Shown here: positions 1 through 64,000 of the stretch, in pieces
Layout of the letters: each line of letters starts with the position of its first letter
Position numbering within the stretch: the first letter of the stretch is position 1
From: Escherichia phage vB_Eco_QOTSP
Reading direction: 5' to 3' (one strand)
Sequence record: OY720014
Length of the DNA stretch: 64,000 nucleotides
Position numbers and translations under genes: made by a program
The notes under the pieces: model-generated
What the model was told of the DNA's origin: nothing
Seen by the model: the letters and a program-made list of their open reading frames with translations, nothing else
Databases searched by the model: none

Positions 1-412
1 AGGATTCAGTTGAAACTCGTGTTTCAAACGCATTATTAAGAGCAACAGTAAATTTAGCTGGAGTTATAGAAGATTCATTATTAACTCCGGCAATGGCTTC
101 ATCATTGGTTGAATATCTTGTTAATCCGTAAACAGTTTCAGTTGCGTTTGGATATGATAATCTTGTTGCCAACGTTGCTGGTGTAACTGCTTTGGTATTA
201 TTAGTTCCATCTATAACTTCCTGTTCAGTGGCAAGAAATAAAATTCCCTTTGTTGTTGACGATGCATCAGGAACTCCATTTACGCCAGCAGGAGAAATGG
301 CTGCTATAGCAGCCTGAACATCAGTAATCTCTGGTGGAAAATTCGTATCGGTAGGATCAAATTTTACATAACGAGATTCATTAGAAACGTGTTGATATGT
401 ATTATTACTCAT
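1..412 (-). CDS. 12: short tail fiber protein gp12, N-terminal part (gene runs past window start)
   Basis: Minus-strand reading frame off the window edge; start codon 412-410 overlaps gp11 stop (ATGA); N-terminus [22 protein letters not shown] recognised as T4 gp12. Confidence 0.85.
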
Positions 413-1068
413 GCTGTTCTCTCAAAATGATAAAGTACTGTAGGAGTCTGCTGATTATCTAAAGTTACAGTTTGTGCGCCTAATAAATTCCATGTACCAT
501 AGCCAGGTTTAGACTCAGAAATAATTTCCTGCGAAATAGTTATTCCATATGTAGAATATGTGCTTAATACATGTTTTTGATTGTCTAAATAAGTAACTTC
601 TAATTTACTACCATCTGTTGGATGGTCTTTATATGAATTGATAGCAGTAAATGACGCAATAGCTTCTTGTAGTGCAACACGAACTTTGGCAACAAACTCG
701 ATAGCTGTCATTCCGGTTGTTGCTGAAACTGGAAGACCAAATACTAATACAGTAACAGGAGAACCAGGAGGAAGCGAATCATCTGTCACAGTTCCTGAAA
801 ATGCCCAATAATCAGTTTGAGAAACGCCCTCAGGAGAAACACCAGTTTTATTAGTAATAATTGTACCAATGTCTTTTATAGAAAAATTATGAACATCATT
901 AATAGCTGATTCTACGTTTGGTTCATAAAATCCTTTCGCTAATTGAGAAATTGTCACTGACCCAACTGATTGACGATTCATTACATCTATATTACCAGCT
1001 TTAGGTCTAAAACCAAGAAAATCGGCTAAGCGGGAAATAACTCCCGCTTTATTATTAAGTAAACTCAT
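409..1068 (-). CDS. 11: baseplate wedge / short-tail-fiber attachment protein gp11
   Basis: ORF track 409..1086; start trimmed to [14 protein letters not shown] giving 219 aa as in T4 gp11; TAATG overlap with gene 10. Confidence 0.88.
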
Positions 1069-2876
1069 TATGCAATCCTTATCCAACGATAAACTGTAAT
1101 ATATGGTTGAATGTTAGTTATTGATGTTGGCGGAGTGTGAGTAGAGTTAGTAGATGCTTTAGCTTCACGGTATTTAGTGTAAATTGGACCGGATTCATCT
1201 GGATCGTATTGACACCCACCAACAATGACTGATCCATTTTCATCAACTATTAGAACTTCTTCATCTGTTTCAGTTGCAGGAAGATTAGCATTTTCCAATG
1301 TAACAGAAGTAGAACCACCTGTTCCACCTGCAGTATGCGAAGGATTTCCACCCGAATCTAAATCGTTGTTATTTAGAGCAAAGTTAGGGTCCGAAATATC
1401 TTCATTCCATCCAACTAAAACTTTTCCTTGCCCAAATAATTTCCATGAGCCGAATCCCATATATGTAACAGGGTTATTTGGATTAACAGCGTTTTCATAT
1501 ATAGTTCCAATAGGATAAATCGTATCAAAGATATTTGAAACAGCATTAAATTCGCGTTGGTAAGATTGAACTGCTTCTACATTTGGCCAACCAATTTTAT
1601 CGAAGTCTGTTAAATTTACATCGCCAGAAATATCTACTCCCGGTCCTTGTGATACATAGAGATTATCAGTTTCATCAATAATCTCATCTTTTGTTAATAA
1701 TGTACCCAAATCATTATTAAACCAGGTGATATTGATAATGTCACCATGCTCAAATACTCTATCGAAATGTAAAATTTCCGGTATGCCGTTTTCATCAGTT
1801 TCAACTGAATAATCGGTATGAGATTGTTCCCAAGTTCCACCTAAAACAGAGCATTCTACTTCATCGTCTGAATCGGCACCAACACAATGAAATAATGGCA
1901 TTCCAACTGTGCCAGCTAATTCCTGCAAAATTCCATTAAAACGAACCTCAAGAGAGTTAGGATTAATAGGTTCTCCTGGAATTAATCCAAAAGCAGAAAA
2001 TGGAATTGATTTCATTGTTGATAAATCAGTAACGTAAATGCTTCCTTCTAAAGAAGTTTTTGACGTTAATTTTGAATCTAACAATCTAATTTGACGTCTT
2101 GTATATGAACTTCTCCACTGCGATACACCATCCATAAATGTTTCAATTTGAACAGTGTCACCAATATTACAAGGCTGTCTTAATCGAATATTAAATCCAT
2201 CAAGAGGAACTAGTTCTCCTTCATTTTCGCCCGGAGAGCCAAAATCACTGTTTTCGCTAAACACATCGCCATAATACAATTCGTTACCACGATGTTTTAC
2301 TCTGATGTTATTTACATTATAACTGGTTCCACGGAAAACATCTAAAAAGTCTGTTTGTCCTTGGACTTCGACTAAAAATTCTTTACGAGCTACATTACTA
2401 ATGTCTGAACTGGTAATTTTGTCAATTTGTTTATTTTTGACATATTCCCAACGTCCTGGGGCACAATACACTAGTTCTAAATCGCTGAATTGAACATTAA
2501 TTTCAACTGGTACTGCAGACCCTTTAATCGTATCTCCGGAAGCAGCTACTAGTGTAACTGGGTTGACGTTCCATGTAGCAAATACGTCTCTAGCTCTAAT
2601 TACCTTGTTGTAATCATTAACTGTGCCCTTTGGAAGATTTATAGTCACTCTTCCAGAAGATGTATTAATAGCGTATGATTTTCCCCATTCTGCTGTTAAT
2701 GTTTGTCCTGATGAAGCATTATAAGTTTTCCAGGCACCGGCTGAATATGGAACATCACCATCACCGAGTTCATAATAAAGCTCATCAAAGTTTTCATTTA
2801 TTTTTATACCACCTTTACGCAGGTAGTCACCGGTACCATCATCTACAACATTACCGATATTAATATTTTGTTTCAT
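1068..2876 (-). CDS. 10: baseplate wedge subunit and tail pin gp10
   Basis: 602-aa ORF, size and sequence recognised as T4 gp10; syntenic between 11 and 9. Confidence 0.9.
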
Positions 2877-3742
2877 TATTGAGCCACCCCGATTTTCTGC
2901 GTAGCGATAACTTTAACTGCTGCTCTCATACCGACAGTTGAAGAACTTATAGTCGCCGTTACGTAATTTTCTTTAATACTAAATGCAATATTAGCGATTT
3001 CGTCTTCTTCGGTTTCATTCCCAACTCGCATGACAGCATATTCAGAAGAAATTACCTCTGAATTGACAGTATCCACAAGAATATTTATTTCTGCTGTTTT
3101 AATTTTTCTTCCATCTACTGATTGGCATGTAACTAGTAATTTAGCCATATTGTATTCAGTGCGATGAAATAGTGGAATATCAACTGATCCAGATGTAGAA
3201 ATATTCCATGTACCTTCAGCTGGTGATTCCTTTTGTCCAAACATACTTTCAATAGAATAATTCCAAACCGACGTAGAATTATCAGATGAAATACAGCGTA
3301 AAGTAACTTTACTATATGGGCTAGTTACTACTAAATTACCTGAAACACCTTTAATTGAATCAATAGCTTGAATTGTCAAAGGATTAGTAACTGATATTGA
3401 TCCGTTAGAATTAATGAATTCAACACAATCGCCGAGTTCGCCTCTTTCAATGATAACTTTAACACCTACAGTAGAGGTATCAATATCATGCCTAGTGCCA
3501 ACTTTTACTGGAGTTGCATACTCTGCAATAGAGTGTTTTTGATAATATCCAGTAGCATGGATAATTTGACCATCTGCTCCGGTGCCATTTGCTACTGCCA
3601 TTTTACGTTGATCGCCAAACGCATTATAAATTGCGTTAAAATCACTATTAATTTTATTACCACCGTCGAATAAGATATCACCAGTAGAAGCGTTACCAAT
3701 TTCGCCGGTATCAATCAATTTCTTTGGTTCTTGAATGAACAT
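2876..3742 (-). CDS. 9: baseplate wedge, long-tail-fiber connector gp9
   Basis: 288-aa ORF MFIQEPKKLIDTGEIGNASTGDILFDGG, matches T4 gp9 size and position. Confidence 0.9.
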   Translation of the reverse strand: MFIQEPKKLIDTGEIGNASTGDILFDGGNKINSDFNAIYNAFGDQRKMAVANGTGADGQIIHATGYYQKHSIAEYATPVKVGTRHDIDTSTVGVKVIIERGELGDCVEFINSNGSISVTNPLTIQAIDSIKGVSGNLVVTSPYSKVTLRCISSDNSTSVWNYSIESMFGQKESPAEGTWNISTSGSVDIPLFHRTEYNMAKLLVTCQSVDGRKIKTAEINILVDTVNSEVISSEYAVMRVGNETEEDEIANIAFSIKENYVTATISSSTVGMRAAVKVIATQKIGVAQ

Positions 3743-3766
3743 AGCGGTTTCCTTATGAGTTTATAG

Positions 3767-3774
3767 TATTTATA
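3767..3774 (-). promoter_or_regulatory. late promoter TATAAATA (minus strand) for gene 9
   Basis: Plus-strand tatttata in the 8/9 intergenic region, upstream of the gene 9 start on the minus strand. Confidence 0.55.
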
Positions 3775-3782
3775 AAGAAAAA

Positions 3783-3800
3783 GGGAGCCCATGGGCTCCC
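3783..3800. terminator. palindromic GC-rich hairpin between genes 8 and 9
   Basis: gggagcccatgggctccc perfect palindrome in the 8/9 intergenic region. Confidence 0.55.
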
Positions 3801-3805
3801 TTAAT

Positions 3806-4810
3806 TTAAAATGTAAACAGAATATTGATTTCTTCTGTCTGATCCATTGCCATAATAATAGGTGGCCTATTTTCCATATAAATCATTTCGCCCGAATGCC
3901 TCATTAAATCTTCCGGATCATAATAATCCTTTTCAGCTTTAACGTTTGGGTCATTTGGATGAGCTTTAGCTTCAAGAGGATTCGTGATTATTGATATTTG
4001 TCTAAATCCTTTATTTCCCGGCAATGCAGCCTCAGGAAAATAAACTGAATCTAAATATGCTTTAAAACGGATAGTATTTGCCTTAACACGGTAAATTAAT
4101 CCAAAATCATCTTGTTGCCAAGTGAGATTATCTTCATACCCCCATCTAGTCGGGTCTTCTTTTAATTCCTCAGGCCAAGGAACCACGATATATTCATTCG
4201 TACATCTATTTATAGATACATCAGGCGGAATCTCAAAAAGATATTCCCAAACATATCCGTCCCCAGGTTCAATTGTTCCTTCAGCATCTCCTCGACCTTC
4301 AGGAGGAGTCATTGACCTAGCAGAAGGAGTCCATTTTCCACCTAACTTAAGGCATTCATCCTTATCAGTTAAAGATGCGATTGAACACATTCCGGTATCA
4401 GGAACATCTAAACAACGATATACTAACCAGCCTGCGCCTGATTCAGTAGCGTTGTAAGGAGCTGAGTTACACACTACAATATCGTTAATTCTAAATGTGT
4501 ATGGATCCGGATATCTAGTATCTCCCCAATCTCGACGAGGAATAACTGCATCAAGCATAGATGGAAGAACCTTTACGGTTCCCATCATATGAGTCCACAT
4601 GTCAGTTACACCTAATACAGAATCGGTAGGATAAGGTGGAGCAAAGCCCACCTCATTTTCATTTGATGACCACGGTTCTGATCTTCCAAATGTGATAAAG
4701 ATAGTGTTTTTATCCGGACCACTTCCAATTGAATTATAAAAATTCAACATTTTTTCTGTTCTAAATTTTGAAGTAACTATCGCACGATAGATAACACTTG
4801 AATCATTCAT
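3806..4810 (-). CDS. 8: baseplate wedge subunit gp8
   Basis: 334-aa ORF, T4 gp8 size and synteny. Confidence 0.9.
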   Translation of the reverse strand: MNDSSVIYRAIVTSKFRTEKMLNFYNSIGSGPDKNTIFITFGRSEPWSSNENEVGFAPPYPTDSVLGVTDMWTHMMGTVKVLPSMLDAVIPRRDWGDTRYPDPYTFRINDIVVCNSAPYNATESGAGWLVYRCLDVPDTGMCSIASLTDKDECLKLGGKWTPSARSMTPPEGRGDAEGTIEPGDGYVWEYLFEIPPDVSINRCTNEYIVVPWPEELKEDPTRWGYEDNLTWQQDDFGLIYRVKANTIRFKAYLDSVYFPEAALPGNKGFRQISIITNPLEAKAHPNDPNVKAEKDYYDPEDLMRHSGEMIYMENRPPIIMAMDQTEEINILFTF

Positions 4811-7800
4811 CTATTTTAACCTGTGTTGGATTTTCAGGGTCTCTTGGATTTCCTATATTATCTTTTAGACGTTTATTAACTAAATCTCTAAATTGCGCAA
4901 ATGTTGTTCCAGATGCATCAAATAAAGGACTCATTAATTTACGTCGTTCAGACGGCAATTGACCTTGAAATATTGAATTATTATTTTCAGCATTATAGTC
5001 ATCAGGAAGAGGATATTCTACACCAGCCATTGGGCCAGGCTCATAAATTGCTTCGCCTGTTACCGAATCATGCTCAATTTCACCAGTTGGAGTCAATTTA
5101 GCTACTCTATCAGCATATTCAGTAGGCAATCCAGAATCCCATTTATAGTTTTTGTATTTATTAATTATAGTCTCTGTGTGTTTAAGAGTTAAACCAACAT
5201 TAATAAACATTGTTAAAAGGGTAATTGCTATAAATCCAAATCCTACTGGATGAACAAAACGAATAACGTCAGATTTCCAACGAGAAGAAGGTAAATTGGA
5301 TTTAATTTTCATTACATAATATGATCGACTTCTATTAATATAGTCTATATTATTTTGAAGCAAATCCTTTCCTTTAACCCCACGAATAATTTCGCCTTCA
5401 AAACTAGGGAGTCTTTCTGCTTTAACTTCTTGACCAGCAATTAATCGTCCCAAAAGATTATGAATAGTCACGGTCCATTGCAATTTACCATTAGAATAGC
5501 TTCTTTCTATATAAGTAACATTACATCTTCCTGTTGCCGTATAAATCGTTTGTCCTACTAAATCTTCAGTCAAAGAATCAGATTGAACGATTATGTCATA
5601 TTCAGTACCAGCCCCAGATTCAATTTCAATTTCAACTTCTTCATTATAAAGAACTTTAAAAAGAAACTTGTATGATGCTTCAATTCCTTTAGTAGAATAA
5701 AAATCATAGCTACGTGATTCAAAGAATCTCGCAACAGCATCGCGTTTGTCAGCATTTAAATAAATGTTTCTTTTATATATCTCTGACCACAAATATTCCC
5801 ATGCATGCTCTTCTCGTGGATATTGGTTACGAATTAAATTTCGTAAATTGTTATACTGAGTTCCATATCCATCAGAAAGATATTGAATATATGCTTCGCA
5901 AAATGCTTCAAAATTCGAATCCTGTAACAAATAAGAATCAGGCATCATTGTGCCAATTAATGGTCTTAAATCAGGGTCAGCTAATCCACGCTCTTCTTCT
6001 GGTGACCAAGGAGTATCATGCTCTTGGTTTTGTAAAAATGCTTTTAAAAATACTTCAGTTGGCTTCCAAATAATTTCTACTGTATCTCTCACGCGATAGT
6101 TAAAATCATAGTAAGAAATTATTTCACCAGAGGCTTTATAGAAAAGCATCCCAGATGCATATTTTTTAAATCCAGTGAATTTAACATTTGGCATTACTAT
6201 AGTACAATCGCCATCATCCCAGTATTCATGAACTAATCTATCTGGTGATGTTTCCGGAATATTTTCTATAACTTTAGTGTATTTTAAATCAGCATAAACT
6301 ACTACAACCCTATCGGAGTTGTTTATCCAACAGCGTGTGTTAGATTTTTTAGACCAGTTAAAGAACGGTTCTGCGTAGTATTTCATTGGTTGAGGAGTAA
6401 AAGTCTCCCAATCAGATTTTTCATCCGCTATAAATGCCATCATATGATAATGCTTATCAGCTAGCCATTCACGAGGAAATTCATATTTGACAGCACCAAT
6501 TAACTGATATTTTGCTGCAGTTTCAGGGTCATTAACAACATTATCACTTAAAAATTTAAAATTACTCGAAGACAGAGAAACTAATTTACCGTCAGTTGAC
6601 ATATTCGCATATCCTGGTTGAATACGTCTTCTTTCTTCTTCGGTATTACCGAAAACTCTTTTCCATGTCTTTTCGTCATGATTTAAAACATATATTCCTT
6701 TATCAGCGGAATCAATTATTTTTGATGTTCTAGGATTAGCATTTAATGTTTCAACTTCACCAATAATAAGCGCAAAAACTTTATCACCGATAGAATCCAT
6801 TTTATAACATACTGCTTTAGGATTTCCGGTTATAGTCATGGTATCAGGTTCAAAAAGTCTTTCCGAATATGTTGGAGATAATGGGTCAGAATCTATAGGT
6901 GCATTACTCGTTTTTATGTATCTAACTTTGTCTCTGGCGACAACGTAAATGTAATCATCGGTGCAAGTAATAGCTTCTGCAATGCGGTATACATTCGCTG
7001 GCAAAGTCGCGTAAGTGGCAAAAATTTCTACATCAAATCCTAGATGTAATTGGTCGCCAAGTTTAGCAAATGTTATATCCTGAGAACTAAATCTGACATC
7101 ATCGGCTGACCATCTAACATCAGTAGATTTGCGGCCATAGAAAATCTTGTCGTATCCTAGAACGTATGTTGTGTTCGCAGATTGGTAATATACTGTCTTA
7201 GATAAAGGATATCCTACACGGTCATTGAAGAGCTTTACAGCTTTCCAGGTTTGTCCTTTATCATTGGATACTTTAACTACAGGTTGATAGCGCTCAAAAA
7301 GATATAGAATTCCTTCTGATTCCATCAAATAAACTCGGTTAATATCCTTACATACTTGCTGAATAGAACCTTGTATTTCATGATACTCATTTTCACCAAT
7401 AATAAAATTACTTATTGATGAAACATCAACATACGATGGGCTGAATTGAAATGATTCATTCATCAATGCAGCCATTATAGTGTCATTATTAAAATTAACA
7501 TAATCAGAATTATTAAGAGTAAATTTTTCCTGAATGAATTTATTGGCTAATTGCATTTCAATCATGTTTTGAAATGTATAAGCATTTGTAGCAAAAGTTT
7601 CAAACTCTTCGGTATAAATCCAATCAGACTGCTCAAAATCTTGCGCAGCTGTAGCTACTCTGATAATGTATGATGTCAATGGATCAGCATCATCAAAAAA
7701 GAAGCTGTTATTTGCAGTATATCCTAAGTTAATCCATCTGTATTGATTACTCGGGAGATTTTCCCCCGAGTTTGTTTTTGTCTCAGCGATTTCTACAAAA

Positions 7801-7901
7801 TAGTAGAAATTAGCACCAACGTCATCCCAGCGTACTTGCACCTGATTTGCGGATAACTTGGAAATTCTGAGACTAGTGACTGAAGGTGCTTTTACTGTCA
7901 T
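4803..7901 (-). CDS. 7: baseplate wedge initiator gp7
   Basis: 1032-aa ORF, T4 gp7 size and synteny. Confidence 0.92.
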   Translation of the reverse strand: MTVKAPSVTSLRISKLSANQVQVRWDDVGANFYYFVEIAETKTNSGENLPSNQYRWINLGYTANNSFFFDDADPLTSYIIRVATAAQDFEQSDWIYTEEFETFATNAYTFQNMIEMQLANKFIQEKFTLNNSDYVNFNNDTIMAALMNESFQFSPSYVDVSSISNFIIGENEYHEIQGSIQQVCKDINRVYLMESEGILYLFERYQPVVKVSNDKGQTWKAVKLFNDRVGYPLSKTVYYQSANTTYVLGYDKIFYGRKSTDVRWSADDVRFSSQDITFAKLGDQLHLGFDVEIFATYATLPANVYRIAEAITCTDDYIYVVARDKVRYIKTSNAPIDSDPLSPTYSERLFEPDTMTITGNPKAVCYKMDSIGDKVFALIIGEVETLNANPRTSKIIDSADKGIYVLNHDEKTWKRVFGNTEEERRRIQPGYANMSTDGKLVSLSSSNFKFLSDNVVNDPETAAKYQLIGAVKYEFPREWLADKHYHMMAFIADEKSDWETFTPQPMKYYAEPFFNWSKKSNTRCWINNSDRVVVVYADLKYTKVIENIPETSPDRLVHEYWDDGDCTIVMPNVKFTGFKKYASGMLFYKASGEIISYYDFNYRVRDTVEIIWKPTEVFLKAFLQNQEHDTPWSPEEERGLADPDLRPLIGTMMPDSYLLQDSNFEAFCEAYIQYLSDGYGTQYNNLRNLIRNQYPREEHAWEYLWSEIYKRNIYLNADKRDAVARFFESRSYDFYSTKGIEASYKFLFKVLYNEEVEIEIESGAGTEYDIIVQSDSLTEDLVGQTIYTATGRCNVTYIERSYSNGKLQWTVTIHNLLGRLIAGQEVKAERLPSFEGEIIRGVKGKDLLQNNIDYINRSRSYYVMKIKSNLPSSRWKSDVIRFVHPVGFGFIAITLLTMFINVGLTLKHTETIINKYKNYKWDSGLPTEYADRVAKLTPTGEIEHDSVTGEAIYEPGPMAGVEYPLPDDYNAENNNSIFQGQLPSERRKLMSPLFDASGTTFAQFRDLVNKRLKDNIGNPRDPENPTQVKIDE

Positions 7902-9880
7902 TGTGATATAGGCTCCAAATCGATAGTTAAGTATTGTGGACGTAAGTCATTTTCAAATACAATCAGTGAACCATCGCGAGTAAAGATAACATCATCAGTT
8001 GGGTCAGAATATAATTCAATAGTCTGAACTTCAAATTTTTCAGATGTTAAATTAATTTTAGCGATATTCCAATAAATCATGTCAGCTGGATAATTTATTT
8101 CACCGATAACATAGTATTTGTCGCGTCCATCAGAATTTGCTAATTTGTTAAAATCGTTGCCTGTATACGGCTGAATGTTTTCATTTTCTGTAACATCGCC
8201 AGAAGCAAATGGACCAATAATAACTTTACCGATTCCTTTAGAATCTCGGTCTGTTGATACTATACGAACGTCATATAATACATCTTCTTCTAAACCAGTA
8301 TCAGGATTTACAACCTTTCGTCCAGAATTAAATGAAAACGTATTAGATTCCATAGAACGATCTTTTATTTGATTATTGTATTTAATACCTGCTTCAGGTG
8401 TTTTATAGAAGTTTTGTACTTCACGAACCATTTGAATAGTCGCTGATGAACCAATGACAGAATGATCTGCATCATCTACATATGTCAACATCTTAGACTT
8501 GGCAAAAGACGAGTTAAAAATTTCTACATCTTCGGTATAATAACGATCAATTTTATCAATTATTTGACCTTCGAGCCACTGTTCGGATTCTTGCAGCTTA
8601 TTTAAAGCATATGTGACTTTTAAATTAGTCTTAATAAAAAGATAATTAGGAGAAATAATTGATGGCGTAATAGGAGCTAAATTATAGTCTTTGAGATAAT
8701 TTTTAATATCTTCACGTTGCACAGTAGTTAAATACAATCCTGATTTAGGTTTAGCAGCAATAAATGCATACCCAGGTTTAGTAGAATCAGTGAAAGTCTG
8801 AACAGCTTGAATAATAGAACCAAATCTCTCTGAAACGAATGTATCGTAGTCAGTCGCAGTTACGCAGCGTTGCTGGGTTTCGCGTTTAATAGTACCCAAT
8901 TCGCGAATACGCTCAATATCTTCTGGATCACCGCCGCCATCTGCTCCGACAAAATCTGGGTCGTCGTTTGGATTTTCATTAATATTGATGACAGTTATAT
9001 TTGTTAATGTATCTGCATATGAAAATCCGACTGCTCCGTTCGCGTCAGCGCCATTAGTACTGATGTACTCAATAACAATCGTAGAGTTCTGAGTAGGTTT
9101 AAGACCTCCGATATAATTAGCGGTCAAAGCTCCTTCAGAAGCATTAACAGAAATTTCACCTTCACCAAAATAGAATTCAGTGTTTCCATCAATAGTTTCA
9201 CGCATATAGTAAATCGTTGATGTTGAACCAGCATGAACCATTGACTTTCTCGTCCAGTTAATCCATTCCGCTCCATCAACATATAATTTAACCTGGTTTC
9301 TATCAATATTTTTATCATAAATGATAATAGGTGTTAATTTATCATAAATGATTTCAGTTCTTACTATACGTCCCTGGGCCAATTTTAAACGTGGAAAATA
9401 TTGGTTATTTTTATCACGAATAGCAATAACATCTTCGGTAGATACAAAGTTATAAGGATTAACAGAAGTATCCTTTGCATATGCTAAAAAGCGAGTACCG
9501 CGAGGAATAGTAATGTAATTTCTATTCAATGCATCTGTGCATGTTAACATAATTTCGGTCTGCGCAGCGGATTTTGAAGTAGGTAAATATCCGTTATCTT
9601 GCGCAGCTTGAACAACTGAACTTCGTAAGTTAGCAGTACGCATAAAGCTTTCATACACAGCAGCATTACCAAACTGCTGAATGTATAATGTATTATAAGC
9701 TAAAAGGTCACACAGAACGTTTAATCTTGAGCCTTCAAAATCATAATCCAAAAATTCATTTTGGCCATTAAGCCATTCAATGAGGTTTTGTTTTATTTCA
9801 GCAAATGTACCCCCGACGAATATCTCGGGAATAGCATTTGCTGTTCTTGTTAATTGATAATTTACAGGGGTATTTGCCAT
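7898..9880 (-). CDS. 6: baseplate wedge subunit gp6
   Basis: 660-aa ORF, T4 gp6 size and synteny. Confidence 0.92.
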   Translation of the reverse strand: MANTPVNYQLTRTANAIPEIFVGGTFAEIKQNLIEWLNGQNEFLDYDFEGSRLNVLCDLLAYNTLYIQQFGNAAVYESFMRTANLRSSVVQAAQDNGYLPTSKSAAQTEIMLTCTDALNRNYITIPRGTRFLAYAKDTSVNPYNFVSTEDVIAIRDKNNQYFPRLKLAQGRIVRTEIIYDKLTPIIIYDKNIDRNQVKLYVDGAEWINWTRKSMVHAGSTSTIYYMRETIDGNTEFYFGEGEISVNASEGALTANYIGGLKPTQNSTIVIEYISTNGADANGAVGFSYADTLTNITVININENPNDDPDFVGADGGGDPEDIERIRELGTIKRETQQRCVTATDYDTFVSERFGSIIQAVQTFTDSTKPGYAFIAAKPKSGLYLTTVQREDIKNYLKDYNLAPITPSIISPNYLFIKTNLKVTYALNKLQESEQWLEGQIIDKIDRYYTEDVEIFNSSFAKSKMLTYVDDADHSVIGSSATIQMVREVQNFYKTPEAGIKYNNQIKDRSMESNTFSFNSGRKVVNPDTGLEEDVLYDVRIVSTDRDSKGIGKVIIGPFASGDVTENENIQPYTGNDFNKLANSDGRDKYYVIGEINYPADMIYWNIAKINLTSEKFEVQTIELYSDPTDDVIFTRDGSLIVFENDLRPQYLTIDLEPISQ

Positions 9881-9888
9881 TTTAAATC

Positions 9889-10182
9889 CTATTTAATGAA
9901 TACTTTAGATGATGCCTGAGCCACAGTATCACCGCATGATATTGGATCAGCCATTTGAACAGCTTTCTTTCCAGTGACATATACCTTAGAAGTTCTGGGT
10001 TGTGTCACTCCGCCATGTGTTTCATATGGCTTTTTAATTTCTGTATGTTCTGTAATTGGATCACCTGCTACGAGAACAGCAATTCCTCCAGTGAATACTT
10101 TACTTTGTGTAGCATTCACAACTGTTGGAGGCCACGCTTCATGGCCAGCAGTAACACACTTATCATAACTTAATCCTGACAT
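9889..10182 (-). CDS. 5.4: PAAR-repeat spike-tip protein gp5.4
   Basis: 97-aa ORF between genes 6 and 5; size and position of T4 gp5.4. Confidence 0.8.
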
Positions 10183-10740
10183 TTATGGCCTCTCATACAC
10201 GTAGCTTCTCAGTTTATTAGCCCAACGACTCCAATTTCCAACTATAGTTTTAGTATAATTTTTAACGAGAGTTTTTCTTACTAGAGCAGGAGGATCTGTC
10301 GGTTCAGTAGTATCAGAAGATGACCTAGAATTACTACCAGAACCTCCAGATTCACTTTGTTCTTGGTAGTCATATATTAATGTTACTTCGTAAGTGAATG
10401 TCTTCTGGAGATTTTGAGGAGCTTTCCACAAATACAACTGAGTATCAGAATCAGTAGGAAGTTCTTCCCATGAAGCAGCAGTTTTAAATTCATCGCCTAA
10501 ACGATATTTCAACGCGTCATTTCCGAAACCAAATACAGATTCATATGTTCCATATAAGCGATTTTCTTCTACTAAAACCCCAGGAGTTTCTTCGTAACTA
10601 GTTATATTTATAGATACTAACGTTTCACCTGTTTCTAATTGAGCGGTAAAGGTGACGTCGATAGAAGAACCTTCCATGGATTCTCCTAAATCAGCGCTCA
10701 TTGGAAGTATATTAGCCAATGTCAATCCTCGATCCATCAA
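10183..10740 (-). CDS. hypothetical protein, positional equivalent of T4 gene 5.1
   Basis: 185-aa ORF between gene 5 and 5.4; overlaps 3' end of gene 5 by 29 nt. Confidence 0.6.
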
Positions 10741-12439
10741 TTGTGTATTGACCAGATGAAATAGAACTCATAGATGCCATTTTTTCTGTCCAATCACCAC
10801 CAACGTCCCAATCAACTGTCCCAGCAACTTTCCAAGAAAGATTTCCATTTACTGTATTAGTCTGATTTCCTTCAACTAAAGTGGTAGCATCTCCTTTAAC
10901 TGTAATGTCAGCATTACCTTCAACTACAATAGTAACATTACCTTTAACTAGGATAGTTCCATTACCTTCAACCGTCTTAGTTTCATCGCCTCTAACAAAT
11001 ATCGTATTGCTTCCATCTATTTGGTGAAGACGATTATCCATGTTGTAATAAATTTCTGATCCACCGACGTTAGTCTTTTTATCACCGGCTACCAAAAAAT
11101 TACCATCAGCATTGGTTATATCATACAAATTATCAACAGTTTTTCTTGTTCTTCTTCCTGACGGTGATACTTCTTCATAAGTTCCAGTTGGATGAACTAA
11201 TCTGTATCGTTCTTGCCCAGGGGTATCATCAAATTCCTGAATATGTCCACTTTCAGTTTCCATTGTATGCACATAAGGATATTCGCCTTTATATGAAGAA
11301 ACTGGTTCTTTGAATAAAATTCTCGAGTCATTTGGAATAGGAGGGTCAGCAGGGTCAGAAGATTTAGCTACAGTCGCAGCCATTGCCGATAAAGACCTAG
11401 CTGGAGTTTTCACTTCAACACCATATGATTCCAAATTCCCCGTAAGAATAATCATGGTAACACGGGATGCACGGCCTTTTGTTTGTTGATACCACAATGA
11501 ATCACGACCGGCTTTATATGCTTTTTCCCAATCTCCTGCTAACATAGCAGTTAACATTGTGTTAAATTTAGCTACACCGCCAACACCCATCTGAAATGCC
11601 ATATTTTCTAATGCCATTTGACGAGAACGGTTGACAGCTTGCCAGACTGGTCCTACTTTAGAATGCGATTTAATGTCACGTTGCATATCAGCCAAATCAC
11701 GCTCAAATAAAGTCGTCGCTTCTTCCATTGTAATAGAACCTGGATTTCCTGTAATTTCACGACCAACTTGTTTTGATAAAACTTTATTAATTTGAGCCAT
11801 ATCACGAACTGGCTGCTTCATGATAAGATGACCAATACCAATTGTCGGATATCCTTCAGTATCCCAATAAACTTTTAGTCTTAATCCTTCATCACGGCGA
11901 AGCATTTCAGCCATTGACATGTTTGGATTATCATCAGTTGGAATCTCTGATAGTGGTCTATCATCGGGATTTATTGCGGTGTCTAAGTTACTATCTTGAA
12001 TAACATTAGAAGAGGAATCATATCCTACTTCTCCGCCTTGGTTTAGTACGTTAGTATCATTTCCTAAACGTCTAGGATATTGCCCAGTTGGGTCAGAAAA
12101 TCCTTCAAGTCTATTCGGTTTTTCGCGAACTATTCCACCATACGTGCCAAGGACAATTCCGTTAGTTTTCCATTTGTCTAAAAAATGACCATAAACTCTA
12201 GTTCCTTCTACCGGTCCAGTAACAGAACCTCCAATTCCTGACATTGCTGCAGAAGTTATAGGTTGAATAACTGACATCCATGGTAATTTTTCAGTTGGAA
12301 TACCCATTACATCACCTTGTGCTCTTTGTGGTGGATGCAGACCAACCACACGAACACGAACACGACCTAATTTTAATGGGTCCATTCTATCTTCAACAAC
12401 ACCAACAAACCAGTTGAGGTTATTACTTATCATTTCCAT
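10712..12439 (-). CDS. 5: baseplate hub subunit and tail lysozyme gp5
   Basis: 575-aa ORF; central lysozyme domain (EGLRLKVYWDTEGYPTIGIGH) and C-terminal VxGxxxxx beta-helix repeats. Confidence 0.95.
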   Translation of the reverse strand: MEMISNNLNWFVGVVEDRMDPLKLGRVRVRVVGLHPPQRAQGDVMGIPTEKLPWMSVIQPITSAAMSGIGGSVTGPVEGTRVYGHFLDKWKTNGIVLGTYGGIVREKPNRLEGFSDPTGQYPRRLGNDTNVLNQGGEVGYDSSSNVIQDSNLDTAINPDDRPLSEIPTDDNPNMSMAEMLRRDEGLRLKVYWDTEGYPTIGIGHLIMKQPVRDMAQINKVLSKQVGREITGNPGSITMEEATTLFERDLADMQRDIKSHSKVGPVWQAVNRSRQMALENMAFQMGVGGVAKFNTMLTAMLAGDWEKAYKAGRDSLWYQQTKGRASRVTMIILTGNLESYGVEVKTPARSLSAMAATVAKSSDPADPPIPNDSRILFKEPVSSYKGEYPYVHTMETESGHIQEFDDTPGQERYRLVHPTGTYEEVSPSGRRTRKTVDNLYDITNADGNFLVAGDKKTNVGGSEIYYNMDNRLHQIDGSNTIFVRGDETKTVEGNGTILVKGNVTIVVEGNADITVKGDATTLVEGNQTNTVNGNLSWKVAGTVDWDVGGDWTEKMASMSSISSGQYTIDGSRIDIG

Positions 12440-13013
12440 AAGATTTCTCCATTATACGTATAAGGTCGTTCATAAATGAATTAATGTCTGATTTTGCTAT
12501 TATTTTTATTTGACGAAGTTTTTCATTTTCAAGAACAGCAGCTTCATACGTATCGACCGCAGCAAGTGCTCCTTCATATTGAGGATATTTTCTAGCTTTA
12601 TCACCTTTGTCATACCAAACATATGGATTATCATCGTATGATATTAAATTATAAAATTTTTCACCGTTCTCATTTACATGATATACTATTTGGTCTCCAC
12701 CTACGTTTTTGTATTTTTGTATAGATGCTTGATAAGCAGCTTCTTGCGAAGTAATCCATCCATAATACGGGTCATAATTATCATTACACATCAATAAAAC
12801 CCAATACAACTGTGGATTTCCATATATAGTATTTGCTAATTCTTCCGGGCGTGGTGAACCTTTAATATAATAAGTACGTAAGCGGTATCCCGCAAGAGCA
12901 CGTTTGAAATAGTCTTTATAGTTTCTAAAAATATCTGTCATAGGAATAGTCGGCGCGTTTTTATTCACCGTTTTGGCCGCATATTCAATCGGATCAAAAA
13001 ATGTAAAGAGCAT
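12423..13013 (-). CDS. 53: baseplate wedge subunit gp53
   Basis: 196-aa ORF, T4 gp53 size; overlaps gene 5 start. Confidence 0.9.
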   Translation of the reverse strand: MLFTFFDPIEYAAKTVNKNAPTIPMTDIFRNYKDYFKRALAGYRLRTYYIKGSPRPEELANTIYGNPQLYWVLLMCNDNYDPYYGWITSQEAAYQASIQKYKNVGGDQIVYHVNENGEKFYNLISYDDNPYVWYDKGDKARKYPQYEGALAAVDTYEAAVLENEKLRQIKIIAKSDINSFMNDLIRIMEKSYGNDK

Positions 13014-13026
13014 GGGCCCTCCTGTT

Positions 13027-13034
13027 TATAAATA
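13027..13034 (+). promoter_or_regulatory. late promoter TATAAATA for gene 4
   Basis: Exact TATAAATA about 27 nt upstream of the gene 4 ATG; back-to-back with the gene 53 late promoter. Confidence 0.6.
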
Positions 13035-13041
13035 TATTATC

Positions 13042-13049
13042 TATTTATA
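13042..13049 (-). promoter_or_regulatory. late promoter TATAAATA (minus strand) for gene 53
   Basis: Plus-strand tatttata is TATAAATA on the minus strand, about 30 nt upstream of the gene 53 start codon. Confidence 0.6.
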
Positions 13050-13060
13050 AGGAGAATCCA

Positions 13061-13513
13061 ATGGCATATTCTGGAAAATGGGTTCCTAAAAATATATCAA
13101 AATATAGAGGTGACCCTAAAAAAATTACGTATAGATCAAATTGGGAAAAATTCTTTTTTGAATGGTTAGATAAAAATCCAGAAATTATTGCATGGGGTAG
13201 TGAAACAGCAGTAATTCCTTATTTTTGTAATGCAGAAGGGAAAAAACGTAGATACTTCATGGATATTTGGATGAAAGATTCTTCTGGACAAGAATTTTTT
13301 ATTGAAATAAAACCTAAAAAAGAAACACAACCACCAGTTAAACCAGCACATCTAACAACTGCAGCGAAGAAAAGATTTATGAATGAAATTTATACATATT
13401 CCGTTAATACCGACAAATGGAAAGCAGCGCAAGCTTTAGCTGAAAAGCGTGGAATAAAATTTAGAATTCTAACAGAAGATGGATTACGAGCTCTTGGCTT
13501 TAAGGGGGCATAA
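13061..13513 (+). CDS. 4: head completion protein gp4
   Basis: 150-aa ORF, T4 gp4 size and position. Confidence 0.9.
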
Positions 13514-14337
13514 TGGCTATTTTTCAAATAATTAATGAAAGCACTCCCCAAGTTCCAAAGGTTAAGCAATCATTAAACGAAAAGAAATGGATTCAGATAG
13601 GTCTTGAATATAAAAAGGCCAAAGCAAAAGGAATGACAGGAAAGCAATTTGCTGAAGAAAGAGGAATCAAATACTCTACGTTTACTTCAGCAATGTCAAA
13701 ATATGCTTCAGGAATTAAAACGGCTGAAAAGATTCAAAAGCTTGAATCAAAACCAATGAATAAACTCAATAAGCAAGAAAGACAACTGCTTATGATAAAT
13801 TCATTCAGACAAACATTGCGTGATAAAATTCGTAATGAAGGTGCAGCAATTAATAATAAAACCAGAAAGTGGTTTGCTGAAACTATTAAGCAAGTAAAAG
13901 GACATAAAGTTGTTCGCCCGCAGCCGGGACGAATATATGCTTTTGCTTATGATGCTAAACACAAGGAAACTCTTCCTTACTGGGATAAATTTCCTTTGAT
14001 AATTTACCTTGGTTTAGGTAAGCATAACTTAATGTACGGATTAAACTTGCACTATATTCCACCTAAAGCTCGTCAGCAATTCCTAGAAGAGCTTTTAAAG
14101 CAATATGCAAATACACCTACTATTACTAATAAAACGAAATTAAAAATTGATTGGAGTCAAGTGAAAGGATTTAGGGGTGCAGACCAAATGATTAAGGCAT
14201 ATATACCTGGTAATATTATGGGTAGCCTTGTTGAAATCGCCCCGAAAGACTGGGCGAACGTTGTGTTGATGCCACTTCAGCAGTTCGTTTCAAAAGGAAA
14301 ACGTTTCTCTGCAAACAAAGTCTGGTCAAATATTTAA
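13513..14337 (+). CDS. 2: DNA end protector protein gp2
   Basis: 274-aa ORF, T4 gp2 size; start overlaps gene 4 stop. Confidence 0.9.
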
Positions 14338-14443
14338 TTCTATTATCTTCCATTCTTTTCTGTTGTTTGTTCTAAATGGAATTGAATGGAAGGGACTTAG
14401 ACCCATTATACCACCAACAGTTATAAAGCATTATGAGGAATAT

Positions 14444-14974
14444 ATGTCGCAAGCTCTGCAACAAATTTTTAACCAAGCAAATACAACTAACTTTGTAGTA
14501 TCAATACCACATAGTAATACTACATCTGCTTTTACTTTAAATGCTCAGTCAGTTCCTATTCCAGGAATTAGAATACCTGTTACTGATACCGTGACTGGGC
14601 CGTTTGGACTGGGCCGAGCACAACGTCCAGGTGTTACATTCGAGTATGATCCACTCATTGTGAGATTTATAGTTGATGAAGAACTTAAATCATGGATAGG
14701 AATGTATGAATGGATGCTAGGAACTAGCAACTATCTTACAGGTGAAAATACTGCTCAAAAAACAGGTCCTGAGTACATTACGCTTTACATCTTAGATAAT
14801 AGCAAAACTGAAATCGTGATGTCAATAAATTTTTATAAGCCTTGGGTTTCTGACCTATCTGAAGTAGAATTTAGCTACACAGAAGATTCAGACCCGGCTT
14901 TAGTATGTACTGCAACGATTCCTTACACATATTTTCAAGTAGAAAAAGATGGAAAAATTATAGCAGAAGTTTAA
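14444..14974 (+). CDS. 3: tail completion / sheath stabiliser gp3
   Basis: ORF track 14363..14974 trimmed to ATG 14444 preceded by GAGGAA; 176 aa as T4 gp3. Confidence 0.85.
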   Translation: MSQALQQIFNQANTTNFVVSIPHSNTTSAFTLNAQSVPIPGIRIPVTDTVTGPFGLGRAQRPGVTFEYDPLIVRFIVDEELKSWIGMYEWMLGTSNYLTGENTAQKTGPEYITLYILDNSKTEIVMSINFYKPWVSDLSEVEFSYTEDSDPALVCTATIPYTYFQVEKDGKIIAEV

Positions 14975-14998
14975 TGCTTCAGTTTTGTGTGTTATAAT
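14975..14998 (+). promoter_or_regulatory. MotA-type middle promoter for gene 1
   Basis: TGCTTCA MotA-box-like motif 11 nt upstream of TATAAT -10. Confidence 0.5.
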
Positions 14999-15023
14999 CT
15001 TAATTAAATTTGAGGAGAAACAC

Positions 15024-15748
15024 ATGAAACTAATCTTTTTAAGCGGTGTAAAGCGTAGTGGAAAAGATACTACTGCTGATTTTATCATGAGCAATTATTC
15101 TGCAGTTAAATACCAACTTGCTGGTCCTATTAAGGATGCATTGGCTTATGCATGGGGCGTATTTGCAGAAAACACTGACTATCCTTGCTTAACTCGTAAA
15201 GAGTTTGAAGGAATTGACTATGATCGTGAGACTAATTTAAATCTGACTAAATCAGAAGTAATCACGATTATGGAACAAGCATTTTGCTATCTTAACGGTA
15301 AAAGCCCAATTAAGGGTGTGTTTGTTTTTGATGACGAAGGACAAGAATCAGTTAATTCTGTAGCATTTAACAAGATTATTGACGTTATAAATAATATTGA
15401 AGATCAATGGTCAGTCCGTCGTCTGATGCAAGCCCTAGGTACGGATTTGATTGTTAATAACTTCGACCGCATGTACTGGGTAAAATTATTTGCTTTAGAT
15501 TATCTTGATAAATTTAACTCAGGTTATGATTATTATATCGTTCCTGATACTCGTCAAGATCATGAAATGGATGCGGCTAGGGCGATGGGTGCTACAGTAA
15601 TTCATGTAGTTCGTCCTGGTCAAAAATCCAATGATACACATATTACAGAAGCTGGATTGCCAATTCGTGATGGCGATTTAGTAATTACAAACGATGGTTC
15701 TCTTGAAGAACTTTTTTCTAAAATTAAAAATACACTAAAGGTACTATA

Positions 15749-15749
<1 letters not shown>
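15024..15749 (+). CDS. 1: deoxynucleoside monophosphate kinase gp1
   Basis: ORF track 14985..15749 trimmed to ATG 15024 after GAGGAG; 241 aa; P-loop LSGVKRSGKDT. Confidence 0.9.
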
Positions 15750-16458
<709 letters not shown>

Positions 16459-16465
<7 letters not shown>

Positions 16466-16488
16466 TACTGATGAGGTAGTGATACTAT
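16459..16488 (+). promoter_or_regulatory. early promoter (GTTTAC -35, TACTAT -10)
   Basis: GTTTAC, 18-nt spacer, TACTAT; -10 sits in the loop of inverted repeat gaggta...tacctc. Confidence 0.65.
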
Positions 16489-16519
16489 TACCTCATCAAA
16501 ATTAATTAGGAAAATAAAA

Positions 16520-16777
16520 ATGAAAACTTTCAAAGAGTTTGCTACAGAAACTATTATCACTGAATCTTCTCATGGTATGGAAGTAAAGCTTGGAATGGCT
16601 TTAGCTGAAGCTGAGCGTCTTTTTTCTCGTATTAAAGAACTTGCTGCTGCAGTCGATCCTTCATCTTTTAAAGGAGACCAAACTAAAGTTAAAGCACTTT
16701 TAGCATTATGCTCTGATGCAGGAGAAATCGCTAAGAACGGTTCTAAGATGAAGAAACGATTAGAAGATTTAAAATAA
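16520..16777 (+). CDS. small internal-protein-like protein with capsid-targeting-like N-terminus
   Basis: 85-aa ORF starting MKTFKEFATE, resembling the MKTYQEFIAE capsid-targeting sequence; own early promoter. Confidence 0.6.
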   Translation: MKTFKEFATETIITESSHGMEVKLGMALAEAERLFSRIKELAAAVDPSSFKGDQTKVKALLALCSDAGEIAKNGSKMKKRLEDLK

Positions 16778-16796
16778 TTTCACAAAGTTGTTTACA
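16766..16796 (+). repeat. 31-bp direct repeat, copy 2
   Basis: Identical to 16435..16465. Confidence 0.9.
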
Positions 16797-16819
16797 CGGG
16801 GTTTTAGTAGTGATACTAT
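16790..16819 (+). promoter_or_regulatory. early promoter (GTTTAC -35, TACTAT -10)
   Basis: GTTTAC, 18-nt spacer, TACTAT inside inverted repeat; followed by CCTATCAAAA box. Confidence 0.65.
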
Positions 16820-16855
16820 TACCCTATCAAAACAAATGTGAAATTGGAGAATAAA

Positions 16856-17089
16856 ATGAAAACGTATCAAGAATTTATTGCTGAAGCTGCTGATGTAAAA
16901 GTTGAGTTTATTTACATTGGCAAGAAAGATAAAATGGGCGAAATGCCTCATGGAGTTCTTCGTGATGCATTAGATAATTTCGGTCAACTCGCCGCAGAAG
17001 ATTACGGTGATAAAATTGTTGTTACTGGTCCGGCTGCAGTTATTGAAAAATGGGCAGCAGAAAATAAATCAATTTTTCGTAAAAAATGA
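16856..17089 (+). CDS. internal-protein-like protein (capsid targeting sequence MKTYQEFIAEA)
   Basis: ORF track 16838..17089 trimmed to ATG 16856 after GGAGAA; N-terminus MKTYQEFIAEA matches the T4 internal-protein targeting signal. Confidence 0.65.
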   Translation: MKTYQEFIAEAADVKVEFIYIGKKDKMGEMPHGVLRDALDNFGQLAAEDYGDKIVVTGPAAVIEKWAAENKSIFRKK

Positions 17090-17119
17090 GTTTACTTTTA
17101 GATAGGGTAGTGATACTAT
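17090..17119 (+). promoter_or_regulatory. early promoter (GTTTAC -35, TACTAT -10)
   Basis: GTTTAC immediately after the upstream stop; -10 in loop of gatagggta...taccctatc. Confidence 0.65.
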
Positions 17120-17147
17120 TACCCTATCAACTACTGAGGAGAATAAA

Positions 17148-17333
17148 ATGAAACGTTGTGAATTAATTCGAAATGTTGCTATTGCAATTTCTGCTTCCGC
17201 TTTTAGTTTTTCAATGTTTGTTGGATTTATATGCGGATTATTAACTACAGCAGAAAATGTGTTTTCACTTGTAGTAGCATTTTTAATTGGTTTAATTGCT
17301 ATCGTTATGGATAAAATTTCTAAAGGTGAATAA
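17148..17333 (+). CDS. small hydrophobic (membrane) protein
   Basis: 61-aa ORF with GGAGAA ribosome-binding site; predicted single transmembrane segment. Confidence 0.5.
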   Translation: MKRCELIRNVAIAISASAFSFSMFVGFICGLLTTAENVFSLVVAFLIGLIAIVMDKISKGE

Positions 17334-17744
17334 ATGAGTATTAACGAATATTATGTTTATGCCGGGGATTATGCAAATCCTTCTCATTTTGAAGGTAATT
17401 TAATACCTGATAAAGTTTTTAATACTCCTTTTGAAGCGTGGAGTTGGATTGAAAGTAAAAATGGATTTTCTTACCGTTATGTTGAAGTAACTGATTGGAG
17501 AGGAACTAAATATCCTAAAGACCATTATTACGTAAATCCATCTAAGGTAAATTTTCTTTTATTCGCAGGTGATAATTATTATCCTTGTGGTGGATATGAT
17601 GATTTAATTGCGTATGCTGAAACAGAAGATAAACTGCGTGATATCATTAAAGAAAATGAAAATAAACCGGATTATGGTTCCAATCGCTTTGACTGGTGGC
17701 AAATCGTAAATGCCCATACTCATGCTATCGTTGATAGAGGCTGA
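17334..17744 (+). CDS. hypothetical protein
   Basis: 136-aa ORF; start overlaps upstream stop. Confidence 0.6.
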   Translation: MSINEYYVYAGDYANPSHFEGNLIPDKVFNTPFEAWSWIESKNGFSYRYVEVTDWRGTKYPKDHYYVNPSKVNFLLFAGDNYYPCGGYDDLIAYAETEDKLRDIIKENENKPDYGSNRFDWWQIVNAHTHAIVDRG

Positions 17745-17767
17745 CAATGATTCTTTATGCTAAAGTA
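17742..17767 (+). repeat. 26-bp direct repeat, copy 1 (stop codon plus MILYAKV start)
   Basis: tgacaatgattctttatgctaaagta; 24 of 26 identical to 18197..18222. Confidence 0.85.
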
Positions 17768-17794
17768 CTACCTTATAGGAATGATATTGCTTAA
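17747..17794 (+). pseudogene. truncated duplicate of the N-terminus of the gene at 18202 (MILYAKV...)
   Basis: 15-codon ORF MILYAKVLPYRNDIA sharing its first 7 codons with the 18202 gene. Confidence 0.4.
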
Positions 17795-17818
17795 ATTAAT
17801 ATTGAGGTAGCTGAGACT

Positions 17819-18199
17819 ATGAAATTAATTAAATCGGGTGGAACCAGATGGGTACTACTAACACGTAAGTATGCTATTAAGTTCCCTATCCCCAAGACAT
17901 GGAAACACTTCGTGCAGGGTATGCTCAGCAATCTTACAGAAGGTCAGTGGAAGGGGTATGATAACAAGCACCTATGCCCAATAGCATACTCAAACAGATT
18001 TGGTCTCATGGTTGTGATGCACAAAGCAGAGCCAGTTGAGGATAAGGAGCTTTTTAAATCTGATTTGCAAAAGCTCTATAATGATGTTGATGGTGATGAA
18101 TGCAGAACGCTTGACCGTGATTTCTTTGAGTATGATGCCTTTCCAAAGAACTTTGGCTACTACAAAGGTAGATTGGTCAAGATAGACTACGGAGTGTGA
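17819..18199 (+). CDS. hypothetical protein in a GC-richer inserted segment
   Basis: 126-aa ORF with visibly higher GC than neighbours; flanked by the 26-bp direct repeats. Confidence 0.6.
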   Translation: MKLIKSGGTRWVLLTRKYAIKFPIPKTWKHFVQGMLSNLTEGQWKGYDNKHLCPIAYSNRFGLMVVMHKAEPVEDKELFKSDLQKLYNDVDGDECRTLDRDFFEYDAFPKNFGYYKGRLVKIDYGV

Positions 18200-18222
18200 T
18201 AATGATTCTTTATGCAAAAGTA
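18197..18222 (+). repeat. 26-bp direct repeat, copy 2
   Basis: tgataatgattctttatgcaaaagta. Confidence 0.85.
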
Positions 18223-18492
18223 TCATCCATTGAAAATGGATATAAATATGATCAAGAAGCAGCTAAAGCCTTGATTGATGATTATGGCATTTTAACATGT
18301 TTTGAAGTTGAAAAGGTTTACATTGACCGTTCATCTTCTCAGGTTAAATTAGTAAAAGAAGACCGTAAATTTAATACAGTAAATTTTGATTTCTTTATTG
18401 AAACAGAAAAAGGTCCTCTTGAATATGATATTTTCAAGAATCCTTTGGGTCTTGAATGTATTCAGAAAACGTATATTAATGCAGCGTGGTGA
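18202..18492 (+). CDS. hypothetical protein
   Basis: ORF track 18196..18492 trimmed to ATG 18202; 96 aa. Confidence 0.6.
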   Translation: MILYAKVSSIENGYKYDQEAAKALIDDYGILTCFEVEKVYIDRSSSQVKLVKEDRKFNTVNFDFFIETEKGPLEYDIFKNPLGLECIQKTYINAAW

Positions 18493-18494
18493 AA

Positions 18495-19089
18495 ATGAAT
18501 ATTTGTTTAGGTACTACAATTCCGCAGGGTTACGTAATTGATGTCACTACCTGGGAAAATGATGGTGACAACTATAAAACTAAAACACTGTTTGGCGTAG
18601 AAGAGCATGAAATCTTACAATTCCAATATCTTTTAAAGAAGTTTAAAAGCAGACATTCTAGTACTAAAGCTGAACGTTATTGTGGTAATGGCTTGTTCAG
18701 CGAGCAATCGCTTTTTATTTATGAATACTTGGTTGAAGGACTGTTCTCAGAACAACTTTATCCAGAATTCATTAAAAAGGTAGCAATCGCTTTTTATTTA
18801 TGAATACTTGGTTGAAGGACTGTTCTCAGAACAACTTTATCCAGAATTCATTAAAAAGGTCTTTGACATAGAAGTTGACCTTGGTAATAAATCCGAAGAA
18901 GACGAAGAACGTGTATTTGACTTATTCTTTGTGAATGGTAATAAAGTGCTTGAAGGACTTATTAATATTTTAGGCAGTGCTTCTGAGTATTATGATTATG
19001 ATTTTTTGCGTGTAGTTGAGAGTGTTAAATACTCTTATATAGAAAAAGAAATTGTTTTGCCGACCGTTAAAATGTTTAATTTGCTTTAA
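18495..19089 (+). pseudogene. hypothetical gene split into two ORFs by a 79-bp tandem duplication
   Basis: ORFs 18495..18803 and 18808..19089 join into one frame if one repeat copy is removed; peptide EGLFSEQLYPEFIKKV occurs in both. Confidence 0.5.
18703..18860 (+). repeat. perfect 79-bp tandem duplication (2 copies)
   Basis: 18703..18781 and 18782..18860 are identical; 79 is not a multiple of 3, so the frame shifts. Confidence 0.9.
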
Positions 19090-19175
19090 GAATTATTTGT
19101 TATTATTAACTCATACCGCACTGATTAATACCCTCTATCATCAAGGGTTCTTGTTTGAGAGCCTTTGTTAATAAT

Positions 19176-19248
19176 TGGGAATTAGCCAAGTTGGTAAGGC
19201 ACTGGATTTTGATTCCAGGATGCAAAGGTTCGAGTCCTTTATTCCCAG
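19176..19248 (+). tRNA. tRNA-Gln (anticodon UUG)
   Basis: Cloverleaf: acceptor tgggaat/attccca, anticodon loop ttTTGat, T-loop TTCGAGT; CCA not encoded. Confidence 0.85.
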
Positions 19249-19249
19249 C

Positions 19250-19336
19250 GCGAGAATGGTCAAATTGGTAAAGGCACAGCACTTAAAATGCTGCGGAATG
19301 ATTTCCTTGTGGGTTCGAGTCCCACTTCTCGCACCA
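19250..19336 (+). tRNA. tRNA-Leu (anticodon UAA), long variable arm
   Basis: Acceptor gcgagaa/ttctcgc, anticodon loop ctTAAaa, long variable arm, encoded CCA. Confidence 0.85.
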
Positions 19337-19341
19337 AATTT

Positions 19342-19415
<74 letters not shown>

Positions 19416-19461
19416 ATTTATGACTCGTCGTGAGACGCTCAGTTCTTTATTAGGGACTGAT

Positions 19462-20070
19462 ATGCATTTTTATCTTTATAAAATAACAAATAAAATTAAT
19501 AATAAAATTTATATTGGTGTGCATTCTACCGAAAATTTAGATGATGGATATATGGGTTCTGGTAAATTATTAAAAAGAGCCCAAGATAAATATGGTATAG
19601 AAAATTTTTCTAAAGAAATATTAGAGTATTTTGACGATAAAGAATCTATGCTTGAAGCCGAGAAAAATATTGTCACAGAAGAGTTTTTAAATAGACCAGA
19701 TGTGTATAATTTAAAACTTGGAGGTGAAGGTGGATGGGATCATATAAATAATTATCCTATGACAGATCAGCAACGCGAATTAATTTCATTGGGTGTTAAA
19801 AAGGCGCATTCTAACGGAAAATTAAAAGGATGGTCTTCAAATGGATTAATGAAGAATGGCTTTGCTGGTAAAACTCATTCTCAAGAAGCTAAACGTAAAA
19901 TAGCAAAAGCAAACGAAGCAAAAGTTTCTGCGGATGAAAGAAAAAGAAGAATAGAAATTTCTAAATTATATGATTTTTCTAAACGTGGCGAATTGTCTAA
20001 ATATGCTAAGCATATTGGCGTAAGTCATACTCAAGCAAAAAGAATTCTAAATCAAATTAACAATATATAA
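19462..20070 (+). CDS. GIY-YIG homing endonuclease (SegB-like), inside the tRNA cluster
   Basis: ORF track 19420..20070; N-terminal YLYKITNKINNKIYIGVH ... GYMGSG is the GIY-YIG motif; likely start at M15 (19462). Confidence 0.8.
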   Translation: MHFYLYKITNKINNKIYIGVHSTENLDDGYMGSGKLLKRAQDKYGIENFSKEILEYFDDKESMLEAEKNIVTEEFLNRPDVYNLKLGGEGGWDHINNYPMTDQQRELISLGVKKAHSNGKLKGWSSNGLMKNGFAGKTHSQEAKRKIAKANEAKVSADERKRRIEISKLYDFSKRGELSKYAKHIGVSHTQAKRILNQINNI

Positions 20071-20076
20071 ATATTT

Positions 20077-20166
20077 GGAGGCGTGGCAGAGTGGTTTAAT
20101 GCACCGGTCTTGAAAACCGGCAGTCGCTCCGGCGACTCATAGGTTCAAATCCTATCGCCTCCGCCA
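20077..20166 (+). tRNA. tRNA-Ser (anticodon UGA), long variable arm
   Basis: Acceptor ggaggcg/cgcctcc, anticodon loop ctTGAaa, T-loop TTCAAAT, encoded CCA. Confidence 0.85.
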
Positions 20167-20172
20167 GTTTTT

Positions 20173-20248
20173 GCTGATTTAGCTCAGTAGGTAGAGCACC
20201 TCACTTGTAATGAGGACGTCGGCGGTTCGATTCCGTCAATCAGCACCA
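20173..20248 (+). tRNA. tRNA-Thr (anticodon UGU)
   Basis: Acceptor gctgatt/aatcagc, anticodon loop ctTGTaa, T-loop TTCGATT, encoded CCA. Confidence 0.85.
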
Positions 20249-20249
20249 A

Positions 20250-20324
20250 GGCCCTGTAGCTGGAAGGTTCAAGCAAGCGACTCATAATCGCCAGATGGTG
20301 GTTCAATTCCACCCAGGGCCACCA
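20250..20324 (+). tRNA. tRNA with anticodon CAU (Ile via lysidine by analogy with T4, or Met)
   Basis: Acceptor ggccctg/cagggcc, anticodon loop ctCATaa, T-loop TTCAATT, encoded CCA. Confidence 0.75.
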
Positions 20325-20333
20325 AATTAATTT

Positions 20334-20420
20334 GGGGAGTTATCCCGTAGAGGTAGCGGTGTGGACTGTAAATTCATTGTCATTGCGACTCGGGTGGTTC
20401 GACTCCACCACTCCCCACCA
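20334..20420 (+). tRNA. tRNA-Tyr (anticodon GUA), long variable arm
   Basis: Acceptor ggggagt/actcccc, anticodon loop ctGTAaa, variable arm gtc-attgc-gac, T-arm ggtgg-TTCGACT-ccacc; D-arm region atypical. Confidence 0.65.
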
Positions 20421-20424
20421 ATTT

Positions 20425-20499
20425 GGATGTGTAGCTCAATGGCAGAGCGATCGCCTGTTAAGCGATTGGTTATAGGTTCGAATCCTATCACGTCCGCCA
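20425..20499 (+). tRNA. tRNA-Asn (anticodon GUU)
   Basis: Acceptor ggatgtg/cacgtcc, anticodon loop ctGTTaa, T-loop TTCGAAT, encoded CCA. Confidence 0.8.
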
Positions 20500-20613
20500 A
20501 ATTTGTGACAACTGTCACATTAATATCTACTTGACGCGATTATAGGGGTTGAACTGATCACTCTTCTCTTAATTTCGTGTGAAGACATCTTGATTGTTGG
20601 AGTAGGTATTAAT

Positions 20614-20689
20614 GTGGCCGTAGTTCAGTTGGTAGAACTCGAGATTGTGATTCTCGTAGTCATGGGTTCGACTCCCATCGGTCACCCCA
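20614..20689 (+). tRNA. tRNA-His (anticodon GUG)
   Basis: Acceptor gtggccg/cggtcac, anticodon loop ttGTGat, T-loop TTCGACT, encoded CCA. Confidence 0.8.
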
Positions 20690-20693
20690 ATTA

Positions 20694-20769
20694 CGGGGCA
20701 TAGCTCAGAAGGAAGAGCAAGGACCTTCTAAGTCCTAGGTCGTAGGTTCGATCCCTACTGCCTCGACCA
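20694..20769 (+). tRNA. tRNA-Arg (anticodon UCU)
   Basis: Acceptor cggggca/tgcctcg, anticodon loop ctTCTaa, T-loop TTCGATC, encoded CCA. Confidence 0.8.
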
Positions 20770-20787
20770 ATTATAAGTGAGGAAAAT

Positions 20788-21138
20788 ATGAAAGGTAATG
20801 TTTATTTAGTAGTTCATGATTTAACATTTTACTTCAATGAATATGAAAAACATATCTCATTTCGTGAAATTAATTTACTTTATCAACATGCGGATTATAT
20901 TTATATTCAAAACGAATTTGGTCATTGGCAATTTCTCAAAAATCGTTCATTTGGCTTAGATGGTTACGAATACTTTGAACGTAAAGACCTTTTAGATAAA
21001 ATTCCGTTATCTACGCAATATCAAAATCACAAATCTTTATATAAATGCCGTCCAATTCGAAATGTTGAATCCGCGTATGAAGCAATTGATTTATGGCGTG
21101 AACGCCGTAAACAGATTGATGCTTTAAAAGAATATTAA
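20788..21138 (+). CDS. hypothetical protein
   Basis: 116-aa ORF with GAGGAA ribosome-binding site just after the tRNA cluster. Confidence 0.6.
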   Translation: MKGNVYLVVHDLTFYFNEYEKHISFREINLLYQHADYIYIQNEFGHWQFLKNRSFGLDGYEYFERKDLLDKIPLSTQYQNHKSLYKCRPIRNVESAYEAIDLWRERRKQIDALKEY

Positions 21139-21444
21139 GAAACCGGGTCGCTACCGGTAAGTCGTCGGACTGATGTTCCCTGAGTAAGGAATTGCGTTAA
21201 TAATCTTTGCGTTTATTGATGCCCTCTTACATCACAGCAGAAACGGCGCACCGAATTATCGATTCGAGGAAATATCTTTGCCGTAAGCCGAGTAGCGTTT
21301 TTGACGGAACGTTCGGATATGGTCGAGATATGGCCTTTTAAAAATATTGAGTAGCGTCAACTGCTTAATAACCGGGTTCGAATCCCGGCGTTTCGTACAA
21401 ACACTTGCCTTAGCAGGTGGAACCCCGACAAGGTTGCCGCAAGG

Positions 21445-21480
21445 CTTAGCCCCGACCGAAAGGTTGGGGCTTTTTGGTAT
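21445..21480 (+). repeat. 36-bp terminator-containing direct repeat, copy 1
   Basis: cttagccccgaccgaaaggttggggctttttggtat; one mismatch to 22004..22039. Confidence 0.85.
21449..21475 (+). terminator. rho-independent terminator (GAAA-loop hairpin plus U-tract)
   Basis: gccccgacc-gaaa-ggttggggc followed by ttttt; part of 36-bp repeat 21445..21480. Confidence 0.75.
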
Positions 21481-21525
21481 AAATATAGTAGTATATTAAA
21501 TCCACGAATTAAAACAGGAAATAAG

Positions 21526-21999
21526 ATGAAATCATATACTCAATTTTTAAATGAAGCGGTGTTAAATGAAGCATCTAGCACCGAAATTCAAGCTGTCGCA
21601 AAAGCAGCCATTGCAGCGGGTAAATATTCCTATAAAGATGCTTCTGATGAATCGCGATTCCAGTTCGCACGCGACATGAAAGCGGAAGGATTTACGGGAA
21701 ATGCAGTTAGTATGGCCTGGAAAAGTTTAGTTGCTACTGGAGCTGCTTTTGCAAAGGCTTCAGGTAAACCTGCTCCTAAGGCTGACCCTAAAGCAGCACA
21801 AGAAAAAAATATTGCTAAAGGAATTATCTCTAGGTATGAAGCAATTCTTAAAGAACTTTTGATAATTAAGACCGAAGGCCAGAAACTTGCGCGAGCTCAT
21901 AGTTTCAAAGATAATCCACATGCTCATGACCTAGAGTATGTTGAAGACATCCAAAAAATTATTAAAGATCGCATTTGGTCTGCTAAACAAATCAAATAA
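21526..21999 (+). CDS. hypothetical protein with capsid-targeting-like N-terminus (MKSYTQFLNEA)
   Basis: 157-aa Ala/Lys-rich ORF; N-terminus resembles the internal-protein targeting signal; flanked by the 36-bp terminator repeats. Confidence 0.55.
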   Translation: MKSYTQFLNEAVLNEASSTEIQAVAKAAIAAGKYSYKDASDESRFQFARDMKAEGFTGNAVSMAWKSLVATGAAFAKASGKPAPKADPKAAQEKNIAKGIISRYEAILKELLIIKTEGQKLARAHSFKDNPHAHDLEYVEDIQKIIKDRIWSAKQIK

Positions 22000-22003
22000 C
22001 ATT

Positions 22004-22039
22004 CTTAGCCCCGACCAAAAGGTTGGGGCTTTTTGGTAT
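22004..22039 (+). repeat. 36-bp terminator-containing direct repeat, copy 2
   Basis: cttagccccgaccaaaaggttggggctttttggtat. Confidence 0.85.
22008..22034 (+). terminator. rho-independent terminator
   Basis: Same hairpin plus U-tract as 21449..21475. Confidence 0.75.
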
Positions 22040-22167
22040 CTAGGCCTTTCCGGGCCTCTCTAGACATCATTTAGTTTCTACCCTTTATAATATATTATCC
22101 TATCTTTTAATTGCCCCTCCCTGCCCTAGAATTCCCCAAAACTTTTTAAAAATTTTTTCACAAAACA

Positions 22168-22197
22168 GTTTACATCCTTACCCTTCCATGGTACTAT
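22168..22197 (+). promoter_or_regulatory. early promoter (GTTTAC -35, TACTAT -10)
   Basis: tttcacaaaacaGTTTACa, 18-nt spacer, TACTAT; downstream ACAACTATCAA box. Confidence 0.65.
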
Positions 22198-22240
22198 ACA
22201 ACTATCAACTACTGATACAGAAAACAACTTGGAGAATGAA

Positions 22241-22504
22241 ATGGATAATTACGGCGAACTGTTCAACTTCTTTATGAAATGTGTTTCAGAAGATTTTGGT
22301 CGTACAGTGAATGATATTAAAGTTATCGGTCCTGATCATCCGATGTTTGAAACTTACGCAGTAATGGGTAATGAAGATGGTCAGTGGTATACTGTAAAGG
22401 TTGTGATTAACATGTTCACTGCTGAAGGTTATGTTAAACTGTCTTCTAAAGTTTACCATGATAACGATGAAATCGCAGAAGAATATTTCAATAATATGAA
22501 ATAA
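22241..22504 (+). CDS. hypothetical protein
   Basis: ORF track 22229..22504 (TTG) trimmed to ATG 22241 after GGAGAA; 87 aa. Confidence 0.6.
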   Translation: MDNYGELFNFFMKCVSEDFGRTVNDIKVIGPDHPMFETYAVMGNEDGQWYTVKVVINMFTAEGYVKLSSKVYHDNDEIAEEYFNNMK

Positions 22505-22534
22505 GTTTACACGGGCTCATGATTGAGATATTAT
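22505..22534 (+). promoter_or_regulatory. early promoter (GTTTAC -35, TATTAT -10)
   Basis: GTTTAC directly after the upstream stop; -10 within inverted repeat ctcat...atgag. Confidence 0.6.
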
Positions 22535-22560
22535 GAGCCTATAACTTTGAGGAGAACATT

Positions 22561-22893
22561 ATGAAACGTAACTTTAGTAAAGCTTTTTGTAATAGAAATT
22601 ATTATCCTGAAGAGCTTTTTGAATCTAAGGACTTTAAAGAGTTTAACGAACGTTCTCAAAACATGCCTGTACAATGGGTGTTAGATTATGCCAAACGTAT
22701 CTTTGAAGGTGTACGTTGGTTCAGTCCTGATGATGAAGCCCCATATTTTCAAAGGGCATGGTCTATAGTCAATCAAGCTTATATTGATGCTTTAGAAAAT
22801 ATTAATATTATGGATGATGATGCTTTGTTAATCATCGATGAGTCTATTAATAGTAGTATCGATAAATTTATTGATGAATTGGACGAAGAATAA
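22561..22893 (+). CDS. hypothetical protein
   Basis: 110-aa ORF with GAGGAG ribosome-binding site. Confidence 0.6.
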   Translation: MKRNFSKAFCNRNYYPEELFESKDFKEFNERSQNMPVQWVLDYAKRIFEGVRWFSPDDEAPYFQRAWSIVNQAYIDALENINIMDDDALLIIDESINSSIDKFIDELDEE

Positions 22894-22923
22894 GTTTACA
22901 AACTCTTGGGAGTAGAGTATAAT
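22894..22923 (+). promoter_or_regulatory. early promoter (GTTTAC -35, TATAAT -10) in a stem-loop
   Basis: GTTTAC, 18-nt spacer, TATAAT; -10 in loop of gggagta...tactccc. Confidence 0.65.
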
Positions 22924-22968
22924 ACTCCCACGGATTATAAAAACCCTTAATTAACTAAAGGAAATGCT

Positions 22969-23562
22969 ATGAACATGCTGAAGAAAATTGTTGAGTTTAT
23001 TCGCACTAAACTTGGTTCTGCTATGGCTAAAAATCTATCTGTTGAAGAACAGTATACTGCTGCAGCAGCAAAACTACTTGATAAGATTAAAGATCTAAAA
23101 ACTGCTTCTGTTAAATCTATTAATGAAGAAAAACGTATTCGTGAACTTATTGTCGAAAAGAATCGACAGGCCGAATCAAAAGAGCGTGAAATTCGCAAGC
23201 TTCTTTCTGAAGGTCAAGATGTAACAATGCATGCTAAACTTGGTTTACTATATCGTCGAACAGCTGAGCAGTTGACTACTAAAGCTGATGGTTATGCTGA
23301 AATGCGAATTGAAATCGCCAAGAAAGTAGTTGAGTTAGATGATGCTCGCCAAGAACTTGCAGTTAAATTGGAATATATCCGTGAAACTCGCGCCGCGAAT
23401 GCCCTCGGAATTAGTACTGCTGATGATGTAGTTGAAATTGCAGCACTGACTAAGGTTGATATTGAAGATACTCTTGCTCGAGTTGAAACCTTTAATGGCA
23501 ATATTTCTGGGGTTGAAACTACCTCTGCCGATGTTCAGGAATACATTAATTCTCTGAAATAA
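22969..23562 (+). CDS. hypothetical coiled-coil protein
   Basis: 197-aa ORF rich in heptad-like K/E/L segments. Confidence 0.6.
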
Positions 23563-23567
23563 TGATA

Positions 23568-23583
23568 AGGGGCTTCGGCCCCT
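23568..23583 (+). terminator. GC-rich UUCG-loop hairpin
   Basis: aggggcttcggcccct. Confidence 0.5.
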
Positions 23584-23603
23584 ATTACTTGGAGTAAGTA
23601 GGA

Positions 23604-24212
23604 ATGAAAATGCAAAGTGATTTCAATTCAATGTTTGAAGAGTTCCAAAGACAGGTTGATGTTCCAGACCAATTATTAAATGCTCTTAAACGTATGGCAG
23701 AAGGACGTAATTATTATTGGGGTTCTTCATATGAAACTGATGAAAGTCTTTCTAGAGGATTTTCTAGAGGTAAAAAGTCTTTAATACGTCCTGGAATACT
23801 TATTAACAGTATTGAATCAATTCATTTATTAACATGCGATTTTGACGTTGAATTTACTGATTTTGTTTCTCCTGAATGGACGGTCTGTTATTTAAACGAC
23901 GATTATGATTATCTTGGCGTTTATAGTTTAAGTGATGCATGGTTTAAACGTAATTTACAAAAGTCAAATTTATTTTATATTGATACTACGGTAAAATTTC
24001 AGGGAAAGAAATATTTCTTTACTCTTATAGTTGACTCTGAAACGAAACATGAAAATAAACGTATTCTTAGTAAAAAGAATATCTTAACTATTGTTGATGA
24101 TCTTTTTGATAAATTTGTGGAAAATCCCAATTTTGAAAGCGATTTATTACTAGAAAAATTTGTTAAGGAATGTAGAGAATATGTCAAAGCCATCACTATA
24201 CCTTCCAAGTAA
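23604..24212 (+). CDS. hypothetical protein
   Basis: 202-aa ORF. Confidence 0.6.
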   Translation: MKMQSDFNSMFEEFQRQVDVPDQLLNALKRMAEGRNYYWGSSYETDESLSRGFSRGKKSLIRPGILINSIESIHLLTCDFDVEFTDFVSPEWTVCYLNDDYDYLGVYSLSDAWFKRNLQKSNLFYIDTTVKFQGKKYFFTLIVDSETKHENKRILSKKNILTIVDDLFDKFVENPNFESDLLLEKFVKECREYVKAITIPSK

Positions 24213-24573
24213 ACCGTTGAAGTATGAATTAAAGCGTCAGATAATTTCTACTGATGTGTTAATAGGTCCTGTGGTAGCCGTATCATTTGTGATTCTGCTG
24301 ATTGCTGGAATAGTTATAGACGTTATGACTGATATTGAATCTGGTGCAATATTTGGAGCAACACTAATTCTTCCATTGGTAGTTCCGCTTTTATTAGTAC
24401 CTATAAATTGGATAGGATATTGGTATCAAGGAAGACACTATCGTAAACGTGTACGTGATTGGAAAGCTCAGTGTAAAAAGATTAAAAAGGAACATCAGCT
24501 TAAACTTGCTGCGCATGAATTTGATGAAATTATGAAATTTGTTAAGGAATCACGATGCAAAAGCCAAAACTAA
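24181..24573 (+). CDS. small membrane protein (paralog family member 1)
   Basis: ORF track 24160..24573 trimmed to ATG 24181; hydrophobic segments; C-terminal ...KFVKESRCK. Confidence 0.5.
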   Translation: MSKPSLYLPSKPLKYELKRQIISTDVLIGPVVAVSFVILLIAGIVIDVMTDIESGAIFGATLILPLVVPLLLVPINWIGYWYQGRHYRKRVRDWKAQCKKIKKEHQLKLAAHEFDEIMKFVKESRCKSQN

Positions 24574-24917
24574 ATAAAGTCAAATATTCTCTTCCTGAGT
24601 CATTTTTAATTTTTGCTGTAGCGTTGGCTGCAGCTCTTGCGGGTAGTCTTTTTGGATTGTTAATTGACTGTCTTATTTTAAACATTGACGGCACAGTAAA
24701 TATAATAGAAGTTTGGAGTGAACTTCACTATACTAAAATTATTTCATTATTTTCATTCTTTGGTACAATGTTATATTTTCATTATGATAATTTTAAAATA
24801 AATTGGCAAAGAAAAAAGGATTACAAAATACAATTAAAGGAATATAATAGCTACATGTCTTATATTGAAAAAGAATCAATGGAAGAGTTTGTGAGTGATT
24901 GTAGGAAAATTAAATGA
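24555..24917 (+). CDS. small membrane protein (paralog family member 2)
   Basis: 120-aa ORF, hydrophobic N-terminus, C-terminal ...EFVSDCRKIK. Confidence 0.55.
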   Translation: MQKPKLNKVKYSLPESFLIFAVALAAALAGSLFGLLIDCLILNIDGTVNIIEVWSELHYTKIISLFSFFGTMLYFHYDNFKINWQRKKDYKIQLKEYNSYMSYIEKESMEEFVSDCRKIK

Positions 24918-25383
24918 TTTTAAAAACTCGCTGGTATGATTTAGATGATGGGGATGATGGCATTTCAGTTGATAGAGTTGACTGGAATGGTTGTTCCGAA
25001 GATATGAAAAATTTGTTGATTAGGGAGTTTAGAATGGGATATCAAGCAGCTAAGCCATCTATTATAACAGATGATAAATTCGTGTGTATTCATAATGGTC
25101 GTGCTAAGTTAACAAATGCTGATTGGTTTACAAATAAGATTATGATTCTGTGGTATATCATTAGTCTTCCTGTGTCATCATTTGTATTTTGCTTCTTTGG
25201 TGAAAGTCCAATAGGCAGAACAGGAGATTGGATTCTTTTAATTATGCTTGTTAATATTTTGACAGCAGCAATATTATCTGGGATATGGTACACGTTCATT
25301 GAAATGCCATGGCGGCTACGCAGACAACAAAAGATTTTTGATGAAAAGAAATACGCTCAAAATTTAAATAACTTTATCACTGA

Positions 25384-25402
<19 letters not shown>
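24914..25402 (+). CDS. small membrane protein (paralog family member 3)
   Basis: 162-aa ORF, two hydrophobic segments, C-terminal ...NFITECRKLK. Confidence 0.55.
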
Positions 25403-26371
<969 letters not shown>

Positions 26372-26375
26372 AGTT

Positions 26376-26405
26376 GTTTACTTTCTCCTAGAATTGTGAT
26401 AGTAT
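26376..26405 (+). promoter_or_regulatory. early promoter (GTTTAC -35, TAGTAT -10) for denV
   Basis: GTTTAC, 18-nt spacer, TAGTAT. Confidence 0.6.
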
Positions 26406-26430
26406 ATTCACAGTTACTTGGAGGGATAAA

Positions 26431-26847
26431 ATGACTCGTATTAATTTGACTTTAGTATCTGAACTTGCTGATCAACATTTAATCGCAGAATACCGTGAAT
26501 TGCCGCGTGTTTTTGGTATAGTTCGTAAGCATGTGGCAAACGGTAAGCGCGTTAAAGATTTTAAAATATCTTCCGAGTTTATTTTAGGTTCTGGTCATGT
26601 TACGTTCTTTTACGATAAGTTAGAATTTTTGCGAAAGCGTCAATCGGACATTATAACGGAATGCTTAAAACGCGGGTTCAGTATAAAAGATACTGAAGTT
26701 CCTGACATCAGCGATATTCCAGTAGAATGGAAAAATGATTATAATCCATGCAAATCAGCTATTAAATTGAGTCAACAACGACTTGATGAAAAAATTTTAA
26801 TGAAACCACATTGGTATAAGTATTACGGTAAAAATATTTACATTTAA
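26431..26847 (+). CDS. denV: endonuclease V (pyrimidine-dimer DNA glycosylase)
   Basis: 138-aa [20 protein letters not shown]...[10 protein letters not shown]...WYKYYGK recognised as T4 endonuclease V. Confidence 0.95.
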
Positions 26848-26856
26848 AGGAAACAT

Positions 26857-27330
26857 ATGAAAACATATCAAGAATTTATCGCTGAAGCAGCTATTAATTC
26901 TCAAATTATTGCTGAATCTTTTACTGATCTTTTGAAATTTAAAAAAGGTCAAAAAATCACTGCTGTATTGGATGATGGTACAGAAGTTGAGATGGATGTA
27001 CAGGGATATAATTATGCAGTAGATGGAAAACTGTATAATAAATCTCATGCTAAATTTGATTCATTTGACGACTTTGTTAATACAGTTGAAGATGAAAAAA
27101 CTCGTAGATCCATTGCAACTGGTGATGCTAAGGTTCTTATGGCACATGGTCATGAACGCATTCGCGCTAAACAGAATAAAATGGGTGAAGATAATTTCGC
27201 ATTAGTTGGTTATCAATCTGGTAAACAAACTTATGGCTATCAACGTACTGCTACCATGTATAATAAAAATGGTAAAATTGCCTTTGTGAATAGTAAAGGT
27301 TCTATTCAGTACGTTAAATCGTTCAAATAA
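26857..27330 (+). CDS. internal protein (capsid targeting sequence MKTYQEFIAEA)
   Basis: 157-aa ORF with the canonical internal-protein N-terminal targeting signal; next to denV as T4 ipII/ipIII. Confidence 0.7.
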   Translation: MKTYQEFIAEAAINSQIIAESFTDLLKFKKGQKITAVLDDGTEVEMDVQGYNYAVDGKLYNKSHAKFDSFDDFVNTVEDEKTRRSIATGDAKVLMAHGHERIRAKQNKMGEDNFALVGYQSGKQTYGYQRTATMYNKNGKIAFVNSKGSIQYVKSFK

Positions 27331-27471
27331 TATGGGAACAACCTGGACCTCATGATTCTATGAGGGATTCCCGCCAACCTGTAATAAGGTCGAGCCTGAG
27401 TGCGGTAATGGGTAAATACAGAAATGGACAATTCATGCGCCACGGAATGGCCCAAATTTAGAGAGAATAAA

Positions 27472-28011
27472 ATGAGAACATTTTTAACTGGTCCTTATCT
27501 ATCCCTGATGAATGCTTTTACACACCATTCTGACGCTAGAGTAGAAGAAATTTGTAAAAACGAATATATCCCGCCATTTGAAGAATTACTTAAACAGTAC
27601 TGCACACTTCGTATAGATGGTGGACGTCAATCCGGTAAATCAATTGCTGTGACTAACTTTGCTGCTAATTGGTTGTATGATGGCGGAACAGTTATTGTTC
27701 TTTCTAATACTTCAGCTTACGCTAAAATTTCTGCAAATAACATTAAAAAGGAATTTTCGCGTTATTCTAATGATGATATACGTTTTCGTTTATTTACTGA
27801 TTCTGTGCGCAGTTTTATTGGTAATAAAGGAAGCAAGTTCAGAGGTTTATCGCTTTCGCGAATTTTGTATATAATTGATGAGCCTGTCAAATCTCCTGAT
27901 ATGGATAAGATTTATAGCGTCCATATTGACACTGTACACTACTGCTGTAATAGTAAATGTTGCATTGGTGGTATTACTCGTCCACAGTTTTTCGTAATCG
28001 GAATGCAATAA
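27472..28011 (+). CDS. small P-loop NTPase-like protein
   Basis: ORF track 27424..28011, likely start ATG 27472 after GAGAG; Walker A-like GGRQSGKS and Walker B-like ILYIIDE. Confidence 0.5.
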   Translation: MRTFLTGPYLSLMNAFTHHSDARVEEICKNEYIPPFEELLKQYCTLRIDGGRQSGKSIAVTNFAANWLYDGGTVIVLSNTSAYAKISANNIKKEFSRYSNDDIRFRLFTDSVRSFIGNKGSKFRGLSLSRILYIIDEPVKSPDMDKIYSVHIDTVHYCCNSKCCIGGITRPQFFVIGMQ

Positions 28012-28337
28012 TGACAGACACACAGCTTTTCGAATATCTCTATTTTTCGCCAAAAACTATTAAAAATAAATTGGTAAATCATTTTGAAATTTTGGCAAAT
28101 AACAACATTTTAAGCGAATTTTATCCCAAGCAATACAAATTACAAAAAGGCGTATTCAAAGGATGCAGAGTTTTGTGCACTGCTCCTAACGCGCAGTTAA
28201 TGAATAAAATTCCATATTTTACCATGGAATTTATTGATGGACCTTTTAAAGGACTAATCACCCAAAGTTTAATGGCATATGATTCTGAGCCATTTTTAAT
28301 TAAAGAACAATCTTGGATAAATTTATTTTCTAATTGA
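28011..28337 (+). CDS. hypothetical protein
   Basis: ORF track 27957..28337 trimmed to ATG 28011 (TAATG overlap); 108 aa. Confidence 0.5.
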
Positions 28338-28344
28338 GGTTTAT

Positions 28345-28707
28345 ATGAAAGCATATCAAATTCTTGAAGGCACACATAAAGGTACTATTTATTTTGAAGA
28401 TGGTATTCAAGCACGAATTATTGTCTCTAAAACCTTTAAAGAGGACTCTTTTGTAGACCCGGAAATTTTCTACGGTTTGCATGCCCGTGAAATTGAAATT
28501 GAAACACAACCTACAGTTAAAATTGAAGGTGGTCAACACCTGAACGTTAACGTTCTGCGTCGCGAAACTCTGGAAGATGCAGTTAAGCATCCGGAAAAAT
28601 ATCCGCAGCTGACCATCCGTGTATCCGGTTATGCAGTTCGCTTTAACTCTCTGACTCCGGAACAGCAGCGCGACGTTATCGCTCGTACCTTTACTGAGAG
28701 TTTGTAA
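28345..28707 (+). CDS. autonomous glycyl-radical cofactor (GrcA/YfiD)-like protein with phage-type N-terminus
   Basis: 120 aa; C-terminal ~60 aa ([60 protein letters not shown]) near-identical to E. coli GrcA incl. RVSGY glycyl-radical motif. Confidence 0.8.
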
Positions 28708-28928
28708 TGGCAAAGATAATTATTGAAGGTTCTAAAGATGTGCTAAATGCTTTCGCCGAGTGGTTTAGTAATTCAGGCGAACAGCAATTTAACGAAGCCT
28801 GGAATATGGGTGATATTGATGGAATTTATCCTACGACAGAAATTTCTGTTCAAGGATATGGCATTCATGAACCTATTCGTTTAGTTGAATATGATTTATG
28901 TACTGGTGAGGAAGTCAAATATGATTGA
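28707..28928 (+). CDS. hypothetical protein
   Basis: 73-aa ORF, ATGA overlap with upstream gene. Confidence 0.5.
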   Translation: MAKIIIEGSKDVLNAFAEWFSNSGEQQFNEAWNMGDIDGIYPTTEISVQGYGIHEPIRLVEYDLCTGEEVKYD

Positions 28929-29187
28929 AGATATTAAAGGTTATAAGCCACATACCGACGAAAAAATCGGTAAAGTAAATGCTATTAAAGACGCTGAAGT
29001 TCGTTTAGGACTTATCTTTGATGCTTTATACGATGAATTTTGGGAAGCATTTGATAGCTGTGAAGATGATGAACTCGCGAAGAATTATGCCGAAAGCCTC
29101 GATCAGTTAACTATTGCTAAAACGAAACTCAAAGAAGCCAGTATGTGGGCTTGTCGTGCAGTGTTCCAACCAGAGGAAAAATACTAA
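28921..29187 (+). CDS. hypothetical small protein (positional equivalent of a T4 vs.x gene)
   Basis: ORF track 28885..29187 trimmed to ATG 28921 after GAGGAAG; 88 aa. Confidence 0.5.
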
Positions 29188-29465
29188 TGGCTCAATTAAG
29201 TGCAGGGTTTGGTTATGAGTATTATACTGCACCTCGTCGTGTATCTGCCGCTCCTAAGAAAATTCAAAGTCTTGATGACTTCCAGGAAGTAGTCCGTAAA
29301 GCTTTCCAGGACTATGCACGTTATCTTAAAGAAGATTCACAGGACTGTCTCGAAGAAGATGAAATTGCTTACTATGAGCAGCGTCTTGAACAGCTTAAAA
29401 ACTTACATGAGGTTCGTGCAGAAGTTTCAAAGTCTATGAATAAATTGATTAGATTTAAAGAATAA
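29187..29465 (+). CDS. hypothetical small protein (positional equivalent of a T4 vs.x gene)
   Basis: ORF track 29145..29465 trimmed to ATG 29187 (TAATG overlap); 92 aa. Confidence 0.5.
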
Positions 29466-29467
29466 CT

Positions 29468-29497
29468 GTTTACTTTTCCTCTTGACTGTGGTATAAT
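29468..29497 (+). promoter_or_regulatory. early promoter (GTTTAC -35, extended TGgTATAAT -10) for regB
   Basis: GTTTAC, 18-nt spacer, TATAAT with upstream TG; CTATCAG box downstream. Confidence 0.7.
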
Positions 29498-29524
29498 TTT
29501 TCTATCAGTTAAGAGGAGAACAAC

Positions 29525-29986
29525 ATGACTATCAATACAGAAGTTTTTATCCGTCGAAATAAGCTTCGTCGTCACTTTGAGTCGGAGTTTCGTCAAATTA
29601 ACAATGAGATTCGTGAGGCATCAAAAGCAGCAGGAGTCTCATCGTTTCATCTAAAATATTCTCAACATCTTCTTGATCGTGCAATTCAACGGGAGATTGA
29701 TGAGACATATGTTTTTGAATTATTCCATAAAATAAAAGACCATGTTTTAGAAGTTAATGAATTCCTGAGTATGCCTCCGCGTCCTGACATTGATGAGGAT
29801 TTTATTGATGGGGTTGAATATCGTCCTGGACGTTTAGAAATCACAGATGGAAATCTTTGGCTTGGATTTACAGTTTGTAAGCCTAATGAGAAGTTCAAAA
29901 ACCCGTCACTTCAATGCAGGATGGCAATTATCAACAGTCGTCGTTTACCAGGAAAGGCTTCTAAAGCAGTAATTAAAACTCAATGA
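29525..29986 (+). CDS. regB: RegB site-specific endoribonuclease
   Basis: 153-aa ORF MTINTEVFIRRNKLRRHFESEFRQINNEIREASKAAG recognised as T4 RegB. Confidence 0.95.
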   Translation: MTINTEVFIRRNKLRRHFESEFRQINNEIREASKAAGVSSFHLKYSQHLLDRAIQREIDETYVFELFHKIKDHVLEVNEFLSMPPRPDIDEDFIDGVEYRPGRLEITDGNLWLGFTVCKPNEKFKNPSLQCRMAIINSRRLPGKASKAVIKTQ

Positions 29987-29993
29987 GGTAAGC

Positions 29994-30539
29994 ATGAGAA
30001 AAGCACTACTCGCTGGTCTATTGGCCATTTCAATGATGGCACATAGCTCCGAGCATACTTTCAGTAATGTCCAACTCGATAACATGCGTTACGCGTATCA
30101 ATTCGGGGAACAATTTTCTAAGGATGGAAAATATAAAACACACAAAAATATCCACAAGAGCGGATTAGGTCATATAATGGCTGCTATTTTATGGCAAGAA
30201 AGCTCTGGCGGAGTTAATTTAAAATCTAAACCAAAGCATCACGCCTACGGAATGTTCCAAAATTATTTGCCTACTATGCGAGCAAGAGTTAAGGAACTTG
30301 GTTATAATATGACCGATGCTGAAATAAAAAGAATGTTGAATAAACGGTCCAATTCAGCTTCCTGGGCGTACATTGAACTTTCTTATTGGTTAAATATACA
30401 TAAGGGCGATATAAGAAAAGCAATATCCTCTTATAATTCGGGATGGAATGTTAAAGCAGGTTCTAAATATGCTTCTGAAGTCCTAGAAAAGGCTAATTAC
30501 CTTAAAAATAATAAACTTTTGGAAATAGTAAATGACTAA
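29994..30539 (+). CDS. secreted lytic transglycosylase-like protein (SLT motifs), Vs.1-position
   Basis: 181 aa; N-terminal signal peptide; SLT-like motifs ILWQESSGG, YGMFQ, SYNSGW. Confidence 0.65.
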   Translation: MRKALLAGLLAISMMAHSSEHTFSNVQLDNMRYAYQFGEQFSKDGKYKTHKNIHKSGLGHIMAAILWQESSGGVNLKSKPKHHAYGMFQNYLPTMRARVKELGYNMTDAEIKRMLNKRSNSASWAYIELSYWLNIHKGDIRKAISSYNSGWNVKAGSKYASEVLEKANYLKNNKLLEIVND

Positions 30540-30873
30540 AATTTTGGTTTTATGTATAGGATTAATTTCATTTTCTGCGTTAGCAGATACATCATATACT
30601 GAAATTAGAGAGTATGTAAACCGTACTGCAGCGGATTATTGCGGGAAAAATAAAGCATGCCAAGCTGAATTTGCGCAGAAATTAATATATGCATATAAAG
30701 ACGGAGAAAGAGATAAATCAAGCAGATACAAAAATGATACATTGTTAAAACGATATGCTAAAAAGTGGAATACCTTAGAATGTTCAGTTGCGGAGGAGAA
30801 AGATAAAGCCGCTTGTCATTCAATGGTTGACCGTTTGGTAGATTCTTATAATCGAGGATTGAGTACTAGATGA
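30532..30873 (+). CDS. small Cys-containing protein with signal-peptide-like N-terminus (Vs-position)
   Basis: 113-aa ORF; hydrophobic N-terminus ending ALADTS; 4 Cys; T4 Vs identity by synteny only. Confidence 0.5.
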   Translation: MTKILVLCIGLISFSALADTSYTEIREYVNRTAADYCGKNKACQAEFAQKLIYAYKDGERDKSSRYKNDTLLKRYAKKWNTLECSVAEEKDKAACHSMVDRLVDSYNRGLSTR

Positions 30874-31349
30874 TTGTAAAATATATCAAGGGCGATATTG
30901 TCGCCCTATTTCTTCAAGGTAATATTATTGCGCACGGGTGCAATTGTTTTCATACTATGGGTTCAGGTGTAGCTGGTCAATTAGCAAGAGCCTATCCCAA
31001 AATTTTAGAAATAGATAAAACCACTACTGAGTACGGTTCTCGTGATAAATTAGGCGATATGTCTATTGTTTTTAAACATAAACCTAATGGTTTTGGTATA
31101 TGCTATAACCTGTATACGCAATACGAACCAGGTCCTAATCTTGATTATGGTGCTTTAGTAAACTGCATGATAGAATTAAATCTACAGGCAGAAACCCTTT
31201 TGTTTAAACCAGTAATTTACATTCCACGCATAGGTTGTGGTATTGCTGGCGGCGATTGGGATAAGGTTTCTAAATTAATCGACATGTTTACTCCTGATAT
31301 TGATTTAATAGTGGTGGATTATGAAAGTACATTACCCACATCCGTTTGA
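30870..31349 (+). CDS. macro-domain protein (predicted ADP-ribose binding/hydrolase)
   Basis: 159 aa; motifs HGCNCFHTMGSGVAG and IGCGIAGGDW resemble Poa1-type macro domains. Confidence 0.65.
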   Translation: MIVKYIKGDIVALFLQGNIIAHGCNCFHTMGSGVAGQLARAYPKILEIDKTTTEYGSRDKLGDMSIVFKHKPNGFGICYNLYTQYEPGPNLDYGALVNCMIELNLQAETLLFKPVIYIPRIGCGIAGGDWDKVSKLIDMFTPDIDLIVVDYESTLPTSV

Positions 31350-31533
31350 TCCTAAAAACAAAGTGGAAATTATTCGTCAATGGGAACGCATTTGCCGTAC
31401 TAAATGTCCAATTAATAGTCCACATGATGTAGATAAAGACTACATTGGAACATTCGTTGAATATACCTTTATTGATAAGAAAGGTCGTAAACAACATGTA
31501 GAAGAATATTGCTTAAAGGTTACATGGTTATGA
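31321..31533 (+). CDS. hypothetical protein
   Basis: 70-aa ORF. Confidence 0.5.
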   Translation: MKVHYPHPFDPKNKVEIIRQWERICRTKCPINSPHDVDKDYIGTFVEYTFIDKKGRKQHVEEYCLKVTWL

Positions 31534-31736
31534 GCCAAACTAGTATTCTTAAAAATGCCCACTGTGAAAAGTGTAAGTGGCCGGTTGTTTTTGCTTTATG
31601 CAACGATGAAATGGCTTGTGATTTCGATTATTGGTGCTATTGTTCTAATAAAGGATGCATCAATCATAAAGGTGAAGGATTTTATTCAGGATTTTATCCT
31701 TATCCTGATTTCGTTAAAGAAGGTAAACCAAAATGA
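31530..31736 (+). CDS. small Cys-rich protein
   Basis: ORF track 31509..31736 trimmed to ATG 31530; CxxC pairs suggest a zinc-binding fold. Confidence 0.5.
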   Translation: MSQTSILKNAHCEKCKWPVVFALCNDEMACDFDYWCYCSNKGCINHKGEGFYSGFYPYPDFVKEGKPK

Positions 31737-31906
31737 ATAGTTTTGAGTTACAATACGAAGTGTTACGTGAGCTTGATAATTTAATTGAACTCGCTGTTAA
31801 TAAAGGTTTTGCCATTGGAATCGGTCAAAAAGATACTGGTCATTTAACTATGGAAATATTTAAGCAAAAGCGAATTATTTTAAAACTCCTGGAAATTAAT
31901 ATATGA
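31733..31906 (+). CDS. small hypothetical protein (57 aa)
   Basis: Not in ORF track (under 60 aa); ATGA overlaps at both ends fit it between neighbours. Confidence 0.45.
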   Translation: MNSFELQYEVLRELDNLIELAVNKGFAIGIGQKDTGHLTMEIFKQKRIILKLLEINI

Positions 31907-32088
31907 GTCTGAGTAAAGAACAAAAAGATAAATTGTTTGAGCTTATCCATGAACTTCTAGATGAGCATATAGAAGCAAACACCTTTTATGATGAATACGG
32001 CCCGCTATCTCCAGAACAGCAGGAAGAATTTGCTGATCGGTTTGATAAGAAAGAAAACGAATTAATAGCTTATGTGAATACGCTTTAA
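31903..32088 (+). CDS. hypothetical protein
   Basis: 61-aa acidic ORF. Confidence 0.5.
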   Translation: MSLSKEQKDKLFELIHELLDEHIEANTFYDEYGPLSPEQQEEFADRFDKKENELIAYVNTL

Positions 32089-32097
32089 GAAGGTGAT

Positions 32098-32679
32098 ATG
32101 GCGAGTTTAATTTTTACTTATGCAGCAATGAATGCTGGAAAATCTGCTTCTCTTTTGACTGCTGCGCATAATTATAAAGAACGTGGAATGAGTGTATTAG
32201 TTCTTAAGCCTGCTATTGATACTCGCGACTCTGTCTGTGAAGTCGTTTCTCGCATTGGAATTAAACAGGAAGCGAATATTATCACAGATGATATGGATAT
32301 TTTCGAGTTCTATAAATGGGCTGAAGCACAAAAAGATATTCATTGCGTATTTGTAGATGAAGCCCAATTTTTAAAAACTGAACAGGTGCATCAATTAAGT
32401 CGAATTGTTGATACATATAATGTTCCTGTTATGGCTTATGGATTAAGGACTGATTTCGCTGGAAAATTATTTGAAGGTTCTAAAGAACTTTTGGCGATTG
32501 CAGATAAACTTATTGAACTAAAAGCAGTTTGTCACTGTGGTAAAAAAGCGATTATGACAGCTCGATTAATGGAAGATGGAACACCAGTTAAAGAAGGTAA
32601 TCAAATCTGTATTGGTGATGAAATTTATGTTTCTTTGTGTAGAAAACATTGGAATGAATTAACTAAAAAGCTCGGTTAG
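32098..32679 (+). CDS. tk: thymidine kinase
   Basis: 193 aa; P-loop AAMNAGKS, zinc-ribbon CHCGKK...C; T4 Tk size. Confidence 0.93.
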   Translation: MASLIFTYAAMNAGKSASLLTAAHNYKERGMSVLVLKPAIDTRDSVCEVVSRIGIKQEANIITDDMDIFEFYKWAEAQKDIHCVFVDEAQFLKTEQVHQLSRIVDTYNVPVMAYGLRTDFAGKLFEGSKELLAIADKLIELKAVCHCGKKAIMTARLMEDGTPVKEGNQICIGDEIYVSLCRKHWNELTKKLG

Positions 32680-32688
32680 TGCAAAAGT

Positions 32689-32696
32689 TATAAATA
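32689..32696 (+). promoter_or_regulatory. late promoter TATAAATA upstream of the rI region
   Basis: Exact TATAAATA 26 nt upstream of ATG 32722. Confidence 0.55.
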
Positions 32697-32721
32697 GGTT
32701 TATCTAACTAAAGGGGTATAT

Positions 32722-32934
32722 ATGCTACAATTAACTGAAAAGCAACTTCGCAATCTTACTGTGCTTCAATTAGATGAAATTCGTAGGGAAGTTGGAAATA
32801 TCATTTCAGCTTTGCGTCGAGAAGTATCACTCAACCAATCTCCGGCAGACTATACTAGATTGCGAAATTTTGAAAAATACCTTGATAAAGTTAAGGCCGT
32901 GCATCGGCATAAAGTAAATACAGGACAAAAATGA
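32722..32934 (+). CDS. hypothetical protein (positional equivalent of T4 rI.-1)
   Basis: 70-aa ORF directly upstream of rI. Confidence 0.55.
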
Positions 32935-32946
32935 TAGGAGGCCTTT

Positions 32947-33240
32947 ATGGCCTTAAAAGCAACGGCACTATTTGCCATGCTAGGATTGTCATTTGTTTTA
33001 TCTCCATCGATTGAAGCGAATGTCGATCCTCATTTTGATAAATTTATGGAATCTGGTATTAGGCACGTTTATATGCTTTTTGAAAATAAAAGCGTAGAAT
33101 CGTCTGAACAATTCTATAGTTTTATGAGAACGACCTATAAAAATGACCCGTGCTCTTCTGATTTTGAATGTATAGAACGAGGCGCGGAGATGGCACAATC
33201 ATACGCTAGAATTATGAACATTAAATTGGAGACTGAATGA
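32947..33240 (+). CDS. rI: lysis-inhibition regulator RI (antiholin)
   Basis: 97-aa ORF MALKATALFAMLGLSFVLSPSIEANVDPHFDKFMESG with N-terminal signal-anchor, recognised as T4 RI. Confidence 0.88.
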   Translation: MALKATALFAMLGLSFVLSPSIEANVDPHFDKFMESGIRHVYMLFENKSVESSEQFYSFMRTTYKNDPCSSDFECIERGAEMAQSYARIMNIKLETE

Positions 33241-33623
33241 AATTCAGCGACTTTTCACAAAGTGGAAAACCTTCAAAGGCAGATGAATACTTAGGTTTAT
33301 TAATGGCTGCACAAGCTTATTTTCATTCTGCACATTTTGAAACTAAAAGTTATGCTAGACACAAAGCATACGATTTTATTTTCTCCGAGTTGCCAGATTT
33401 GATTGATAAATTTGGTGAGCAATATTTGGGGTATTCTGGTAGAAAATACACACCTTCAATTCCAGATGCCAGTAAACTTCCTACCGACACAATTAAAATG
33501 ATTGATCGCATACTAGACCAATCTAACAGCATTTATAAAGAAATGCCTCCAGCCATTCAAAGCACGATAGATGATATTACTGGAATGTTTTACCAGAGTA
33601 AGTATCTTCTTTCCCTCGAATAA
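33237..33623 (+). CDS. hypothetical protein (positional equivalent of T4 rI.1)
   Basis: 128-aa ORF overlapping the rI stop. Confidence 0.6.
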
Positions 33624-33628
33624 CATTA

Positions 33629-33650
33629 GTCTCCTTCGGGAGACTTTTTT
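33629..33650 (+). terminator. rho-independent terminator
   Basis: gtctccttcgggagac hairpin followed by tttttt. Confidence 0.75.
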
Positions 33651-33660
33651 CATTTTACCG

Positions 33661-33690
33661 GTTTACTTTCCGTTTGAGTTGTGGTACTAT
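33661..33690 (+). promoter_or_regulatory. early promoter (GTTTAC -35, TACTAT -10)
   Basis: GTTTAC, 18-nt spacer, TACTAT within agttgt...acaact inverted repeat; ACAACTATCAG box. Confidence 0.65.
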
Positions 33691-33718
33691 ACAACTATCA
33701 GATAAAGAGGAGAACATC

Positions 33719-33907
33719 ATGAAAATTGAAGCACTCAATCAAGAAGGAAATATCTACGTCATCATTAATGGTGATTTTTTCGTCGACATGGATGAAGTTA
33801 CTAGTGAAGAACTTGTAGAACTTCTTAAGAAACGTTATAATATGTGTGATGAAGTTGCAACTCACATGGCGTGTGCAATATTCTCTCTTTCATATGTGGT
33901 AGAATAA
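33719..33907 (+). CDS. small hypothetical protein
   Basis: ORF track 33674..33907 (TTG) trimmed to ATG 33719 after GAGGAGAA; 62 aa. Confidence 0.5.
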
Positions 33908-34110
33908 TGATTAGTATCGAACAAGCGGATAAAATTAAGGAATTGGTAGCTTTAATTCGTAAAGCAGATGAGGAACTTAGTGACTTTGCTTGGTTTTCGT
34001 CAGGCATTGCAAATAAAAGTATTGAAGAACTTGAAGATAAAGTTAATAATGCTGTAGAAGCGTTAGATATGTTTCTTGATGAAATTATCGATCATAATAC
34101 GAGAGTTTAA
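33907..34110 (+). CDS. small acidic protein (tandem paralog family)
   Basis: ORF track 33871..34110 trimmed to ATG 33907 (TAATG overlap); 67 aa, [17 protein letters not shown]. Confidence 0.5.
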   Translation: MISIEQADKIKELVALIRKADEELSDFAWFSSGIANKSIEELEDKVNNAVEALDMFLDEIIDHNTRV

Positions 34111-34112
34111 GT

Positions 34113-34307
34113 ATGCTAACACGCGAACAGTTTGAAAAAATCATTAAATTAGCACGTGATATTGAAATAGATTCATATCAATTGGCAGTTGAGCATTGTG
34201 AAGGATATTCATACGACGGTATAGAAGCAGCTAAAAAGGATTTGGATAAATCCAAAGCTAAGTTAGTTCAATATCTTGAAATGATTAGGTGGAATAATGA
34301 AAACTGA
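34113..34307 (+). CDS. small acidic protein (tandem paralog family)
   Basis: 64 aa, MLTREQFEKIIKLARDI. Confidence 0.5.
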   Translation: MLTREQFEKIIKLARDIEIDSYQLAVEHCEGYSYDGIEAAKKDLDKSKAKLVQYLEMIRWNNEN

Positions 34308-34470
34308 AAAGCAGATGTTTTTAATGAAGCTAATTGAAGAATATGCTAATGCAGTTTCTGACTATGAGTGTTCTTCTCGGGAAAGAGGTACAGCTTTCGC
34401 CAAAGAAGAAATGAAAATCATGGTTGATGCTCATACAAAGCTTCAGAATTTTATCGAAAACGTCATTTAA
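34297..34470 (+). CDS. small acidic protein (tandem paralog family), 57 aa
   Basis: Not in ORF track; MKTEKQMFLMKLIEEYANAV with RBS-like spacing, overlaps upstream stop. Confidence 0.4.
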   Translation: MKTEKQMFLMKLIEEYANAVSDYECSSRERGTAFAKEEMKIMVDAHTKLQNFIENVI

Positions 34471-34472
34471 TG

Positions 34473-34502
34473 GTTTACAAGTTGGCAAGGTTATGGTATA
34501 GT
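34473..34502 (+). promoter_or_regulatory. early promoter (GTTTAC -35, TATAGT -10) in a stem-loop
   Basis: GTTTAC, 18-nt spacer, TATAGT; -10 in loop of gttggcaag...cttgtcaac. Confidence 0.6.
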
Positions 34503-34530
34503 AATCTTGTCAACTGCCAAGGAGAAGAGA

Positions 34531-34635
34531 ATGAAAGTTTTGTTTGTTGTGTATGTGATGATTCAATATAATTACCCAATGTTTACTTATAATTTGGTAA
34601 ACAACATTATTGATATGATTCAGAGGAGTATGTAA
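34531..34635 (+). CDS. possible 34-aa hydrophobic leader peptide
   Basis: ATG after GGAGAAGAG; MKVLFVVYVMIQYNYPMF...; stop overlaps next ATG; short, may be spurious. Confidence 0.3.
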   Translation: MKVLFVVYVMIQYNYPMFTYNLVNNIIDMIQRSM

Positions 34636-34820
34636 TGACAAGTGAGCAGGCTTTTAAATTAAGAGAATTAATTGAGACGTATAGTAAAGCTGTTCATACA
34701 TCAACAATTATTGATGAATCAGCTTTCTCCGGACATGCTAACAAGATTAAATACAAAACTCTTATGGAAGAAGCTAAAGTAAATCTTGATTCTTATATTG
34801 AAACTTTAACTGGTAAATAA
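34635..34820 (+). CDS. small acidic protein (tandem paralog family)
   Basis: 61 aa, MTSEQAFKLRELIETYSKAV. Confidence 0.5.
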   Translation: MTSEQAFKLRELIETYSKAVHTSTIIDESAFSGHANKIKYKTLMEEAKVNLDSYIETLTGK

Positions 34821-34821
34821 T

Positions 34822-35364
34822 ATGAAAGCTGTAATTGAAACAACTGATTTGTTCGGTGACCTGGTTATCGAAAAACGTGATAATGTATACGTTCTGACGC
34901 AGGAAGACGATAGTATTACTATTCTTCCTATGGAACTGGCTGCGATTTTATCTTATGCTCCCTCAGGAGTTACCGGTGTAACTAATATTACAGGCGACCT
35001 CCAAGTTCGTTTTTATCGTGGCCTTTACGGCGGTAATATTGAAACTGAATTTATGTGTCTTTCTATCAACAATTGGGCAACATTCGTTGCCAAGGTGAAA
35101 GAATTCTTGGAATCTGAAACAGTCGAAACACCCGAAAAGGCTAAACTTCAATGGGCTAAAGATCGCGGTGCTAGCATTATTAATCCAGTAGCTGCAAATT
35201 ATACTACGACTTTGGATGTCAAGACTTCTTATGAAGATGGCGATGTCGTACTTGTTCGCCAAATTGATGATTCTCGAGCACATATTGTCACATTTACCAA
35301 AGACGAAGCTATTGCACTAAAGACTTATCTTGATTCTGTTATTCCAACTATGATTTCAAAGTGA
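34822..35364 (+). CDS. hypothetical protein (paralog of 35371..35892)
   Basis: 180 aa; C-terminal ...EAIALKTYLDSVIPTMISK parallels the next gene. Confidence 0.6.
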   Translation: MKAVIETTDLFGDLVIEKRDNVYVLTQEDDSITILPMELAAILSYAPSGVTGVTNITGDLQVRFYRGLYGGNIETEFMCLSINNWATFVAKVKEFLESETVETPEKAKLQWAKDRGASIINPVAANYTTTLDVKTSYEDGDVVLVRQIDDSRAHIVTFTKDEAIALKTYLDSVIPTMISK

Positions 35365-35370
35365 GGAAAT

Positions 35371-35892
35371 ATGTTTATTTCAAGTGAAAGCGGTTTAATT
35401 CGTGTTGAATTTAAAAATGACATCTTCCTTAGTCAAGGAGATGATATTATTAAAATGAGTTATGACGAAATCAAGAAAATTTGTCATACTCTTGAAAGCC
35501 GTGGAAACGTAAATGCTGTTATTGACATTGGTGATTTATGGGTAACGCTTTATGAAGTATCCGAAGGATTTAACATTGAAGATGAAAATAACATTTTAGC
35601 TATTGATAAAAGAACTGATTTGCTTGATGTATTAAAAGCCTATGAGCAGTCAAATGGCGGAAGAAAAGCTGTATTGATTTATCAAAAACCACATTCATGT
35701 GGAACTGCTTCAATCATTTCAAATATTGAAGGTGAAACTGATACTTATATGTGTGTTTTAAAAGCTGGTGGTGACCGTCATCCGGATTTTATTTCTATTC
35801 GTCAAAACAATGGAGAAATTTCATTATCAAAATCAGAAGCTGAAGCTATGATTAAGTATTTAACAACCGTTACGCCTTCAATGAAAGGATAA
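35371..35892 (+). CDS. hypothetical protein (paralog of 34822..35364)
   Basis: 173 aa; C-terminal ...EAEAMIKYLTTVTPSMKG. Confidence 0.6.
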   Translation: MFISSESGLIRVEFKNDIFLSQGDDIIKMSYDEIKKICHTLESRGNVNAVIDIGDLWVTLYEVSEGFNIEDENNILAIDKRTDLLDVLKAYEQSNGGRKAVLIYQKPHSCGTASIISNIEGETDTYMCVLKAGGDRHPDFISIRQNNGEISLSKSEAEAMIKYLTTVTPSMKG

Positions 35893-35894
35893 TT

Positions 35895-36356
35895 ATGATT
35901 ATTAATGAAAACTCTTGGCACTATAAATTATTCAAATTGTTTAACGATGAATGGCAACGACCTAAGACACTATGCGCATATTTTTGGTCTATTGCCATTC
36001 CTACATTTTTCGTTTCTATTTTTGGGTGTGCTATACTCGTAGGGCTAACAATTATTTGTGCAGAAAGCCTACAACGTTGGCTTATTTTCGGTAGTTTATG
36101 GACTCTTCTTCCATCGGCATTTATACTTGCGCTTTTGGTTGTTTTACTTATTATCGGTTCATTTGTTATTCCTGCACATTTGCGTGAAAAATATAAAGAT
36201 TATAAATGGAAAAAGGATTATGCTTTACACGTAGAAAATATTGATAGGGCGTATAAAGGTTTACCTCCTATTCAACCCAAGAAATCGATTATCGTTGAAT
36301 TTTTAAAAGCTCGTAAAGCTAAAGTATGTCCTGTTATTGAATATAAGGCTGAATGA
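35895..36356 (+). CDS. membrane protein
   Basis: 153 aa with two to three hydrophobic helices. Confidence 0.6.
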   Translation: MIINENSWHYKLFKLFNDEWQRPKTLCAYFWSIAIPTFFVSIFGCAILVGLTIICAESLQRWLIFGSLWTLLPSAFILALLVVLLIIGSFVIPAHLREKYKDYKWKKDYALHVENIDRAYKGLPPIQPKKSIIVEFLKARKAKVCPVIEYKAE

Positions 36357-37366
36357 TGAAAACAGTAATGAAAAGCTATTTTGGTAGTCATCTTTATGGA
36401 ACTTCTACCCCAGAATCTGATGTAGATTTTAAAGAAATCTTTGTTCCTCCTGCTCGCGATATTCTTATCGGAAATGTCAAAGAGCACATGAGTAAAAACA
36501 CTAACAACACATCATCTAAAAACACTAAAGATGATATTGACCATGAACTATACAGTCTTAAATATTTCTTTAAATTAGCGGCAGATGGTGAAACTGTAGC
36601 ATTGGATATGCTTCACACTCCACCTGAACTAGTGGTTAAATCTGATTTGCCTGATGTGTGGAAGTTTATTCAAGACAACCGTTCTCGTTTTTATACGACT
36701 AACATGAAATCATATTTAGGATATGTCCGCAAGCAAGCTTCTAAATACGGTGTCAAGGGTTCTCGTTTGGCTGCATTACGTGATGTATTGAAAGTAGTTA
36801 ATCAAATCCCTGAGCAATGGGTTGATTACCAAGAAGATGGTTCTATTAAGCAGCGTCGCACTAAAGTTGAAGATATTAAGCATCGTCTTCCAGAAAACGA
36901 ATTCTGTGAATGGGTGTTTCATAATCATGAGAAAACAGGCCCACAGACGTTTTACACAGTGTTGGGTCGTAAATATCAGACAACGCTTTCTCTTATTGAG
37001 CTTAAGCAGTCACTGAACAAATTAGATGCTGAATACGGTGAACGTGCTCGTAAGGCTGAAGCCAATGAAGGTATTGACTGGAAAGCTTTGAGTCATGCTT
37101 GTCGTGGTGGACTCCAACTATTGGAAATTTACAAAACTGGTGACTTAGTCTATCCACTTCAAGATGCTCCATTTATTCTCGACGTGAAGTTGGGTAAACA
37201 TCCATTTAAAACAGTTCAAGAGTTTTTGGAAGATGTGGTCGATCAAGTAGAAGCAGCATCTACTGAAGCTTCTAAGAACGGTATGCCTAAAACAGTAGAC
37301 ATGAGTTTCTGGGATGACTTCCTTGAGAAGGTCTATCTTGAAAACCACCGAAGTTATTATAAATGA
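36353..37366 (+). CDS. nucleotidyltransferase-fold protein (Pol-beta superfamily motif), nrdC.11-position
   Basis: 337 aa; N-terminal YFGSHLYGTSTPESDVDF fits the G[SG]x9-13Dh[DE]h nucleotidyltransferase signature. Confidence 0.65.
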   Translation: MMKTVMKSYFGSHLYGTSTPESDVDFKEIFVPPARDILIGNVKEHMSKNTNNTSSKNTKDDIDHELYSLKYFFKLAADGETVALDMLHTPPELVVKSDLPDVWKFIQDNRSRFYTTNMKSYLGYVRKQASKYGVKGSRLAALRDVLKVVNQIPEQWVDYQEDGSIKQRRTKVEDIKHRLPENEFCEWVFHNHEKTGPQTFYTVLGRKYQTTLSLIELKQSLNKLDAEYGERARKAEANEGIDWKALSHACRGGLQLLEIYKTGDLVYPLQDAPFILDVKLGKHPFKTVQEFLEDVVDQVEAASTEASKNGMPKTVDMSFWDDFLEKVYLENHRSYYK

Positions 37367-37368
37367 TA

Positions 37369-37392
37369 GGGAGCCTTCGGGCTCCCTTTTTT
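37369..37392 (+). terminator. rho-independent terminator
   Basis: gggagccttcgggctccc hairpin followed by tttttt. Confidence 0.8.
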
Positions 37393-37416
37393 ATTTCAAA
37401 AATTTTTCACAAAACG

Positions 37417-37446
37417 GTTTACATGGTCTGTAGTTGTTGATACTAT
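37417..37446 (+). promoter_or_regulatory. early promoter (GTTTAC -35, TACTAT -10)
   Basis: tttcacaaaacgGTTTACa, 18-nt spacer, TACTAT; CCTATCAAAA box. Confidence 0.65.
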
Positions 37447-37484
37447 AGACCTATCAAAACAAATGAGTAAATTGGAGATACAAA

Positions 37485-37685
37485 ATGACTACTTTGAATA
37501 AACGTTTCGGTAAAGCTAAATCTGGTTGTGCAGCTGAACGTCGTTATGTTTTCGCTCAATTAGAAGATGTAGAGTATCAGATTAATCAAGTTCACATTAC
37601 TGGTATCGAGCCTATGTGTGGCCTTGAAGCTCTTCGTGAAGTTCGTGACGGGTATCGTCGTGACATCGAAGAAATGTCAAAATAA
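37485..37685 (+). CDS. small hypothetical protein
   Basis: 66-aa ORF with its own promoter and GGAGAT ribosome-binding site. Confidence 0.5.
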   Translation: MTTLNKRFGKAKSGCAAERRYVFAQLEDVEYQINQVHITGIEPMCGLEALREVRDGYRRDIEEMSK

Positions 37686-37715
37686 GTATACAAACTGATA
37701 GGACTATGTTATAGT
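37686..37715 (+). promoter_or_regulatory. early-type promoter (GTATAC -35 variant, TATAGT -10) in a stem-loop
   Basis: -10 within gataggacta...tagtcctatc inverted repeat; CCTATCAAA box. Confidence 0.5.
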
Positions 37716-37742
37716 AGTCCTATCAAATCAAAGGAGAATAAA

Positions 37743-38711
37743 ATGAAAACTGTAACTATCAATAAGGGTATCTACTTCGGTAAAGAAATCTCTGGAACTT
37801 TTGAGCTCTTAGGCGAATGGTTCCCAGATAATGCTCCGGTAGATGCACAAGGAGATGGTAAAGTTTTTGTTGAAATTGACGGTAAACGTCGCGGTGTTTG
37901 GGTTTACAAATCAGACATTTCATATGATGGTGTAAAAGTTGAAGAAGTTAAAGAATCGTATGAAGATATGAAAACCCGCATTAATAAAAGATTTAATGTT
38001 ATGGGAATGATGACGAATGGTATTATTAATGGAAATATTCGTTCATTAATTATCTCTGGTGCGGCGGGTATTGGTAAAACGTATTCTTTAGATAAAGCTT
38101 TAAATAAAGCAAATGATATTGGATACATTGAATATAAAAGCATTAACGGTAAAATCTCTGGTATCGGTCTTTATGAACAGCTTTGGAATAATCGTGAAGA
38201 GAATTCTGTCCTTTTGATTGATGATGTGGATGTTTTCTCTGATATGGACATTCTTAATCTTCTGAAAGCTGCTCTGGACACTGGAGAGACCCGTAAAGTC
38301 TGCTGGAGCACTGCATCTTCTTACTTAGAAGAAAAAGGCATTGAGCGTGAGTTTGAATTTAAAGGAACGATTGTTTTTATCACAAACGTTGACATTGACC
38401 GCGAATTAGACCGTGGTACTAAACTTGCTCCACATTTACAAGCATTAGTGTCCCGCTCAGTTTATTTGGATTTGGGTGTTCACACTAATGAAGAAATTAT
38501 GGTCAGGGTTGAAGATGTTATTCTTTCGACTGATATGATGCAAAAGCGCGGTCTTTCTGATGAAGAAACTTATAAAGCATTATCATGGATGAAAGTCAAT
38601 GTTAATCGTTTACGCAATGTTTCACTGCGTACTGCTCTTTATCTTGCTGACTTTATTATGACCGACAAAAATGGTTGGGAAGAAATTGCTGAGGTTACTC
38701 TTCTGAAATAA
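37743..38711 (+). CDS. P-loop NTPase (AAA-like ATPase), nrdC.10-position
   Basis: 322 aa; Walker A GAAGIGKT and Walker B VLLIDDVD. Confidence 0.7.
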   Translation: MKTVTINKGIYFGKEISGTFELLGEWFPDNAPVDAQGDGKVFVEIDGKRRGVWVYKSDISYDGVKVEEVKESYEDMKTRINKRFNVMGMMTNGIINGNIRSLIISGAAGIGKTYSLDKALNKANDIGYIEYKSINGKISGIGLYEQLWNNREENSVLLIDDVDVFSDMDILNLLKAALDTGETRKVCWSTASSYLEEKGIEREFEFKGTIVFITNVDIDRELDRGTKLAPHLQALVSRSVYLDLGVHTNEEIMVRVEDVILSTDMMQKRGLSDEETYKALSWMKVNVNRLRNVSLRTALYLADFIMTDKNGWEEIAEVTLLK

Positions 38712-38800
38712 TTCATAAGAGGCCTTCTATGACAAAAAGGCAGTTCAGAAATAGATTATATGGACTGCCATCAAAAAGATGACTAGAATTAAACTGGTAA

Positions 38801-39115
38801 ATGGAGGTAATGATGTTATACTCAAAGGCTCGTGAAATTTATGAAACTAAAATTAAAGAAGCAGTATTTCAGTTCGCAACAACGATGCGATGGACAAATG
38901 ATTGGGAGTATTCAAAAAATCATAAGAAGCCCTTGGTGACAAGAAAGGCTCATATGTTAGTGTTAATAGACCGTGAGCAGATTAAAGCCCGAGAAGCCCT
39001 CCAGAATCATAAAAAGGCTGCCTTTGAATGGTTTATGGATAACACTGCTCCTGAGACTAAGAAAGCAGTGAGCGCGTGGTTCAGTGGAAAAAATTGTGAA
39101 AGAAGTTTCTTTTAG
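38801..39115 (+). CDS. hypothetical protein
   Basis: 104-aa ORF; true start may be ATG near 38810-38813 after GGAGG. Confidence 0.5.
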   Translation: MEVMMLYSKAREIYETKIKEAVFQFATTMRWTNDWEYSKNHKKPLVTRKAHMLVLIDREQIKAREALQNHKKAAFEWFMDNTAPETKKAVSAWFSGKNCERSFF

Positions 39116-39117
39116 TT

Positions 39118-39147
39118 GTTTACAAGACCGTTCCTCTGTGGTACTAT
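39118..39147 (+). promoter_or_regulatory. early promoter (GTTTAC -35, TACTAT -10)
   Basis: GTTTAC, 18-nt spacer, TACTAT; ACAACTATCAA box. Confidence 0.65.
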
Positions 39148-39175
39148 ACAACTATCAACTACGGAGGAACAGAAA

Positions 39176-39703
39176 ATGAATGCTAAAGATATTTTCAACT
39201 TGGTAAACTACAATGATGGTAAATTTAAATCTGAAGCTCAAAGCAAGTTCTTTAATGACATCTCAATTGGAGGTGAAATCACGGTTGATGGAGGACAAAT
39301 TTACAAATCTCGTTGGAATTGGATCGTTATTATCGATGAGATTGGTATTGTAGAAATTTACAAAAATACGAATAAAAATCGTACATTACACTGGTCTCGT
39401 GATACTAACGAACAGTACAAAAAGGATAAAGCATCTAAATTATCTCGTGTAACTCAAGAAGATATTGAGTTCATCAAGAAAGATATTTTGATGTATGATA
39501 ACTTAATTGCTGAAGAGCAAGCTGTTATTGATAAATTTGACGAGATTAAAGCTTCTCGTGAAATTCCTGATTTTATGAAAGAATCAGTAAATGAACGATA
39601 CACTCTCATTTCAGAGCGTATTGAAACTTACAAAAAGCAAAGAGCTGAACGCCAGAATACTCTTCGGAAGTTTGAAGAACGGTTAAAGACGGTACTCGCA
39701 TAA
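39176..39703 (+). CDS. hypothetical protein
   Basis: ORF track 39116..39703 (TTG) trimmed to ATG 39176 after GGAGGAA; 175 aa. Confidence 0.6.
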   Translation: MNAKDIFNLVNYNDGKFKSEAQSKFFNDISIGGEITVDGGQIYKSRWNWIVIIDEIGIVEIYKNTNKNRTLHWSRDTNEQYKKDKASKLSRVTQEDIEFIKKDILMYDNLIAEEQAVIDKFDEIKASREIPDFMKESVNERYTLISERIETYKKQRAERQNTLRKFEERLKTVLA

Positions 39704-39758
39704 CCGCTTTATACCAAGGATGGTATAATGGTTCTAAGCCCTTTTAATTGAGATTATT

Positions 39759-40166
39759 ATGAAACAGTTGATAATTAAAAGATTGAATTTATTGATATGT
39801 TGTTTATGTATAGTAATTGCATATGGTTATTACGCAATTAATGATTATATGCATTATAAAGATTATGATGTTACTGTAGTTAATACCCTTACAGGAACTC
39901 AAGGAAAGGGGTCTAGTTTATCGTTTATTGCCGTATATGAACTCAAAGACGGTTATAGATTTAGTGAATATATTTCCCCAGAGATGTATTCATCAATAGA
40001 AAAAGGCGATAATATTACTGTAAGTTTACGTCCTTTCGACGTAAAACAGACATTGTTTGATAATATTGTTTGGTTCTTTGGAATGGTATTAGTTCAATCT
40101 GTATGCGGTGCTTATATAGTCTTTTCCATCATATTCTGTGTATTTAGTAAAATTGAAATTGAGTGA
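39759..40166 (+). CDS. membrane protein
   Basis: 135 aa with hydrophobic segments at both ends. Confidence 0.6.
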   Translation: MKQLIIKRLNLLICCLCIVIAYGYYAINDYMHYKDYDVTVVNTLTGTQGKGSSLSFIAVYELKDGYRFSEYISPEMYSSIEKGDNITVSLRPFDVKQTLFDNIVWFFGMVLVQSVCGAYIVFSIIFCVFSKIEIE

Positions 40167-40173
40167 GGAAAAT

Positions 40174-41061
40174 ATGTCAGTAGTAATTAATAATGTCAAT
40201 ACAGTAATTAAATCTTTAGTTAATAAAAAAATGAATGAATGGACTGTACTTCGTCGTGGAGAGCCAGATAAATTTTTTCATAGATTTAACCCAACTTTGG
40301 ATTTGAATGTTATTGACAGAGATGTTCATGCAGAAATTTTAGATAAGTTTAAAGTTGATATTGGATTTGGATTAGAAAAACACTTACAGCGAACAAACGG
40401 GTCTGGAATGGGTTTATCTAATCGCATTATGAAAGCCCTTAATAAAATTGGAGCATTGTCTCGTATTAATGCAAGTGAAATTCTTCGCAATTATAATAAA
40501 GGCTATGATCTTTACGGTCGACTAATGCCGAAATTATCATTTGACCAAATGATCGCAGATTTGTGGGAAAATCAACGACGATTATTAGCATTAGGCGCTC
40601 GATTAGCTAAAGGTCTAGATAAACAAATGATTTTTAAGACCAATAATACAGAAGACCTTAAATGCTTTAAATTTAGTATTCGCGGCGATGATTATTACGT
40701 CAGAGCTCGCTCTACAGATTATGTTAATATGGGGCATCATCTCTGTTTAGCTTTTGAAGTTTTAAAAGAAGCCGGAACATTAGAATATGTGTCTGGTGCT
40801 AAATGCCCGATTGGTTCAAGTTGTATTTTAATTTATCGCCCGGATGAATCCAGTTTAACTAAATTGCCTACAAAACCTGTACCAGTTCGCAGTAATGAAA
40901 AACATTCTGAGCAAATTGATTATTTTAATAAGCAAATTGAAGAGCTGAATATTTCTATTCAACAGTATGACGATGAAATTTTCAGACTATCTGGATTGAG
41001 TAGTAAAGCTAAATCTGAGCGTGAAAAATTAATTAAAATTGTTGATTTACTTAAATCTTAA
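40174..41061 (+). CDS. hypothetical protein with C-terminal coiled coil (array member 1)
   Basis: ORF track 40138..41061 trimmed to ATG 40174 after GAGGAAAA; 295 aa. Confidence 0.6.
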   Translation: MSVVINNVNTVIKSLVNKKMNEWTVLRRGEPDKFFHRFNPTLDLNVIDRDVHAEILDKFKVDIGFGLEKHLQRTNGSGMGLSNRIMKALNKIGALSRINASEILRNYNKGYDLYGRLMPKLSFDQMIADLWENQRRLLALGARLAKGLDKQMIFKTNNTEDLKCFKFSIRGDDYYVRARSTDYVNMGHHLCLAFEVLKEAGTLEYVSGAKCPIGSSCILIYRPDESSLTKLPTKPVPVRSNEKHSEQIDYFNKQIEELNISIQQYDDEIFRLSGLSSKAKSEREKLIKIVDLLKS

Positions 41062-41069
41062 GGAACACC

Positions 41070-42089
41070 ATGAAAACTCGTTCTCAAATTGAAGATATGG
41101 TTCGTAATGCCAGCTATACCCGTAATGTTATGACATTTTTGTGCCAAAATAATTTAGACCCTGATAAAGTTAATCGTGATATTCACTTTAAGTATATGAA
41201 TAGCAGTGAATGGTTACGTCATTTTAGTAAAGCGGGATATATTACACAAATGACTGCTCGTGAGCAGCTCACCGATTTCTGTAAAACTATTGATTATAAA
41301 AATCCTCTATTTGTTCAAGGCGTTGGTCAGAGTAAGGTTGATTTATCAACAGGATTTTTTAATCCAAATCATTATCGTCTTGAATGGAGATTTATTGCTC
41401 TATTCCGTAAACAATTAAAGCAAATTTTGTCGACGGCTAGTCGATTAAAAGGTTCTGACATTAACTTAAAGAACCTGAAATTTGATGGTTATACTCTTCA
41501 GATGGAAGTAAGACCATTAAAAGAAAATAATAGAACTGCACGAATTAGCTTTAAACCTAATACAAAAAATTCTCTTTCAATTTGCGAATGCCTTAAATCG
41601 CAGTTGACAGAAGCATTTAAGTATATGGATGTTGTTGCCGCTGTTCATTCTAAGATTTTACCTCGTTTTGAGCGAAATTGGGAACATACAACAACATATG
41701 AACTTGATATGATCGTTTCATTTAAATACGATTTTTTGAGAAAGGATGAAGTCCCGCAAGAGAAAAAGCAAGAAGTGCAAGATAACTTAAATTTATCTAA
41801 TTACTCATCAAACGATCCTAAATTTTGGATGTATAGTTCAGGCAATAAAGATGCATGGAAATTCAATAAAGTGAATTTTCTTCCTATTGAAAATCCGAGT
41901 CTTAAACCTGTTGAAAAATGGCACGCGGATGCGATTGAGAAGTCTATCAAGGCAGTAGATGATGAACTCGTTAAAGCGACCAATGAAGTGCTAGAAGCTG
42001 AAAAGATGCTAGAAAAAGCTCAAGAAAAAGTCAAAAATCTCACGAAGCAACGTTCTAAACTGAACAACGCACTAAATGCACTGAACTAG
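41070..42089 (+). CDS. hypothetical protein with C-terminal coiled coil (array member 2)
   Basis: 339 aa; C-terminal ...EAEKMLEKAQEKVKNLTKQRSKLNNALNALN. Confidence 0.6.
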   Translation: MKTRSQIEDMVRNASYTRNVMTFLCQNNLDPDKVNRDIHFKYMNSSEWLRHFSKAGYITQMTAREQLTDFCKTIDYKNPLFVQGVGQSKVDLSTGFFNPNHYRLEWRFIALFRKQLKQILSTASRLKGSDINLKNLKFDGYTLQMEVRPLKENNRTARISFKPNTKNSLSICECLKSQLTEAFKYMDVVAAVHSKILPRFERNWEHTTTYELDMIVSFKYDFLRKDEVPQEKKQEVQDNLNLSNYSSNDPKFWMYSSGNKDAWKFNKVNFLPIENPSLKPVEKWHADAIEKSIKAVDDELVKATNEVLEAEKMLEKAQEKVKNLTKQRSKLNNALNALN

Positions 42090-42118
42090 TTTACTTCGCC
42101 ACAAGGATGTGGTATAAT
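42089..42118 (+). promoter_or_regulatory. early promoter (GTTTAC -35, extended TGgTATAAT -10)
   Basis: GTTTAC, 18-nt spacer, TATAAT with upstream TG. Confidence 0.7.
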
Positions 42119-42146
42119 GTTCTTACTTTCTACTGAGGAGATTAAT

Positions 42147-43148
42147 ATGACTCGTAACGAATATATCAAATCATTCAATAGCGTTATTGATGATAAAGTT
42201 ATACCGCTGTTTGGCCAAAATAGTGTTCTTTCTATTATCAATCAATGGCTCAATAATATTGATGCAAGTATTGTTTCTTCCGGCAAATTTATTCATGAAG
42301 TTCATGAAATTTCTAGTCGTACAAATAAAGATGCCATTAAGAAAACCTTTAAAGGATCTCGTCTTCTTTCATATTTGGTTAATCGGGATATTCTTGGTAA
42401 TTTTGGGAAAGAAATTAAACGAACCAAAGATGTAGTAGGATATAATTGGTTCGGTGATGTTAATTCTTATCATCTTAATATCAAAGAAGACCCTGAGAAT
42501 ATTTTTACTCGTCGTTGGATTAGTAATTTCAGACTTTTCAAAGGACAAATTCTAAAATCAGCTTCTAAATTATGTTATGGCGATTATCGTCAAATTCATC
42601 CTTTGGCTTCTGATATGATTATCGTAAAAGAATATGAGCTTGATAAAAATAAAGTAGCTATTTTTGTGAATTATGGATTTTTTACACCAGCAGCTAATCA
42701 AAAGAACATTAATAAATTTTTCTCAATTGCTAGCACTATAACTCATCAATTAGAGACGGCTTTGGGCTGTATGGAAACTGTAAAAAGTATTCATACATAT
42801 CCTTTCAAAAATATGTGTGGATGGGAAGGATATAAAATTATAATTAGTCTTCGTGAAGTAAAGTGTGCGTACTCACCGACTAATAAAGAAATTTACCAAC
42901 AAAAATGTGATGAAATTGTGAATACTCCTAAAGAAGAAACTACCCTTGAGGAACTAATGGAATGTCTTGATGATTCACCTGAACCGGTAGAAATTCGTCC
43001 AGAAGTTATTGCGCTAGAAAAAGCTTATAAAGAAGTTCTAGAAATTTCTAATAAAGCGCACAAAGAATATGAGCAGGCTAAAAAGATTTGGGAAGAATCC
43101 GTTAATCGTCTTGATCGTCTAGAACAAGCTTTACAGTTAATTAAGTAA
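42147..43148 (+). CDS. hypothetical protein with C-terminal coiled coil (array member 3)
   Basis: ORF track 42117..43148 trimmed to ATG 42147 after GAGGAG; 333 aa. Confidence 0.6.
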   Translation: MTRNEYIKSFNSVIDDKVIPLFGQNSVLSIINQWLNNIDASIVSSGKFIHEVHEISSRTNKDAIKKTFKGSRLLSYLVNRDILGNFGKEIKRTKDVVGYNWFGDVNSYHLNIKEDPENIFTRRWISNFRLFKGQILKSASKLCYGDYRQIHPLASDMIIVKEYELDKNKVAIFVNYGFFTPAANQKNINKFFSIASTITHQLETALGCMETVKSIHTYPFKNMCGWEGYKIIISLREVKCAYSPTNKEIYQQKCDEIVNTPKEETTLEELMECLDDSPEPVEIRPEVIALEKAYKEVLEISNKAHKEYEQAKKIWEESVNRLDRLEQALQLIK

Positions 43149-43202
43149 AATTTAAAGCCAAGGATGGCTCGGAGTATAAATCATTAACCAAGTGAGAAGA
43201 AC

Positions 43203-44129
43203 ATGAAAACTCGTAAACATTATATTGATTATTTTGACAGTCTTATTACTAAACATCGTGATTATCAGATAGGACACAGAGCAGTAATCAATAATATTCT
43301 TCGTGATTTTTTAGATTATACTGGACAGGAAAATCATATCTGTAAGGATACTCAGAATGCGTATTCACAATCTCTTGGTTCTTTACTTGAGTGGTTCAAG
43401 CGTTCTCGTGTGTTATCTTCTACTGTAGCTCGTGAGAACATTAAAAAATTTATGTATCCAAGCTACATTGAGACTAATGTATCAAATGCTAGTGTTGTTA
43501 CATTTAATATTATTAACGACGTGAAAAGAACTTATTTAGAAGAATGGTTTTCTAAAAATAGTAAAGAAAAATTTACTAGTGAGTTTTCACGCGAATTCAA
43601 TAATAACGTGAATATGCTTTTTAAGCATTCTCGTAGACTGTTTTGTCATGGCGATGATCGTACTATTAATGTGAATGTAAAAGACTGGGTTACGGCTAAA
43701 TTCATTCCATCATCCCAGAATAAATCATCTGAATTATCAGTTATTATCTGTGCTCCGCACGAGATATATAAAAATCTTCCGTATATGAAACCGCGTGAAG
43801 CTAATAAACACAATGAAACAATTCGTTCTTTGACTTATAATTTGCGTATGTTATTATCTAAAATGGATGTAGTTGAATCCTTTGATGATAATACAAATTA
43901 TGGTCTTTCGTTGTTTGAAACTAAAGTTGTTATTAAGTTAAAGGACCCTAGTGAATTTAAACCTACGTCAAAACCCAATCATGGGAATGATACTATGAAA
44001 GAAGAACGCGAATATCTCAATACTCGTTTGATTGAAGTTGAAGCCCAAATTGCAGAACACACCAAATTGTTAAAAGCTCTTAATGCAAAAGCAAATGGTT
44101 TACGTAATGCTATTGAGGTATTGAAATGA
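43203..44129 (+). CDS. hypothetical protein with C-terminal coiled coil (array member 4)
   Basis: 308 aa; C-terminal ...[31 protein letters not shown]. Confidence 0.6.
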   Translation: MKTRKHYIDYFDSLITKHRDYQIGHRAVINNILRDFLDYTGQENHICKDTQNAYSQSLGSLLEWFKRSRVLSSTVARENIKKFMYPSYIETNVSNASVVTFNIINDVKRTYLEEWFSKNSKEKFTSEFSREFNNNVNMLFKHSRRLFCHGDDRTINVNVKDWVTAKFIPSSQNKSSELSVIICAPHEIYKNLPYMKPREANKHNETIRSLTYNLRMLLSKMDVVESFDDNTNYGLSLFETKVVIKLKDPSEFKPTSKPNHGNDTMKEEREYLNTRLIEVEAQIAEHTKLLKALNAKANGLRNAIEVLK

Positions 44130-44515
44130 AAAAGCGTCTATTAGAAGATATTGCAGCTTCTAGTAATTCCAGTCTAATTAAAATTATTATGGCTGGTGAA
44201 GAAGACGATCTGGAAATGCGTGGAAAGATTCACGGCTGCGACGATTTAGATTTTAAACCTCCAGCATGGGATGCTATTATGGCTATGGTTGAACGACGTG
44301 AAAGAGCTTCTAAAAACGTTCCTAATTGCCCTGAATGCGGTACTGAACAAGTTCAATTGATTAACTGGCGTAAACCAGAGCTTGAATATAAATGCCGTCA
44401 TTGTAAACATAAATTTAATAAGCATGCTCCGGAAATGGTTAAATTGCCTGACTCTACTGAGTTCTTTAAAGAACTTGTGAGTGTTCAACCAATGCCTAAT
44501 AATATTTTGGATTAA
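44126..44515 (+). CDS. zinc-ribbon protein
   Basis: 129 aa; CPECG ... CRHCKHKF Cys4 zinc-ribbon arrangement. Confidence 0.6.
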
Positions 44516-44517
44516 AA

Positions 44518-44760
44518 ATGACCAAGCGTAAAGAATATATGGAGACTGCTAAAAAGGCAGTCCGTGAATTAGCAATAGCTTATTATAATGAACATGGTAA
44601 ATTTCCTGATAGATACAGCGTGCTTAAATCTGCTTTAACTCGTTCATATAAAAATATGCTATCAGAAGTAAGTGATATTATATACAAACATAAAGAACAA
44701 ACGGGCCAAAGTCTTGATTACGACGAGACTTTTAAACAAGTACTAGGAATTAAGGAATAA
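44518..44760 (+). CDS. hypothetical protein
   Basis: 80-aa ORF directly upstream of nrdC. Confidence 0.55.
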
Positions 44761-44761
44761 T

Positions 44762-45025
44762 ATGTTTAAAGTATATGGTTATGATAACAACATCCATAAA
44801 TGTGTGTATTGCGATAATGCAAAACGTCTTTTGACTGTGAAGAAACAGCCGTTTGAATTTATCAACATTATGCCGGAAAAAGGTGTTTTTGATGATGAGA
44901 AAATTGCTGAGCTTCTGACTAAACTGGGTCGTGATACTCAAATTGGCTTGACGATGCCTCAAGTATTTGCTCCTGATGGAAGTCATATTGGTGGATTTGA
45001 CCAATTGCGGGAATACTTTAAATGA
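44762..45025 (+). CDS. nrdC: phage thioredoxin/glutaredoxin NrdC
   Basis: 87 aa; MFKVYGYDNNIHKCVYCDNAKRLL with CVYC active site, recognised as T4 thioredoxin. Confidence 0.95.
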   Translation: MFKVYGYDNNIHKCVYCDNAKRLLTVKKQPFEFINIMPEKGVFDDEKIAELLTKLGRDTQIGLTMPQVFAPDGSHIGGFDQLREYFK

Positions 45026-45237
45026 TGCTCGAAGGAACTGACTATATTCATGATTACCGCGGAAGCGCGGTATATGTAGGTGATGAAGTTGCAGTTTATT
45101 ATGGGTATGGAACTTTGATGACAGCAAAGGTTATTCAAATTAAAAATAATCGTGCTAAACTTGAAGTTTATTATTCTAATGGTGAAAAGTCTATTTCTAA
45201 GTGGAAATACGGCGATTGTATGGTCAAACTGGGGTAA
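45022..45237 (+). CDS. hypothetical protein
   Basis: 71-aa ORF overlapping nrdC stop. Confidence 0.5.
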   Translation: MMLEGTDYIHDYRGSAVYVGDEVAVYYGYGTLMTAKVIQIKNNRAKLEVYYSNGEKSISKWKYGDCMVKLG

Positions 45238-45239
45238 AT

Positions 45240-45410
45240 ATGATTTACGATATTAATGTAGCAAAAGCTCCGTCAATGGTTACTATTCCTGCTGAAGAAC
45301 TAGATCGTCTTCATAAAATTGAAGAACTTCTTTGGGAAATTGAATCTGATTTGCCATCAGGATTAGAATCCTGGATTGATTATGAAGAACTTAATAAGCT
45401 TCGGGGTTAA
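45240..45410 (+). CDS. small acidic protein (56 aa)
   Basis: ORF track 45201..45410 trimmed to ATG 45240. Confidence 0.45.
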   Translation: MIYDINVAKAPSMVTIPAEELDRLHKIEELLWEIESDLPSGLESWIDYEELNKLRG

Positions 45411-45532
45411 ACCTTGGTGGGCGGCTAGATGGGAAACTGTAGAGCCAGAGCCGGAAGAACCGGTTTACACTGATGAAGAAACAGTATATAATGAACCAAC
45501 GATAAATGACTTAATTGATATGGAGATGGGAC

Positions 45533-46018
45533 ATGATTACAGTAGATAAGTGGTTTAGAATTAATCGTGCTGATACAGGGCTGTGTAATTACTGGCCGGA
45601 ACTTAGCGCAGGTACTGTCTTTAAAGTTCGTGAACTTGCAAAAGAATGTGAAGATGATATAGAGCCTGATACTGGAATTATTGAAATTGAACTTTCCGAC
45701 GGAAAGATTATTAATATCTATGATAAGCCAATTACGTATTGGTGCTTGTGGAATACTGAATCAGTAGAAAATGGCGAAATTGAAGAAGTTGTAGATAGAA
45801 CTAATCAAGTTGTTCAGAAGCCTAAAGCTGATTTTCAAGGTGAACGTATTTCATACGCATTAGCTAAATTAGCTGCACAAGAAAATAATGATGGCTATGA
45901 AGGAAATTTAATGCAAGCTGCCGCAGAGTACATTGAATGGCTTGAAACTCAAATTTCTTTTTCTGACCGAATGATTCAGCAATATAAGCGATTGCATCAA
46001 ATGTTTTACAATACTTGA
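45533..46018 (+). CDS. hypothetical protein; size and position consistent with T4 Pin (tentative)
   Basis: ORF track 45515..46018 trimmed to ATG 45533 after GGAGATGGG; 161 aa, lying between nrdC and 49. Confidence 0.5.
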   Translation: MITVDKWFRINRADTGLCNYWPELSAGTVFKVRELAKECEDDIEPDTGIIEIELSDGKIINIYDKPITYWCLWNTESVENGEIEEVVDRTNQVVQKPKADFQGERISYALAKLAAQENNDGYEGNLMQAAAEYIEWLETQISFSDRMIQQYKRLHQMFYNT

Positions 46019-46060
46019 AAATAATAAATACCCTTATCTATTTAAGGTAAGGGTTTTATT

Positions 46061-46534
46061 ATGTTATTGACTGGCAAATTATATAAAGAAGAAAAACAAA
46101 AATTTTATGATGCACAAAACGGTAAATGCTTAATTTGCCAACGAGAACTAAATCCTGATGTTCAAGCTAATCACCTCGATCATGACCATGAATTAAATGG
46201 ACCAAAAGCAGGAAAGGTACGTGGATTGCTTTGTAATCTCTGCAATGCTGCAGAAGGTCAAATGAAACATAAATTTAATCGCTCTGGTTTAAAGGGACAA
46301 GGCGTTGATTATCTTGAATGGTTAGAAAATTTACTTACTTATTTAAAATCCGATTACACCCAAAATAATATTCACCCTAACTTTGTTGGAGATAAATCAA
46401 AGGAATTTTCTCGTTTAGGAAAAGAGGAAATGATGGCCGAGATGCTTCAAAGAGGATTTGAATATAATGAATCTGACACCAAAACACAGTTAATAGCTTC
46501 ATTTAAGAAGCAGCTTAGAAAGAGTTTAAAATGA
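46061..46534 (+). CDS. 49: endonuclease VII (Holliday junction resolvase) gp49
   Basis: 157 aa; CxxC ... HLDHDHELNG ... CNLCN motifs; T4 gp49 size. Confidence 0.92.
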   Translation: MLLTGKLYKEEKQKFYDAQNGKCLICQRELNPDVQANHLDHDHELNGPKAGKVRGLLCNLCNAAEGQMKHKFNRSGLKGQGVDYLEWLENLLTYLKSDYTQNNIHPNFVGDKSKEFSRLGKEEMMAEMLQRGFEYNESDTKTQLIASFKKQLRKSLK

Positions 46535-48348
46535 CAATTGAAAAAGAAATTGAAGGATTGATTCATAAAACTAATAAAGACCTTTTAAACGAGAATGCTA
46601 ATAAAGATTCTCGTGTTTTTCCAACTCAACGGGACCTTATGGCTGGTATTGTGTCTAAACACATTGCCAAAAATATGGTCCCGTCTTTTATTATGAAAGC
46701 GCATGAAAGCGGAATTATCCATTTCCATGATATTGATTATTCCCCTGCTCTTCCATTTACTAATTGCTGTTTAGTAGATTTAAAAGGAATGCTTGAGAAC
46801 GGATTTAAGCTTGGTAATGCGCAGATTGAAACTCCTAAATCAATCGGTGTTGCTACTGCAATTATGGCACAAATTACTGCGCAAGTTGCTTCCCATCAAT
46901 ACGGCGGAACGACTTTTGCTAATGTAGATAAAGTACTTTCTCCTTATGTTAAACGCACCTATGCAAAACATATTGAGGATGCAGAAAAATGGCAAATCGC
47001 TGATGCGTTGAATTATGCTCAATCTAAAACAGAAAAAGACGTATACGATGCATTCCAAGCTTATGAATATGAAGTAAATACTCTCTTTAGTTCAAACGGG
47101 CAAACACCTTTTGTAACAATTACATTTGGTACGGGAACTGACTGGACTGAACGAATGATTCAGAAAGCAATTCTGAAAAATCGTATTAAAGGTCTCGGTC
47201 GTGATGGGATAACTCCTATTTTTCCTAAGCTTGTTATGTTCGTCGAAGAAGGCGTTAATCTTTACAAAGACGATCCGAGCTATGATATTAAGCTGCTTGC
47301 TCTAGAGTGTGCAAGCAAAAGGATGTATCCTGATATTATTTCAGCTAAGAACAATAAAGCTATTACTGGTTCATCTGTTCCTGTTTCTCCAATGGGTTGC
47401 CGTAGTTTCTTGAGCGTATGGAAAGATTCGACTGGTAATGAAATTCTTGATGGACGTAATAATCTTGGTGTTGTAACACTGAATCTTCCTCGTATTGCAT
47501 TAGATTCTTATATTGGAACACAGTTCAATGAACAGAAATTTGTTGAATTGTTCAATGAACGAATGGATTTGTGTTTTGAAGCTTTGATGTGTAGAATTAG
47601 TTCCTTAAAAGGAGTTAAAGCGACTGTTGCTCCTATTCTTTACCAAGAAGGTGCATTTGGGGTTCGTCTTAAACCTGATGACGACATAATTGAGTTATTT
47701 AAAAACGGTAGAAGTTCAGTGTCTTTAGGATACATTGGTATTCACGAATTGAATATTCTTGTCGGTCGTGATATTGGACAAGAAATTTTAACTAAAATGA
47801 ATGCCCATCTTAAACAGTGGACTGAAAGAACCGGATTTGCTTTTAGTTTATATTCGACTCCTGCTGAAAACCTTTGTTATCGCTTCTGTAAACTTGATAC
47901 AGAAAAATATGGAAGTGTAAAAGATGTTACCGATAAAGGCTGGTACACTAACAGTTTCCATGTTTCAGTAGAAGAAAATATTACTCCGTTTGAAAAGATT
48001 TCTCGTGAAGCGCCATATCATTTCATTGCGACAGGTGGTCACATTTCTTATGTTGAACTTCCTGATATGAAAAATAACCTAAAAGGTCTTGAGGCTGTAT
48101 GGGATTATGCTGCACAACATTTAGATTATTTTGGTGTTAACATGCCGGTAGATAAATGTTTTACATGCGGAAGTACCCATGAAATGACTCCTACTGAAAA
48201 CGGATTTGTTTGTTCTATTTGTGGAGAAACTGATCCTAAAAAGATGAACACAATAAGAAGAACATGTGGTTATTTGGGAAATCCGAACGAACGCGGATTT
48301 AATCTCGGTAAAAATAAAGAAATCATGCATAGGGTTAAACACCAATGA
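46531..48348 (+). CDS. nrdD: anaerobic ribonucleoside-triphosphate reductase NrdD (uninterrupted)
   Basis: 605-aa continuous ORF; C-terminal glycyl-radical motif RRTCGYLG and zinc-ribbon CxxC pairs. Confidence 0.95.
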   Translation: MTIEKEIEGLIHKTNKDLLNENANKDSRVFPTQRDLMAGIVSKHIAKNMVPSFIMKAHESGIIHFHDIDYSPALPFTNCCLVDLKGMLENGFKLGNAQIETPKSIGVATAIMAQITAQVASHQYGGTTFANVDKVLSPYVKRTYAKHIEDAEKWQIADALNYAQSKTEKDVYDAFQAYEYEVNTLFSSNGQTPFVTITFGTGTDWTERMIQKAILKNRIKGLGRDGITPIFPKLVMFVEEGVNLYKDDPSYDIKLLALECASKRMYPDIISAKNNKAITGSSVPVSPMGCRSFLSVWKDSTGNEILDGRNNLGVVTLNLPRIALDSYIGTQFNEQKFVELFNERMDLCFEALMCRISSLKGVKATVAPILYQEGAFGVRLKPDDDIIELFKNGRSSVSLGYIGIHELNILVGRDIGQEILTKMNAHLKQWTERTGFAFSLYSTPAENLCYRFCKLDTEKYGSVKDVTDKGWYTNSFHVSVEENITPFEKISREAPYHFIATGGHISYVELPDMKNNLKGLEAVWDYAAQHLDYFGVNMPVDKCFTCGSTHEMTPTENGFVCSICGETDPKKMNTIRRTCGYLGNPNERGFNLGKNKEIMHRVKHQ

Positions 48349-48815
48349 ATTATGATAGATTTTATCCTTGCGATTTTGTGAATGGCCCTGGTTGCAGGGT
48401 CGTTCTTTTCGTTACAGGTTGTTTGCATAAATGCGAAGGGTGTTATAATAAATCAACATGGAATGCTAGAAATGGTATTCCATTCACTGGTGAAACACTA
48501 GAACAATTAATTGAATGTTTGAATAATGATTATATAGAAGGATTAACTATAACTGGAGGAGACCCTCTCTATCCTGATAATCGAGATGTTATTCATTGCA
48601 TTGTTCAAACAGTAAAAAATCTTTATCCCAATAAAAGCATTTGGTTGTGGACAGGATATAAATTTGAAGATATTAAACAACTAGAAATGCTTAAATATGT
48701 TGATGTTATTATTGATGGGAAGTATGATAAAAATCTTCCGACCAAAAAGCTGTGGAGAGGATCAGATAATCAGCGGCTTTGGTCAAATACCGATGGGGTG
48801 TGGAAACATGATTAA
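48345..48815 (+). CDS. nrdG: anaerobic RNR activating protein NrdG (radical SAM)
   Basis: 156 aa; CLHKCEGC radical-SAM cysteine motif. Confidence 0.92.
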   Translation: MNYDRFYPCDFVNGPGCRVVLFVTGCLHKCEGCYNKSTWNARNGIPFTGETLEQLIECLNNDYIEGLTITGGDPLYPDNRDVIHCIVQTVKNLYPNKSIWLWTGYKFEDIKQLEMLKYVDVIIDGKYDKNLPTKKLWRGSDNQRLWSNTDGVWKHD

Positions 48816-48930
48816 ATTGAATTACATTATGGATACTATAAATGATATGATTTTTCATTTTGGTCCAGAATTTTATTCGCAGTATAGTTTAGTGCTTATC
48901 AATGCTTGGTTAATCAATTAAGGGTAAAAT

Positions 48931-49146
48931 ATGTATAAATTTCGTAAAGGTTTAGCTGATTTTCTTACAACTGTAACATTCTTTTTGTTTATGGCAGTTG
49001 GAGCTATTTTCCTTATTCCTTTTATTGCTATATTTTTCGTGATTAGTTTGATTTCTCCAGAAAAGGGCTTATCTTCTAGTGAGTTCAATGAGCGTCTGGA
49101 TAAAATTACTAACAAGCTGAATTCTGTTCTTGATAAAAAGGCTTAA
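48931..49146 (+). CDS. small membrane protein
   Basis: 71 aa with two hydrophobic helices. Confidence 0.5.
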   Translation: MYKFRKGLADFLTTVTFFLFMAVGAIFLIPFIAIFFVISLISPEKGLSSSEFNERLDKITNKLNSVLDKKA

Positions 49147-49148
49147 TT

Positions 49149-49460
49149 ATGATTAGTTTTGAGCGGTATGTGGTAGAGAGTTGGAAGGGTTTTGATATGT
49201 TCGGTAATGACTATTATTTTTACGAATGTAGTCTAAATCCTAGTTTTTGGGCTGGACGTGAACGAGATCTCGAAGAAATTAATGCTCGTGCCGAATTGTT
49301 AGGTGAACTGCCTACGGTTTATTTTACCTTTGATGCATCTGGATTTGTTATCCAGGTTTATTTTCCTGAAGAAAACTCTGGTGAGGATTCTGTTAATCCT
49401 CCTTATTGGGCTTACCAAGGAATTATTTCTCGTGGAACAAAACTCGAACTTAAAGAATAA
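49149..49460 (+). CDS. hypothetical protein
   Basis: 103-aa ORF. Confidence 0.6.
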   Translation: MISFERYVVESWKGFDMFGNDYYFYECSLNPSFWAGRERDLEEINARAELLGELPTVYFTFDASGFVIQVYFPEENSGEDSVNPPYWAYQGIISRGTKLELKE

Positions 49461-49461
49461 G

Positions 49462-49755
49462 ATTGAAGTCTATGGAATTCCAGATGAAGTAGGTCGTTGT
49501 CCTGGATGTCAATCAGTTACAAAACTTCTAAAGGAGCTCAATGCTCCTTTTACTTTCTATAAAGTTCTTACTAATAATGGTAAGATTGAGTACGATCGCC
49601 CATTGATTGTATCTCTTGCCAAACGCGCCGGATTCACATCTCTTAATATTCGGTATCCTGTCATTTTCATTAATGATTCTAGACAAAAGAACATTAAACA
49701 CTTCAAAGAAACTCTCATTTCACTTGGATATGATAGAGATATCATAGAAGATTAA
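49462..49755 (+). other. glutaredoxin-like coding segment with no in-frame ATG/GTG/TTG start (possible frameshifted or fused gene)
   Basis: Frame reads KIEVYGIPDEVGRCPGCQ... (Grx fold, CPGC); the only in-frame start is GTG 49303 inside the upstream gene in another frame. Confidence 0.4.
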
Positions 49756-49759
49756 GACG

Positions 49760-49780
49760 GGCCCTCTGGGCCTTTCTTTC
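49760..49780 (+). terminator. GC-rich hairpin terminator
   Basis: ggccc-tct-gggcc followed by T-rich tract. Confidence 0.5.
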
Positions 49781-49853
49781 TCGCATTCTGTATATTACCA
49801 TTCTAAGCTATCGTTCCTTTCTTATCATTCCCTAAAATATTTTTCACAAAGTT

Positions 49854-49883
49854 GTTTACAACAAGTTCAAACCGTGGTATTAT
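49854..49883 (+). promoter_or_regulatory. early promoter (GTTTAC -35, TATTAT -10)
   Basis: tttcacaaagttGTTTACa, 18-nt spacer, TGgTATTAT. Confidence 0.65.
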
Positions 49884-50089
49884 TAACATATGAATTACCT
49901 TTGAGGAATTGATATGGTTGTGGTTGATAAAGAAATTAAAAAGGGGGCAGTATTATCTCATTAATGGTAATGCTGTTCGTGTTACTCATGTAAATAGTTT
50001 TGAAGTTTGCTATATTATACTCAAGTTACATAAACGCATGATTTGCGATCGTGCTGCATTTAGTTCAGTTGCTAAGGAAATTAAACTCC

Positions 50090-50383
50090 ATGGGTAAAAC
50101 GTATCGTCGTAAAGATTTAAAAGTACGTGATTATGACTATTTCGGAAAGCGTAAAGCTCCTGATGGGGTAAGTCATAAAGATATGGTTGAAAACATTTTT
50201 CGCTCAGATAAATGGCGTAGAATGAAAGGTATTGATTCAGAAGTTAAAGATGAGCTAAATCGCCAATTACGTGGTGAAGTAAGAAAGTTGAAAAAATCAG
50301 TTTACATTGACGATGATTTTGATTATAATACTTCTCAACGAGTTGCTAAACGTAAATCAAACGAGTGTTATCGTTACAGCTGA
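50090..50383 (+). CDS. hypothetical basic protein
   Basis: ORF track 50051..50383 trimmed to ATG 50090; 97 aa. Confidence 0.5.
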   Translation: MGKTYRRKDLKVRDYDYFGKRKAPDGVSHKDMVENIFRSDKWRRMKGIDSEVKDELNRQLRGEVRKLKKSVYIDDDFDYNTSQRVAKRKSNECYRYS

Positions 50384-50390
50384 GGAAATT

Positions 50391-50522
50391 ATGAATATCA
50401 AACGAATGCTTTTTAAGCAGGGGTTATACACTTTAAATGTTACTCCAAAAGGTGATACAACTAAGTGGTCAGTAAATGACTGGATTAAATTTATTGATGA
50501 AAACGGTAACTGGAAAATTTAA
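50391..50522 (+). CDS. small hypothetical protein (43 aa)
   Basis: ATG after GAGGAAATT; ORF track 50307..50522 reads through in a frame overlapping the upstream gene. Confidence 0.4.
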   Translation: MNIKRMLFKQGLYTLNVTPKGDTTKWSVNDWIKFIDENGNWKI

Positions 50523-50723
50523 ATGAATCCTGAATCTAAATTATCACAACGAATTGCCGAATCTCGTCGTCAGTTCTTTGAAAATATGATAGCCCAAGGT
50601 ATTGATGATGAAGTTTTTCTAAACTGGTTTTGGAATCACAAATATTCAAGTTGCTCAGGAGCAATATTAATATCAGCCGCAATGATGTATGAAGGCTGGA
50701 AGGGTGCCAAAAAGTTTAGCTAA
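50523..50723 (+). CDS. hypothetical protein
   Basis: 66-aa ORF followed by a terminator. Confidence 0.5.
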   Translation: MNPESKLSQRIAESRRQFFENMIAQGIDDEVFLNWFWNHKYSSCSGAILISAAMMYEGWKGAKKFS

Positions 50724-50741
50724 GGGCTTCGGCCCTTTTTG
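50723..50741 (+). terminator. rho-independent terminator (UUCG-loop hairpin plus U-tract)
   Basis: agggcttcggccct followed by ttttt. Confidence 0.75.
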
Positions 50742-50775
50742 GATAATAAAATTTTAACGTAATTGAGGATAATGT

Positions 50776-51102
50776 ATGACTATTCAAATTAAAAACGCCA
50801 TCAATTCTTACGCATATGATAAAGTAGTTTCTTTGTTAGAAAAAGGCGATATTGTAACTCCTCAAATTTTGGATAAATGGGAAAAAGAGCTTCATCAGAC
50901 GATGAAACAGAATGATCAGAAGATTGGACGTAATACTGTCCGTGAATTGCTGGTTCAATATATCTTGTCGGAATTTGATGTTAAAGCTTTTGGCGTAGAA
51001 TCTAAAGCTTATCAAAAGCATGAAATTTCCGATAAAACTATTCGTCGCATGAAAAATCAACGCAAGAAAAAATTTGCAGACCTGAAAATTGCTAAGGTAT
51101 GA
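50776..51102 (+). CDS. hypothetical protein
   Basis: 108-aa ORF with GAGGATAA ribosome-binding site. Confidence 0.55.
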   Translation: MTIQIKNAINSYAYDKVVSLLEKGDIVTPQILDKWEKELHQTMKQNDQKIGRNTVRELLVQYILSEFDVKAFGVESKAYQKHEISDKTIRRMKNQRKKKFADLKIAKV

Positions 51103-51320
51103 ATATGAACGAAGCTCTTATTAACGATTTGCGTCTTTCCGGATATGAAGTAAATACAAATGGCATTGGTTTAACTCAAATTGAAGGAAACGGATTCATC
51201 CTTGAGTATGAATTTAGCCAATGGTGGTTATATGCCAATTACGGCGAATTGATTGAATATGTTGATCAATTTGATTCACTAGATGCAGCTCTTGAAGCGG
51301 CTAAGTTGATGAATGTATGA
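51099..51320 (+). CDS. hypothetical protein
   Basis: 73-aa ORF. Confidence 0.5.
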   Translation: MNMNEALINDLRLSGYEVNTNGIGLTQIEGNGFILEYEFSQWWLYANYGELIEYVDQFDSLDAALEAAKLMNV

Positions 51321-51586
51321 AATTTATTAATATTTCTATTACTATTGAAAATTATGGCATTTTCTATGTTGACCAATACATGAAAATTTCATTTTTCCCA
51401 AATAAGACTGGTGTTGGATATTGGGAAAGTCATGTTTCTGAATTAAATGAAAGTGAATATGCTAGCACACATGAAAAGTTTTTAGACTTTTTATATCATG
51501 CTGATTTAACTAGTCATTATATAGATATTCATGAATTTAAAAAGATGATGGAGAAAGTGTTCCAAGCATACTGTTTACTTAGATAA
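51317..51586 (+). CDS. hypothetical protein
   Basis: 89-aa ORF. Confidence 0.5.
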   Translation: MKFINISITIENYGIFYVDQYMKISFFPNKTGVGYWESHVSELNESEYASTHEKFLDFLYHADLTSHYIDIHEFKKMMEKVFQAYCLLR

Positions 51587-51601
51587 CTGATTCATCCTCT
51601 A

Positions 51602-51626
51602 TGCTTTAAGATAGATCTTCAAATAT
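51602..51626 (+). promoter_or_regulatory. MotA-type middle promoter upstream of gene 55
   Basis: TGCTTTA box, 12-nt spacer, AAATAT -10-like hexamer. Confidence 0.4.
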
Positions 51627-51666
51627 TATGATATAATAGATCTATGAATTGAGCTAAGAGGTGAAA

Positions 51667-52224
51667 ATGTCAGAAACTAAGCCTAAATATAATTACGTAA
51701 ACAATAAAGAGCTTTTACAAGCTATTATTGATTGGAAAACAGAATTAGCAAATAATAAAGACCCAAATAAAGTAGTTCGTCAGAATGATACTATCGGATT
51801 AGCCATTATGCTTATTGCAGAAGGCTTATCTAAACGTTTCAACTTTTCAGGATACACCCAGTCTTGGAAACAAGAAATGATTGCAGATGGTATAGAAGCT
51901 TCTATTAAGGGGCTTCATAATTTTGATGAAACGAAATATAAAAACCCACATGCGTATATAACTCAAGCTTGTTTTAATGCATTCGTCCAACGTATTAAAA
52001 AAGAACGTAAGGAAGTTGCAAAGAAATATAGTTACTTCGTTCACAATGTCTATGACAGCCGTGACGACGATATGGTTGCGTTAGTAGATGAAACTTTTAT
52101 TCAAGACATCTACGATAAAATGACGCATTACGAAGAATCAACCTATAGAACACCGGGGGCTGAAAAGAAAAGTGTTGTAGACGATTCTCCTAGTTTGGAT
52201 TTTTTATATGAGGCTAACGATTAA
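51667..52224 (+). CDS. 55: late-transcription sigma factor gp55
   Basis: ORF track 51661..52224 (GTG) trimmed to ATG 51667; 185 aa, [23 protein letters not shown] recognised as T4 gp55. Confidence 0.93.
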
Positions 52225-52426
52225 CCTCTCCGGATTCTTGGAAGAAATACCTGAAGTTGAAGCTATTCCCTATTTACTTAAAATGTATCTCAGGGAAGTT
52301 TTAGCTCTTGACATTGATATTGATCCAGAAAATCCGTATGATACCGCTTTTAAATCTAATGGTGTAGAATTAAATTACAGGTATCATTTAACAGATGATG
52401 ATTTTTATTTTATATTAGAGAAATAA
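52208..52426 (+). CDS. hypothetical protein
   Basis: 72-aa ORF. Confidence 0.5.
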
Positions 52427-52427
52427 T

Positions 52428-52745
52428 ATGACTGATAAACCCGAAATTAATGATGAAGTGGAAAAGCTTATTTCTTCTATTGAAGAAAAGAACCGTCTTG
52501 AAGCAGAAAGAAAAGCAAATAAGTTATTGTCTAAAAACAAACGCGAACTGAATCGTCTTTATAAGCACGCTCAGATCGCAGCTGAAAACAATAATTTTGC
52601 TCAATACGAATATGCTATCAAGAAAAGTCGGGATATTCTAAAACAGCCATATAACGATGAACTCATCAGTATTCTTTGGAAGACTACTAGATCGCAAATT
52701 GAGGATATGATTGATGCTTACACACGTAAAATTCAAGCGTCTTAA
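52428..52745 (+). CDS. hypothetical protein
   Basis: 105-aa ORF. Confidence 0.55.
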   Translation: MTDKPEINDEVEKLISSIEEKNRLEAERKANKLLSKNKRELNRLYKHAQIAAENNNFAQYEYAIKKSRDILKQPYNDELISILWKTTRSQIEDMIDAYTRKIQAS

Positions 52746-52917
52746 AATTAATGCAGGATTTACTGAATCTTTGAATGGTCATCTTTGTGTGAAAATTTCT
52801 GAAAAAGAATACCATGATAGTTCAATTAAAGAAGTTAATCCTCCTATTGTAAGAGCAGACCCTAATATGAAAGTGTGGGTTGATTCTTATCAAGTCAAAA
52901 AATGGTGGCAGTTATGA
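52711..52917 (+). CDS. hypothetical protein
   Basis: 68-aa ORF overlapping upstream gene. Confidence 0.45.
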   Translation: MMLTHVKFKRLKINAGFTESLNGHLCVKISEKEYHDSSIKEVNPPIVRADPNMKVWVDSYQVKKWWQL

Positions 52918-53093
52918 AAGATGAACACCCAGACTTCTGAAATAGATTATAATAAAATTCGTTCCTCTAAAGAGGAAATGATGAGACTCTTTAAAGCGTC
53001 TCATGATAAAGCTAAAGCAGAAGGAACTATAAAATATAAGCGCATAAAATTTAAAAGTTCTAACGAGCCTCTGTATGGCGTATTATGTGGATA

Positions 53094-53107
53094 GGAGCTT
53101 CGGCTCC
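53094..53107 (+). terminator. GC-rich UUCG-loop hairpin
   Basis: ggagcttcggctcc. Confidence 0.45.
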
Positions 53108-53112
53108 TATAT

Positions 53113-53136
53113 TGCTTTATAAATTTTTGGTAAAAT
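53113..53136 (+). promoter_or_regulatory. MotA-type middle promoter for alpha-glucosyltransferase
   Basis: TGCTTTA box, 11-nt spacer, TAAAAT -10. Confidence 0.45.
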
Positions 53137-53160
53137 AAACCAAAACAAAGAGGATATTAA

Positions 53161-54363
53161 ATGAAAGTATGTATTTTTATGGCTCGAGGTCTTGAAGGTT
53201 GTGGTGTAACTAAATTTTCTCTTGAGCAACGTGATTGGTTTATTAAGAATGGTCATGAAGTAACTTTGGTTTATGCTAAAGATAAATCATTTACTCGTAA
53301 TTGCGCGCATGATTATAAATCATTTTCAATTCCGGTTTTATTGGCAAAAGAATATGATAAAACACTTAAGCTGGTAAATGATTGTGATATTCTAATTATC
53401 AATTCAGTTCCTGCTACTTCGGTTGAAGAAGACACTATTAATAACTATAAAAAAATTATTGATAACATTAAACCTTCTGTTCGTGTTGTAGTTTATCAAC
53501 ATGACCATTCTTCTCTTTCTTTGCGCCGAAATTTGGGATTAGAAGAAACTGTTCGTCGAGCTGATGTTATTTTTAGCCATTCTGATAATGGTGATTTTAA
53601 TAAAGTTCTGATGAAAGAATGGTATCCTGAAACAGTTTCTCTGTTTGATGATATTGAAGAAGCACCGACAGTATATAACTTTCAGCCTCCTATGGATATT
53701 GCGAAGGTTCGGTCAACCTACTGGAAAGATGTTTCTGAAATTAACATGAATATCAATCGTTGGATTGGTCGTACGACTACATGGAAAGGTTTTTATCAGA
53801 TGTTTGATTTTCATGAAAAACATCTTAAACCTGCAGGACTAAGTACTATTATGGAAGGTCTGGAACGTTCTCCAGCGTTCATTCCTATTAAAGAAAAAGG
53901 AATTCCATACGAGTATTATCGTCTTCATCAAGTAGACCAAATTAAAATTGCTCCTAATTTGCCAACGCAAATTCTTGACCGTTATGTAAATAGCGAAATG
54001 CTTGAACGTATGAGTAAATCCGGATTTGGTTATCAGTTGAGTAAGTTGGATAAAAAATATCTACAGCGCTCTTTAGAATATACTCATCTCGAGCTTGGTG
54101 CATGTGGAACAATTCCGGTATTTTGGAAATCTACTGGCGAAAATTTAAAATTCCGTGTTGATAATACTCCTTTGACCTCGCATGATAGCGGTATCATTTG
54201 GTTTGATGAAAATGATATGGAATCAACATTTGAACGTATTAAAGAACTGTCATCTGACCGAGCTCTTTATGACCGTGAGCGTGAAAAAGCATATGAATTT
54301 TTGTATCAGCATCAAGATTCAAGCTTCTGCTTTAAAGAACAGTTTGACATTATTACAAAATAA
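53161..54363 (+). CDS. agt: DNA alpha-glucosyltransferase
   Basis: 400 aa; CIFMARGLEGCGVTKFSLEQRDWFIKNGHEVTLVYAKDKSF recognised as T4 alpha-gt. Confidence 0.93.
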   Translation: MKVCIFMARGLEGCGVTKFSLEQRDWFIKNGHEVTLVYAKDKSFTRNCAHDYKSFSIPVLLAKEYDKTLKLVNDCDILIINSVPATSVEEDTINNYKKIIDNIKPSVRVVVYQHDHSSLSLRRNLGLEETVRRADVIFSHSDNGDFNKVLMKEWYPETVSLFDDIEEAPTVYNFQPPMDIAKVRSTYWKDVSEINMNINRWIGRTTTWKGFYQMFDFHEKHLKPAGLSTIMEGLERSPAFIPIKEKGIPYEYYRLHQVDQIKIAPNLPTQILDRYVNSEMLERMSKSGFGYQLSKLDKKYLQRSLEYTHLELGACGTIPVFWKSTGENLKFRVDNTPLTSHDSGIIWFDENDMESTFERIKELSSDRALYDREREKAYEFLYQHQDSSFCFKEQFDIITK

Positions 54364-54377
54364 AGGGCTTCGGCCCT
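54364..54377 (+). terminator. GC-rich UUCG-loop hairpin
   Basis: agggcttcggccct immediately after the agt stop. Confidence 0.55.
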
Positions 54378-54379
54378 TT

Positions 54380-54404
54380 AGCTTTATACGGAGTTTGATA
54401 TAAT
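54380..54404 (+). promoter_or_regulatory. MotA-type middle promoter upstream of gene 47
   Basis: AGCTTTA box variant, 12-nt spacer, TATAAT. Confidence 0.45.
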
Positions 54405-54539
54405 GATATTTCTTGGATATGTGATACTTTTTCTTGCATTTTATCTATTCACTAGAGCATGTTGGATTGGGTTCTTTAGCACTCCAGATGGATTTATTTC
54501 AATAATTTTATTTTGCATTTCAATGACGGTTCTTGATAT

Positions 54540-55559
54540 ATGAAAATTTTAAATTTAGGTGATTGGCATTTAGGCGTTAAAGCCGATGATGAGTGGGTTC
54601 AATCCATTCAGTTGGATGGAATTAAGCAAGCGATAGAATATTCTAAGAAAAATGGAATTACTACCTGGATTCAATACGGCGATATTTTTGATGTGCGAAA
54701 AGCAATCACGCATAAAACTATGGAGTTCGCTCGTGAAATAGTTCAAATGCTTGATGATGCTGGTATTACCCTACATACTGTTGTAGGAAACCATGATATG
54801 CACTTTAAAAATACTTTAACTCCAAATGCCTCTACTGAGCTTTTGGCTAAATATCCTAATGTTAAAGTATATGATAAGCCTACTACAGTAGATTTTGACG
54901 GATGTTTAATTGATTTAATTCCTTGGATGTGTGAAGAAAATACTGGTGAAATTCTTGAACACATCAAAACTTCATCTGCTTCTTTTTGCGTTGGTCACTG
55001 GGAACTGAACGGATTTTATTTTTATAAAGGAATGAAATCTCACGGTCTTGAACCTGATTTCCTTAAGACTTATAAGGAAGTGTGGTCTGGTCACTTCCAT
55101 ACTATCTCTGAGGCTGCTAACGTCAGATATATTGGGACACCATGGACACTAACTGCAGGTGACGAGAATGACCCTCGTGGGTTCTGGATGTTTGATACAG
55201 AAACAGAACGAATGGAATTTATTCCAAACAACACTACCTGGCATCGTAGAATTCATTATCCATTTAAAGGAAAAATTGATTATAAAGATTTTACAAATCT
55301 ATCAGTACGTGTTATAGTAACTGAAGTAGACAAAAATCTAACGAAGTTCGAATCTGAACTAGAAAAAGTTGTGCATTCATTACGAGTTGTGTCAAAAATT
55401 GATAACTCTGTCGAGTCAGATGACAGTGAAGAAGTTGAAGTTCAATCTCTTCAGACGTTGATGGAAGAATACATTAATGCAATTCCAGACATCACTGATT
55501 CTGACCGTGAAGCACTTATTCAATATGCAAATCAGCTATATGTAGAGGCAACACAATGA
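54540..55559 (+). CDS. 47: recombination endonuclease subunit gp47 (Mre11/SbcD-like)
   Basis: 339 aa; phosphoesterase motifs LNLGDWHLG, GDIFD, GNHD. Confidence 0.93.
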   Translation: MKILNLGDWHLGVKADDEWVQSIQLDGIKQAIEYSKKNGITTWIQYGDIFDVRKAITHKTMEFAREIVQMLDDAGITLHTVVGNHDMHFKNTLTPNASTELLAKYPNVKVYDKPTTVDFDGCLIDLIPWMCEENTGEILEHIKTSSASFCVGHWELNGFYFYKGMKSHGLEPDFLKTYKEVWSGHFHTISEAANVRYIGTPWTLTAGDENDPRGFWMFDTETERMEFIPNNTTWHRRIHYPFKGKIDYKDFTNLSVRVIVTEVDKNLTKFESELEKVVHSLRVVSKIDNSVESDDSEEVEVQSLQTLMEEYINAIPDITDSDREALIQYANQLYVEATQ

Positions 55560-55819
55560 CTTTTGATGAATTTAAAAATGTTATGATGAGTCAGCATTTT
55601 GAATGCGAAGTAAAAGATGATATTGGGCATAAAGAAATTATTGAATATTGGTTTGAACCGTTAGAGGTTGAAGATAATTGTATTAAAAAGGTTACAGTCT
55701 GCACTGACTGGGCTGTATCTTTTAACTTCAACATTTTAGATAATGACACACCTAAATCATTACGAGATATGGCTGTATCTTGTATTAAGGATGCATACTG
55801 TGAAGTTTTCGACATTTGA
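55556..55819 (+). CDS. hypothetical protein
   Basis: 87-aa ORF between 47 and 46. Confidence 0.5.
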   Translation: MTFDEFKNVMMSQHFECEVKDDIGHKEIIEYWFEPLEVEDNCIKKVTVCTDWAVSFNFNILDNDTPKSLRDMAVSCIKDAYCEVFDI

Positions 55820-56006
55820 CATTAATGATGAATTCATAGCAAATATTGATTATATCGAAGAAGATTCTAGATATGTTGGAATAATTTACATTACATCAAA
55901 AACAGCACAAGGCGTTGTTTGCATGGCTGAATTTGACGAATACTTTTTAGATTATGATGATATGATAGAATGGTCTAAAAGATACATTAAAAGGAATCTT
56001 TTGTGA
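55791..56006 (+). CDS. hypothetical protein
   Basis: ORF track 55743..56006 trimmed to ATG 55791; 71 aa. Confidence 0.45.
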   Translation: MHTVKFSTFDINDEFIANIDYIEEDSRYVGIIYITSKTAQGVVCMAEFDEYFLDYDDMIEWSKRYIKRNLL

Positions 56007-57691
56007 AGAATTTTAAACTAAATCGAGTTAGGTATCAAAATATAATGTCAGTAGGTGGAAATCCTATTGACATTCAATTAGATAAGGTTCAAAAAACTCT
56101 TATTACTGGACGAAATGGCGGTGGTAAGTCTACTATGTTAGAAGCCATCACATTTGGGCTTTTTGGCAAGCCATTCCGTGATGTAAAGAAAGGTCAATTA
56201 ATAAACAGCACAAATAAGAAAGAACTTTTAGTTGAACTGTGGATGGAATATGATGAGAAAAAGTACTATATCAAAAGAGGACAAAAACCAAACGTTTTCG
56301 AAATCACCGTTAACGGTACACGTCTTAATGAATCTGCCAGCAGTAAAGATTTCCAAGCAGAATTTGAACAGCTTATCGGAATGTCATATGCCAGTTTCAA
56401 GCAGATTGTTGTCCTTGGTACAGCAGGGTATACCCCTTTCATGGGTTTGTCGACCCCTGCGCGAAGAAAGCTCGTGGAAGACCTGCTCGAGGTAGGAACA
56501 TTAGCTGAAATGGATAAGCTTAATAAAGCACTAATACGTGAATTAAATTCACAAAACCAAGTGCTTGATGTTAAAAAAGATAGTATTATCCAACAAATTA
56601 AAATATATAATGATAACGTTGAACGCCAGAAAAAATTAACGGGTGACAACCTTACTCGTCTTCAAAATATGTATGATGATTTGGCAAAAGAAGCTAGAAC
56701 GCTAAAATCGGAAATAGAAGAAGCTAATGAAAGATTAGTTAATATTGTTTTAGATGAAGACCCGACTGATGCATTTAATAAAATCGGTCAAGAAGCAGTT
56801 TTAATTAAATCAAAAATTGACTCGTATAATAAAGTCATTAATATGTATCACGAAGGTGGATTATGTCCAACCTGCTTGTCACAATTAAGTTCCGGTGATA
56901 AAGTTGTTTCTAAAATTAAAGATAAAGTTTCTGAATGTACGCATTCGTTTGAACAGCTTTCAACACATCGTGATAATTTAAAAGTTCTTGTTGATGAATA
57001 CCGAGATAATATTAAAACCCAGCAGTCGTTGGCAAATGATATTCGCAATAAAAAGCAATCTCTAATCACGACGGTAGATAAAGCTAAAAAAGTTAAAGCA
57101 GCTATAGAAAAAGCATCTTCTGAGTTTATTGACCATGCTGATGAAATAGCACTGCTTCAAGAAGAACTTGATAAAATTGTTAAGACAAAAACTAATTTAG
57201 TAATGGAAAAATACCACCGAGGAATTTTGACTGATATGCTCAAAGATTCTGGTATTAAAGGTGCTATTATTAAAAAGTACATTCCATTATTTAATAAGCA
57301 GATTAACCATTATCTTAAAATAATGGAAGCGGATTATGTGTTTACATTAGATGAAGAATTTAATGAGACAATTAAATCCCGTGGTCGTGAAGATTTTAGT
57401 TATGCTTCATTCAGTCAAGGTGAAAAAGCGCGAATTGATATTGCTCTTTTATTTACTTGGCGTGATATTGCTGAAAAAGTTTCAGGTGTTAAAATAAGTT
57501 GTTTATTTCTTGATGAAGTGTATGACGGTGCATTTGATGCTGAAGGTATTAAAAATGTAGCTAAAATTTTAGATGGTTTGAAGGATACCAACTTCTTCAT
57601 AATTTCACATAAAGACCATGACCCACAAGAATATGGTCAGCATATTCAGATGGAAAAAGTTGGTAGATTTAGTTTAGCTAAGATTAGCTAA
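56003..57691 (+). CDS. 46: recombination endonuclease subunit gp46 (Rad50/SbcC-like ATPase)
   Basis: 562 aa from GTG; Walker A GRNGGGKST, coiled-coil middle with CPTC zinc hook, signature SQGEKARIDIA, Walker B LFLDE. Confidence 0.93.
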   Translation: MKNFKLNRVRYQNIMSVGGNPIDIQLDKVQKTLITGRNGGGKSTMLEAITFGLFGKPFRDVKKGQLINSTNKKELLVELWMEYDEKKYYIKRGQKPNVFEITVNGTRLNESASSKDFQAEFEQLIGMSYASFKQIVVLGTAGYTPFMGLSTPARRKLVEDLLEVGTLAEMDKLNKALIRELNSQNQVLDVKKDSIIQQIKIYNDNVERQKKLTGDNLTRLQNMYDDLAKEARTLKSEIEEANERLVNIVLDEDPTDAFNKIGQEAVLIKSKIDSYNKVINMYHEGGLCPTCLSQLSSGDKVVSKIKDKVSECTHSFEQLSTHRDNLKVLVDEYRDNIKTQQSLANDIRNKKQSLITTVDKAKKVKAAIEKASSEFIDHADEIALLQEELDKIVKTKTNLVMEKYHRGILTDMLKDSGIKGAIIKKYIPLFNKQINHYLKIMEADYVFTLDEEFNETIKSRGREDFSYASFSQGEKARIDIALLFTWRDIAEKVSGVKISCLFLDEVYDGAFDAEGIKNVAKILDGLKDTNFFIISHKDHDPQEYGQHIQMEKVGRFSLAKIS

Positions 57692-58400
57692 GTTTATATT
57701 TACAGTTATCATTATGCCATCTTGATAAATTTCCGAAAGTGGTAACTTTACCACAATGGACGCAAGTACCAGTCTTTTCAGTTTTCTTGCGTCCATTTGG
57801 ATTTTTCTTGCAGAAATTTCTATGCGCTGCGATAACGCATTTCTTGCCTATCATTCCGCAGAATTCGCAGGATGTTTCTTCAAGAACGATTGCTTTAAGC
57901 CCGTTTGAGATATTATTTCTGTGTTCTTTAGACATTGGTGGTCTAACTTTAGGATTAGGGTGATTTGGGCAGTTATCAAAATGCCAACGATTCATATTCC
58001 CGCTTAATCCAGACTTACCGCAATGAGGACAAGTTAGTCTTGCTTTATTAGCTACTGCATCAGACATTTTCTTTCGTGTCTCCTGGGAGAATTCTTTATT
58101 CTTTTCTATTTCCCAGAGTTTACGACGAATCCAACCGAAAGTTTTATTGTTGCGTTTAGCGTATTTCGTAGAAACTGTCATCATGTTAGCAGCATAGACT
58201 AATTTTGGTTCAGAAGGATAAATTTTTACTAAAAGTTGATGAGCTACATAGTGCTCTTCTGGTGTTAAATCTACTAAGTTTGAAGCATCATCGCTGCCAT
58301 TTAAACAGCGTGGTATAATGTGATGAGATTCAGTATAACAATCAAGTTTTCGAGATTTAGCATTAGAGATTAACTTTTCATAAATTAGTTTATAATTCAT
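57684..58400 (-). CDS. HNH homing endonuclease with triple zinc-finger repeats (mob-like)
   Basis: 238 aa; HNH core ESHHIIPRCLNGSDDASNLVDLTPEEHYVAHQ; three C..C..WH..NC repeats; 3' end overlaps gene 46 by 8 nt. Confidence 0.8.
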   Translation of the reverse strand: MNYKLIYEKLISNAKSRKLDCYTESHHIIPRCLNGSDDASNLVDLTPEEHYVAHQLLVKIYPSEPKLVYAANMMTVSTKYAKRNNKTFGWIRRKLWEIEKNKEFSQETRKKMSDAVANKARLTCPHCGKSGLSGNMNRWHFDNCPNHPNPKVRPPMSKEHRNNISNGLKAIVLEETSCEFCGMIGKKCVIAAHRNFCKKNPNGRKKTEKTGTCVHCGKVTTFGNLSRWHNDNCKYKLS

Positions 58401-58434
58401 AACATATCCTTTTGATACAGCGAGTGATAAACAT

Positions 58435-58442
58435 ATTTATAC
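58435..58442 (-). promoter_or_regulatory. late promoter TATAAATA (minus strand) for the HNH endonuclease
   Basis: Plus-strand tatttata about 35 nt upstream of the endonuclease start codon (58400). Confidence 0.5.
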
Positions 58443-58451
58443 GGAGGAACT

Positions 58452-58643
58452 GTGGCAGAATATTCAACTGGACAGCATCTATTAACTATTCCTGAAATAA
58501 AACGATATATTCTGAGAAATAATTTTTCTAATGAAGAGCATATAGTTACTGAATCTATGCTTAGGAATGCATTTAAATCAGAATATACAAAAATAATGTC
58601 CAATAGAAATGAAGCTTGGACTGTTACTGATTATTATGACTAA
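58452..58643 (+). CDS. hypothetical protein (positional equivalent of T4 45.2)
   Basis: 63-aa ORF from GTG after GGAGGAA. Confidence 0.5.
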   Translation: MAEYSTGQHLLTIPEIKRYILRNNFSNEEHIVTESMLRNAFKSEYTKIMSNRNEAWTVTDYYD

Positions 58644-58652
58644 AGGTGTATT

Positions 58653-59042
58653 ATGACTAAAATTACTGTGAATTATACTGTTGATGTAAAAGATATTCAG
58701 CCAAAACACGTGCGTTCTGAATCAAATCCACAAAACCAAAATAAAATTCGTCGAGCATGGGTTTTGTCTCTTTCTGATAACGCAATGGAAGTTATTCAGA
58801 ACAAAATTAAATCTGCACCTGCTCGTCATGCGTATTATGAAGCTATCGATCGTGAAGTAAGTAATAAATGGATTGAACTAATGCGCAAACATACTACAGA
58901 ATCCCTAAACGCCGGTGCTAAATTTATTATGACTTCATGTGGTGAACGTCTTGAAGATGATTATTGCGGTAATGCAGATGAACGTCTAATTGTTGCTGCT
59001 CAAATTGTTGCCGAAACAATCGCAGCTGATTTTAATCGTTAA
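58653..59042 (+). CDS. rpbA: RNA polymerase-binding protein RpbA
   Basis: 129-aa ORF immediately upstream of gene 45, as T4 rpbA. Confidence 0.75.
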
Positions 59043-59043
59043 T

Positions 59044-59068
59044 TGCTTTATTAAATTAGTTATAAAAT
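59044..59068 (+). promoter_or_regulatory. MotA-type middle promoter for gene 45
   Basis: TTGCTTTA MotA box, 12-nt spacer, TAAAAT. Confidence 0.55.
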
Positions 59069-59097
59069 TAAATCTCATTTGAATTGAAGGAAATTAC

Positions 59098-59784
59098 ATG
59101 AAACTGTCTAAAGATACTACTGCTCTGCTTAAAAATTTCGCTACTATTAACTCCGGTATTATGCTTAAATCCGGTCAATTTATTATGACTCGCGCAGTTA
59201 ATGGTACAACTTACGCGGAAGCAAATATTTCTGACACTATTGATTTTGATGTAGCAATTTACGATTTAAACGGTTTTCTTGGTATTCTGTCTCTAGTTAA
59301 TGATGATGCAGAAATTTCCCAGTCAGAAGATGGAAATATTAAAATTGCTGATGCCCGTTCAACAATTTTTTGGCCAGCAGCCGATCCGAGTACAGTAGTT
59401 GCTCCTAATAAACCAATTCCATTCCCGGTAGCATCTGTTGTTACTGAAATTAAAGCTGAAGACCTTCAACAACTGTTGCGTGTATCTCGTGGTCTGCAGA
59501 TTGATACAATTGCTATCACGGTAAAAGAAGGTAAAATCGTAATTAACGGTTTTAATAAAGTAGAAGATTCTGCTTTGACTCGTGTTAAATATTCTTTGAC
59601 TCTTGGTGATTATGATGGTGAAAATACATTTAATTTCATTATCAATATGGCAAATATGAAAATGCAACCAGGAAATTATAAACTTCTGCTCTGGGCAAAA
59701 GGTAAACAAGGTGCTGCTAAATTTGAAGGTGAACATGCGAATTATGTAGTAGCTCTTGAAGCTGATTCTACCCACGATTTTTAA
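59098..59784 (+). CDS. 45: sliding clamp gp45
   Basis: 228 aa; MKLSKDTTALLKNFATINSGIMLKSGQFIMTRAV recognised as T4 gp45. Confidence 0.95.
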   Translation: MKLSKDTTALLKNFATINSGIMLKSGQFIMTRAVNGTTYAEANISDTIDFDVAIYDLNGFLGILSLVNDDAEISQSEDGNIKIADARSTIFWPAADPSTVVAPNKPIPFPVASVVTEIKAEDLQQLLRVSRGLQIDTIAITVKEGKIVINGFNKVEDSALTRVKYSLTLGDYDGENTFNFIINMANMKMQPGNYKLLLWAKGKQGAAKFEGEHANYVVALEADSTHDF

Positions 59785-59787
59785 TAG

Positions 59788-59801
59788 AGGGCTTCGGCCC
59801 T
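59788..59801 (+). terminator. GC-rich UUCG-loop hairpin
   Basis: agggcttcggccct between genes 45 and 44. Confidence 0.5.
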
Positions 59802-59835
59802 TTATAATTTACACTAAAACTTGAATGAGGAAATT

Positions 59836-60795
59836 ATGATTACCGTAAATGAAAAAGAACACATTCTTGAACAGAAATATCGTCCATCTACTATCGATGA
59901 ATGTATTCTTCCCGCCTTTGATAAAGAAACCTTTAAATCTATTACAAGTAAAGGTAAGATTCCACATATTATTCTTCATTCTCCTTCTCCAGGAACAGGT
60001 AAAACAACTGTAGCAAAAGCATTGTGTCATGATGTAAATGCTGATATGATGTTTGTGAATGGTTCAGATTGTAAAATTGATTTCGTTCGTGGTCCTTTGA
60101 CTAATTTTGCCAGCGCCGCTTCATTTGATGGTCGTCAAAAAGTAATCGTTATTGATGAATTTGACCGTTCAGGTTTAGCAGAATCTCAGCGACATCTTCG
60201 TTCCTTTATGGAAGCTTATAGTTCAAACTGTAGTATTATTATTACTGCTAACAATATTGATGGTATTATTAAACCGCTTCAGTCACGCTGCCGAGTTATT
60301 ACATTCGGTCAACCAACTGATGAAGATAAAATTGAAATGATGAAGCAGATGATTCGTCGATTGACTGAAATCTGTAAACATGAAGGAATTGCTATAGCTG
60401 ATATGAAAGTTGTAGCAGCTTTGGTTAAAAAGAATTTTCCTGATTTTCGTAAAACTATTGGCGAGCTCGATAGTTATTCATCTAAAGGTGTTTTGGATGC
60501 TGGTATTTTATCACTGGTTACTAACGATCGTGGTGCTATTGATGATGTTCTTGAGTCTCTCAAAAATAAAGATGTTAAACAACTCAGAGCTTTAGCACCA
60601 AAATATGCAGCCGATTATTCGTGGTTCGTGGGTAAACTTGCCGAAGAAATCTATTCACGTGTAACTCCACAGAGTATTATTCGTATGTACGAAATTGTCG
60701 GCGAAAATAATCAGTATCATGGTATTGCAGCTAATACTGAATTGCATTTAGCTTATCTTTTCATTCAGTTAGCATGTGAAATGCAGTGGAAGTGA
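59836..60795 (+). CDS. 44: clamp loader large subunit gp44
   Basis: ORF track 59821..60795 trimmed to ATG 59836; 319 aa; Walker [11 protein letters not shown]. Confidence 0.95.
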
Positions 60796-60796
60796 T

Positions 60797-61360
60797 ATGA
60801 GCTTATTTGAAGATGATATTCAATTAAACGAGCATCAAGTTGCTTGGTATTCAAAAGATTGGACAGCTGTCCAATCCGCTGCTGATTCTTTTAAAGAAAA
60901 AGCTGAAAATGAGTTTTTTGAAATAATTGGAGCTATTAATAATAAAACTAAATGCTCTATTGCTCAAAAAGATTATTCAAAATTCATGGTTGAAAATGCA
61001 TTATCACAATTTCCAGAGTGCATGCCAGCTGTATATGCTATGAATTTAATTGGATCAGGTTTAAGTGATGAAGCTCATTTTAATTATCTAATGGCTGCAG
61101 TTCCTCGTGGTAAAAGATATGGTAAATGGGCAAAACTGGTTGAAGATTCCACCGAAGTATTGATTATTAAGTTACTTGCTAAACGGTATCAAGTTAATAC
61201 AAATGATGCAATTAACTATAAATCAATTCTTACTAAAAATGGAAAACTTCCTTTAGTATTAAAAGAACTAAAAGGTTTAGTCACGGATGATTTTTTGAAA
61301 GAAGTGACTAAGAACGTAAAAGAACAGAAACAACTCAAAAAACTAGCATTGGAATGGTAA
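60797..61360 (+). CDS. 62: clamp loader small subunit gp62
   Basis: ORF track 60776..61360 trimmed to ATG 60797; 187 aa. Confidence 0.92.
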
Positions 61361-61361
61361 A

Positions 61362-61730
61362 ATGATTGAAATTACTCTTAAAAAACCTGAAGATTTTCTG
61401 AAAGTAAAAGAAACTTTGACTCGTATGGGAATTGCTAATAATAAAGATAAAGTTCTGTATCAGTCCTGTCATATTCTTCAGAAAAAAGGACTATACTATA
61501 TCGTTCATTTTAAAGAAATGCTTCGTATGGATGGCCGTCAAGTTGAAATGACAGAAGAAGATGAAGTTCGTCGTGATTCGATTGCATGGCTATTAGAAGA
61601 TTGGGGACTGATTGAAATCGTTCCTGGTCAAAGAACTTTTATGAAAGATTTAACTAATAACTTCCGAGTTATTTCTTTTAAACAAAAACATGAATGGAAA
61701 CTCGTTCCTAAATATACGATTGGTAATTAA
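61362..61730 (+). CDS. regA: translational repressor RegA
   Basis: 122 aa; MIEITLKKPEDFLKVKETLTRMGIANNKDK recognised as T4 RegA. Confidence 0.95.
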   Translation: MIEITLKKPEDFLKVKETLTRMGIANNKDKVLYQSCHILQKKGLYYIVHFKEMLRMDGRQVEMTEEDEVRRDSIAWLLEDWGLIEIVPGQRTFMKDLTNNFRVISFKQKHEWKLVPKYTIGN

Positions 61731-61740
61731 GGTAAATTAT

Positions 61741-61977
61741 ATGACACAATCAGAGATTCAGTTTACCGAAGCTTTTCTAATATTCGAAAATCTAAAACAA
61801 ACATATGGTCTGTCTTCTACCCAACTGGTTTTTGACCTCCCGGAAGATAAACAAATAGAATTCCAAAAAGAATTCCAACGATTAGTTTACCCACGCCAAC
61901 GCGCATTTCATGCGATTATCAAAACCACAAATACAGATGGCAAGTCCGTTATATCGCGTCGTACAATAGAAATTTAA
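61741..61977 (+). CDS. hypothetical protein
   Basis: ORF track 61690..61977 trimmed to ATG 61741; 78 aa. Confidence 0.5.
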   Translation: MTQSEIQFTEAFLIFENLKQTYGLSSTQLVFDLPEDKQIEFQKEFQRLVYPRQRAFHAIIKTTNTDGKSVISRRTIEI

Positions 61978-61982
61978 AGCAA

Positions 61983-61998
61983 AGGGGCTTCGGCCCCT
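61983..61998 (+). terminator. GC-rich UUCG-loop hairpin
   Basis: aggggcttcggcccct upstream of gene 43. Confidence 0.5.
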
Positions 61999-62057
61999 TA
62001 TTTGGAGTATAATATATCAAGAGCCTAATAACTCGGGCTATAAACTAAGGAATATCT

Positions 62058-64000
62058 ATGAAAGAATTTTATATCTCTATCGAAACAGTTGGAAATAACA
62101 TTGTTGAACGTTATATTGATGAAAACGGAAAGGAACGTACTCGTGAAGTAGAATATCTTCCAACTATGTTTAGGCATTGTAAGGAAGAGTCAAAATACAA
62201 AGACATCTATGGTAAAAACTGTGCTCCTCAAAAATTTCCATCAATGAAAGATGCACGAGACTGGATGAAGCGAATGGAAGACATCGGTCTCGAAGCTCTC
62301 GGTATGAACGATTTTAAACTCGCTTATATCAGTGATACATATGGTTCAGAAATTGTTTATGACCGAAAATTTGTTCGTGTAGCTAACTGTGACATTGAGG
62401 TTACTGGTGATAAATTTCCTGACCCAATGAAAGCAGAATATGAAATTGATGCTATCACTCATTACGATTCAATTGACGATCGTTTTTACGTCTTTGATTT
62501 GTTGAATTCAATGTACGGTTCAGTATCAAAATGGGATGCAAAGTTAGCTGCTAAGCTCGACTGTGAAGGTGGTGATGAAGTTCCTCAAGAAATTCTTGAC
62601 CGAGTAATTTATATGCCATTCGATAATGAGCGTGATATGCTCATGGAATATATCAATCTCTGGGAACAGAAACGACCTGCTATTTTTACTGGTTGGAATA
62701 TTGAGGGATTTGACGTTCCGTATATCATGAATCGCGTTAAAATGGTTCTCGGTGAACGCAGTATGAAACGTTTCTCTCCAATCGGTCGAGTAAAATCTAA
62801 ACTTATCCAAAATATGTACGGTAGCAAAGAAATTTATTCTATTGATGGCGTATCTATTCTTGATTATTTAGATTTGTATAAGAAATTCGCATTTACTAAT
62901 TTGCCGTCATTCTCTTTGGAATCAGTTGCTCAGCATGAAACCAAAAAAGGTAAATTACCGTATGATGGTCCTATTAATAAACTTCGTGAGACTAATCATC
63001 AACGATACATTAGTTATAACATCATTGACGTAGAATCAGTTCAAGCAATTGATAAAATTCGCGGGTTTATCGATCTAGTTTTAAGTATGTCTTATTACGC
63101 TAAAATGCCTTTTTCCGGTGTAATGAGTCCTATTAAAACTTGGGATGCTATTATTTTTAACTCATTGAAAGGTGAACATAAGGTTATTCCTCAGCAAGGT
63201 TCACACGTTAAACAGAGTTTTCCGGGTGCATTTGTGTTTGAACCTAAACCAATTGCTCGTCGATATATTATGAGTTTTGACTTGACGTCTCTGTATCCGA
63301 GCATTATTCGTCAGGTTAACATTAGTCCTGAGACTATTCGTGGTCAGTTTAAAGTTCATCCAATTCATGAATATATCGCAGGAACAGCTCCTAAACCGAG
63401 TGATGAATATTCTTGTTCTCCGAATGGATGGATGTATGATAAGCATCAAGAAGGTATCATTCCAAAGGAAATCGCTAAAGTATTTTTCCAGCGTAAAGAT
63501 TGGAAAAAGAAAATGTTCGCTGAAGAAATGAATGCCGAAGCTATTAAAAAGATTATTATGAAAGGCGCAGGGTCTTGTTCAACTAAACCTGAAGTTGAAC
63601 GATATGTTAAGTTCAGTGATGATTTCTTAAATGAACTATCGAATTATACTGAATCTGTTCTCAATAGTCTGATTGAAGAATGTGAAAAAGCAGCTACACT
63701 TGCTAACACAAATCAGCTAAACCGTAAAATTCTCATTAACAGTCTTTATGGTGCTCTTGGTAATATTCATTTCCGTTACTATGATTTGCGAAATGCTACT
63801 GCTATCACAATTTTCGGCCAAGTTGGTATTCAGTGGATTGCTCGTAAAATTAATGAATATCTGAATAAAGTATGCGGAACTAATGGCGAAGATTTCATTG
63901 CAGCAGGTGATACTGATTCGGTATATGTTTGTGTAGATAAAGTTATTGAAAAAGTTGGTCTTGACCGATTCAAAGAGCAGAACGATTTAGTTGAATTTAT
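62058..64000 (+). CDS. 43: DNA polymerase gp43, N-terminal ~648 aa (gene runs past window end)
   Basis: Open frame from ATG 62058 to window end (not in ORF track, no stop); exonuclease motifs and polymerase motif A DLTSLYPSII recognised as T4 gp43. Confidence 0.95.
   Translation, partial: MKEFYISIETVGNNIVERYIDENGKERTREVEYLPTMFRHCKEESKYKDIYGKNCAPQKFPSMKDARDWMKRMEDIGLEALGMNDFKLAYISDTYGSEIVYDRKFVRVANCDIEVTGDKFPDPMKAEYEIDAITHYDSIDDRFYVFDLLNSMYGSVSKWDAKLAAKLDCEGGDEVPQEILDRVIYMPFDNERDMLMEYINLWEQKRPAIFTGWNIEGFDVPYIMNRVKMVLGERSMKRFSPIGRVKSKLIQNMYGSKEIYSIDGVSILDYLDLYKKFAFTNLPSFSLESVAQHETKKGKLPYDGPINKLRETNHQRYISYNIIDVESVQAIDKIRGFIDLVLSMSYYAKMPFSGVMSPIKTWDAIIFNSLKGEHKVIPQQGSHVKQSFPGAFVFEPKPIARRYIMSFDLTSLYPSIIRQVNISPETIRGQFKVHPIHEYIAGTAPKPSDEYSCSPNGWMYDKHQEGIIPKEIAKVFFQRKDWKKKMFAEEMNAEAIKKIIMKGAGSCSTKPEVERYVKFSDDFLNELSNYTESVLNSLIEECEKAATLANTNQLNRKILINSLYGALGNIHFRYYDLRNATAITIFGQVGIQWIARKINEYLNKVCGTNGEDFIAAGDTDSVYVCVDKVIEKVGLDRFKEQNDLVEF

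Follow-up and report, generated by a model that had tools for sequence, protein, structure and literature searches.

Probable capture of a foreign gene at the tRNA.3/tRNA.2 junction of a T4-like phage, with duplication of the target gene start

In the genome of Escherichia phage vB_Eco_QOTSP, the start of one small gene is present twice, and an ORF of 126 aa (ORF126) lies between the two copies. The locus raises two questions: how this arrangement arose, and what the intervening gene might encode. The original prediction, made from the letters of the DNA, was that a foreign gene had been inserted by recombination, with duplication of the start of the target gene. We followed this up in a window of 64,000 nt (sequence record OY720014; one strand, 5' to 3'), which belongs to a Tequatrovirus (T4-like) genome. 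The insert is located within a variable region bounded by gene 57B and the internal-protein genes at one end and by the tRNA cluster at the other. According to the ORF listing, the PHROG matches and existing annotations (RB32, PaulHMueller and other relatives), the genes follow the order tRNA.4, tRNA.3, insert, tRNA.2, a gene resembling RB69ORF151c, and then tRNA genes interrupted by a GIY-YIG endonuclease gene (Table 1). A literature search on the functions of T4 tRNA.2 and tRNA.3 returned nothing.

Table 1. Features of the tRNA.3/tRNA.2 locus, with positions numbered from the first letter of the window
Feature	Position	Strand	Basis and remarks
tRNA.4	17148-17333		
tRNA.3 homologue, 136 aa, upstream of the insertion site	17334..17744	+	phrog_1411, E 9e-51; RB32 orthologue annotated tRNA.3
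Left 26-nt repeat copy, target-derived	17742..17767	+	tRNA.3 stop (TGA, 17742-17744), 2 nt, first 7 tRNA.2 codons (MILYAKV); allele TGAC...GCT, exactly that of the AV122 empty site
Orphaned tRNA.2 start, 15-codon ORF MILYAKVLPYRNDIA	17747..17794	+	Read directly in the sequence; ATG 17747, stop TAA 17792-17794
Imported 5' leader of the cassette	17768..17818	+	Shine-Dalgarno GAGG 17804-17807; homologous to the intergenic leader that precedes the homologue in phi G17
ORF126, imported cargo, 126 aa	17819..18199	+	Predicted minimal protein-kinase-like fold; catalytic-type residues K21, E41, D106, N111, D123
Right 26-nt repeat copy	18197..18222	+	TGA (18197-18199) is the ORF126 stop, ATG 18202 the tRNA.2 start; allele TGAT...GCA, exactly that of the T6 empty site
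Intact tRNA.2 homologue, 96 aa, start duplicated	18202..18492	+	phrog_2023 over 1-94 of 95, E 1.5e-48; RB32 and T6 annotate the orthologue tRNA.2
GIY-YIG homing-endonuclease gene	19420-20070		1.2 kb downstream of the insert

The repeat copies, TGACAATGATTCTTTATGCTAAAGTA on the left and TGATAATGATTCTTTATGCAAAAGTA on the right, lie where the original prediction had placed them and agree at 24 of 26 positions. They are the only two matches to the 26-nt sequence in the 64-kb window at up to three mismatches, and 100 dinucleotide-preserving shuffles yielded no match at all. Each copy does, as predicted, hold a preceding stop codon followed by the start MILYAKV. On the left the stop is that of tRNA.3, and the ATG opens merely 15 codons, which read from the duplicated tRNA.2 start into the imported leader; this short ORF is the same in all carriers of the insert except for one synonymous change. 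On the right the stop is that of ORF126, and the ATG begins full-length tRNA.2, the intact 96-aa gene of the earlier claim. Similarity between the two sites reaches 31 nt (17737-17767 and 18192-18222; 87% identity, with a period of 455 nt); the 5-nt extension runs into codons that would be donor-derived (GAGgcTGA / GAGtgTGA). There is a resemblance between the final codons of ORF126 (GGAGTGTGA) and the tRNA.3 end (AGAGGCTGA).

Comparison with T4-like relatives lacking the insert had been proposed as a check. A megablast search with positions 17100-18900 as the query returned more than 850 related records, most of which aligned in pieces that skipped the insert. We also built a synthetic empty site, consisting of the left flank, one repeat and the right flank, and counted alignments as contiguous at query coverage of at least 80%. 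This single-copy site was contiguous in 487 phage (Tequatrovirus) records (T6, 98.8%), whereas the 429-nt unique segment (17768-18196) was present at 99% identity or more in nine records, representing seven distinct Tequatroviruses: vB_Eco_EL, PaulHMueller (BASEL Bas45), ESh17, PhiZZ30, G10400, G4507 and ECP52. These phages originate from Switzerland, the USA, the UK, Germany and elsewhere, and the junctions are base-identical in all of them, which argues for one insertion event. That the same arrangement, with base-identical junctions, was recovered from seven independently isolated and sequenced phages reduces the probability of an assembly or chimera artefact to a negligible level.

Differences between carriers amount to 0-7 of 429 positions in the insert and 0-13 of 590 in the left flank. 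Carrier flanks were compared for clustering, as a sign of recent clonal spread, and were no closer to one another than to those of empty-site phages. The divergence of the insert and the unclustered flanks together indicate that the allele is not brand new, and that it has been moved or lost by homologous exchange.

The two repeat copies in the window each equal a natural allele of the empty site (Table 1), while teqhad has a third combination at the same positions and the left and right copies of PaulHMueller are identical to each other. Because the copies equal natural empty-site alleles, both are target sequence, and their differences represent standing polymorphism reshuffled by recombination in the flanks. 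The earlier reading is refined in two respects: the mismatches between the copies are natural alleles and not decay, and the insert brought with it approximately 51 nt of its own 5' leader.

A match of the copies to different natural alleles would also be expected if the cassette had come as a small circle carrying one 26-nt copy, with circle and recipient derived from different Tequatroviruses. Integration by a single homologous crossover would yield exactly an insert between two copies of the shared sequence, and there is a precedent in T4-type phages, in which mini-circles formed between flanking repeats have been demonstrated (PeSL mini-circles in RB49/phi1; PMC2839356). Such a circle accounts for spread between T4-like phages, but not for the origin of the cassette, as there is no reason why a non-T4 donor should possess these 26 nt from the tRNA.2 start, which were absent from all 13 relatives examined. 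Moreover, the repeat is not a PeSL (no promoter, no stem-loop), and 26 nt is very short for efficient homologous exchange. We therefore regard entry as a circle as unlikely.

The base composition of the insert was also atypical on quantitative analysis, as the original prediction had claimed. GC content was 0.401 for the insert and 0.412 for ORF126, compared with 0.350 for the window and 0.29-0.33 for the flanking genes, and only 4.7% of 429-nt segments were as GC-rich as the insert. GC3 of ORF126 was 0.449 against a mean of 0.253 over 72 ORFs (z = 2.9), with values of 0.11-0.19 in the flanking T4 genes, and its codon-usage score was the third lowest among the 72 (z = -3.1). The values of ORF126 resemble those of its homologues in phi G17 (GC/GC3 0.419/0.471), Moonfish (0.407/0.444) and a further relative, L015 (0.407/0.441), so that the Schitoviridae relatives bracket it. 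Across the non-T4 homologues and their host loci, GC was 0.39-0.43 and GC3 0.41-0.53, with the exception of the GaoY1-9D gene (0.354/0.365). The composition of ORF126 thus matches that of its relatives, unlike that of its T4 neighbours, which suggests that donor-type composition has been kept.

Outside the Tequatroviruses, relatives of the insert were found at 66-86% DNA identity in unrelated phage families. Phage phi G17 (Gamaleyavirus, Schitoviridae) shares 74% identity over 17762-18207, an alignment that includes the leader; identity to the insert was 73% for Moonfish (Schitoviridae), 78% for A7_1 and A5-4 (Vequintavirinae) and 66% for GaoY1-9D (Drexlerviridae). Metagenomic contigs ranged from 75 to 86%. 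They include two 48-kb contigs with a DUF3987 primase gene (48-kb contigs, 80-85%), and the best of them (86%) is an 821-bp scaffold with an upstream gene end similar to that of the schitovirus Moonfish. The leader of 51 nt that precedes the ATG is common only to phi G17, being absent from the other 12 relatives compared. No direct donor above 86% nucleotide identity was found in IMG/VR, JGI metagenomes or six contigs encoding the closest homologues. A search for related loci in IMG/VR, with both the single protein and the family alignment as queries, gave no match, and scanning the JGI metagenomes yielded just two loci, with amino-acid identities of 66-73%. The source is best explained as a gene pool of non-T4 coliphages with about 41% GC, within which the closest known lineage would be Gamaleyavirus-like Schitoviridae.

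These comparisons bear on the converse history, in which ORF126 was ancestral at this site, most Tequatrovirus lineages lost it through recombination between the 26-nt repeats, and the seven carriers retain the old state. Such recombination would recreate exactly the observed empty site, and the divergence of the insert among the carriers (about like that of the flanks) fits an allele that is not brand new. However, the duplicated gene start and the 15-codon stub have the appearance of an insertion scar and not of an ancestral design, and composition and codon usage are foreign, matching phages of 41% GC. The nucleotide identity of 74-86% to genes of Schitoviridae, Vequintavirinae and siphophage-like contigs greatly exceeds what would be expected of families without further shared DNA detectable here, and seven carrier phages (nine records) stand against 487 empty-site records. 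Ancestral presence followed by loss is accordingly very unlikely. A patchy distribution among close relatives in which the empty site is intact, an atypical composition and nearest relatives outside the lineage are the features of a horizontally acquired gene, and comparison of sequences supports the view that the insert was acquired horizontally in one event, which duplicated 26 nt of the target at a junction between genes. The original prediction of a foreign gene inserted by recombination is borne out by the observations of the empty site, the rare carriers and the non-T4 relatives.

Direct repeats around an insert can also be the target-site duplication of an enzyme-placed mobile element (transposase, integrase or homing endonuclease). 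Known transposases and GIY-YIG/HNH nucleases produce staggers much shorter than the 26-nt duplication seen here. No terminal inverted repeats were found at the ends of the insert and no transposase or recombinase within it, its only ORF being the one that encodes the kinase-like protein; the locus was rejected as a transposable element with target-site duplication on these grounds. Homologous genes elsewhere lie in unrelated contexts, without this repeat. On the other side, a GIY-YIG homing-endonuclease gene is located nearby (Table 1), and nuclease-induced breaks have been proposed to favour illegitimate exchange in T4 relatives (PMC2993671; PMC13096335). Placement by such an enzyme is nevertheless extremely improbable in our assessment.

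Taking these lines of evidence jointly, the explanation that we consider probable is a single capture of a non-T4 cassette through staggered illegitimate joints, followed by circulation of the allele, with a cargo of kinase-like fold. A cassette of 429 nt, comprising the leader of approximately 51 nt with its own ribosome-binding site and a gene of 381 nt, would have been copied or joined once into a Tequatrovirus genome, landing exactly at the tRNA.3/tRNA.2 gene junction. Two illegitimate joints would have formed at staggered target positions, the left one after ...GCTAAAGTA (...AAAGTA), 26 nt downstream of the point at which the right joint re-entered the target at TGAnnATGATT. Staggered joints of this kind leave the stop/start overlap and the first seven tRNA.2 codons present twice. 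The event was most likely illegitimate recombination during a mixed infection. It may have involved template switching by the T4 recombination-dependent replication machinery, out of the phage genome and back into it; the same geometry would equally result if a foreign fragment had been captured at a break that was resected or staggered.

Short patches of similarity between analogous stop-NN-ATG junctions of donor and target may have guided the exchange. In phi G17, A7_1 and one 48-kb contig (L016), the gene is followed by TGActATGA(T/A)T, which has the same stop-NN-ATG architecture as the target TGAtaATGATT, and the phi G17 leader starts AAAGcAC where the window reads AAAGtAC. Under this model, a donor would be expected to have GAGTGTGAnnATGATT downstream of the gene and, at the 5' edge of its leader, a sequence similar to AAAGTA. 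The loci of eight relatives were scanned with the 17-nt and 11-nt repeat edges, and the best matches were compared. The site after the phi G17 gene matched the 17-nt target edge at 11 of 17 positions, compared with 11-13 of 17 for chance matches elsewhere in the 4.4-kb locus, and the matches at gene ends did not surpass those arising by chance at other places. Joint microhomology is thus suggested and plausible, at a level not above chance with the relatives available.

The resident operon would have been kept working after the insertion. The ribosome-binding site predicted ahead of ORF126 was located as a GAGG motif in the imported leader (Table 1), and ORF126 would use this Shine-Dalgarno sequence for its own translation. 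Its 3' end reads GGAG N2 TGA TA ATG, placing GGAG 7 nt before the tRNA.2 ATG, and this GGAG in the last ORF126 codons replaces the AGAGG formerly given by tRNA.3. The 3' end of ORF126 would in this way supply tRNA.2 with both a ribosome-binding site and stop/start coupling. The insertion allele has probably been passed between Tequatroviruses since then through ordinary homologous exchange in its flanks, and it can presumably be lost again through recombination between the repeats.

The insertion is of a kind that is well documented in the hyperplastic regions of T4-type phages, here without the usual regulatory-cassette repeats. The shuffling of PeSL and ORFan cassettes in the T4-type phages RB49 and phi1 (Arbiol et al. 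2010, PMC2839356) similarly concerns small genes of unknown function in a hyperplastic region, which are flanked by direct repeats, variable among close relatives and excisable. PeSL repeats, however, are pre-existing cassettes of ~50-100 nt with an early promoter and a stem-loop, whereas the repeat described here is a coding junction of 26-31 nt that the insertion itself would have made, and the gene comes from outside the T4 superfamily. Neither a promoter-like site common to the two copies nor a terminator-like stem-loop was found in the repeats or the adjoining DNA; a PeSL regulatory cassette was rejected, the repeat consisting of 26-31 nt of stop/start overlap plus seven codons. The insert likewise resembles the morons of Hendrix et al. 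(2000), in the outline of them given in PMC2839356, as a lone foreign gene of different composition between resident genes, probably placed by illegitimate recombination. It differs in that no terminator was predicted within it and no promoter of its own was detected; it is co-oriented with, and translationally integrated in, a resident operon, to which it brought only a leader and a ribosome-binding site. The deletions, duplications and amplifications produced in T4 by short-homology illegitimate recombination share with the locus their joints at very short similar sequences and their direct duplication, and SegB-linked tRNA amplification with microhomology at the joints is described from the same region (PMC13096335). 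Those events rearrange the phage's own DNA; here foreign DNA would have been captured, with microhomology only suggested. The locus offers an unusually clean natural record of the capture of an unrelated phage's gene by a T4-type phage, as joints, empty site, parental alleles and relatives of the donor are all visible, and it indicates that no PeSL-type cassette is needed for a gene to be imported at a junction with translational coupling.

The more interesting part of the locus may be the cargo, which we predict to belong to a widespread and unannotated family of 'half-kinases'. ORF126 matched no family in Pfam, NCBIfam or PADLOC, and curated kinase models (Pfam Pkinase, NCBIfam) matched neither ORF126 nor any of 44 close homologues. 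The only match in a PHROGs scan (E <= 0.01) was to phrog_4301, of 'unknown function'. Close homologues number 45 and are 110-142 aa in length. A profile search of 1.84 billion cluster representatives detected 1025 relatives at E <= 1e-3 and 432 at E <= 1e-10. Nearly all members are 107-160 aa long and end where ORF126 ends; among the best 150 representatives listed, nearly all end 1-3 residues after the last position of the profile. The family spans jumbo, T4-like, rV5-like (Vequintavirinae) and N4-like (Schitoviridae) phages and Drexlerviridae. Its genomes include jumbo phages of Escherichia, Erwinia, Aeromonas, Klebsiella, Ralstonia and Pseudomonas, Dhakavirus T4-like phages, one Felix-O1-sized phage and others.

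Several candidate assignments for the family were set aside. Weak matches to DUF3440 in 14 of the 44 homologues (best E 4.5e-4; ORF126 scored 13 bits against a cut-off of 25) were treated as insignificant, and a match of the single sequence to the MS2 coat protein among solved structures was spurious; the 44-sequence profile matched no solved structure. Among 131 diverse representatives, one member gave a weak match to PIP49_C, a kinase domain (E 0.0011).

An AlphaFold2 model of ORF126 (pLDDT 91.3, pTM 0.81) is consistent with a protein-kinase-like fold. Its elements follow the order strand-strand-strand-helix-strand-strand, as in a kinase N-lobe, and then two helices and a beta hairpin; they correspond to a five-strand N-lobe with alpha-C, a hinge, a helix, a catalytic loop and a hairpin with the metal-binding Asp. 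Foldseek matched the model to TTK and Lpg2603 in the PDB at E < 1e-3 and, in BFVD, to an RP12 'protein kinase domain-containing protein' at E 1e-9. The jumbo Kosakonia phage Kc263 encodes a 267-aa protein, annotated by its depositors as a Ser/Thr kinase, with which ORF126 shares 35% identity (E 2e-19) over the N-terminal half of that protein. The beta-3 lysine and the alpha-C glutamate are present as K21 (YAIK) and E41, with a spacing of 20 residues; the corresponding spacing in PKA is 19. A catalytic loop of the form D-x-x-x-x-N is followed 12-13 residues later by a DFG-type aspartate. The family HMM aligns vDakPeNfG...kiDYg to sDLKPANF...LIDFG of TTK at a weak E of 0.1, in exact register.

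Conservation falls on the same positions. Across the 131 members the consensus reads ...AIK...E...DxKxxNFG...IDYG, with G7, R10, K21 and E41 invariant and D123-Y124 nearly so, and D106 and N111 are invariant in the close subfamily of 44 homologues. From sequence and model, ORF126 appears to carry the ATP-binding and catalytic constellation of a protein kinase, and we infer an ATP-dependent phosphotransferase or at least an ATP-binding module.

Catalytic competence is uncertain, since everything after the DFG-equivalent is missing: ORF126 ends D123-Y-G-V, 3 residues past the corresponding aspartate, and would have neither an activation segment nor helices F to I. In this it is unlike the minimal kinases OspG (4q5h), HopBF1 (6pwd), Ark1 (8yv5), Bud32 (3en9) and Rio (1zp9), which comprise 170-270 residues and keep part of the C-lobe after DFG, whereas in ORF126 and nearly all other members of its family the chain ends 1-3 residues past D-Y-G; membership of those sequence families was not found.

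The T7 gp0.7 kinase (T7K) is a broad anti-defence kinase (PMC13645617), and ORF126 would resemble it as a phage-encoded protein of predicted kinase fold in an early or accessory region. The likeness leads us to speculate that ORF126 phosphorylates host or defence proteins. T7K has D-P-V and a C-terminal shut-off domain, in contrast to the D-Y-G, the different PHROG and the absence of a further domain in ORF126, and membership of the T7 gp0.7 family was rejected on the basis of the sole phrog_4301 match, the DYG motif and the length of 126 aa. ORF126 may act early in infection on a host or phage target, and a counter-defence role is possible. A bolder reading, which we put forward tentatively and consider doubtful, is that the family of more than 1000 clusters consists of active half-kinases of ~120 residues, the smallest known kinase-fold enzymes, traded as accessory genes by phages from many families and forming a second anti-defence lineage unrelated to T7K. 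If so, they would phosphorylate host or defence components, or a small-molecule signal. Since recent work has established phage kinases as broad counter-defence weapons, the family is worth testing, and Bas45 (PaulHMueller) represents a ready experimental system for ORF126. When the BASEL collection was surveyed, Autographiviridae and P1 were the only phages reported to have kinases (PMC13645617), although Bas45, a member of that collection, carries ORF126.

The gene encoding 'MNLKLFMMFEGG...' occupies different positions in two loci that carry the kinase-like gene, a homologue of the 126-aa ORF (ORF126). In phi G17 (retrieved locus L003, positions 1833-2047) only a 39-codon fragment of it is present, and this precedes both the kinase-like gene and the 5' leader of that gene. 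A metagenomic contig related to phi G17 (L023, 1406-1708) has the full gene, at 100 aa, downstream of the kinase-like gene. Therefore, the kinase-like cassette has been rearranged within Gamaleyavirus-like phages too.

A longer relative of ORF126 was found in Kosakonia phage Kc263 (L020, 1450-2253), as a 267-aa protein annotated by its depositors as the Ser/Thr kinase PknA. Residues 18-140 of this protein correspond to the ORF126-like module, followed by a C-terminal extension of ~125 aa, and no Pfam match was detected in the protein. Longer relatives of this kind may reveal the appearance of the C-lobe that is absent from the short family. ORF126 itself showed a weak, sub-threshold match to Pfam DUF3440 (E 0.087; protein residues 19-71; window 17819-18196), and weak sub-threshold matches to this family were present in 14 of 44 close homologues, with a best E of 4.5e-4.

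Two other ORFs in the window, both on the minus strand, exceed ORF126 in codon-usage atypicality: 34963-35283 (log-odds -0.25; GC 0.408) and 59359-59736 (log-odds -0.19); genes average +0.19. These ORFs may represent further imported genes, or else may not be real genes.

The RB69ORF151c-like gene contains a 79-nt tandem duplication, in which 18703-18781 and 18782-18860 are 100% identical. The gene is 516 nt long in relatives; in the window, the extra 79 nt, a length not divisible by 3, split it into two ORFs, 18495-18803 and 18808-19089. The duplication junction was found in no record of the phage collection (173 records with a match), and all 173 showed a two-piece alignment to one copy of the 79-nt unit.

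An early-promoter-like element (GTTTACA N17 TACTAT, then GTAGTGATACTATTACC..ATCAA) occurs three times in the window, upstream of two small internal-protein-like ORFs and of tRNA.4. The RB32 annotation notes these copies as a '43 bp direct repeat' for Ip7/Ip9, and their analogues are the regulatory repeats to which the shuffling of ip genes is attributed.

Within the tRNA cluster, tRNA-Pro is missing from the window at the site of a GIY-YIG homing-endonuclease gene; the same place holds tRNA-Pro in RB32, PaulHMueller (Bas45) and ESh17. The tRNA/GIY-YIG arrangement of vB_Eco_EL is the same as that of the window.

Positions of the promoter-like repeats, internal-protein-like ORFs and tRNA-cluster features in the window
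Feature	Position	Remarks
Early-promoter-like element, copy 1	16431-16525	
Early-promoter-like element, copy 2	16762-16856	
Early-promoter-like element, copy 3	17090-17130	
Small internal-protein-like ORF	16520-16777	
Small internal-protein-like ORF	16838-17089	
tRNA-Gly	19342-19415	
GIY-YIG homing-endonuclease gene	19420-20070	216 aa; between tRNA-Gly and tRNA-Ser
tRNA-Ser	20077-20166

Follow-up and report, generated by a model that had tools for sequence, protein, structure and literature searches.

The 79-bp repeat and the gene it divides

The window analysed here is the whole stretch of 64,000 nucleotides taken from a T4-like Tequatrovirus, Escherichia phage vB_Eco_QOTSP (OY720014.1). On the upstream side of 10 clustered tRNA genes, between a trna.2 homologue (18202–18492) and the gene for tRNA-Gln (19176), the window contains two short ORFs on the same strand and, across the gap between them, a perfect tandem repeat. 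The two copies of the repeat agree at 79 of 79 nucleotides (TRF score 316, exactly 2.0 copies; Table 1). The original prediction, made from the letters of the window, had placed a perfect 79-bp tandem duplication at 18703–18860, and all of its coordinates were found to be right when identity and frames were recomputed. No second perfect tandem repeat was found in the 64-kb window (n = 1), nor does the 79-mer occur anywhere else within it. A chance origin could be excluded, the product of 64,000 and 4^-79 being effectively zero.

The boundaries of the repeat are sharp. It cannot be extended by one base on either side, as position 18702 is G where 18781 is T, and 18861 is C where 18782 is A. When microhomology of the kind left by genuine slippage or illegitimate recombination was looked for, zero shared bases were counted at both boundaries. 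Hairpins and quasi-palindromes able to template a real duplication were also sought in the region, where only weak, imperfect inverted repeats could be found.

The upstream ORF may start at the ATG at 18495 or at a GTG at 18486, giving 102 or 105 amino acids, and ends at a TGA (18801–18803) inside copy 2. Because 79 = 26 × 3 + 1, the frame is shifted by +1 on entering the second copy. The second frame is open from 18784, with TTG 18808 as its first possible start and its end at 19089; the junction itself creates a TAG at 18781–18783, just before this second open frame. That the frame stops at 18803 and resumes from 18808, as had been claimed, was borne out by these ORF calls. It had further been claimed that a single-copy version would form one continuous ORF, and deletion of one copy in silico did indeed give a single ORF of 171 amino acids from the ATG, or 174 from the GTG.

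The restored protein matched phrog_2290 with an E value of 2e-68, a family whose function is unknown, and a Pfam search with the same protein matched no family. At 171 amino acids it is 100% identical to CUL02375.1 (phage slur07), to CCI89033.1 (phage phiD1), and to the proteins of many other phages, the extra copy being the sole defect of the gene. The two deposited fragments, CAJ1092911.1 and CAJ1092913.1, are both from vB_Eco_QOTSP, and both were found in NCBI nr only. When the corresponding locus of T4 was compared, the gene was missing there.

Table 1. Features of the repeat locus, and copies of a recurring motif, in the 64,000-nt window of phage vB_Eco_QOTSP
Feature	Position	Strand	Description
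Copy 1	18703–18781	none	Genuine gene sequence; starts at the second base of codon 70 and ends at the second base of codon 96 (171 codons in all)
Copy 2	18782–18860	none	Identical to copy 1; junction missing from collections; 79-bp signature shared with sister genomes
Junction	18781/18782		Sequence ...TTCATTAAAAAGGT / AGCAATCGCTTTTTAT...; 30-mer TTCATTAAAAAGGTAGCAATCGCTTTTTAT
Truncated ORF	18495–18803	+	102 aa, being 96 native residues followed by AIAFYL; deposited as CAJ1092911.1 (exact match)
C-terminal fragment ORF	18808–19089	+	93 aa, TTG start; deposited as CAJ1092913.1
Gene with one copy deleted	18495–19089	+	171 aa; phrog_2290
Motif of about 53 nt, 7 copies	16447–16499, 16778–16830, 17078–17130, 22493–22545, 37405–37457, 39106–39158, 49842–49894		

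Relatives of the locus and searches for the junction

Matches to the locus were obtained from 682 phage records. For a query of 901 nt, the 40 matches listed (of the 682) all span 806–823 nt, apart from two teqhad rows at 885 nt; spans of this size for such a query indicate that the relatives have one copy. In an alignment with five relatives, the flanks are identical and the exact 79-nt unit is present once in each, leaving a clean 79-nt insertion in the window alone. A comparison with orthologues had been proposed alongside the original prediction; when it was run, one copy was found in every related phage inspected.

The orthologues are single uninterrupted ORFs of 166–173 amino acids, the exception being a metagenome-assembled relative from ENA ERZ27286912 with a different lesion. 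A conserved two-frame architecture, by which programmed recoding or a split gene could have been recognised, was not seen among them. In the exceptional relative (L032, contig k141_205737, 5156–5670), the orthologue is called as two ORFs of 119 and 52 amino acids over a total of 515 nt, which suggests a 1-nt indel, a lesion unlike that of the window. Elsewhere the window is clean: when 133 ORFs of AndreasVesalius (the closest relative in this comparison) are matched at at least 80% identity, this is the one gene whose match falls in two frames.

The 40/41-mer spanning the QOTSP junction was then used as a query. No match was obtained in 50,697 phage records (OY720014.1 itself not being among them), in IMG/VR viral contigs or JGI metagenome contigs, or in GTDB genome contigs, E. 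coli genomes, or plasmids. These negative results are meaningful because like searches recover junctions that are present in a collection, as was the case for the two sister phages described below.

The same phage was also sought in other assemblies by way of neighbouring proteins, using as queries the trna.2 homologue, gp5, a 77-aa internal protein, a SegB-like ORF, and the restored 171-aa protein. This search returned about 40 related loci at 95–98% identity, none of which was the same phage, with one possible exception. A short contig from a public SRA-run assembly (L027; Logan SRR27282248 contig 62734, 1,748 bp) is 100% identical to positions 16767–18514 of the window and ends 189 nt before the repeat. 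It shares with the window a rare gene arrangement (77, 61, 136, 126, and 96 aa) and could come from QOTSP itself or from a phage very close to it.

Other features of the window

Next to the trna.2-like gene, a 31-nt direct repeat (17737–17767 and 18192–18222, 87% identical) bounds a 455-bp module that holds a 126-aa ORF (17819–18199). The 31-nt repeat is a second copy of the beginning of the trna.2-like gene, with a 15-codon remnant ("MILYAKV...") at 17748. Some relatives have the module (L003, L006, and L044, for example) and others, such as L004 and L012, do not, a pattern that resembles natural insertion/deletion polymorphism.

Small ORFs at 16520–16777, 16856–17089, and 26857–27330 open with MKTFKEF... 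or MKTYQEFIAEA, starts that we take to resemble the leader by which T4 internal proteins are targeted to the capsid. Of the proteins near the locus, the 77-aa product of the ORF at 16856–17089 diverges most, its best match among loci L001–L024 being 92%; exact copies were found only in JX128259.1, ON506924.1, and three short metagenomic/SRA-assembly contigs. A motif of about 53 nt (GTTTACA ... GATACTAT ... ATCAA) recurs seven times upstream of small ORFs (Table 1), and these sites look like T4 early promoter regions.

Within the 10-tRNA cluster, between tRNA-Gly and tRNA-Ser, lies an ORF for a GIY-YIG (SegB-like) homing endonuclease (19420–20070), which varies among relatives both in presence and in position. 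A terminator-like element, in which a T run follows a 36-nt G+C-rich hairpin, occurs at 21445–21480 and again at 22004–22039, the two being 97% identical and 559 nt apart. Finally, an imperfect 24-nt tandem repeat (4.5 copies, 73% match) was noted at 10865–10972 in the gp5 gene; it is consistent with the octapeptide repeats of the C-terminal β-helix of gp5.

Assembly pipeline and sister genomes

QOTSP is a phage of the Durham Collection, deposited as OY720014.1 (168,413 bp), and Teqskov is reported as its closest relative (PMC13390438). According to the same source, Illumina paired reads of 150 or 76 bp were obtained, on a NextSeq for QOTSP and vB_Eco_Some and on a MiSeq for vB_Eco_TB37. MEGAHIT v1.2.9, with its settings left at default, produced the QOTSP assembly; each genome was compared with its closest relative and "rearranged using SnapGene" (PMC13390438). 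This rearrangement step in the pipeline offers a way for contig ends to reach the interior of a record; the strand orientation of the window is that of Teqskov, the reference for the rearrangement.

The k-list of MEGAHIT is 21, 29, 39, 59, 79, 99, 119, and 141, and the overlaps between contig ends equal its maxK (COBRA, PMC10914622). The length of the QOTSP repeat is odd and equal to a de Bruijn k, 79 being one of the values in the default list of the very assembler used for the record. MEGAHIT lowers k-max to about read length + 20; from the length of the repeat and from this behaviour with 76-bp reads, we infer that the final k was 79. Two points weaken this step from 76-bp reads to a final k of 79 and to that extent count against an assembly artefact, namely that the read length is given just as "150 or 76 bp" and that TB37 was sequenced on another instrument. 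A SPAdes k of 77 with 2 chance-matching bases (P about 0.12) and an IDBA_UD maxk of 80 minus 1 were also considered as sources of the number 79; both are needless given that the paper names MEGAHIT. A k-mer overlap would show no chance extension with a probability of 0.53, so the absence of microhomology at the QOTSP repeat is as expected for such an overlap.

Two sister phages from the same pipeline were scanned for repeats of the same kind: vB_Eco_Some (OZ034686.1) over its first 50 kb and last 1.8 kb, and vB_Eco_TB37 (OZ035850.1) over its whole length of 166,495 bp. Some was likewise assembled with MEGAHIT and then rearranged (PMC13390438). Exactly one perfect tandem repeat was found in the first 50 kb of Some, with a period of 79 (46631–46789). 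TB37 also has exactly one genome-wide, again with a period of 79 (139,579–139,737 of the record; L055 41580–41738). The locus of the Some repeat is single-copy in QOTSP (window 28613–28691), as is the locus of the QOTSP repeat in Some. A search of the 50,697 phage records recovered each sister junction, that of Some and that of TB37, from its own record only. All three genomes examined thus carry one private perfect 79-bp duplication, at unrelated loci. The k of the assembler has been reproduced three times, which independent biological events would not do.

The genes struck differ between the sister phages. In Some, the repeat sits within the gene for an "autonomous glycyl radical cofactor", the annotated CDS of which is 381 nt long against the usual 363 nt. 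In TB37, the 5′ end of nrdA is hit, and the repeat there gives rise to the small spurious ORFs TB37_187 and TB37_188.

Origin of the duplication

Taken together, we consider it about 95% probable that the duplication is an untrimmed MEGAHIT contig-end overlap at k = 79, made internal by manual rotation of the contig, and not biology. The original prediction had offered two origins, an assembly artefact and a very recent duplication that inactivates the gene; the former was strengthened by the MEGAHIT k-list and by the sister duplications, and for the latter no support was obtained. If the duplication is an assembly leftover, it follows that the real phage carries this gene unbroken.

The artefact may be pictured as follows. 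T4-like genomes being circularly permuted, a short-read assembly would close on itself, and a de Bruijn assembler would then cut the circle at an arbitrary point, leaving a linear contig whose first k bases equal its last k. MEGAHIT, run at defaults on short reads, would have ended at k = 79. The contig would have been cut and re-joined in SnapGene for collinearity with Teqskov with the overlap left in, which would have brought the contig ends side by side in the interior of the record, to be read there as a perfect tandem repeat of 79 bp; the junction in Table 1 would mark the former join of end and start. By chance, the repeat would have fallen in a 171-codon gene and shifted its frame.

Counterparts of such a repeat have been described. 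The lengths of direct terminal repeats accumulate at odd k-mer values (CheckV, PMC8116208), and a 127-bp SPAdes k-mer artefact in phage Spoks was removed by hand (PMC12007190). Like the k-mer terminal repeats known from CheckV and COBRA, the QOTSP repeat is exact, has an odd length equal to the k of the assembler, is placed arbitrarily with respect to genes, and occurs once per genome; unlike them, it is internal and tandem, the contig having apparently been rotated by hand before deposition. With the Spoks redundancy it would share both the mechanism and the remedy, deletion of one copy, whereas the length is 79 with MEGAHIT in place of 127 with SPAdes, and trimming appears to have been skipped in QOTSP, Some, and TB37.

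A similar artefact could also arise by another route, if two MEGAHIT contigs sharing a 79-bp end had been concatenated by hand against a reference. Adjacent MEGAHIT contigs do share ends of maxK length (COBRA, PMC10914622), and the assemblies were arranged manually against a reference (PMC13390438). Nevertheless, we judge this route unlikely, given that the whole genome of TB37 has exactly one repeat, as for the closure of a single circle, whereas multi-contig joins usually leave several; moreover, the 79-mer is found nowhere else in the window, which leaves no evident branch of the graph here. We infer that the join is the closure of one circular contig and not of two contigs. Both routes give the same final sequence and lead to the same practical verdict.

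It is very improbable that the phage stock itself acquired a genuine 79-bp tandem duplication a very short time ago, through replication slippage or illegitimate recombination, and that a non-essential accessory gene was thereby inactivated or split. The deposited sequence does contain the repeat, and the lesion would be tolerable since the gene is dispensable, T4 being without it and the L032 orthologue being split into 119 and 52 amino acids. T4 makes tandem duplications, classically in rII, and the QOTSP repeat resembles the rII duplications in being a head-to-tail repeat able to shift a frame. It differs from them in having no microhomology at its ends, and real duplications are not expected to fall at the k of an assembler across sister genomes. 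Illegitimate recombination in T4 and E. coli normally uses short repeats, which the endpoints do not show, and a direct repeat of 79 bp would readily be collapsed by T4 recombination.

A real duplication would further need three independent private events of exactly 79 bp, at unrelated loci and within one pipeline, and the length would have to be one in the k-list of the assembler; the junction was present in none of the six collections searched. It is accordingly hard to credit that a conserved phrog_2290 gene has been cut into two overlapping fragments by a duplication whose length equals the k of the assembler by chance. The literature was searched for real T4 tandem duplications and for 79-bp repeats, and nothing useful was found.

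A functional repeat or recoding, in which programmed frameshifting or a regulatory direct repeat yields two polypeptides, is so improbable that it may be set aside: reinitiation is conceivable in principle, the stop at 18801–18803 lying 4 nt ahead of TTG 18808, but every relative inspected is single-copy with a single ORF of 166–173 amino acids (save the differently split L032), no Shine-Dalgarno sequence precedes 18808, the inverted repeats of the region are weak and imperfect only, and the sister-genome evidence accounts for the repeat without any function.

Consequences for public records

On the reading of the duplication as an untrimmed contig-end overlap, three deposited genomes would be affected and need correction. 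OY720014.1 (QOTSP) would be 79 bp too long, with the spurious CDS CAJ1092911.1 and CAJ1092913.1 replacing one 171-aa gene. The same 79-base defect would be present in OZ034686.1 (Some), in the gene for the glycyl-radical cofactor, and in OZ035850.1 (TB37), at the 5′ end of nrdA. Unless they are corrected, artefacts of this type lead to false pseudogenes and to false "gene fission" in pangenome and protein-cluster databases. An internal perfect tandem repeat with the length of a common assembler k (55, 77, 79, 99, 119, 127, or 141) would serve as a cheap automatic flag. For the biology of the phage, the duplication would have no significance, and the value of recognising it lies in the quality control of these three public records.

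Follow-up and report, generated by a model that had tools for sequence, protein, structure and literature searches.

The sequence analyzed here is a 64,000-nt stretch of Escherichia phage vB_Eco_QOTSP (record OY720014; further referred to as the window), a T4-type phage of the genus Tequatrovirus. Ten tRNA genes are encoded on its plus strand at 19176–20769, and ARAGORN, run on the whole window, placed none in the gap between predicted genes at 21139–21525. A sequence-only reading had described this gap as the longest ORF-free stretch of the window, GC-rich and carrying a tRNA-like T-arm. The GC content is indeed high, 45.2% compared to 35.0% across the window, and only 0.75% of 387-nt windows are equally GC-rich; the remaining ones are those of the tRNA cluster, where the blocks of tRNA genes have 45–49% GC. 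At the ORF threshold of at least 60 aa that defined the gap, its boundaries are exactly as described, but three shorter ORFs with TTG starts (44, 34, and 50 aa) overlap it. Moreover, it is not the longest such gap, as the one at 61978–62543 has 566 nt. Nor is it a single element, as had been assumed: it holds two RNAs and their trailer, a terminator, and the promoter of the following gene. In a blastn search, the query 21100–21560 matched ∼800 records of T4-like phages, and was 100% identical to Escherichia phages slur02, slur04, Sa45lw, teqhal, and JY01.

We are confident that this GC-rich gap comprises the Tequatrovirus copies of T4 rnaD (species 2 RNA) and rnaC (species 1 RNA), with the architecture described below. 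In the T4 record NC_000866, rnaD (“small, stable RNA; species 2 RNA”, 119 nt) and rnaC (“species 1 RNA”, 139 nt) are annotated directly 3′ of tRNA-Arg. The window is ∼98% identical to the two T4 genes with their 3′ trailer and terminator, and the alignment, running from AGAAACCGGG as far as the terminator and including both RNAs and the trailer, is nearly base-for-base. The rnaD homologue occupies 21138–21252 (plus strand) and aligns to NC_000866 71053–71171, with all 115 aligned nucleotides identical except for one 1-nt gap. According to the alignment with the T4 annotation, it is separated by a 6-nt spacer, GAATTA (21253–21258; AAATTA in T4), from the 139-nt, cloverleaf-like rnaC homologue at 21259–21397 on the same strand, which is identical to T4 rnaC (NC_000866 70908–71046) at 137 of 139 nucleotides. 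Our covariance model of rnaC (R1) yields 172.7 bits for this copy and 173.1 bits for the T4 one. The T-arm noticed earlier, CCGGG-TTCGAAT-CCCGG, is found exactly at 21372–21388; this falls in the rnaC homologue, and hence it is the T-arm of T4 species 1 RNA.

A stable RNA had been one of the options offered by the sequence-only reading, and it is the one that holds, as both T4 homologues are discrete RNAs in T4 infection (PMC9697503). In that time-resolved transcriptome, published in 2022, RNAC and RNAD were observed in infection, confirmed by Northern blotting, assigned to the late class, and listed among “RNAs of yet unknown functions”; their presence in T4 infection with the function unknown is also covered by PMC3014915. 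We have found no recent functional assignment of rnaC or rnaD in the literature searched. The region is therefore not novel, as rnaD and rnaC were described already in the 1970s and have been known for about 50 years.

The order of rnaD and rnaC, the spacer, the trailer hairpin, the terminator, and the position downstream of the tRNA cluster are all as in T4. The arrangement differs in one respect: in T4, the first base of rnaD follows the tRNA-Arg CCA by 1 nt, whereas here a 116-aa ORF intervenes (20788–21138, phrog_3355), whose TAA overlaps the first base of the rnaD homology. Since this ORF directly precedes rnaD, the 5′ end of rnaD must be cut from the 3′ region of an mRNA. The tRNA array and rnaC are on the same strand, as in every homologous locus. 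Downstream of rnaC, the 3′ trailer (21398–21447, plus strand) contains a 7-bp hairpin at 21402–21419 and is conserved in T4. It is followed by an intrinsic terminator (21448–21476, plus strand), found by a terminator scan and matching the strong terminator already noticed in the sequence, with a 10-bp stem containing seven GC pairs (hairpin at 21448–21471), a GAAA loop, and a run of UUUUU. The fold of 21396–21482 has an energy of −37.4 kcal/mol (z = −3.9). The rnaC gene and the terminator are annotated at the equivalent place in at least one related genome, Kha5h, and the terminator is annotated as such in related GenBank records. In most deposited T4-like genomes, rnaD and rnaC are unannotated or overlain by spurious “hypothetical protein” genes.

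The final 50 nt of the gap belong to the next gene, and comprise the late-promoter consensus and the ribosome-binding site of ORF 21526–21999. The promoter, TATAAATA at 21478–21485 (plus strand), was identified as a pattern match to the T4 late-promoter consensus, and we infer that it serves this gene and not the RNAs. A second TATAAATA motif is located at 20066–20073, just upstream of tRNA-Ser; judging by its position, it may be the late promoter from which the second tRNA block, the 116-aa ORF, and both RNAs are transcribed, as far as the terminator. Searches of ORFs 20788–21138 and 21526–21999 against Pfam and PHROGs did not suggest a function for either.

To describe the structure of rnaC, homologues were gathered in successive blastn searches, the window serving as the first query and increasingly divergent members as the later ones, and contigs from IMG/VR and metagenomes were added; the covariance model was built from 16 sequences. 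The consensus fold is a four-way junction made of a terminal stem, a long arm, an A-rich linker, a hairpin, and the T-arm. The terminal stem is acceptor-like: its 5′ strand CGAUUCG (21260–21266, plus strand) pairs with 21389–21395, leaving two central U·U mismatches. In 26 distinct homologues, 100% of cells in this stem pair; two positions covary, including the third pair (GC:18, AU:7), and the U·U positions turn into U-A in Pectobacterium phage PM2. The long arm (21270–21333, plus strand) takes the place of the D-arm and is anchored by a 3-bp helix, 21267–21269/21334–21336; the model helices that form it (helices 4–6) have compensatory changes in 16 of 18 pairs. Next comes the single-stranded linker UUUAAAAA (21337–21344, plus strand) with a conserved AAAAAU core, invariant in the 16-sequence alignment and with two exceptions in the 27-sequence one. 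The hairpin at 21345–21370 (plus strand) stands in the position of the anticodon arm and has a stem of 9–10 bp, with compensatory changes in seven of nine stem pairs. Its loop L2, CGUCAA (21355–21360), has six nucleotides and is not a 7-nt anticodon loop. The T-arm, CCGGG-UUCGAAU-CCCGG in the RNA (21372–21388, plus strand), has a covarying stem, the middle pair being UA in 12, GC in 11, AU in two, and UG in one homologue. Finally, the 3′ strand CGUUUCG and the tail UA (21389–21397, plus strand) end the RNA; the genome continues with CAA, and no CCA is encoded.

This fold is supported in several ways. The minimum free energy of rnaC is −50.2 kcal/mol (z = −4.5), and the fold calculated from the single sequence coincides with the consensus cloverleaf. 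In the alignment of 26 distinct sequences, which was fitted to the covariance model and thus favours the structure, 97.0% of cells form standard pairs. Compensatory changes across genera are seen in 28–30 pairs (28 of 41 in the main count). When the 3′ partners were slid by 1–3 columns as a control, 39–48% of cells paired and three to nine pairs were compensatory, and none of 500 shuffles reached the observed values of pairing and covariation. An independent run of MAFFT and RNAalifold produced the same fold with 21 covarying pairs.

The same data bear on the coding capacity of the locus. Many GenBank records annotate short genes of “hypothetical proteins” here, and the three TTG-start ORFs mentioned above (44, 34, and 50 aa) also fall here. 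Still, the pattern of substitutions is that of paired positions in RNA helices, not that of a reading frame, the annotated CDSs vary in strand and frame between records, and it is RNAs that are defined by the T4 reference annotation and the Northern data (PMC9697503). That these are short protein-coding genes is hardly credible.

The sequence-only reading had assigned a different partner to the 3′ strand of the terminal stem. Both of its heptamers occur where it placed them, CGTTTCG at 21389–21395 and CGGAACG at 21305–21311, and the 7-bp acceptor stem that it proposed can form in this sequence, but evolution has not maintained it: 80% of cells pair in the 26 homologues, and at three of the seven positions, the pair is lost in 8 to 17 of these sequences. 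In particular, the third-position G·U turns into A opposite C in 17 of the 26, and two more pairs fail in 8–9. By contrast, the U-to-C change in the 3′ strand is matched by an A-to-G change at the 5′ end of rnaC, which is the covarying third pair described above. Covariation over 27 homologues from about ten phage genera thus pairs CGUUUCG with CGAUUCG at the RNA's own 5′ end, while CGGAACG sits on the 3′ side of the tip of the long arm, and with the earlier stem enforced, the structure is 13.3 kcal/mol less favourable than the minimum-free-energy one. As the conserved acceptor partner is 21260–21266, the element has 139 nt and not 91. We also considered the acceptor G3·U70 alanine identity, which arises under the earlier stem, and rejected it, since the supported stem has A-U or G-C at 3:70. 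The observation that the element has no convincing anticodon arm was correct, and the reason is that rnaC has none: the 6-nt loop of the corresponding hairpin is predicted to pair with another loop.

Searches with tRNA models point the same way. ARAGORN and Rfam yielded nothing significant in the region: none of the 4227 Rfam models reached its gathering threshold in 21139–21525, and at E-values up to 10 in 20900–21700, the best sub-threshold matches had E of at least 0.55. The Rfam tRNA model itself did not match, and the best match from its clan was tRNA-Sec, with 16.6 bits and E = 2.6 (the gathering threshold is 47). This match, the perfect T-arm, the 7-bp stem that is able to form, and the energy of −29 kcal/mol at which the 91-nt piece folds alone could all be explained by a degenerate tRNA or pseudo-tRNA of ∼91 nt (21305–21396), decaying after the loss of its anticodon arm. 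However, it is not called by any tRNA model, its stem is broken in many homologues and penalized in the full RNA, and the retention of the 139-nt structure by compensatory changes in about ten genera indicates strong structural constraint, which is the opposite of decay. We consider a degenerate tRNA highly improbable.

The two most conserved unpaired segments of rnaC are the loop L1, UUGACG (21301–21306, plus strand), at the tip of the long arm, and the hairpin loop L2, and L1 is the exact reverse complement of L2. Moreover, the two loops covary. In the Marfavirus lineage they are UUGGCG and CGCCAA, and in Yersinia phage MHG19 they are UUAGCG and CGCUAA, again perfectly complementary in both cases; Pectobacterium phage PM2 retains four of the six pairs. 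Overall, 99.4% of cells in the L1/L2 helix pair, with two covarying positions that come from only two independent lineages. Loop-independent pattern scans of IMG/VR and metagenomes revealed no further variants, all extra copies being of the T4 or the Marfavirus type. Given the architecture and the covariation, a kissing interaction between L1 and L2 is probable. CGU(A)CAA in the 3′ tail was examined as another partner of UUGACG. The CGUCAA loop is the better one, as it is perfectly complementary and covaries; pairing with the tail is possible as an alternative conformer of rnaC.

The full-length rnaC model detects 27 loci, each with one copy scoring 89–174 bits. They belong to Tequatrovirus, Kanagawavirus, Karamvirus, Gelderlandvirus, Moonvirus, Winklervirus, Mosugukvirus, Marfavirus, and unclassified Straboviridae. 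No new genera were added by blastn with the most divergent members, PM2 and MHG19. No other types of rnaC were found either, and most of the remaining pattern matches in IMG/VR and metagenomes were chance ones, rejected by the covariance model. In KaAlpha, Melville, and Pet-CM3-4, the order is tRNA-Trp, rnaC, tRNA-Gly, with 1–5 nt to the flanking tRNAs, and in LC53, Virsaitis27, and PM2, rnaC lies just upstream of tRNA-Trp. In addition, the rnaC model aligns end to end, if weakly, to genuine tRNAs (24 bits on tRNA-Gln). In phage MX01, the trailer hairpin is joined directly to rnaD, and rnaC is cleanly absent. Deletions of the tRNA region are viable in T4. Taken with the clean absence in MX01, this indicates that rnaC is dispensable on laboratory hosts. 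The placement in tRNA slots, the alignment of the model to tRNAs, and the MX01 genome show that the element is modular and dispensable, and indirectly favour its excision by RNase P and the enzymes that process tRNA 3′ ends.

This distribution also addresses the suggestion that the region is a remnant of foreign DNA. A specific gapped pattern found no bacterial or archaeal homologue in GTDB (one genome for each of 185,579 species), and blastn of the region against 5,426 complete E. coli genomes returned no match, so the element is phage-borne. What speaks for a bacterial remnant is the GC content, ten points above the phage average; this value is like that of the neighbouring tRNA genes and is expected for structured RNA, while ∼800 phage records carry the region. 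The probability of a foreign origin is negligible.

A different possibility is that the RNAs act purely in cis, closing the tRNA operon with a structured 3′ end that keeps 3′ exonucleases off the upstream tRNAs or organizes their processing, without a function in trans. In T4-type genomes, both RNAs do come last in the tRNA unit, directly before the trailer hairpin and the terminator. On the other hand, the rnaC genes of Karamvirus, Gelderlandvirus, Winklervirus, and others lie mid-array, flanked on either side by tRNAs, the loop sequences of rnaC are either invariant or covary, although an element needed simply for stability would require neither, and the T4 RNAs accumulate as discrete species (PMC9697503). 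Hence, we find a purely cis-acting role unlikely.

The T-loop of rnaC is UUCGAAU in most members and UGCAUGC or UGCAUCC in the lineages of CIP9, LC53, and Virsaitis27; as the canonical T-loop is replaced in these lineages, a tRNA-elbow interaction cannot be essential. After the terminal stem, most members, including the one in the window, have the tail U-ACAA, and Marfavirus and PM2 have U-CCA, a true tRNA-type end, the complete 3′ ends being CGUUCCG-U-CCA and CGAAUCU-U-CCA, respectively. These CCA-encoding versions might be substrates of enzymes acting on the tRNA acceptor end. A chargeable tRNA-like RNA, which would be aminoacylated and act on the ribosome like the tRNA-like domain of tmRNA, is consistent with a 7-bp acceptor stem adjoining the T-arm and with the discriminator U and CCA encoded by these divergent members. 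However, T4-type members, including this one, encode U-ACA, the acceptor stem has two U·U mismatches and no G3·U70 pair (A-U here, G-C elsewhere), and there is neither an anticodon loop nor a tag reading frame; no tmRNA was found by ARAGORN or Rfam. We think a chargeable RNA very unlikely.

The rnaD homologue has a covarying 5′ hairpin, ACCGG-GUCGCUA-CCGGU, at 21142–21158, a closing helix, GUCGUCG/CGGCG(C)AC, which is invariant and encloses a variable apical hairpin, and the invariant internal-loop motifs UCCCUG and AUCACAGC. RNAalifold predicts 33 pairs, nine of them with compensatory changes. The rnaD covariance model (R2) gives 129 bits for the copy in the window, and 103–142 bits in Tequatrovirus-like and Dhakavirus loci. 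Weak same-strand matches (16–24 bits) occur in the tRNA regions of Moonvirus, Marfavirus, and Karamvirus; they share the rnaD motifs and have compensating 5′ hairpins. By these sequence matches, rnaD is probably also widespread, and not always adjacent to rnaC. A conserved CCA end of rnaD was considered and rejected, as T4 has GCACCA (ACCA) and other members have ACAG. We propose that rnaD is a separate conserved RNA of the hairpin type with its own partner. When lines of a T4-like phage were adapted to one semi-permissive E. coli host in an evolution experiment published in 2025, a single convergent SNP arose in all of them, and it lies in rnaD (PMC12685909); this hints at a host-specific role of rnaD.

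Of the mechanisms weighed, we favour a tRNA mimic as the most likely one: rnaC would pass through the tRNA-processing machinery and act in trans on a tRNA-recognizing protein. Under this mechanism, rnaD and rnaC would be co-transcribed with the tRNAs, with the terminator closing the transcription unit of the tRNA cluster. The ends of rnaC form a 7-bp acceptor-like stem directly against the T-arm, with the ∼64-nt arm standing for the D-arm and the hairpin for the anticodon arm, and the complementary 6-nt loops of the two arms probably kiss, closing the molecule into a compact ring. The acceptor/T-arm module would let host RNase P and the enzymes trimming tRNA 3′ ends excise rnaC like a tRNA; considering the architecture and the covariation, processing by these enzymes is fairly probable. 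The compact fold may then confer resistance to nucleases, which would account for the epithet “stable”. As for the activity in trans, rnaC could occupy or decoy a host protein that recognizes the tRNA acceptor stem and T-arm, such as a processing enzyme or a tRNA-directed defence enzyme; this is a guess, and we hold it with considerable doubt. Similarly tentative is the scheme as a whole, with a ring-closed tRNA mimic conserved in enterobacterial T4-like phages, in which kissing would fix the geometry of the minihelix and the RNA would serve in trans as a decoy or inhibitor of a host enzyme acting on tRNA acceptor ends, such as a defence toxin directed at tRNA or a processing enzyme, and with rnaD as a second, host-specific RNA.

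Comparison with known RNAs shows which features of rnaC are shared and which are its own. Like canonical tRNAs, rnaC has a 7-bp terminal stem beside a 5-bp T-stem, a 7-nt UUCGAAU loop, and a four-way junction, and it occupies tRNA-sized slots in tRNA arrays. Unlike them, it has a 64-nt arm that is not a D-arm, no 7-nt anticodon loop, two U·U mismatches in the acceptor stem, and, in the window, no encoded CCA, and tRNA finders do not detect it. The junction linkers are 0/8/1/0 nt here and 2/1/4–5/0 nt in the textbook tRNA. The tRNA-like domain of tmRNA similarly joins an acceptor stem and a T-arm to a large non-tRNA body and undergoes tRNA-like processing, which for rnaC we infer; but rnaC has no G·U alanine identity pair, messenger part, tag peptide, or ring of tmRNA-type pseudoknots, and its topology is that of a cloverleaf junction, not helix 2.

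Two more systems provide partial parallels. YrlA is a bacterial Y-like RNA that binds the Ro protein Rsr; like rnaC, it is non-coding and stable, and its tRNA-like module contains a T-arm. The ends of YrlA lie in the Ro-binding stem and its acceptor-like helix is closed by a loop, whereas in rnaC the acceptor stem is formed by the ends of the molecule. No YrlA-type match to the region was found in Rfam at E-values up to 10, and, to our knowledge, E. coli has no Rsr. The predicted L1/L2 pairing resembles the six-base-pair kissing complexes of the HIV-1 TAR/TAR* type, formed by two fully complementary 6-nt loops, with the difference that in rnaC both loops reside in one molecule, and their pairing would close a ring.

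In T4-type phages, the region is thus a textbook feature, to be labelled as rnaD and rnaC rather than as unknown. Rfam contains no model of either RNA, and the covariance models R1 and R2 could fill this gap. The covariation-backed cloverleaf, the loop–loop pairing, the CCA-bearing variants, and the spread over about ten genera do not settle the function but serve as leads, and the first three of them translate into concrete mutants for testing the function of species 1 and species 2 RNAs. The presence of the rnaC family beyond Tequatrovirus, and in tRNA slots within tRNA arrays, speaks for a function that is under selection and linked to the biology of tRNAs.

In public records, rnaC and rnaD, the homologues of T4 species 1 and species 2 RNA, are rarely named. 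Among the loci fetched and the matches listed, rnaC is labelled in only a few records (T4, Kha5h, GiZh, and RB6), and rnaD only in that of T4. Neither RNA is represented by an Rfam family. Deposited genomes often carry "hypothetical protein" CDSs placed over one or the other, on either strand, as in the fetched phage loci L016 (1217-1354), L003 (1532-1660, minus strand), and L018 (1127-1234, minus strand).

Our rnaD covariance model also gave weak matches of 16-24 bits in phages of the genera Moonvirus, Marfavirus, and Karamvirus, on the same strand within the tRNA regions (L023, 444-539; L016, 668-758; L017, 695-785; L025, 339-435; L030, 6808-6905; L018, 31-128). These share the motifs AAGUCGUCG, UCCCUG, AUCACAGC, and CGGCGC, and have the 5' hairpin with compensating changes. 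The matches probably mark diverged homologues of rnaD, lying several hundred nucleotides upstream of rnaC. In Escherichia phage MX01 (L004, about 1500-1700), rnaC is cleanly absent: the trailer hairpin and the terminator come immediately after rnaD, with the junction ...GCGCACCGAA|CACTTGCC.

The rnaC terminal stem offers another pairing in T4-type sequences: its 3' strand together with the tail, CGUUUCGU(A)CAA (21389-21400), can form a helix of 11 bp with one bulge with UUGACGGAACG, which lies at the long arm's tip (21301-21311). This helix includes the pairing that the sequence-only reading had proposed as an acceptor stem (21305-21311 with 21389-21395). It could represent an alternative rnaC conformer, at a penalty of 13 kcal/mol; beyond the T4 group the helix is not conserved.

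Downstream of rnaC, the motif CCCCGAC...AAGGUUG occurs twice in the trailer region (21425-21470); the closing GGGG is missing from the first copy, and the second makes up the stem of the terminator. Just past the terminator, upstream of the ORF at 21526-21999, lies the T4 late-promoter consensus TATAAATA (21478-21485, plus strand), which is also found just 5' of tRNA-Ser (20066-20073, plus strand). Its frequency across the whole window does not exceed chance (15 observed versus 10.5 expected), so only the positions have suggestive value.

The tRNA array itself differs from that of T4. Between tRNA-Gly and tRNA-Ser it contains a 216-aa ORF (19420-20070, plus strand) with GIY-YIG, SegE-like, and NUMOD3 matches, which mark it as a homing endonuclease. 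T4 and Kha5h have tRNA-Pro at this position, while the window has no tRNA-Pro; conversely, tRNAs for Met, Tyr, Asn, and His are present in the window and absent from T4. Relative to T4, an ORF of 116 aa (20788-21138, plus strand) is inserted between tRNA-Arg and rnaD; it matches phrog_3355 and has no Pfam match. The TAA stop of this ORF overlaps the first base of the rnaD homology, and therefore, in the window, rnaD would be excised from an mRNA at its 3' end.

Follow-up and report, generated by a model that had tools for sequence, protein, structure and literature searches.

The vs.6 gene and its surroundings

The stretch of DNA analysed here (64,000 nucleotides of Escherichia phage vB_Eco_QOTSP, record OY720014; hereafter the window) belongs to a T4-like phage of the genus Tequatrovirus. 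At 28345..28707 on the + strand, the list of open reading frames places a coding sequence of 120 aa that is the orthologue of T4 vs.6 (protein Y06I), the phage autonomous glycyl radical cofactor. The gene starts with ATG and is preceded by a Shine-Dalgarno-like GAGG (28331..28334, + strand; read from the sequence), which lies 8 nt before the start codon and overlaps the TGA stop of vs.7, and its own TAA stop overlaps the ATG of vs.5 (28707). Its DNA is 99.4% identical to vs.6 of phages RB51, RB68 and wV7, and its protein is 98.3% identical to T4 Vs.6. The window and RB51 have in common the gene order e, denV, Ip4, vs.8, vs.7, vs.6, vs.5 ... regB, and this position within the denV...regB early-gene block, together with the high identity to T4, places the gene in the T4 vs.6 orthologous group. 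In RefSeq, these genes carry the name "autonomous glycyl radical cofactor GrcA". Since only one GrcA-like locus exists in T4, the protein called Y06I in the literature is the product of vs.6.

A scan for promoters and terminators around vs.6 returned counts equal to the shuffled expectation. An antisense open reading frame that spans all of vs.6 (28330..28713, 127 aa, - strand) most likely just shadows the coding frame, as no evidence speaks for it. Further upstream, directly after denV, the window carries a gene for an internal head protein (26857..27330; Ip4 in RB51) with the capsid-targeting leader MKTYQEFIAEA. T4 has ipII/ipIII just upstream of denV instead, the spot being known as hypervariable. 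Because this internal-head-protein spot near denV differs, the identity between the window and T4 falls to 26-54% at 26845-27344.

Vs.6 as a phage member of the GrcA family

The original prediction, made from the letters of this stretch, held that the C-terminal ~60 residues of the protein are nearly identical to E. coli GrcA and include the RVSGY glycyl-radical motif. Database comparison bears this out. BLASTP aligns Vs.6 with E. coli K-12 GrcA at 73/100 identical residues (E 3e-52), and residues 61-120 (EGGQHLNV...TESL) are identical to GrcA 68-127 at 60/60 positions, RVSGY included; the similarity is strong rather than weak, in the protein as well as in the DNA. The motif lies at 28618..28632 (+ strand, residues 92-96), as placed by translation and by alignment to PDB entries 6OWR and 1H16, and its radical Gly95 (codon 28627-28629) is equivalent to Gly102 of GrcA and Gly734 of pyruvate formate-lyase (PFL). 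The Pfam Gly_radical model matches residues 60-101 of Vs.6 with 67.2 bits, against a cut-off of 22.2. In a search of the PDB, Vs.6 aligned to YfiD (6OWR) over its residues 22-120 (E 5e-42), and its radical domain matched PFL residues 697-759 with 94 bits and ~78% identity.

Vs.6 has the architecture of the GrcA/YfiD family (TIGR04365 / IPR011140), being a stand-alone protein of ~14 kDa in which an N-half of ~60 residues is followed by a glycyl-radical domain, and it carries both RVSGY and a C-terminal domain that mimics PFL ~697-759. This segment of PflB (697-759; PDB 1H16, 2PFL) is the part that Vs.6 mimics and replaces; unlike PflB, Vs.6 is a stand-alone 14-kDa protein without the catalytic barrel. 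Against the NCBIfam equivalog model TIGR04365, Vs.6 scores 154.6 bits, below the cut-off of 170 bits, whereas E. coli GrcA scores 234. Vs.6 falls short because its N-half is divergent, so that only residues 20-120 align. Vs.6/Y06I is thus best regarded as a phage branch within the GrcA family and not as a strict GrcA equivalog.

The nature of the N-half bears on how the gene arose. It had been proposed that a host glycyl-radical domain was fused to a phage-type N-terminus, that is, that a fragment of host grcA was joined to an unrelated phage open reading frame to give a new chimeric protein, and indeed a Pfam search with the N-half alone gives no match. However, when a profile of 13 phage N-halves was compared with one of 13 host GrcA N-halves, with the C-terminal residues excluded from both, hhalign returned a probability of 96.8% (E 3.1e-10, 59 columns, 27% identity). 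The supposedly foreign N-half is therefore itself homologous to that of GrcA, although the relationship shows at profile level only. Compared with E. coli GrcA (YfiD, 6OWR), which has the same arrangement of an N-half and a PFL-like radical domain and is identical over the C-terminal 60 residues, the phage N-half is 7 residues shorter, and the GrcA segment SFWLLD...ARC.CAK is replaced in the phage by GTIYFED...ARIIVSK. In YfiD, residues 1-60 are disordered and help to bind cleaved PFL, and residues 61-127 copy the fold of PFL 693-759 (PMC8683613). Since the N-half of YfiD mediates this binding, the phage protein may differ from it in binding or regulation.

A tract identical to E. coli grcA

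At the DNA level, vs.6 is a mosaic. Its 5' part, 28345..28522 (+ strand, residues 1-59/60), is of phage lineage, with a GC of 0.34 and a GC3 of 0.20; it is ~50% identical to E. coli grcA DNA, 90-98% identical to other Tequatrovirus and Mosigvirus copies and 73% identical to those of Jiaodavirus. There follows, at 28523..28697 (+ strand, gene positions 179-353), the host-derived conversion tract, which encodes the structured glycyl-radical domain and in which 175/175 nt are identical to E. coli K-12 grcA. The gene closes with a phage-type 3' end, 28698..28707 (+ strand), where the phage reads GAG AGT TTG TAA and the host GAA AGC CTG TAA; these last 10 nt hold three synonymous mismatches to K-12 grcA, and none of the Tequatrovirus and Mosigvirus copies examined is like E. 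coli there. The host-identical tract thus covers the structured radical domain almost exactly, and the counterpart of the phage-specific 5' part in YfiD is the disordered half (residues 1-60) that takes part in binding.

Composition changes at the same place. GC rises from 0.337 in the 5' part to 0.497 in the tract and GC3 from 0.20 to 0.44, and the 3' half of vs.6 holds all five of its CTG codons, all three CCG codons and all six CGT/CGC codons. The GC of the tract lies within the top 0.5% of 175-nt windows, the mean of the 64-kb window being 0.35, and the best GC change-point within vs.6 falls at 28527 (permutation p = 0.05). The change of codon usage and composition that had been read from the letters is therefore real, but its site is 28523 and not ~28510. 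The other high-GC spots of the window are due to a cluster of 10 tRNA genes at 19176..20769 (Gln, Leu, Gly, Ser, Thr, Met, Tyr, Asn, His, Arg). The Tyr-Asn part of this cluster (20329..20485) matched no chromosome, and ~213 E. coli plasmid records carry tRNA arrays that resemble it at 82-88% identity; these arrays hold Tyr and Thr in all cases and Asn in some.

The donor of the tract can be named with some precision. When 81 enterobacterial and Pasteurellaceae grcA genes were compared, E. coli alone shared all 175 nt without interruption; an Escherichia sp. came second with a run of 71 nt, and the exact runs of the rest were 10-44 nt long. The tract is present at 95% identity or more in each of the 5,426 complete E. 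coli genomes, in many of them at 100%, and in a megablast search against these genomes the tract is the sole chromosomal match of the whole window. Moreover, 21/21 sites that are diagnostic between E. coli and K. pneumoniae are in the E. coli state. Among phages, ~643 records, T4 included, carry the E. coli-type tract at an identity of at least 95%. The carriers that were checked taxonomically belong to Tequatrovirus or Mosigvirus (T4, RB51, JLBYU24, F2, KMB39 and typing phage 6, and further LF82-7, KAW3E185, mar005P1 and AV114), with HY126 having no genus assignment in its record. T4 itself, whose vs.6 (Wagner et al. 2001, BBRC 285:456) has the same genomic position and the same length of 120 aa, shows the same mosaic, its 3' tract being ~99% identical to E. 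coli grcA. The two proteins differ at two residues, where T4 has P against T54 and H against R73 of the window, R73 being the host state; relative to the K-12 allele, the tract of T4 has two substitutions and that of the window none.

Contamination with host reads, chimeric assembly or convergent codon selection could also be invoked for such an identity, and the unusual composition is the one observation that would fit them. We consider these explanations hardly credible. The same junction is present in all these independently sequenced phage genomes, the T4 reference among them, which speaks against an artefact. In addition, synonymous sites vary freely in other phage lineages (dS 0.6 to >2), so selection on codons cannot explain an identity of 175/175 nt. 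The recent origin of the C-terminal coding DNA from the host, as claimed in the original prediction, thus holds to the nucleotide level, provided that recent is understood on the scale of phage evolution.

An old phage gene with a host-derived patch

Full-length homologues of vs.6 are present in 1,588 phage records, drawn from every group of T4 relatives and also from T5-like phages, RaK2-like jumbo phages and vibriophages. Indeed, Nolan et al. (2006) placed vs.6 among the 11 unknown T4 open reading frames that were conserved throughout the T4-like genomes of their comparison. In most of the homologue lineages, the C-terminal protein is near-invariant but the DNA is only 70-84% identical to any host grcA sampled; therefore, only identity of the DNA marks a recent transfer. 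The RB43-, RB49-, KP15-, CC31-, T5- and RaK2-like homologues are of this kind, having the same length, the same N-terminal motifs and the near-invariant C-terminal protein and, unlike the window, no recent host patch. The lineages with non-host-like 3' DNA show saturated dS and include the E. coli phage RB43-like L098, the RB49/JSE-like L112 and T5-like phages. Judged from these alignments, the vs.6 family is old in phages, and the identity of its protein to that of the host is kept by selection.

This distribution also decides between the possible origins of the mosaic. The sharp break in composition and identity at 28523 is what a fusion of a host fragment to an unrelated reading frame would leave. 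Yet the same N-half motifs are joined to non-host 3' DNA in Karam-, Slopek- and Krischvirus-like phages as well as in RB43-like, T5-like and jumbo phages. A complete gene therefore predated the patch, and part of this resident gene was replaced rather than a fragment captured. With the homology of the N-halves also speaking against it, we regard the fusion as very improbable. Another route would be the capture of the whole grcA gene from E. coli, followed by drift of its 5' half towards phage composition, in keeping with a protein that is GrcA-like throughout. However, identity drops from 100% to ~50% within a few bases, a step that gradual drift cannot yield, and the 5' half clusters with its counterparts in phages that have a 3' half from K. 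pneumoniae or from no donor, so that we give this route even less credit than the fusion.

The replacement of part of a resident phage gene is consistent with the details of the junction. In host grcA genes, the 5' half passes into the 3' half without a break, and the tract has host composition; therefore, the direction of transfer was from host to phage. In the junction alignment, a phage-type sequence common to all phages runs up to ...AAAATT. After GAAGG, Tequatrovirus, T4 and Mosigvirus read exactly as E. coli, Jiaodavirus KP179 reads exactly as K. pneumoniae, and the RB43-like phage uses its own codons. The patch starts where the homology between phage and host starts, and it ends ~10 nt before the stop codon, where this homology ends. 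A patch of this shape is what one would expect if host grcA had undergone homologous recombination with a resident vs.6 that is ~80% identical to it in this region. T4 recombines with short homologous cytosine-containing DNA, as is known from plasmid marker-rescue work. We propose that the conserved 3' 175 bp of a resident vs.6 were overwritten by E. coli grcA through homologous recombination, leaving a gene-conversion patch.

Comparison with Mosigvirus gives a relative age for the tract. Identity between the window and Mosigvirus is ~65-71% in the flanks, ~90% in the 5' part of vs.6 and 98-99% in the tract, and dS falls from 0.27-0.31 in the 5' part to 0.02-0.18 in the tract. The lower dS makes the tract younger than the split between the 5' halves of the two genera. 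The phage tracts match different E. coli alleles exactly, that of the window being of the K-12 type and that of L088 of the type seen in SK1144, and the pair of changes 41C>T and 104C>A is common to L086, JLBYU24 and E. coli strain B4103. The overlap of phage and host SNP sites (tract positions 41 and 104; 2/5 host sites) is nevertheless at chance level among the ~58 third codon positions, and most SNPs of the phage tracts are C>T or G>A drift. Repeated conversion within the E. coli phages was considered, but it could not be separated from a single event followed by spread from phage to phage.

Two phages have unusual versions of the gene. Tequatrovirus F2 (L176, 223..585) carries a Mosigvirus-type 5' half of vs.6, with 18/178 differences from the window, and vs.6 has therefore been exchanged between the two genera. 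In Escherichia phage vB-Eco-KMB39 (L183, 151..568), a 55-nt tandem duplication lies across the phage/host junction of vs.6; it corresponds to gene positions 171-225 of the window and splits vs.6 into two annotated open reading frames. This duplication could be a recombination scar or a sequencing error.

Predicted role in anaerobic metabolism

Both the gene vs.6 and its biochemical function are already known. As related in PMC8683613 and PMC13450708, Wagner et al. (2001) found that the PFL activating enzyme installs a glycyl radical on both E. coli YfiD and T4 Y06I and that they restore the activity of PFL cleaved by oxygen at Gly734; within these accounts, the two are the only validated spare-part proteins so far. 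Because the window protein is 98.3% identical to T4 Y06I, we carry this mechanism over to it, so that its predicted function rests on the biochemistry of a protein that differs from it at 2 residues. Since T4 Y06I is already validated, the vs.6 of the window adds nothing new on function. The proposal that the protein acts as a spare glycyl-radical domain for oxygen-damaged PFL matches what PMC8683613 relates of Y06I.

The mechanism that we envisage is as follows. Host PflA would put the glycyl radical on the Gly of RVSGY in Vs.6, which would then dock into host PFL whose C-terminal radical domain had been cut off by oxygen at Gly734, and the docked Vs.6 would restore the conversion of pyruvate to acetyl-CoA and formate. 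Phage shut-off of host gene expression would mean that host GrcA is not replenished, and a spare part made by the phage would keep fermentative energy and formate flowing in a micro-oxic gut host. Formate from PFL would also serve as the reductant for the phage's own NrdD. We know of no in vivo phenotype of vs.6. We put at roughly 0.85 the probability that Vs.6 is a PFL spare part encoded by an old phage gene of the GrcA family whose 3' 175 bp were overwritten by E. coli grcA.

As had been pointed out at the start, the same phage carries NrdD and NrdG. The window holds nrdD at 46531..48348 (+ strand), coding for a class III anaerobic, formate-dependent ribonucleotide reductase (RNR) with an RRTCGYLG C-terminus, and nrdG at 48345..48815 (+ strand), coding for the NrdD activase, both according to the RB51 annotation. 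For class III RNRs of the kind found in T4 and E. coli, the reductant is formate (PMC4493059), and the NrdD of the window is a probable consumer of PFL-derived formate.

The presence of both genes had also led to the idea that Vs.6 serves the anaerobic RNR directly: it could replace the radical domain of NrdD molecules cleaved by oxygen, or NrdG could act on it. Gene order in other phages could be taken in its favour. In the jumbo-phage contigs L107, L109 and L110 (345-357 kb) and also in L130 (235 kb), a homologue of vs.6 either separates nrdD from nrdG or adjoins them (in L109, nrdD 43-1419, grcA 1495-1857 and nrdG 2187-2657), and in Aeromonas phage PX29 the homologue abuts nrdG. The RaK2-like jumbo phages have their homologue inside the nrdD-nrdG cluster, unlike the window. 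However, BLASTP between Vs.6 and the NrdD of the window gave a best E value of 3.9 with no alignment over the RRTCGY region, so that Vs.6 has no similarity to the C-terminal glycyl-radical region that marks a class III RNR. Its radical domain is identical to that of host GrcA and matches PFL 697-759, not the NrdD C-terminus; being of the PFL type, it leaves a role as NrdD replacement without support from the sequence. The published activity, as PMC8683613 relates it, is with PFL and PFL activase. The gene neighbourhood is equally well explained by a shared anaerobic regulon and by the supply of PFL formate to class III RNR. Direct service to the RNR is therefore unlikely in our estimation.

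A PFL spare part can be linked to nucleotide synthesis by a less direct path. The adjacency of grcA and nrdDG suggests a shared anaerobic module in unrelated phage lineages, and the nrdD-grcA-nrdG order of the jumbo phages indicates that formate may link the function of vs.6 to anaerobic dNTP synthesis. The simplest interpretation would be that the spare part protects the supply of formate and acetyl-CoA for anaerobic phage DNA synthesis.

A second patch in Klebsiella phages

Jiaodavirus, a sister genus with phages of Klebsiella and Raoultella (KP179, Merci, UTI-K1 and others), has the same vs.6 mosaic and the same 5' junction as the window, its GC rising from 0.35-0.38 in the 5' part to 0.54-0.56 in the 3' part, but its donor is K. 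pneumoniae and not E. coli. The Jiaodavirus tracts match K. pneumoniae grcA at 159-169/175 nt (91-97%) and E. coli grcA at 149-154/175; exact runs with the former reach 140 nt, and 13-19/21 diagnostic sites are in the K. pneumoniae state. In the phage collection, the K. pneumoniae tract occurs in 106 records at 95-99% identity and in 28 at 90-95%. By these measures, the Jiaodavirus patch reads clearly as a second, independent event with K. pneumoniae grcA as the donor. The K. pneumoniae gene was taken from L177 (CP125156.1), a 5.37-Mb record filed as a plasmid that is really chromosomal. The same holds for L178 (LR134122.1), a K. aerogenes NCTC fragment filed as a plasmid, whose grcA has a frameshift. 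K. aerogenes grcA was also considered as the donor for the K. aerogenes phage Merci; L178 being the sole record and frameshifted, the ungapped comparison was unusable.

The E. coli and Klebsiella patches form a clean natural example of homology-limited gene conversion from host to lytic phage, and they offer a handle on the frequency of such conversions. They also hint that matching the PFL/PflA system of the host matters to the phage during anaerobic infection of the gut. It is conceivable, with odds that we place a little below even, that T4-like lytic phages keep their radical domain matched to the current host by recurrent, selected conversion from host grcA. If the conversion is recurrent and selected, it would amount to a host-tracking mechanism for a phage metabolic gene and, if true, to a rare documented case of DNA flow from host to T4 by homologous recombination. 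Such tracking is not general, since no Salmonella-type tract was present in the phage collection, in which no phage exceeds 84% identity to S. enterica grcA.

In the literature that we searched, we found no earlier description of the mosaic at the DNA level, of its recurrence in Klebsiella phages or of the nrdDG gene order, an older mention being possible; host-tracking conversion thus appears to be unreported. An unaltered patch of the E. coli chromosome in the best-studied lytic phage is an evolutionary detail that is possibly worth a short note.

Other phage lineages show smaller signs of host resemblance. L103, a phage contig from an oral metagenome, has a 53-56-nt exact run with grcA of the Haemophilus parainfluenzae type (L074, L075) at an overall identity of 83%, and its metagenomic relatives L104 and L106 are without this run, which may be a third, smaller host patch. 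Finally, among lineages without a recent patch, the two residues that set E. coli GrcA (LEDAVKH) apart from Klebsiella GrcA (LLDAVEH) are of the E. coli type in L097 and L098 and of the Klebsiella type in L099 and L100. These four are RB43-like and KP15/Slopekvirus-like IMG/VR contigs with putative hosts, and their residue pattern could reflect either selection for matching the host or older, decayed patches.
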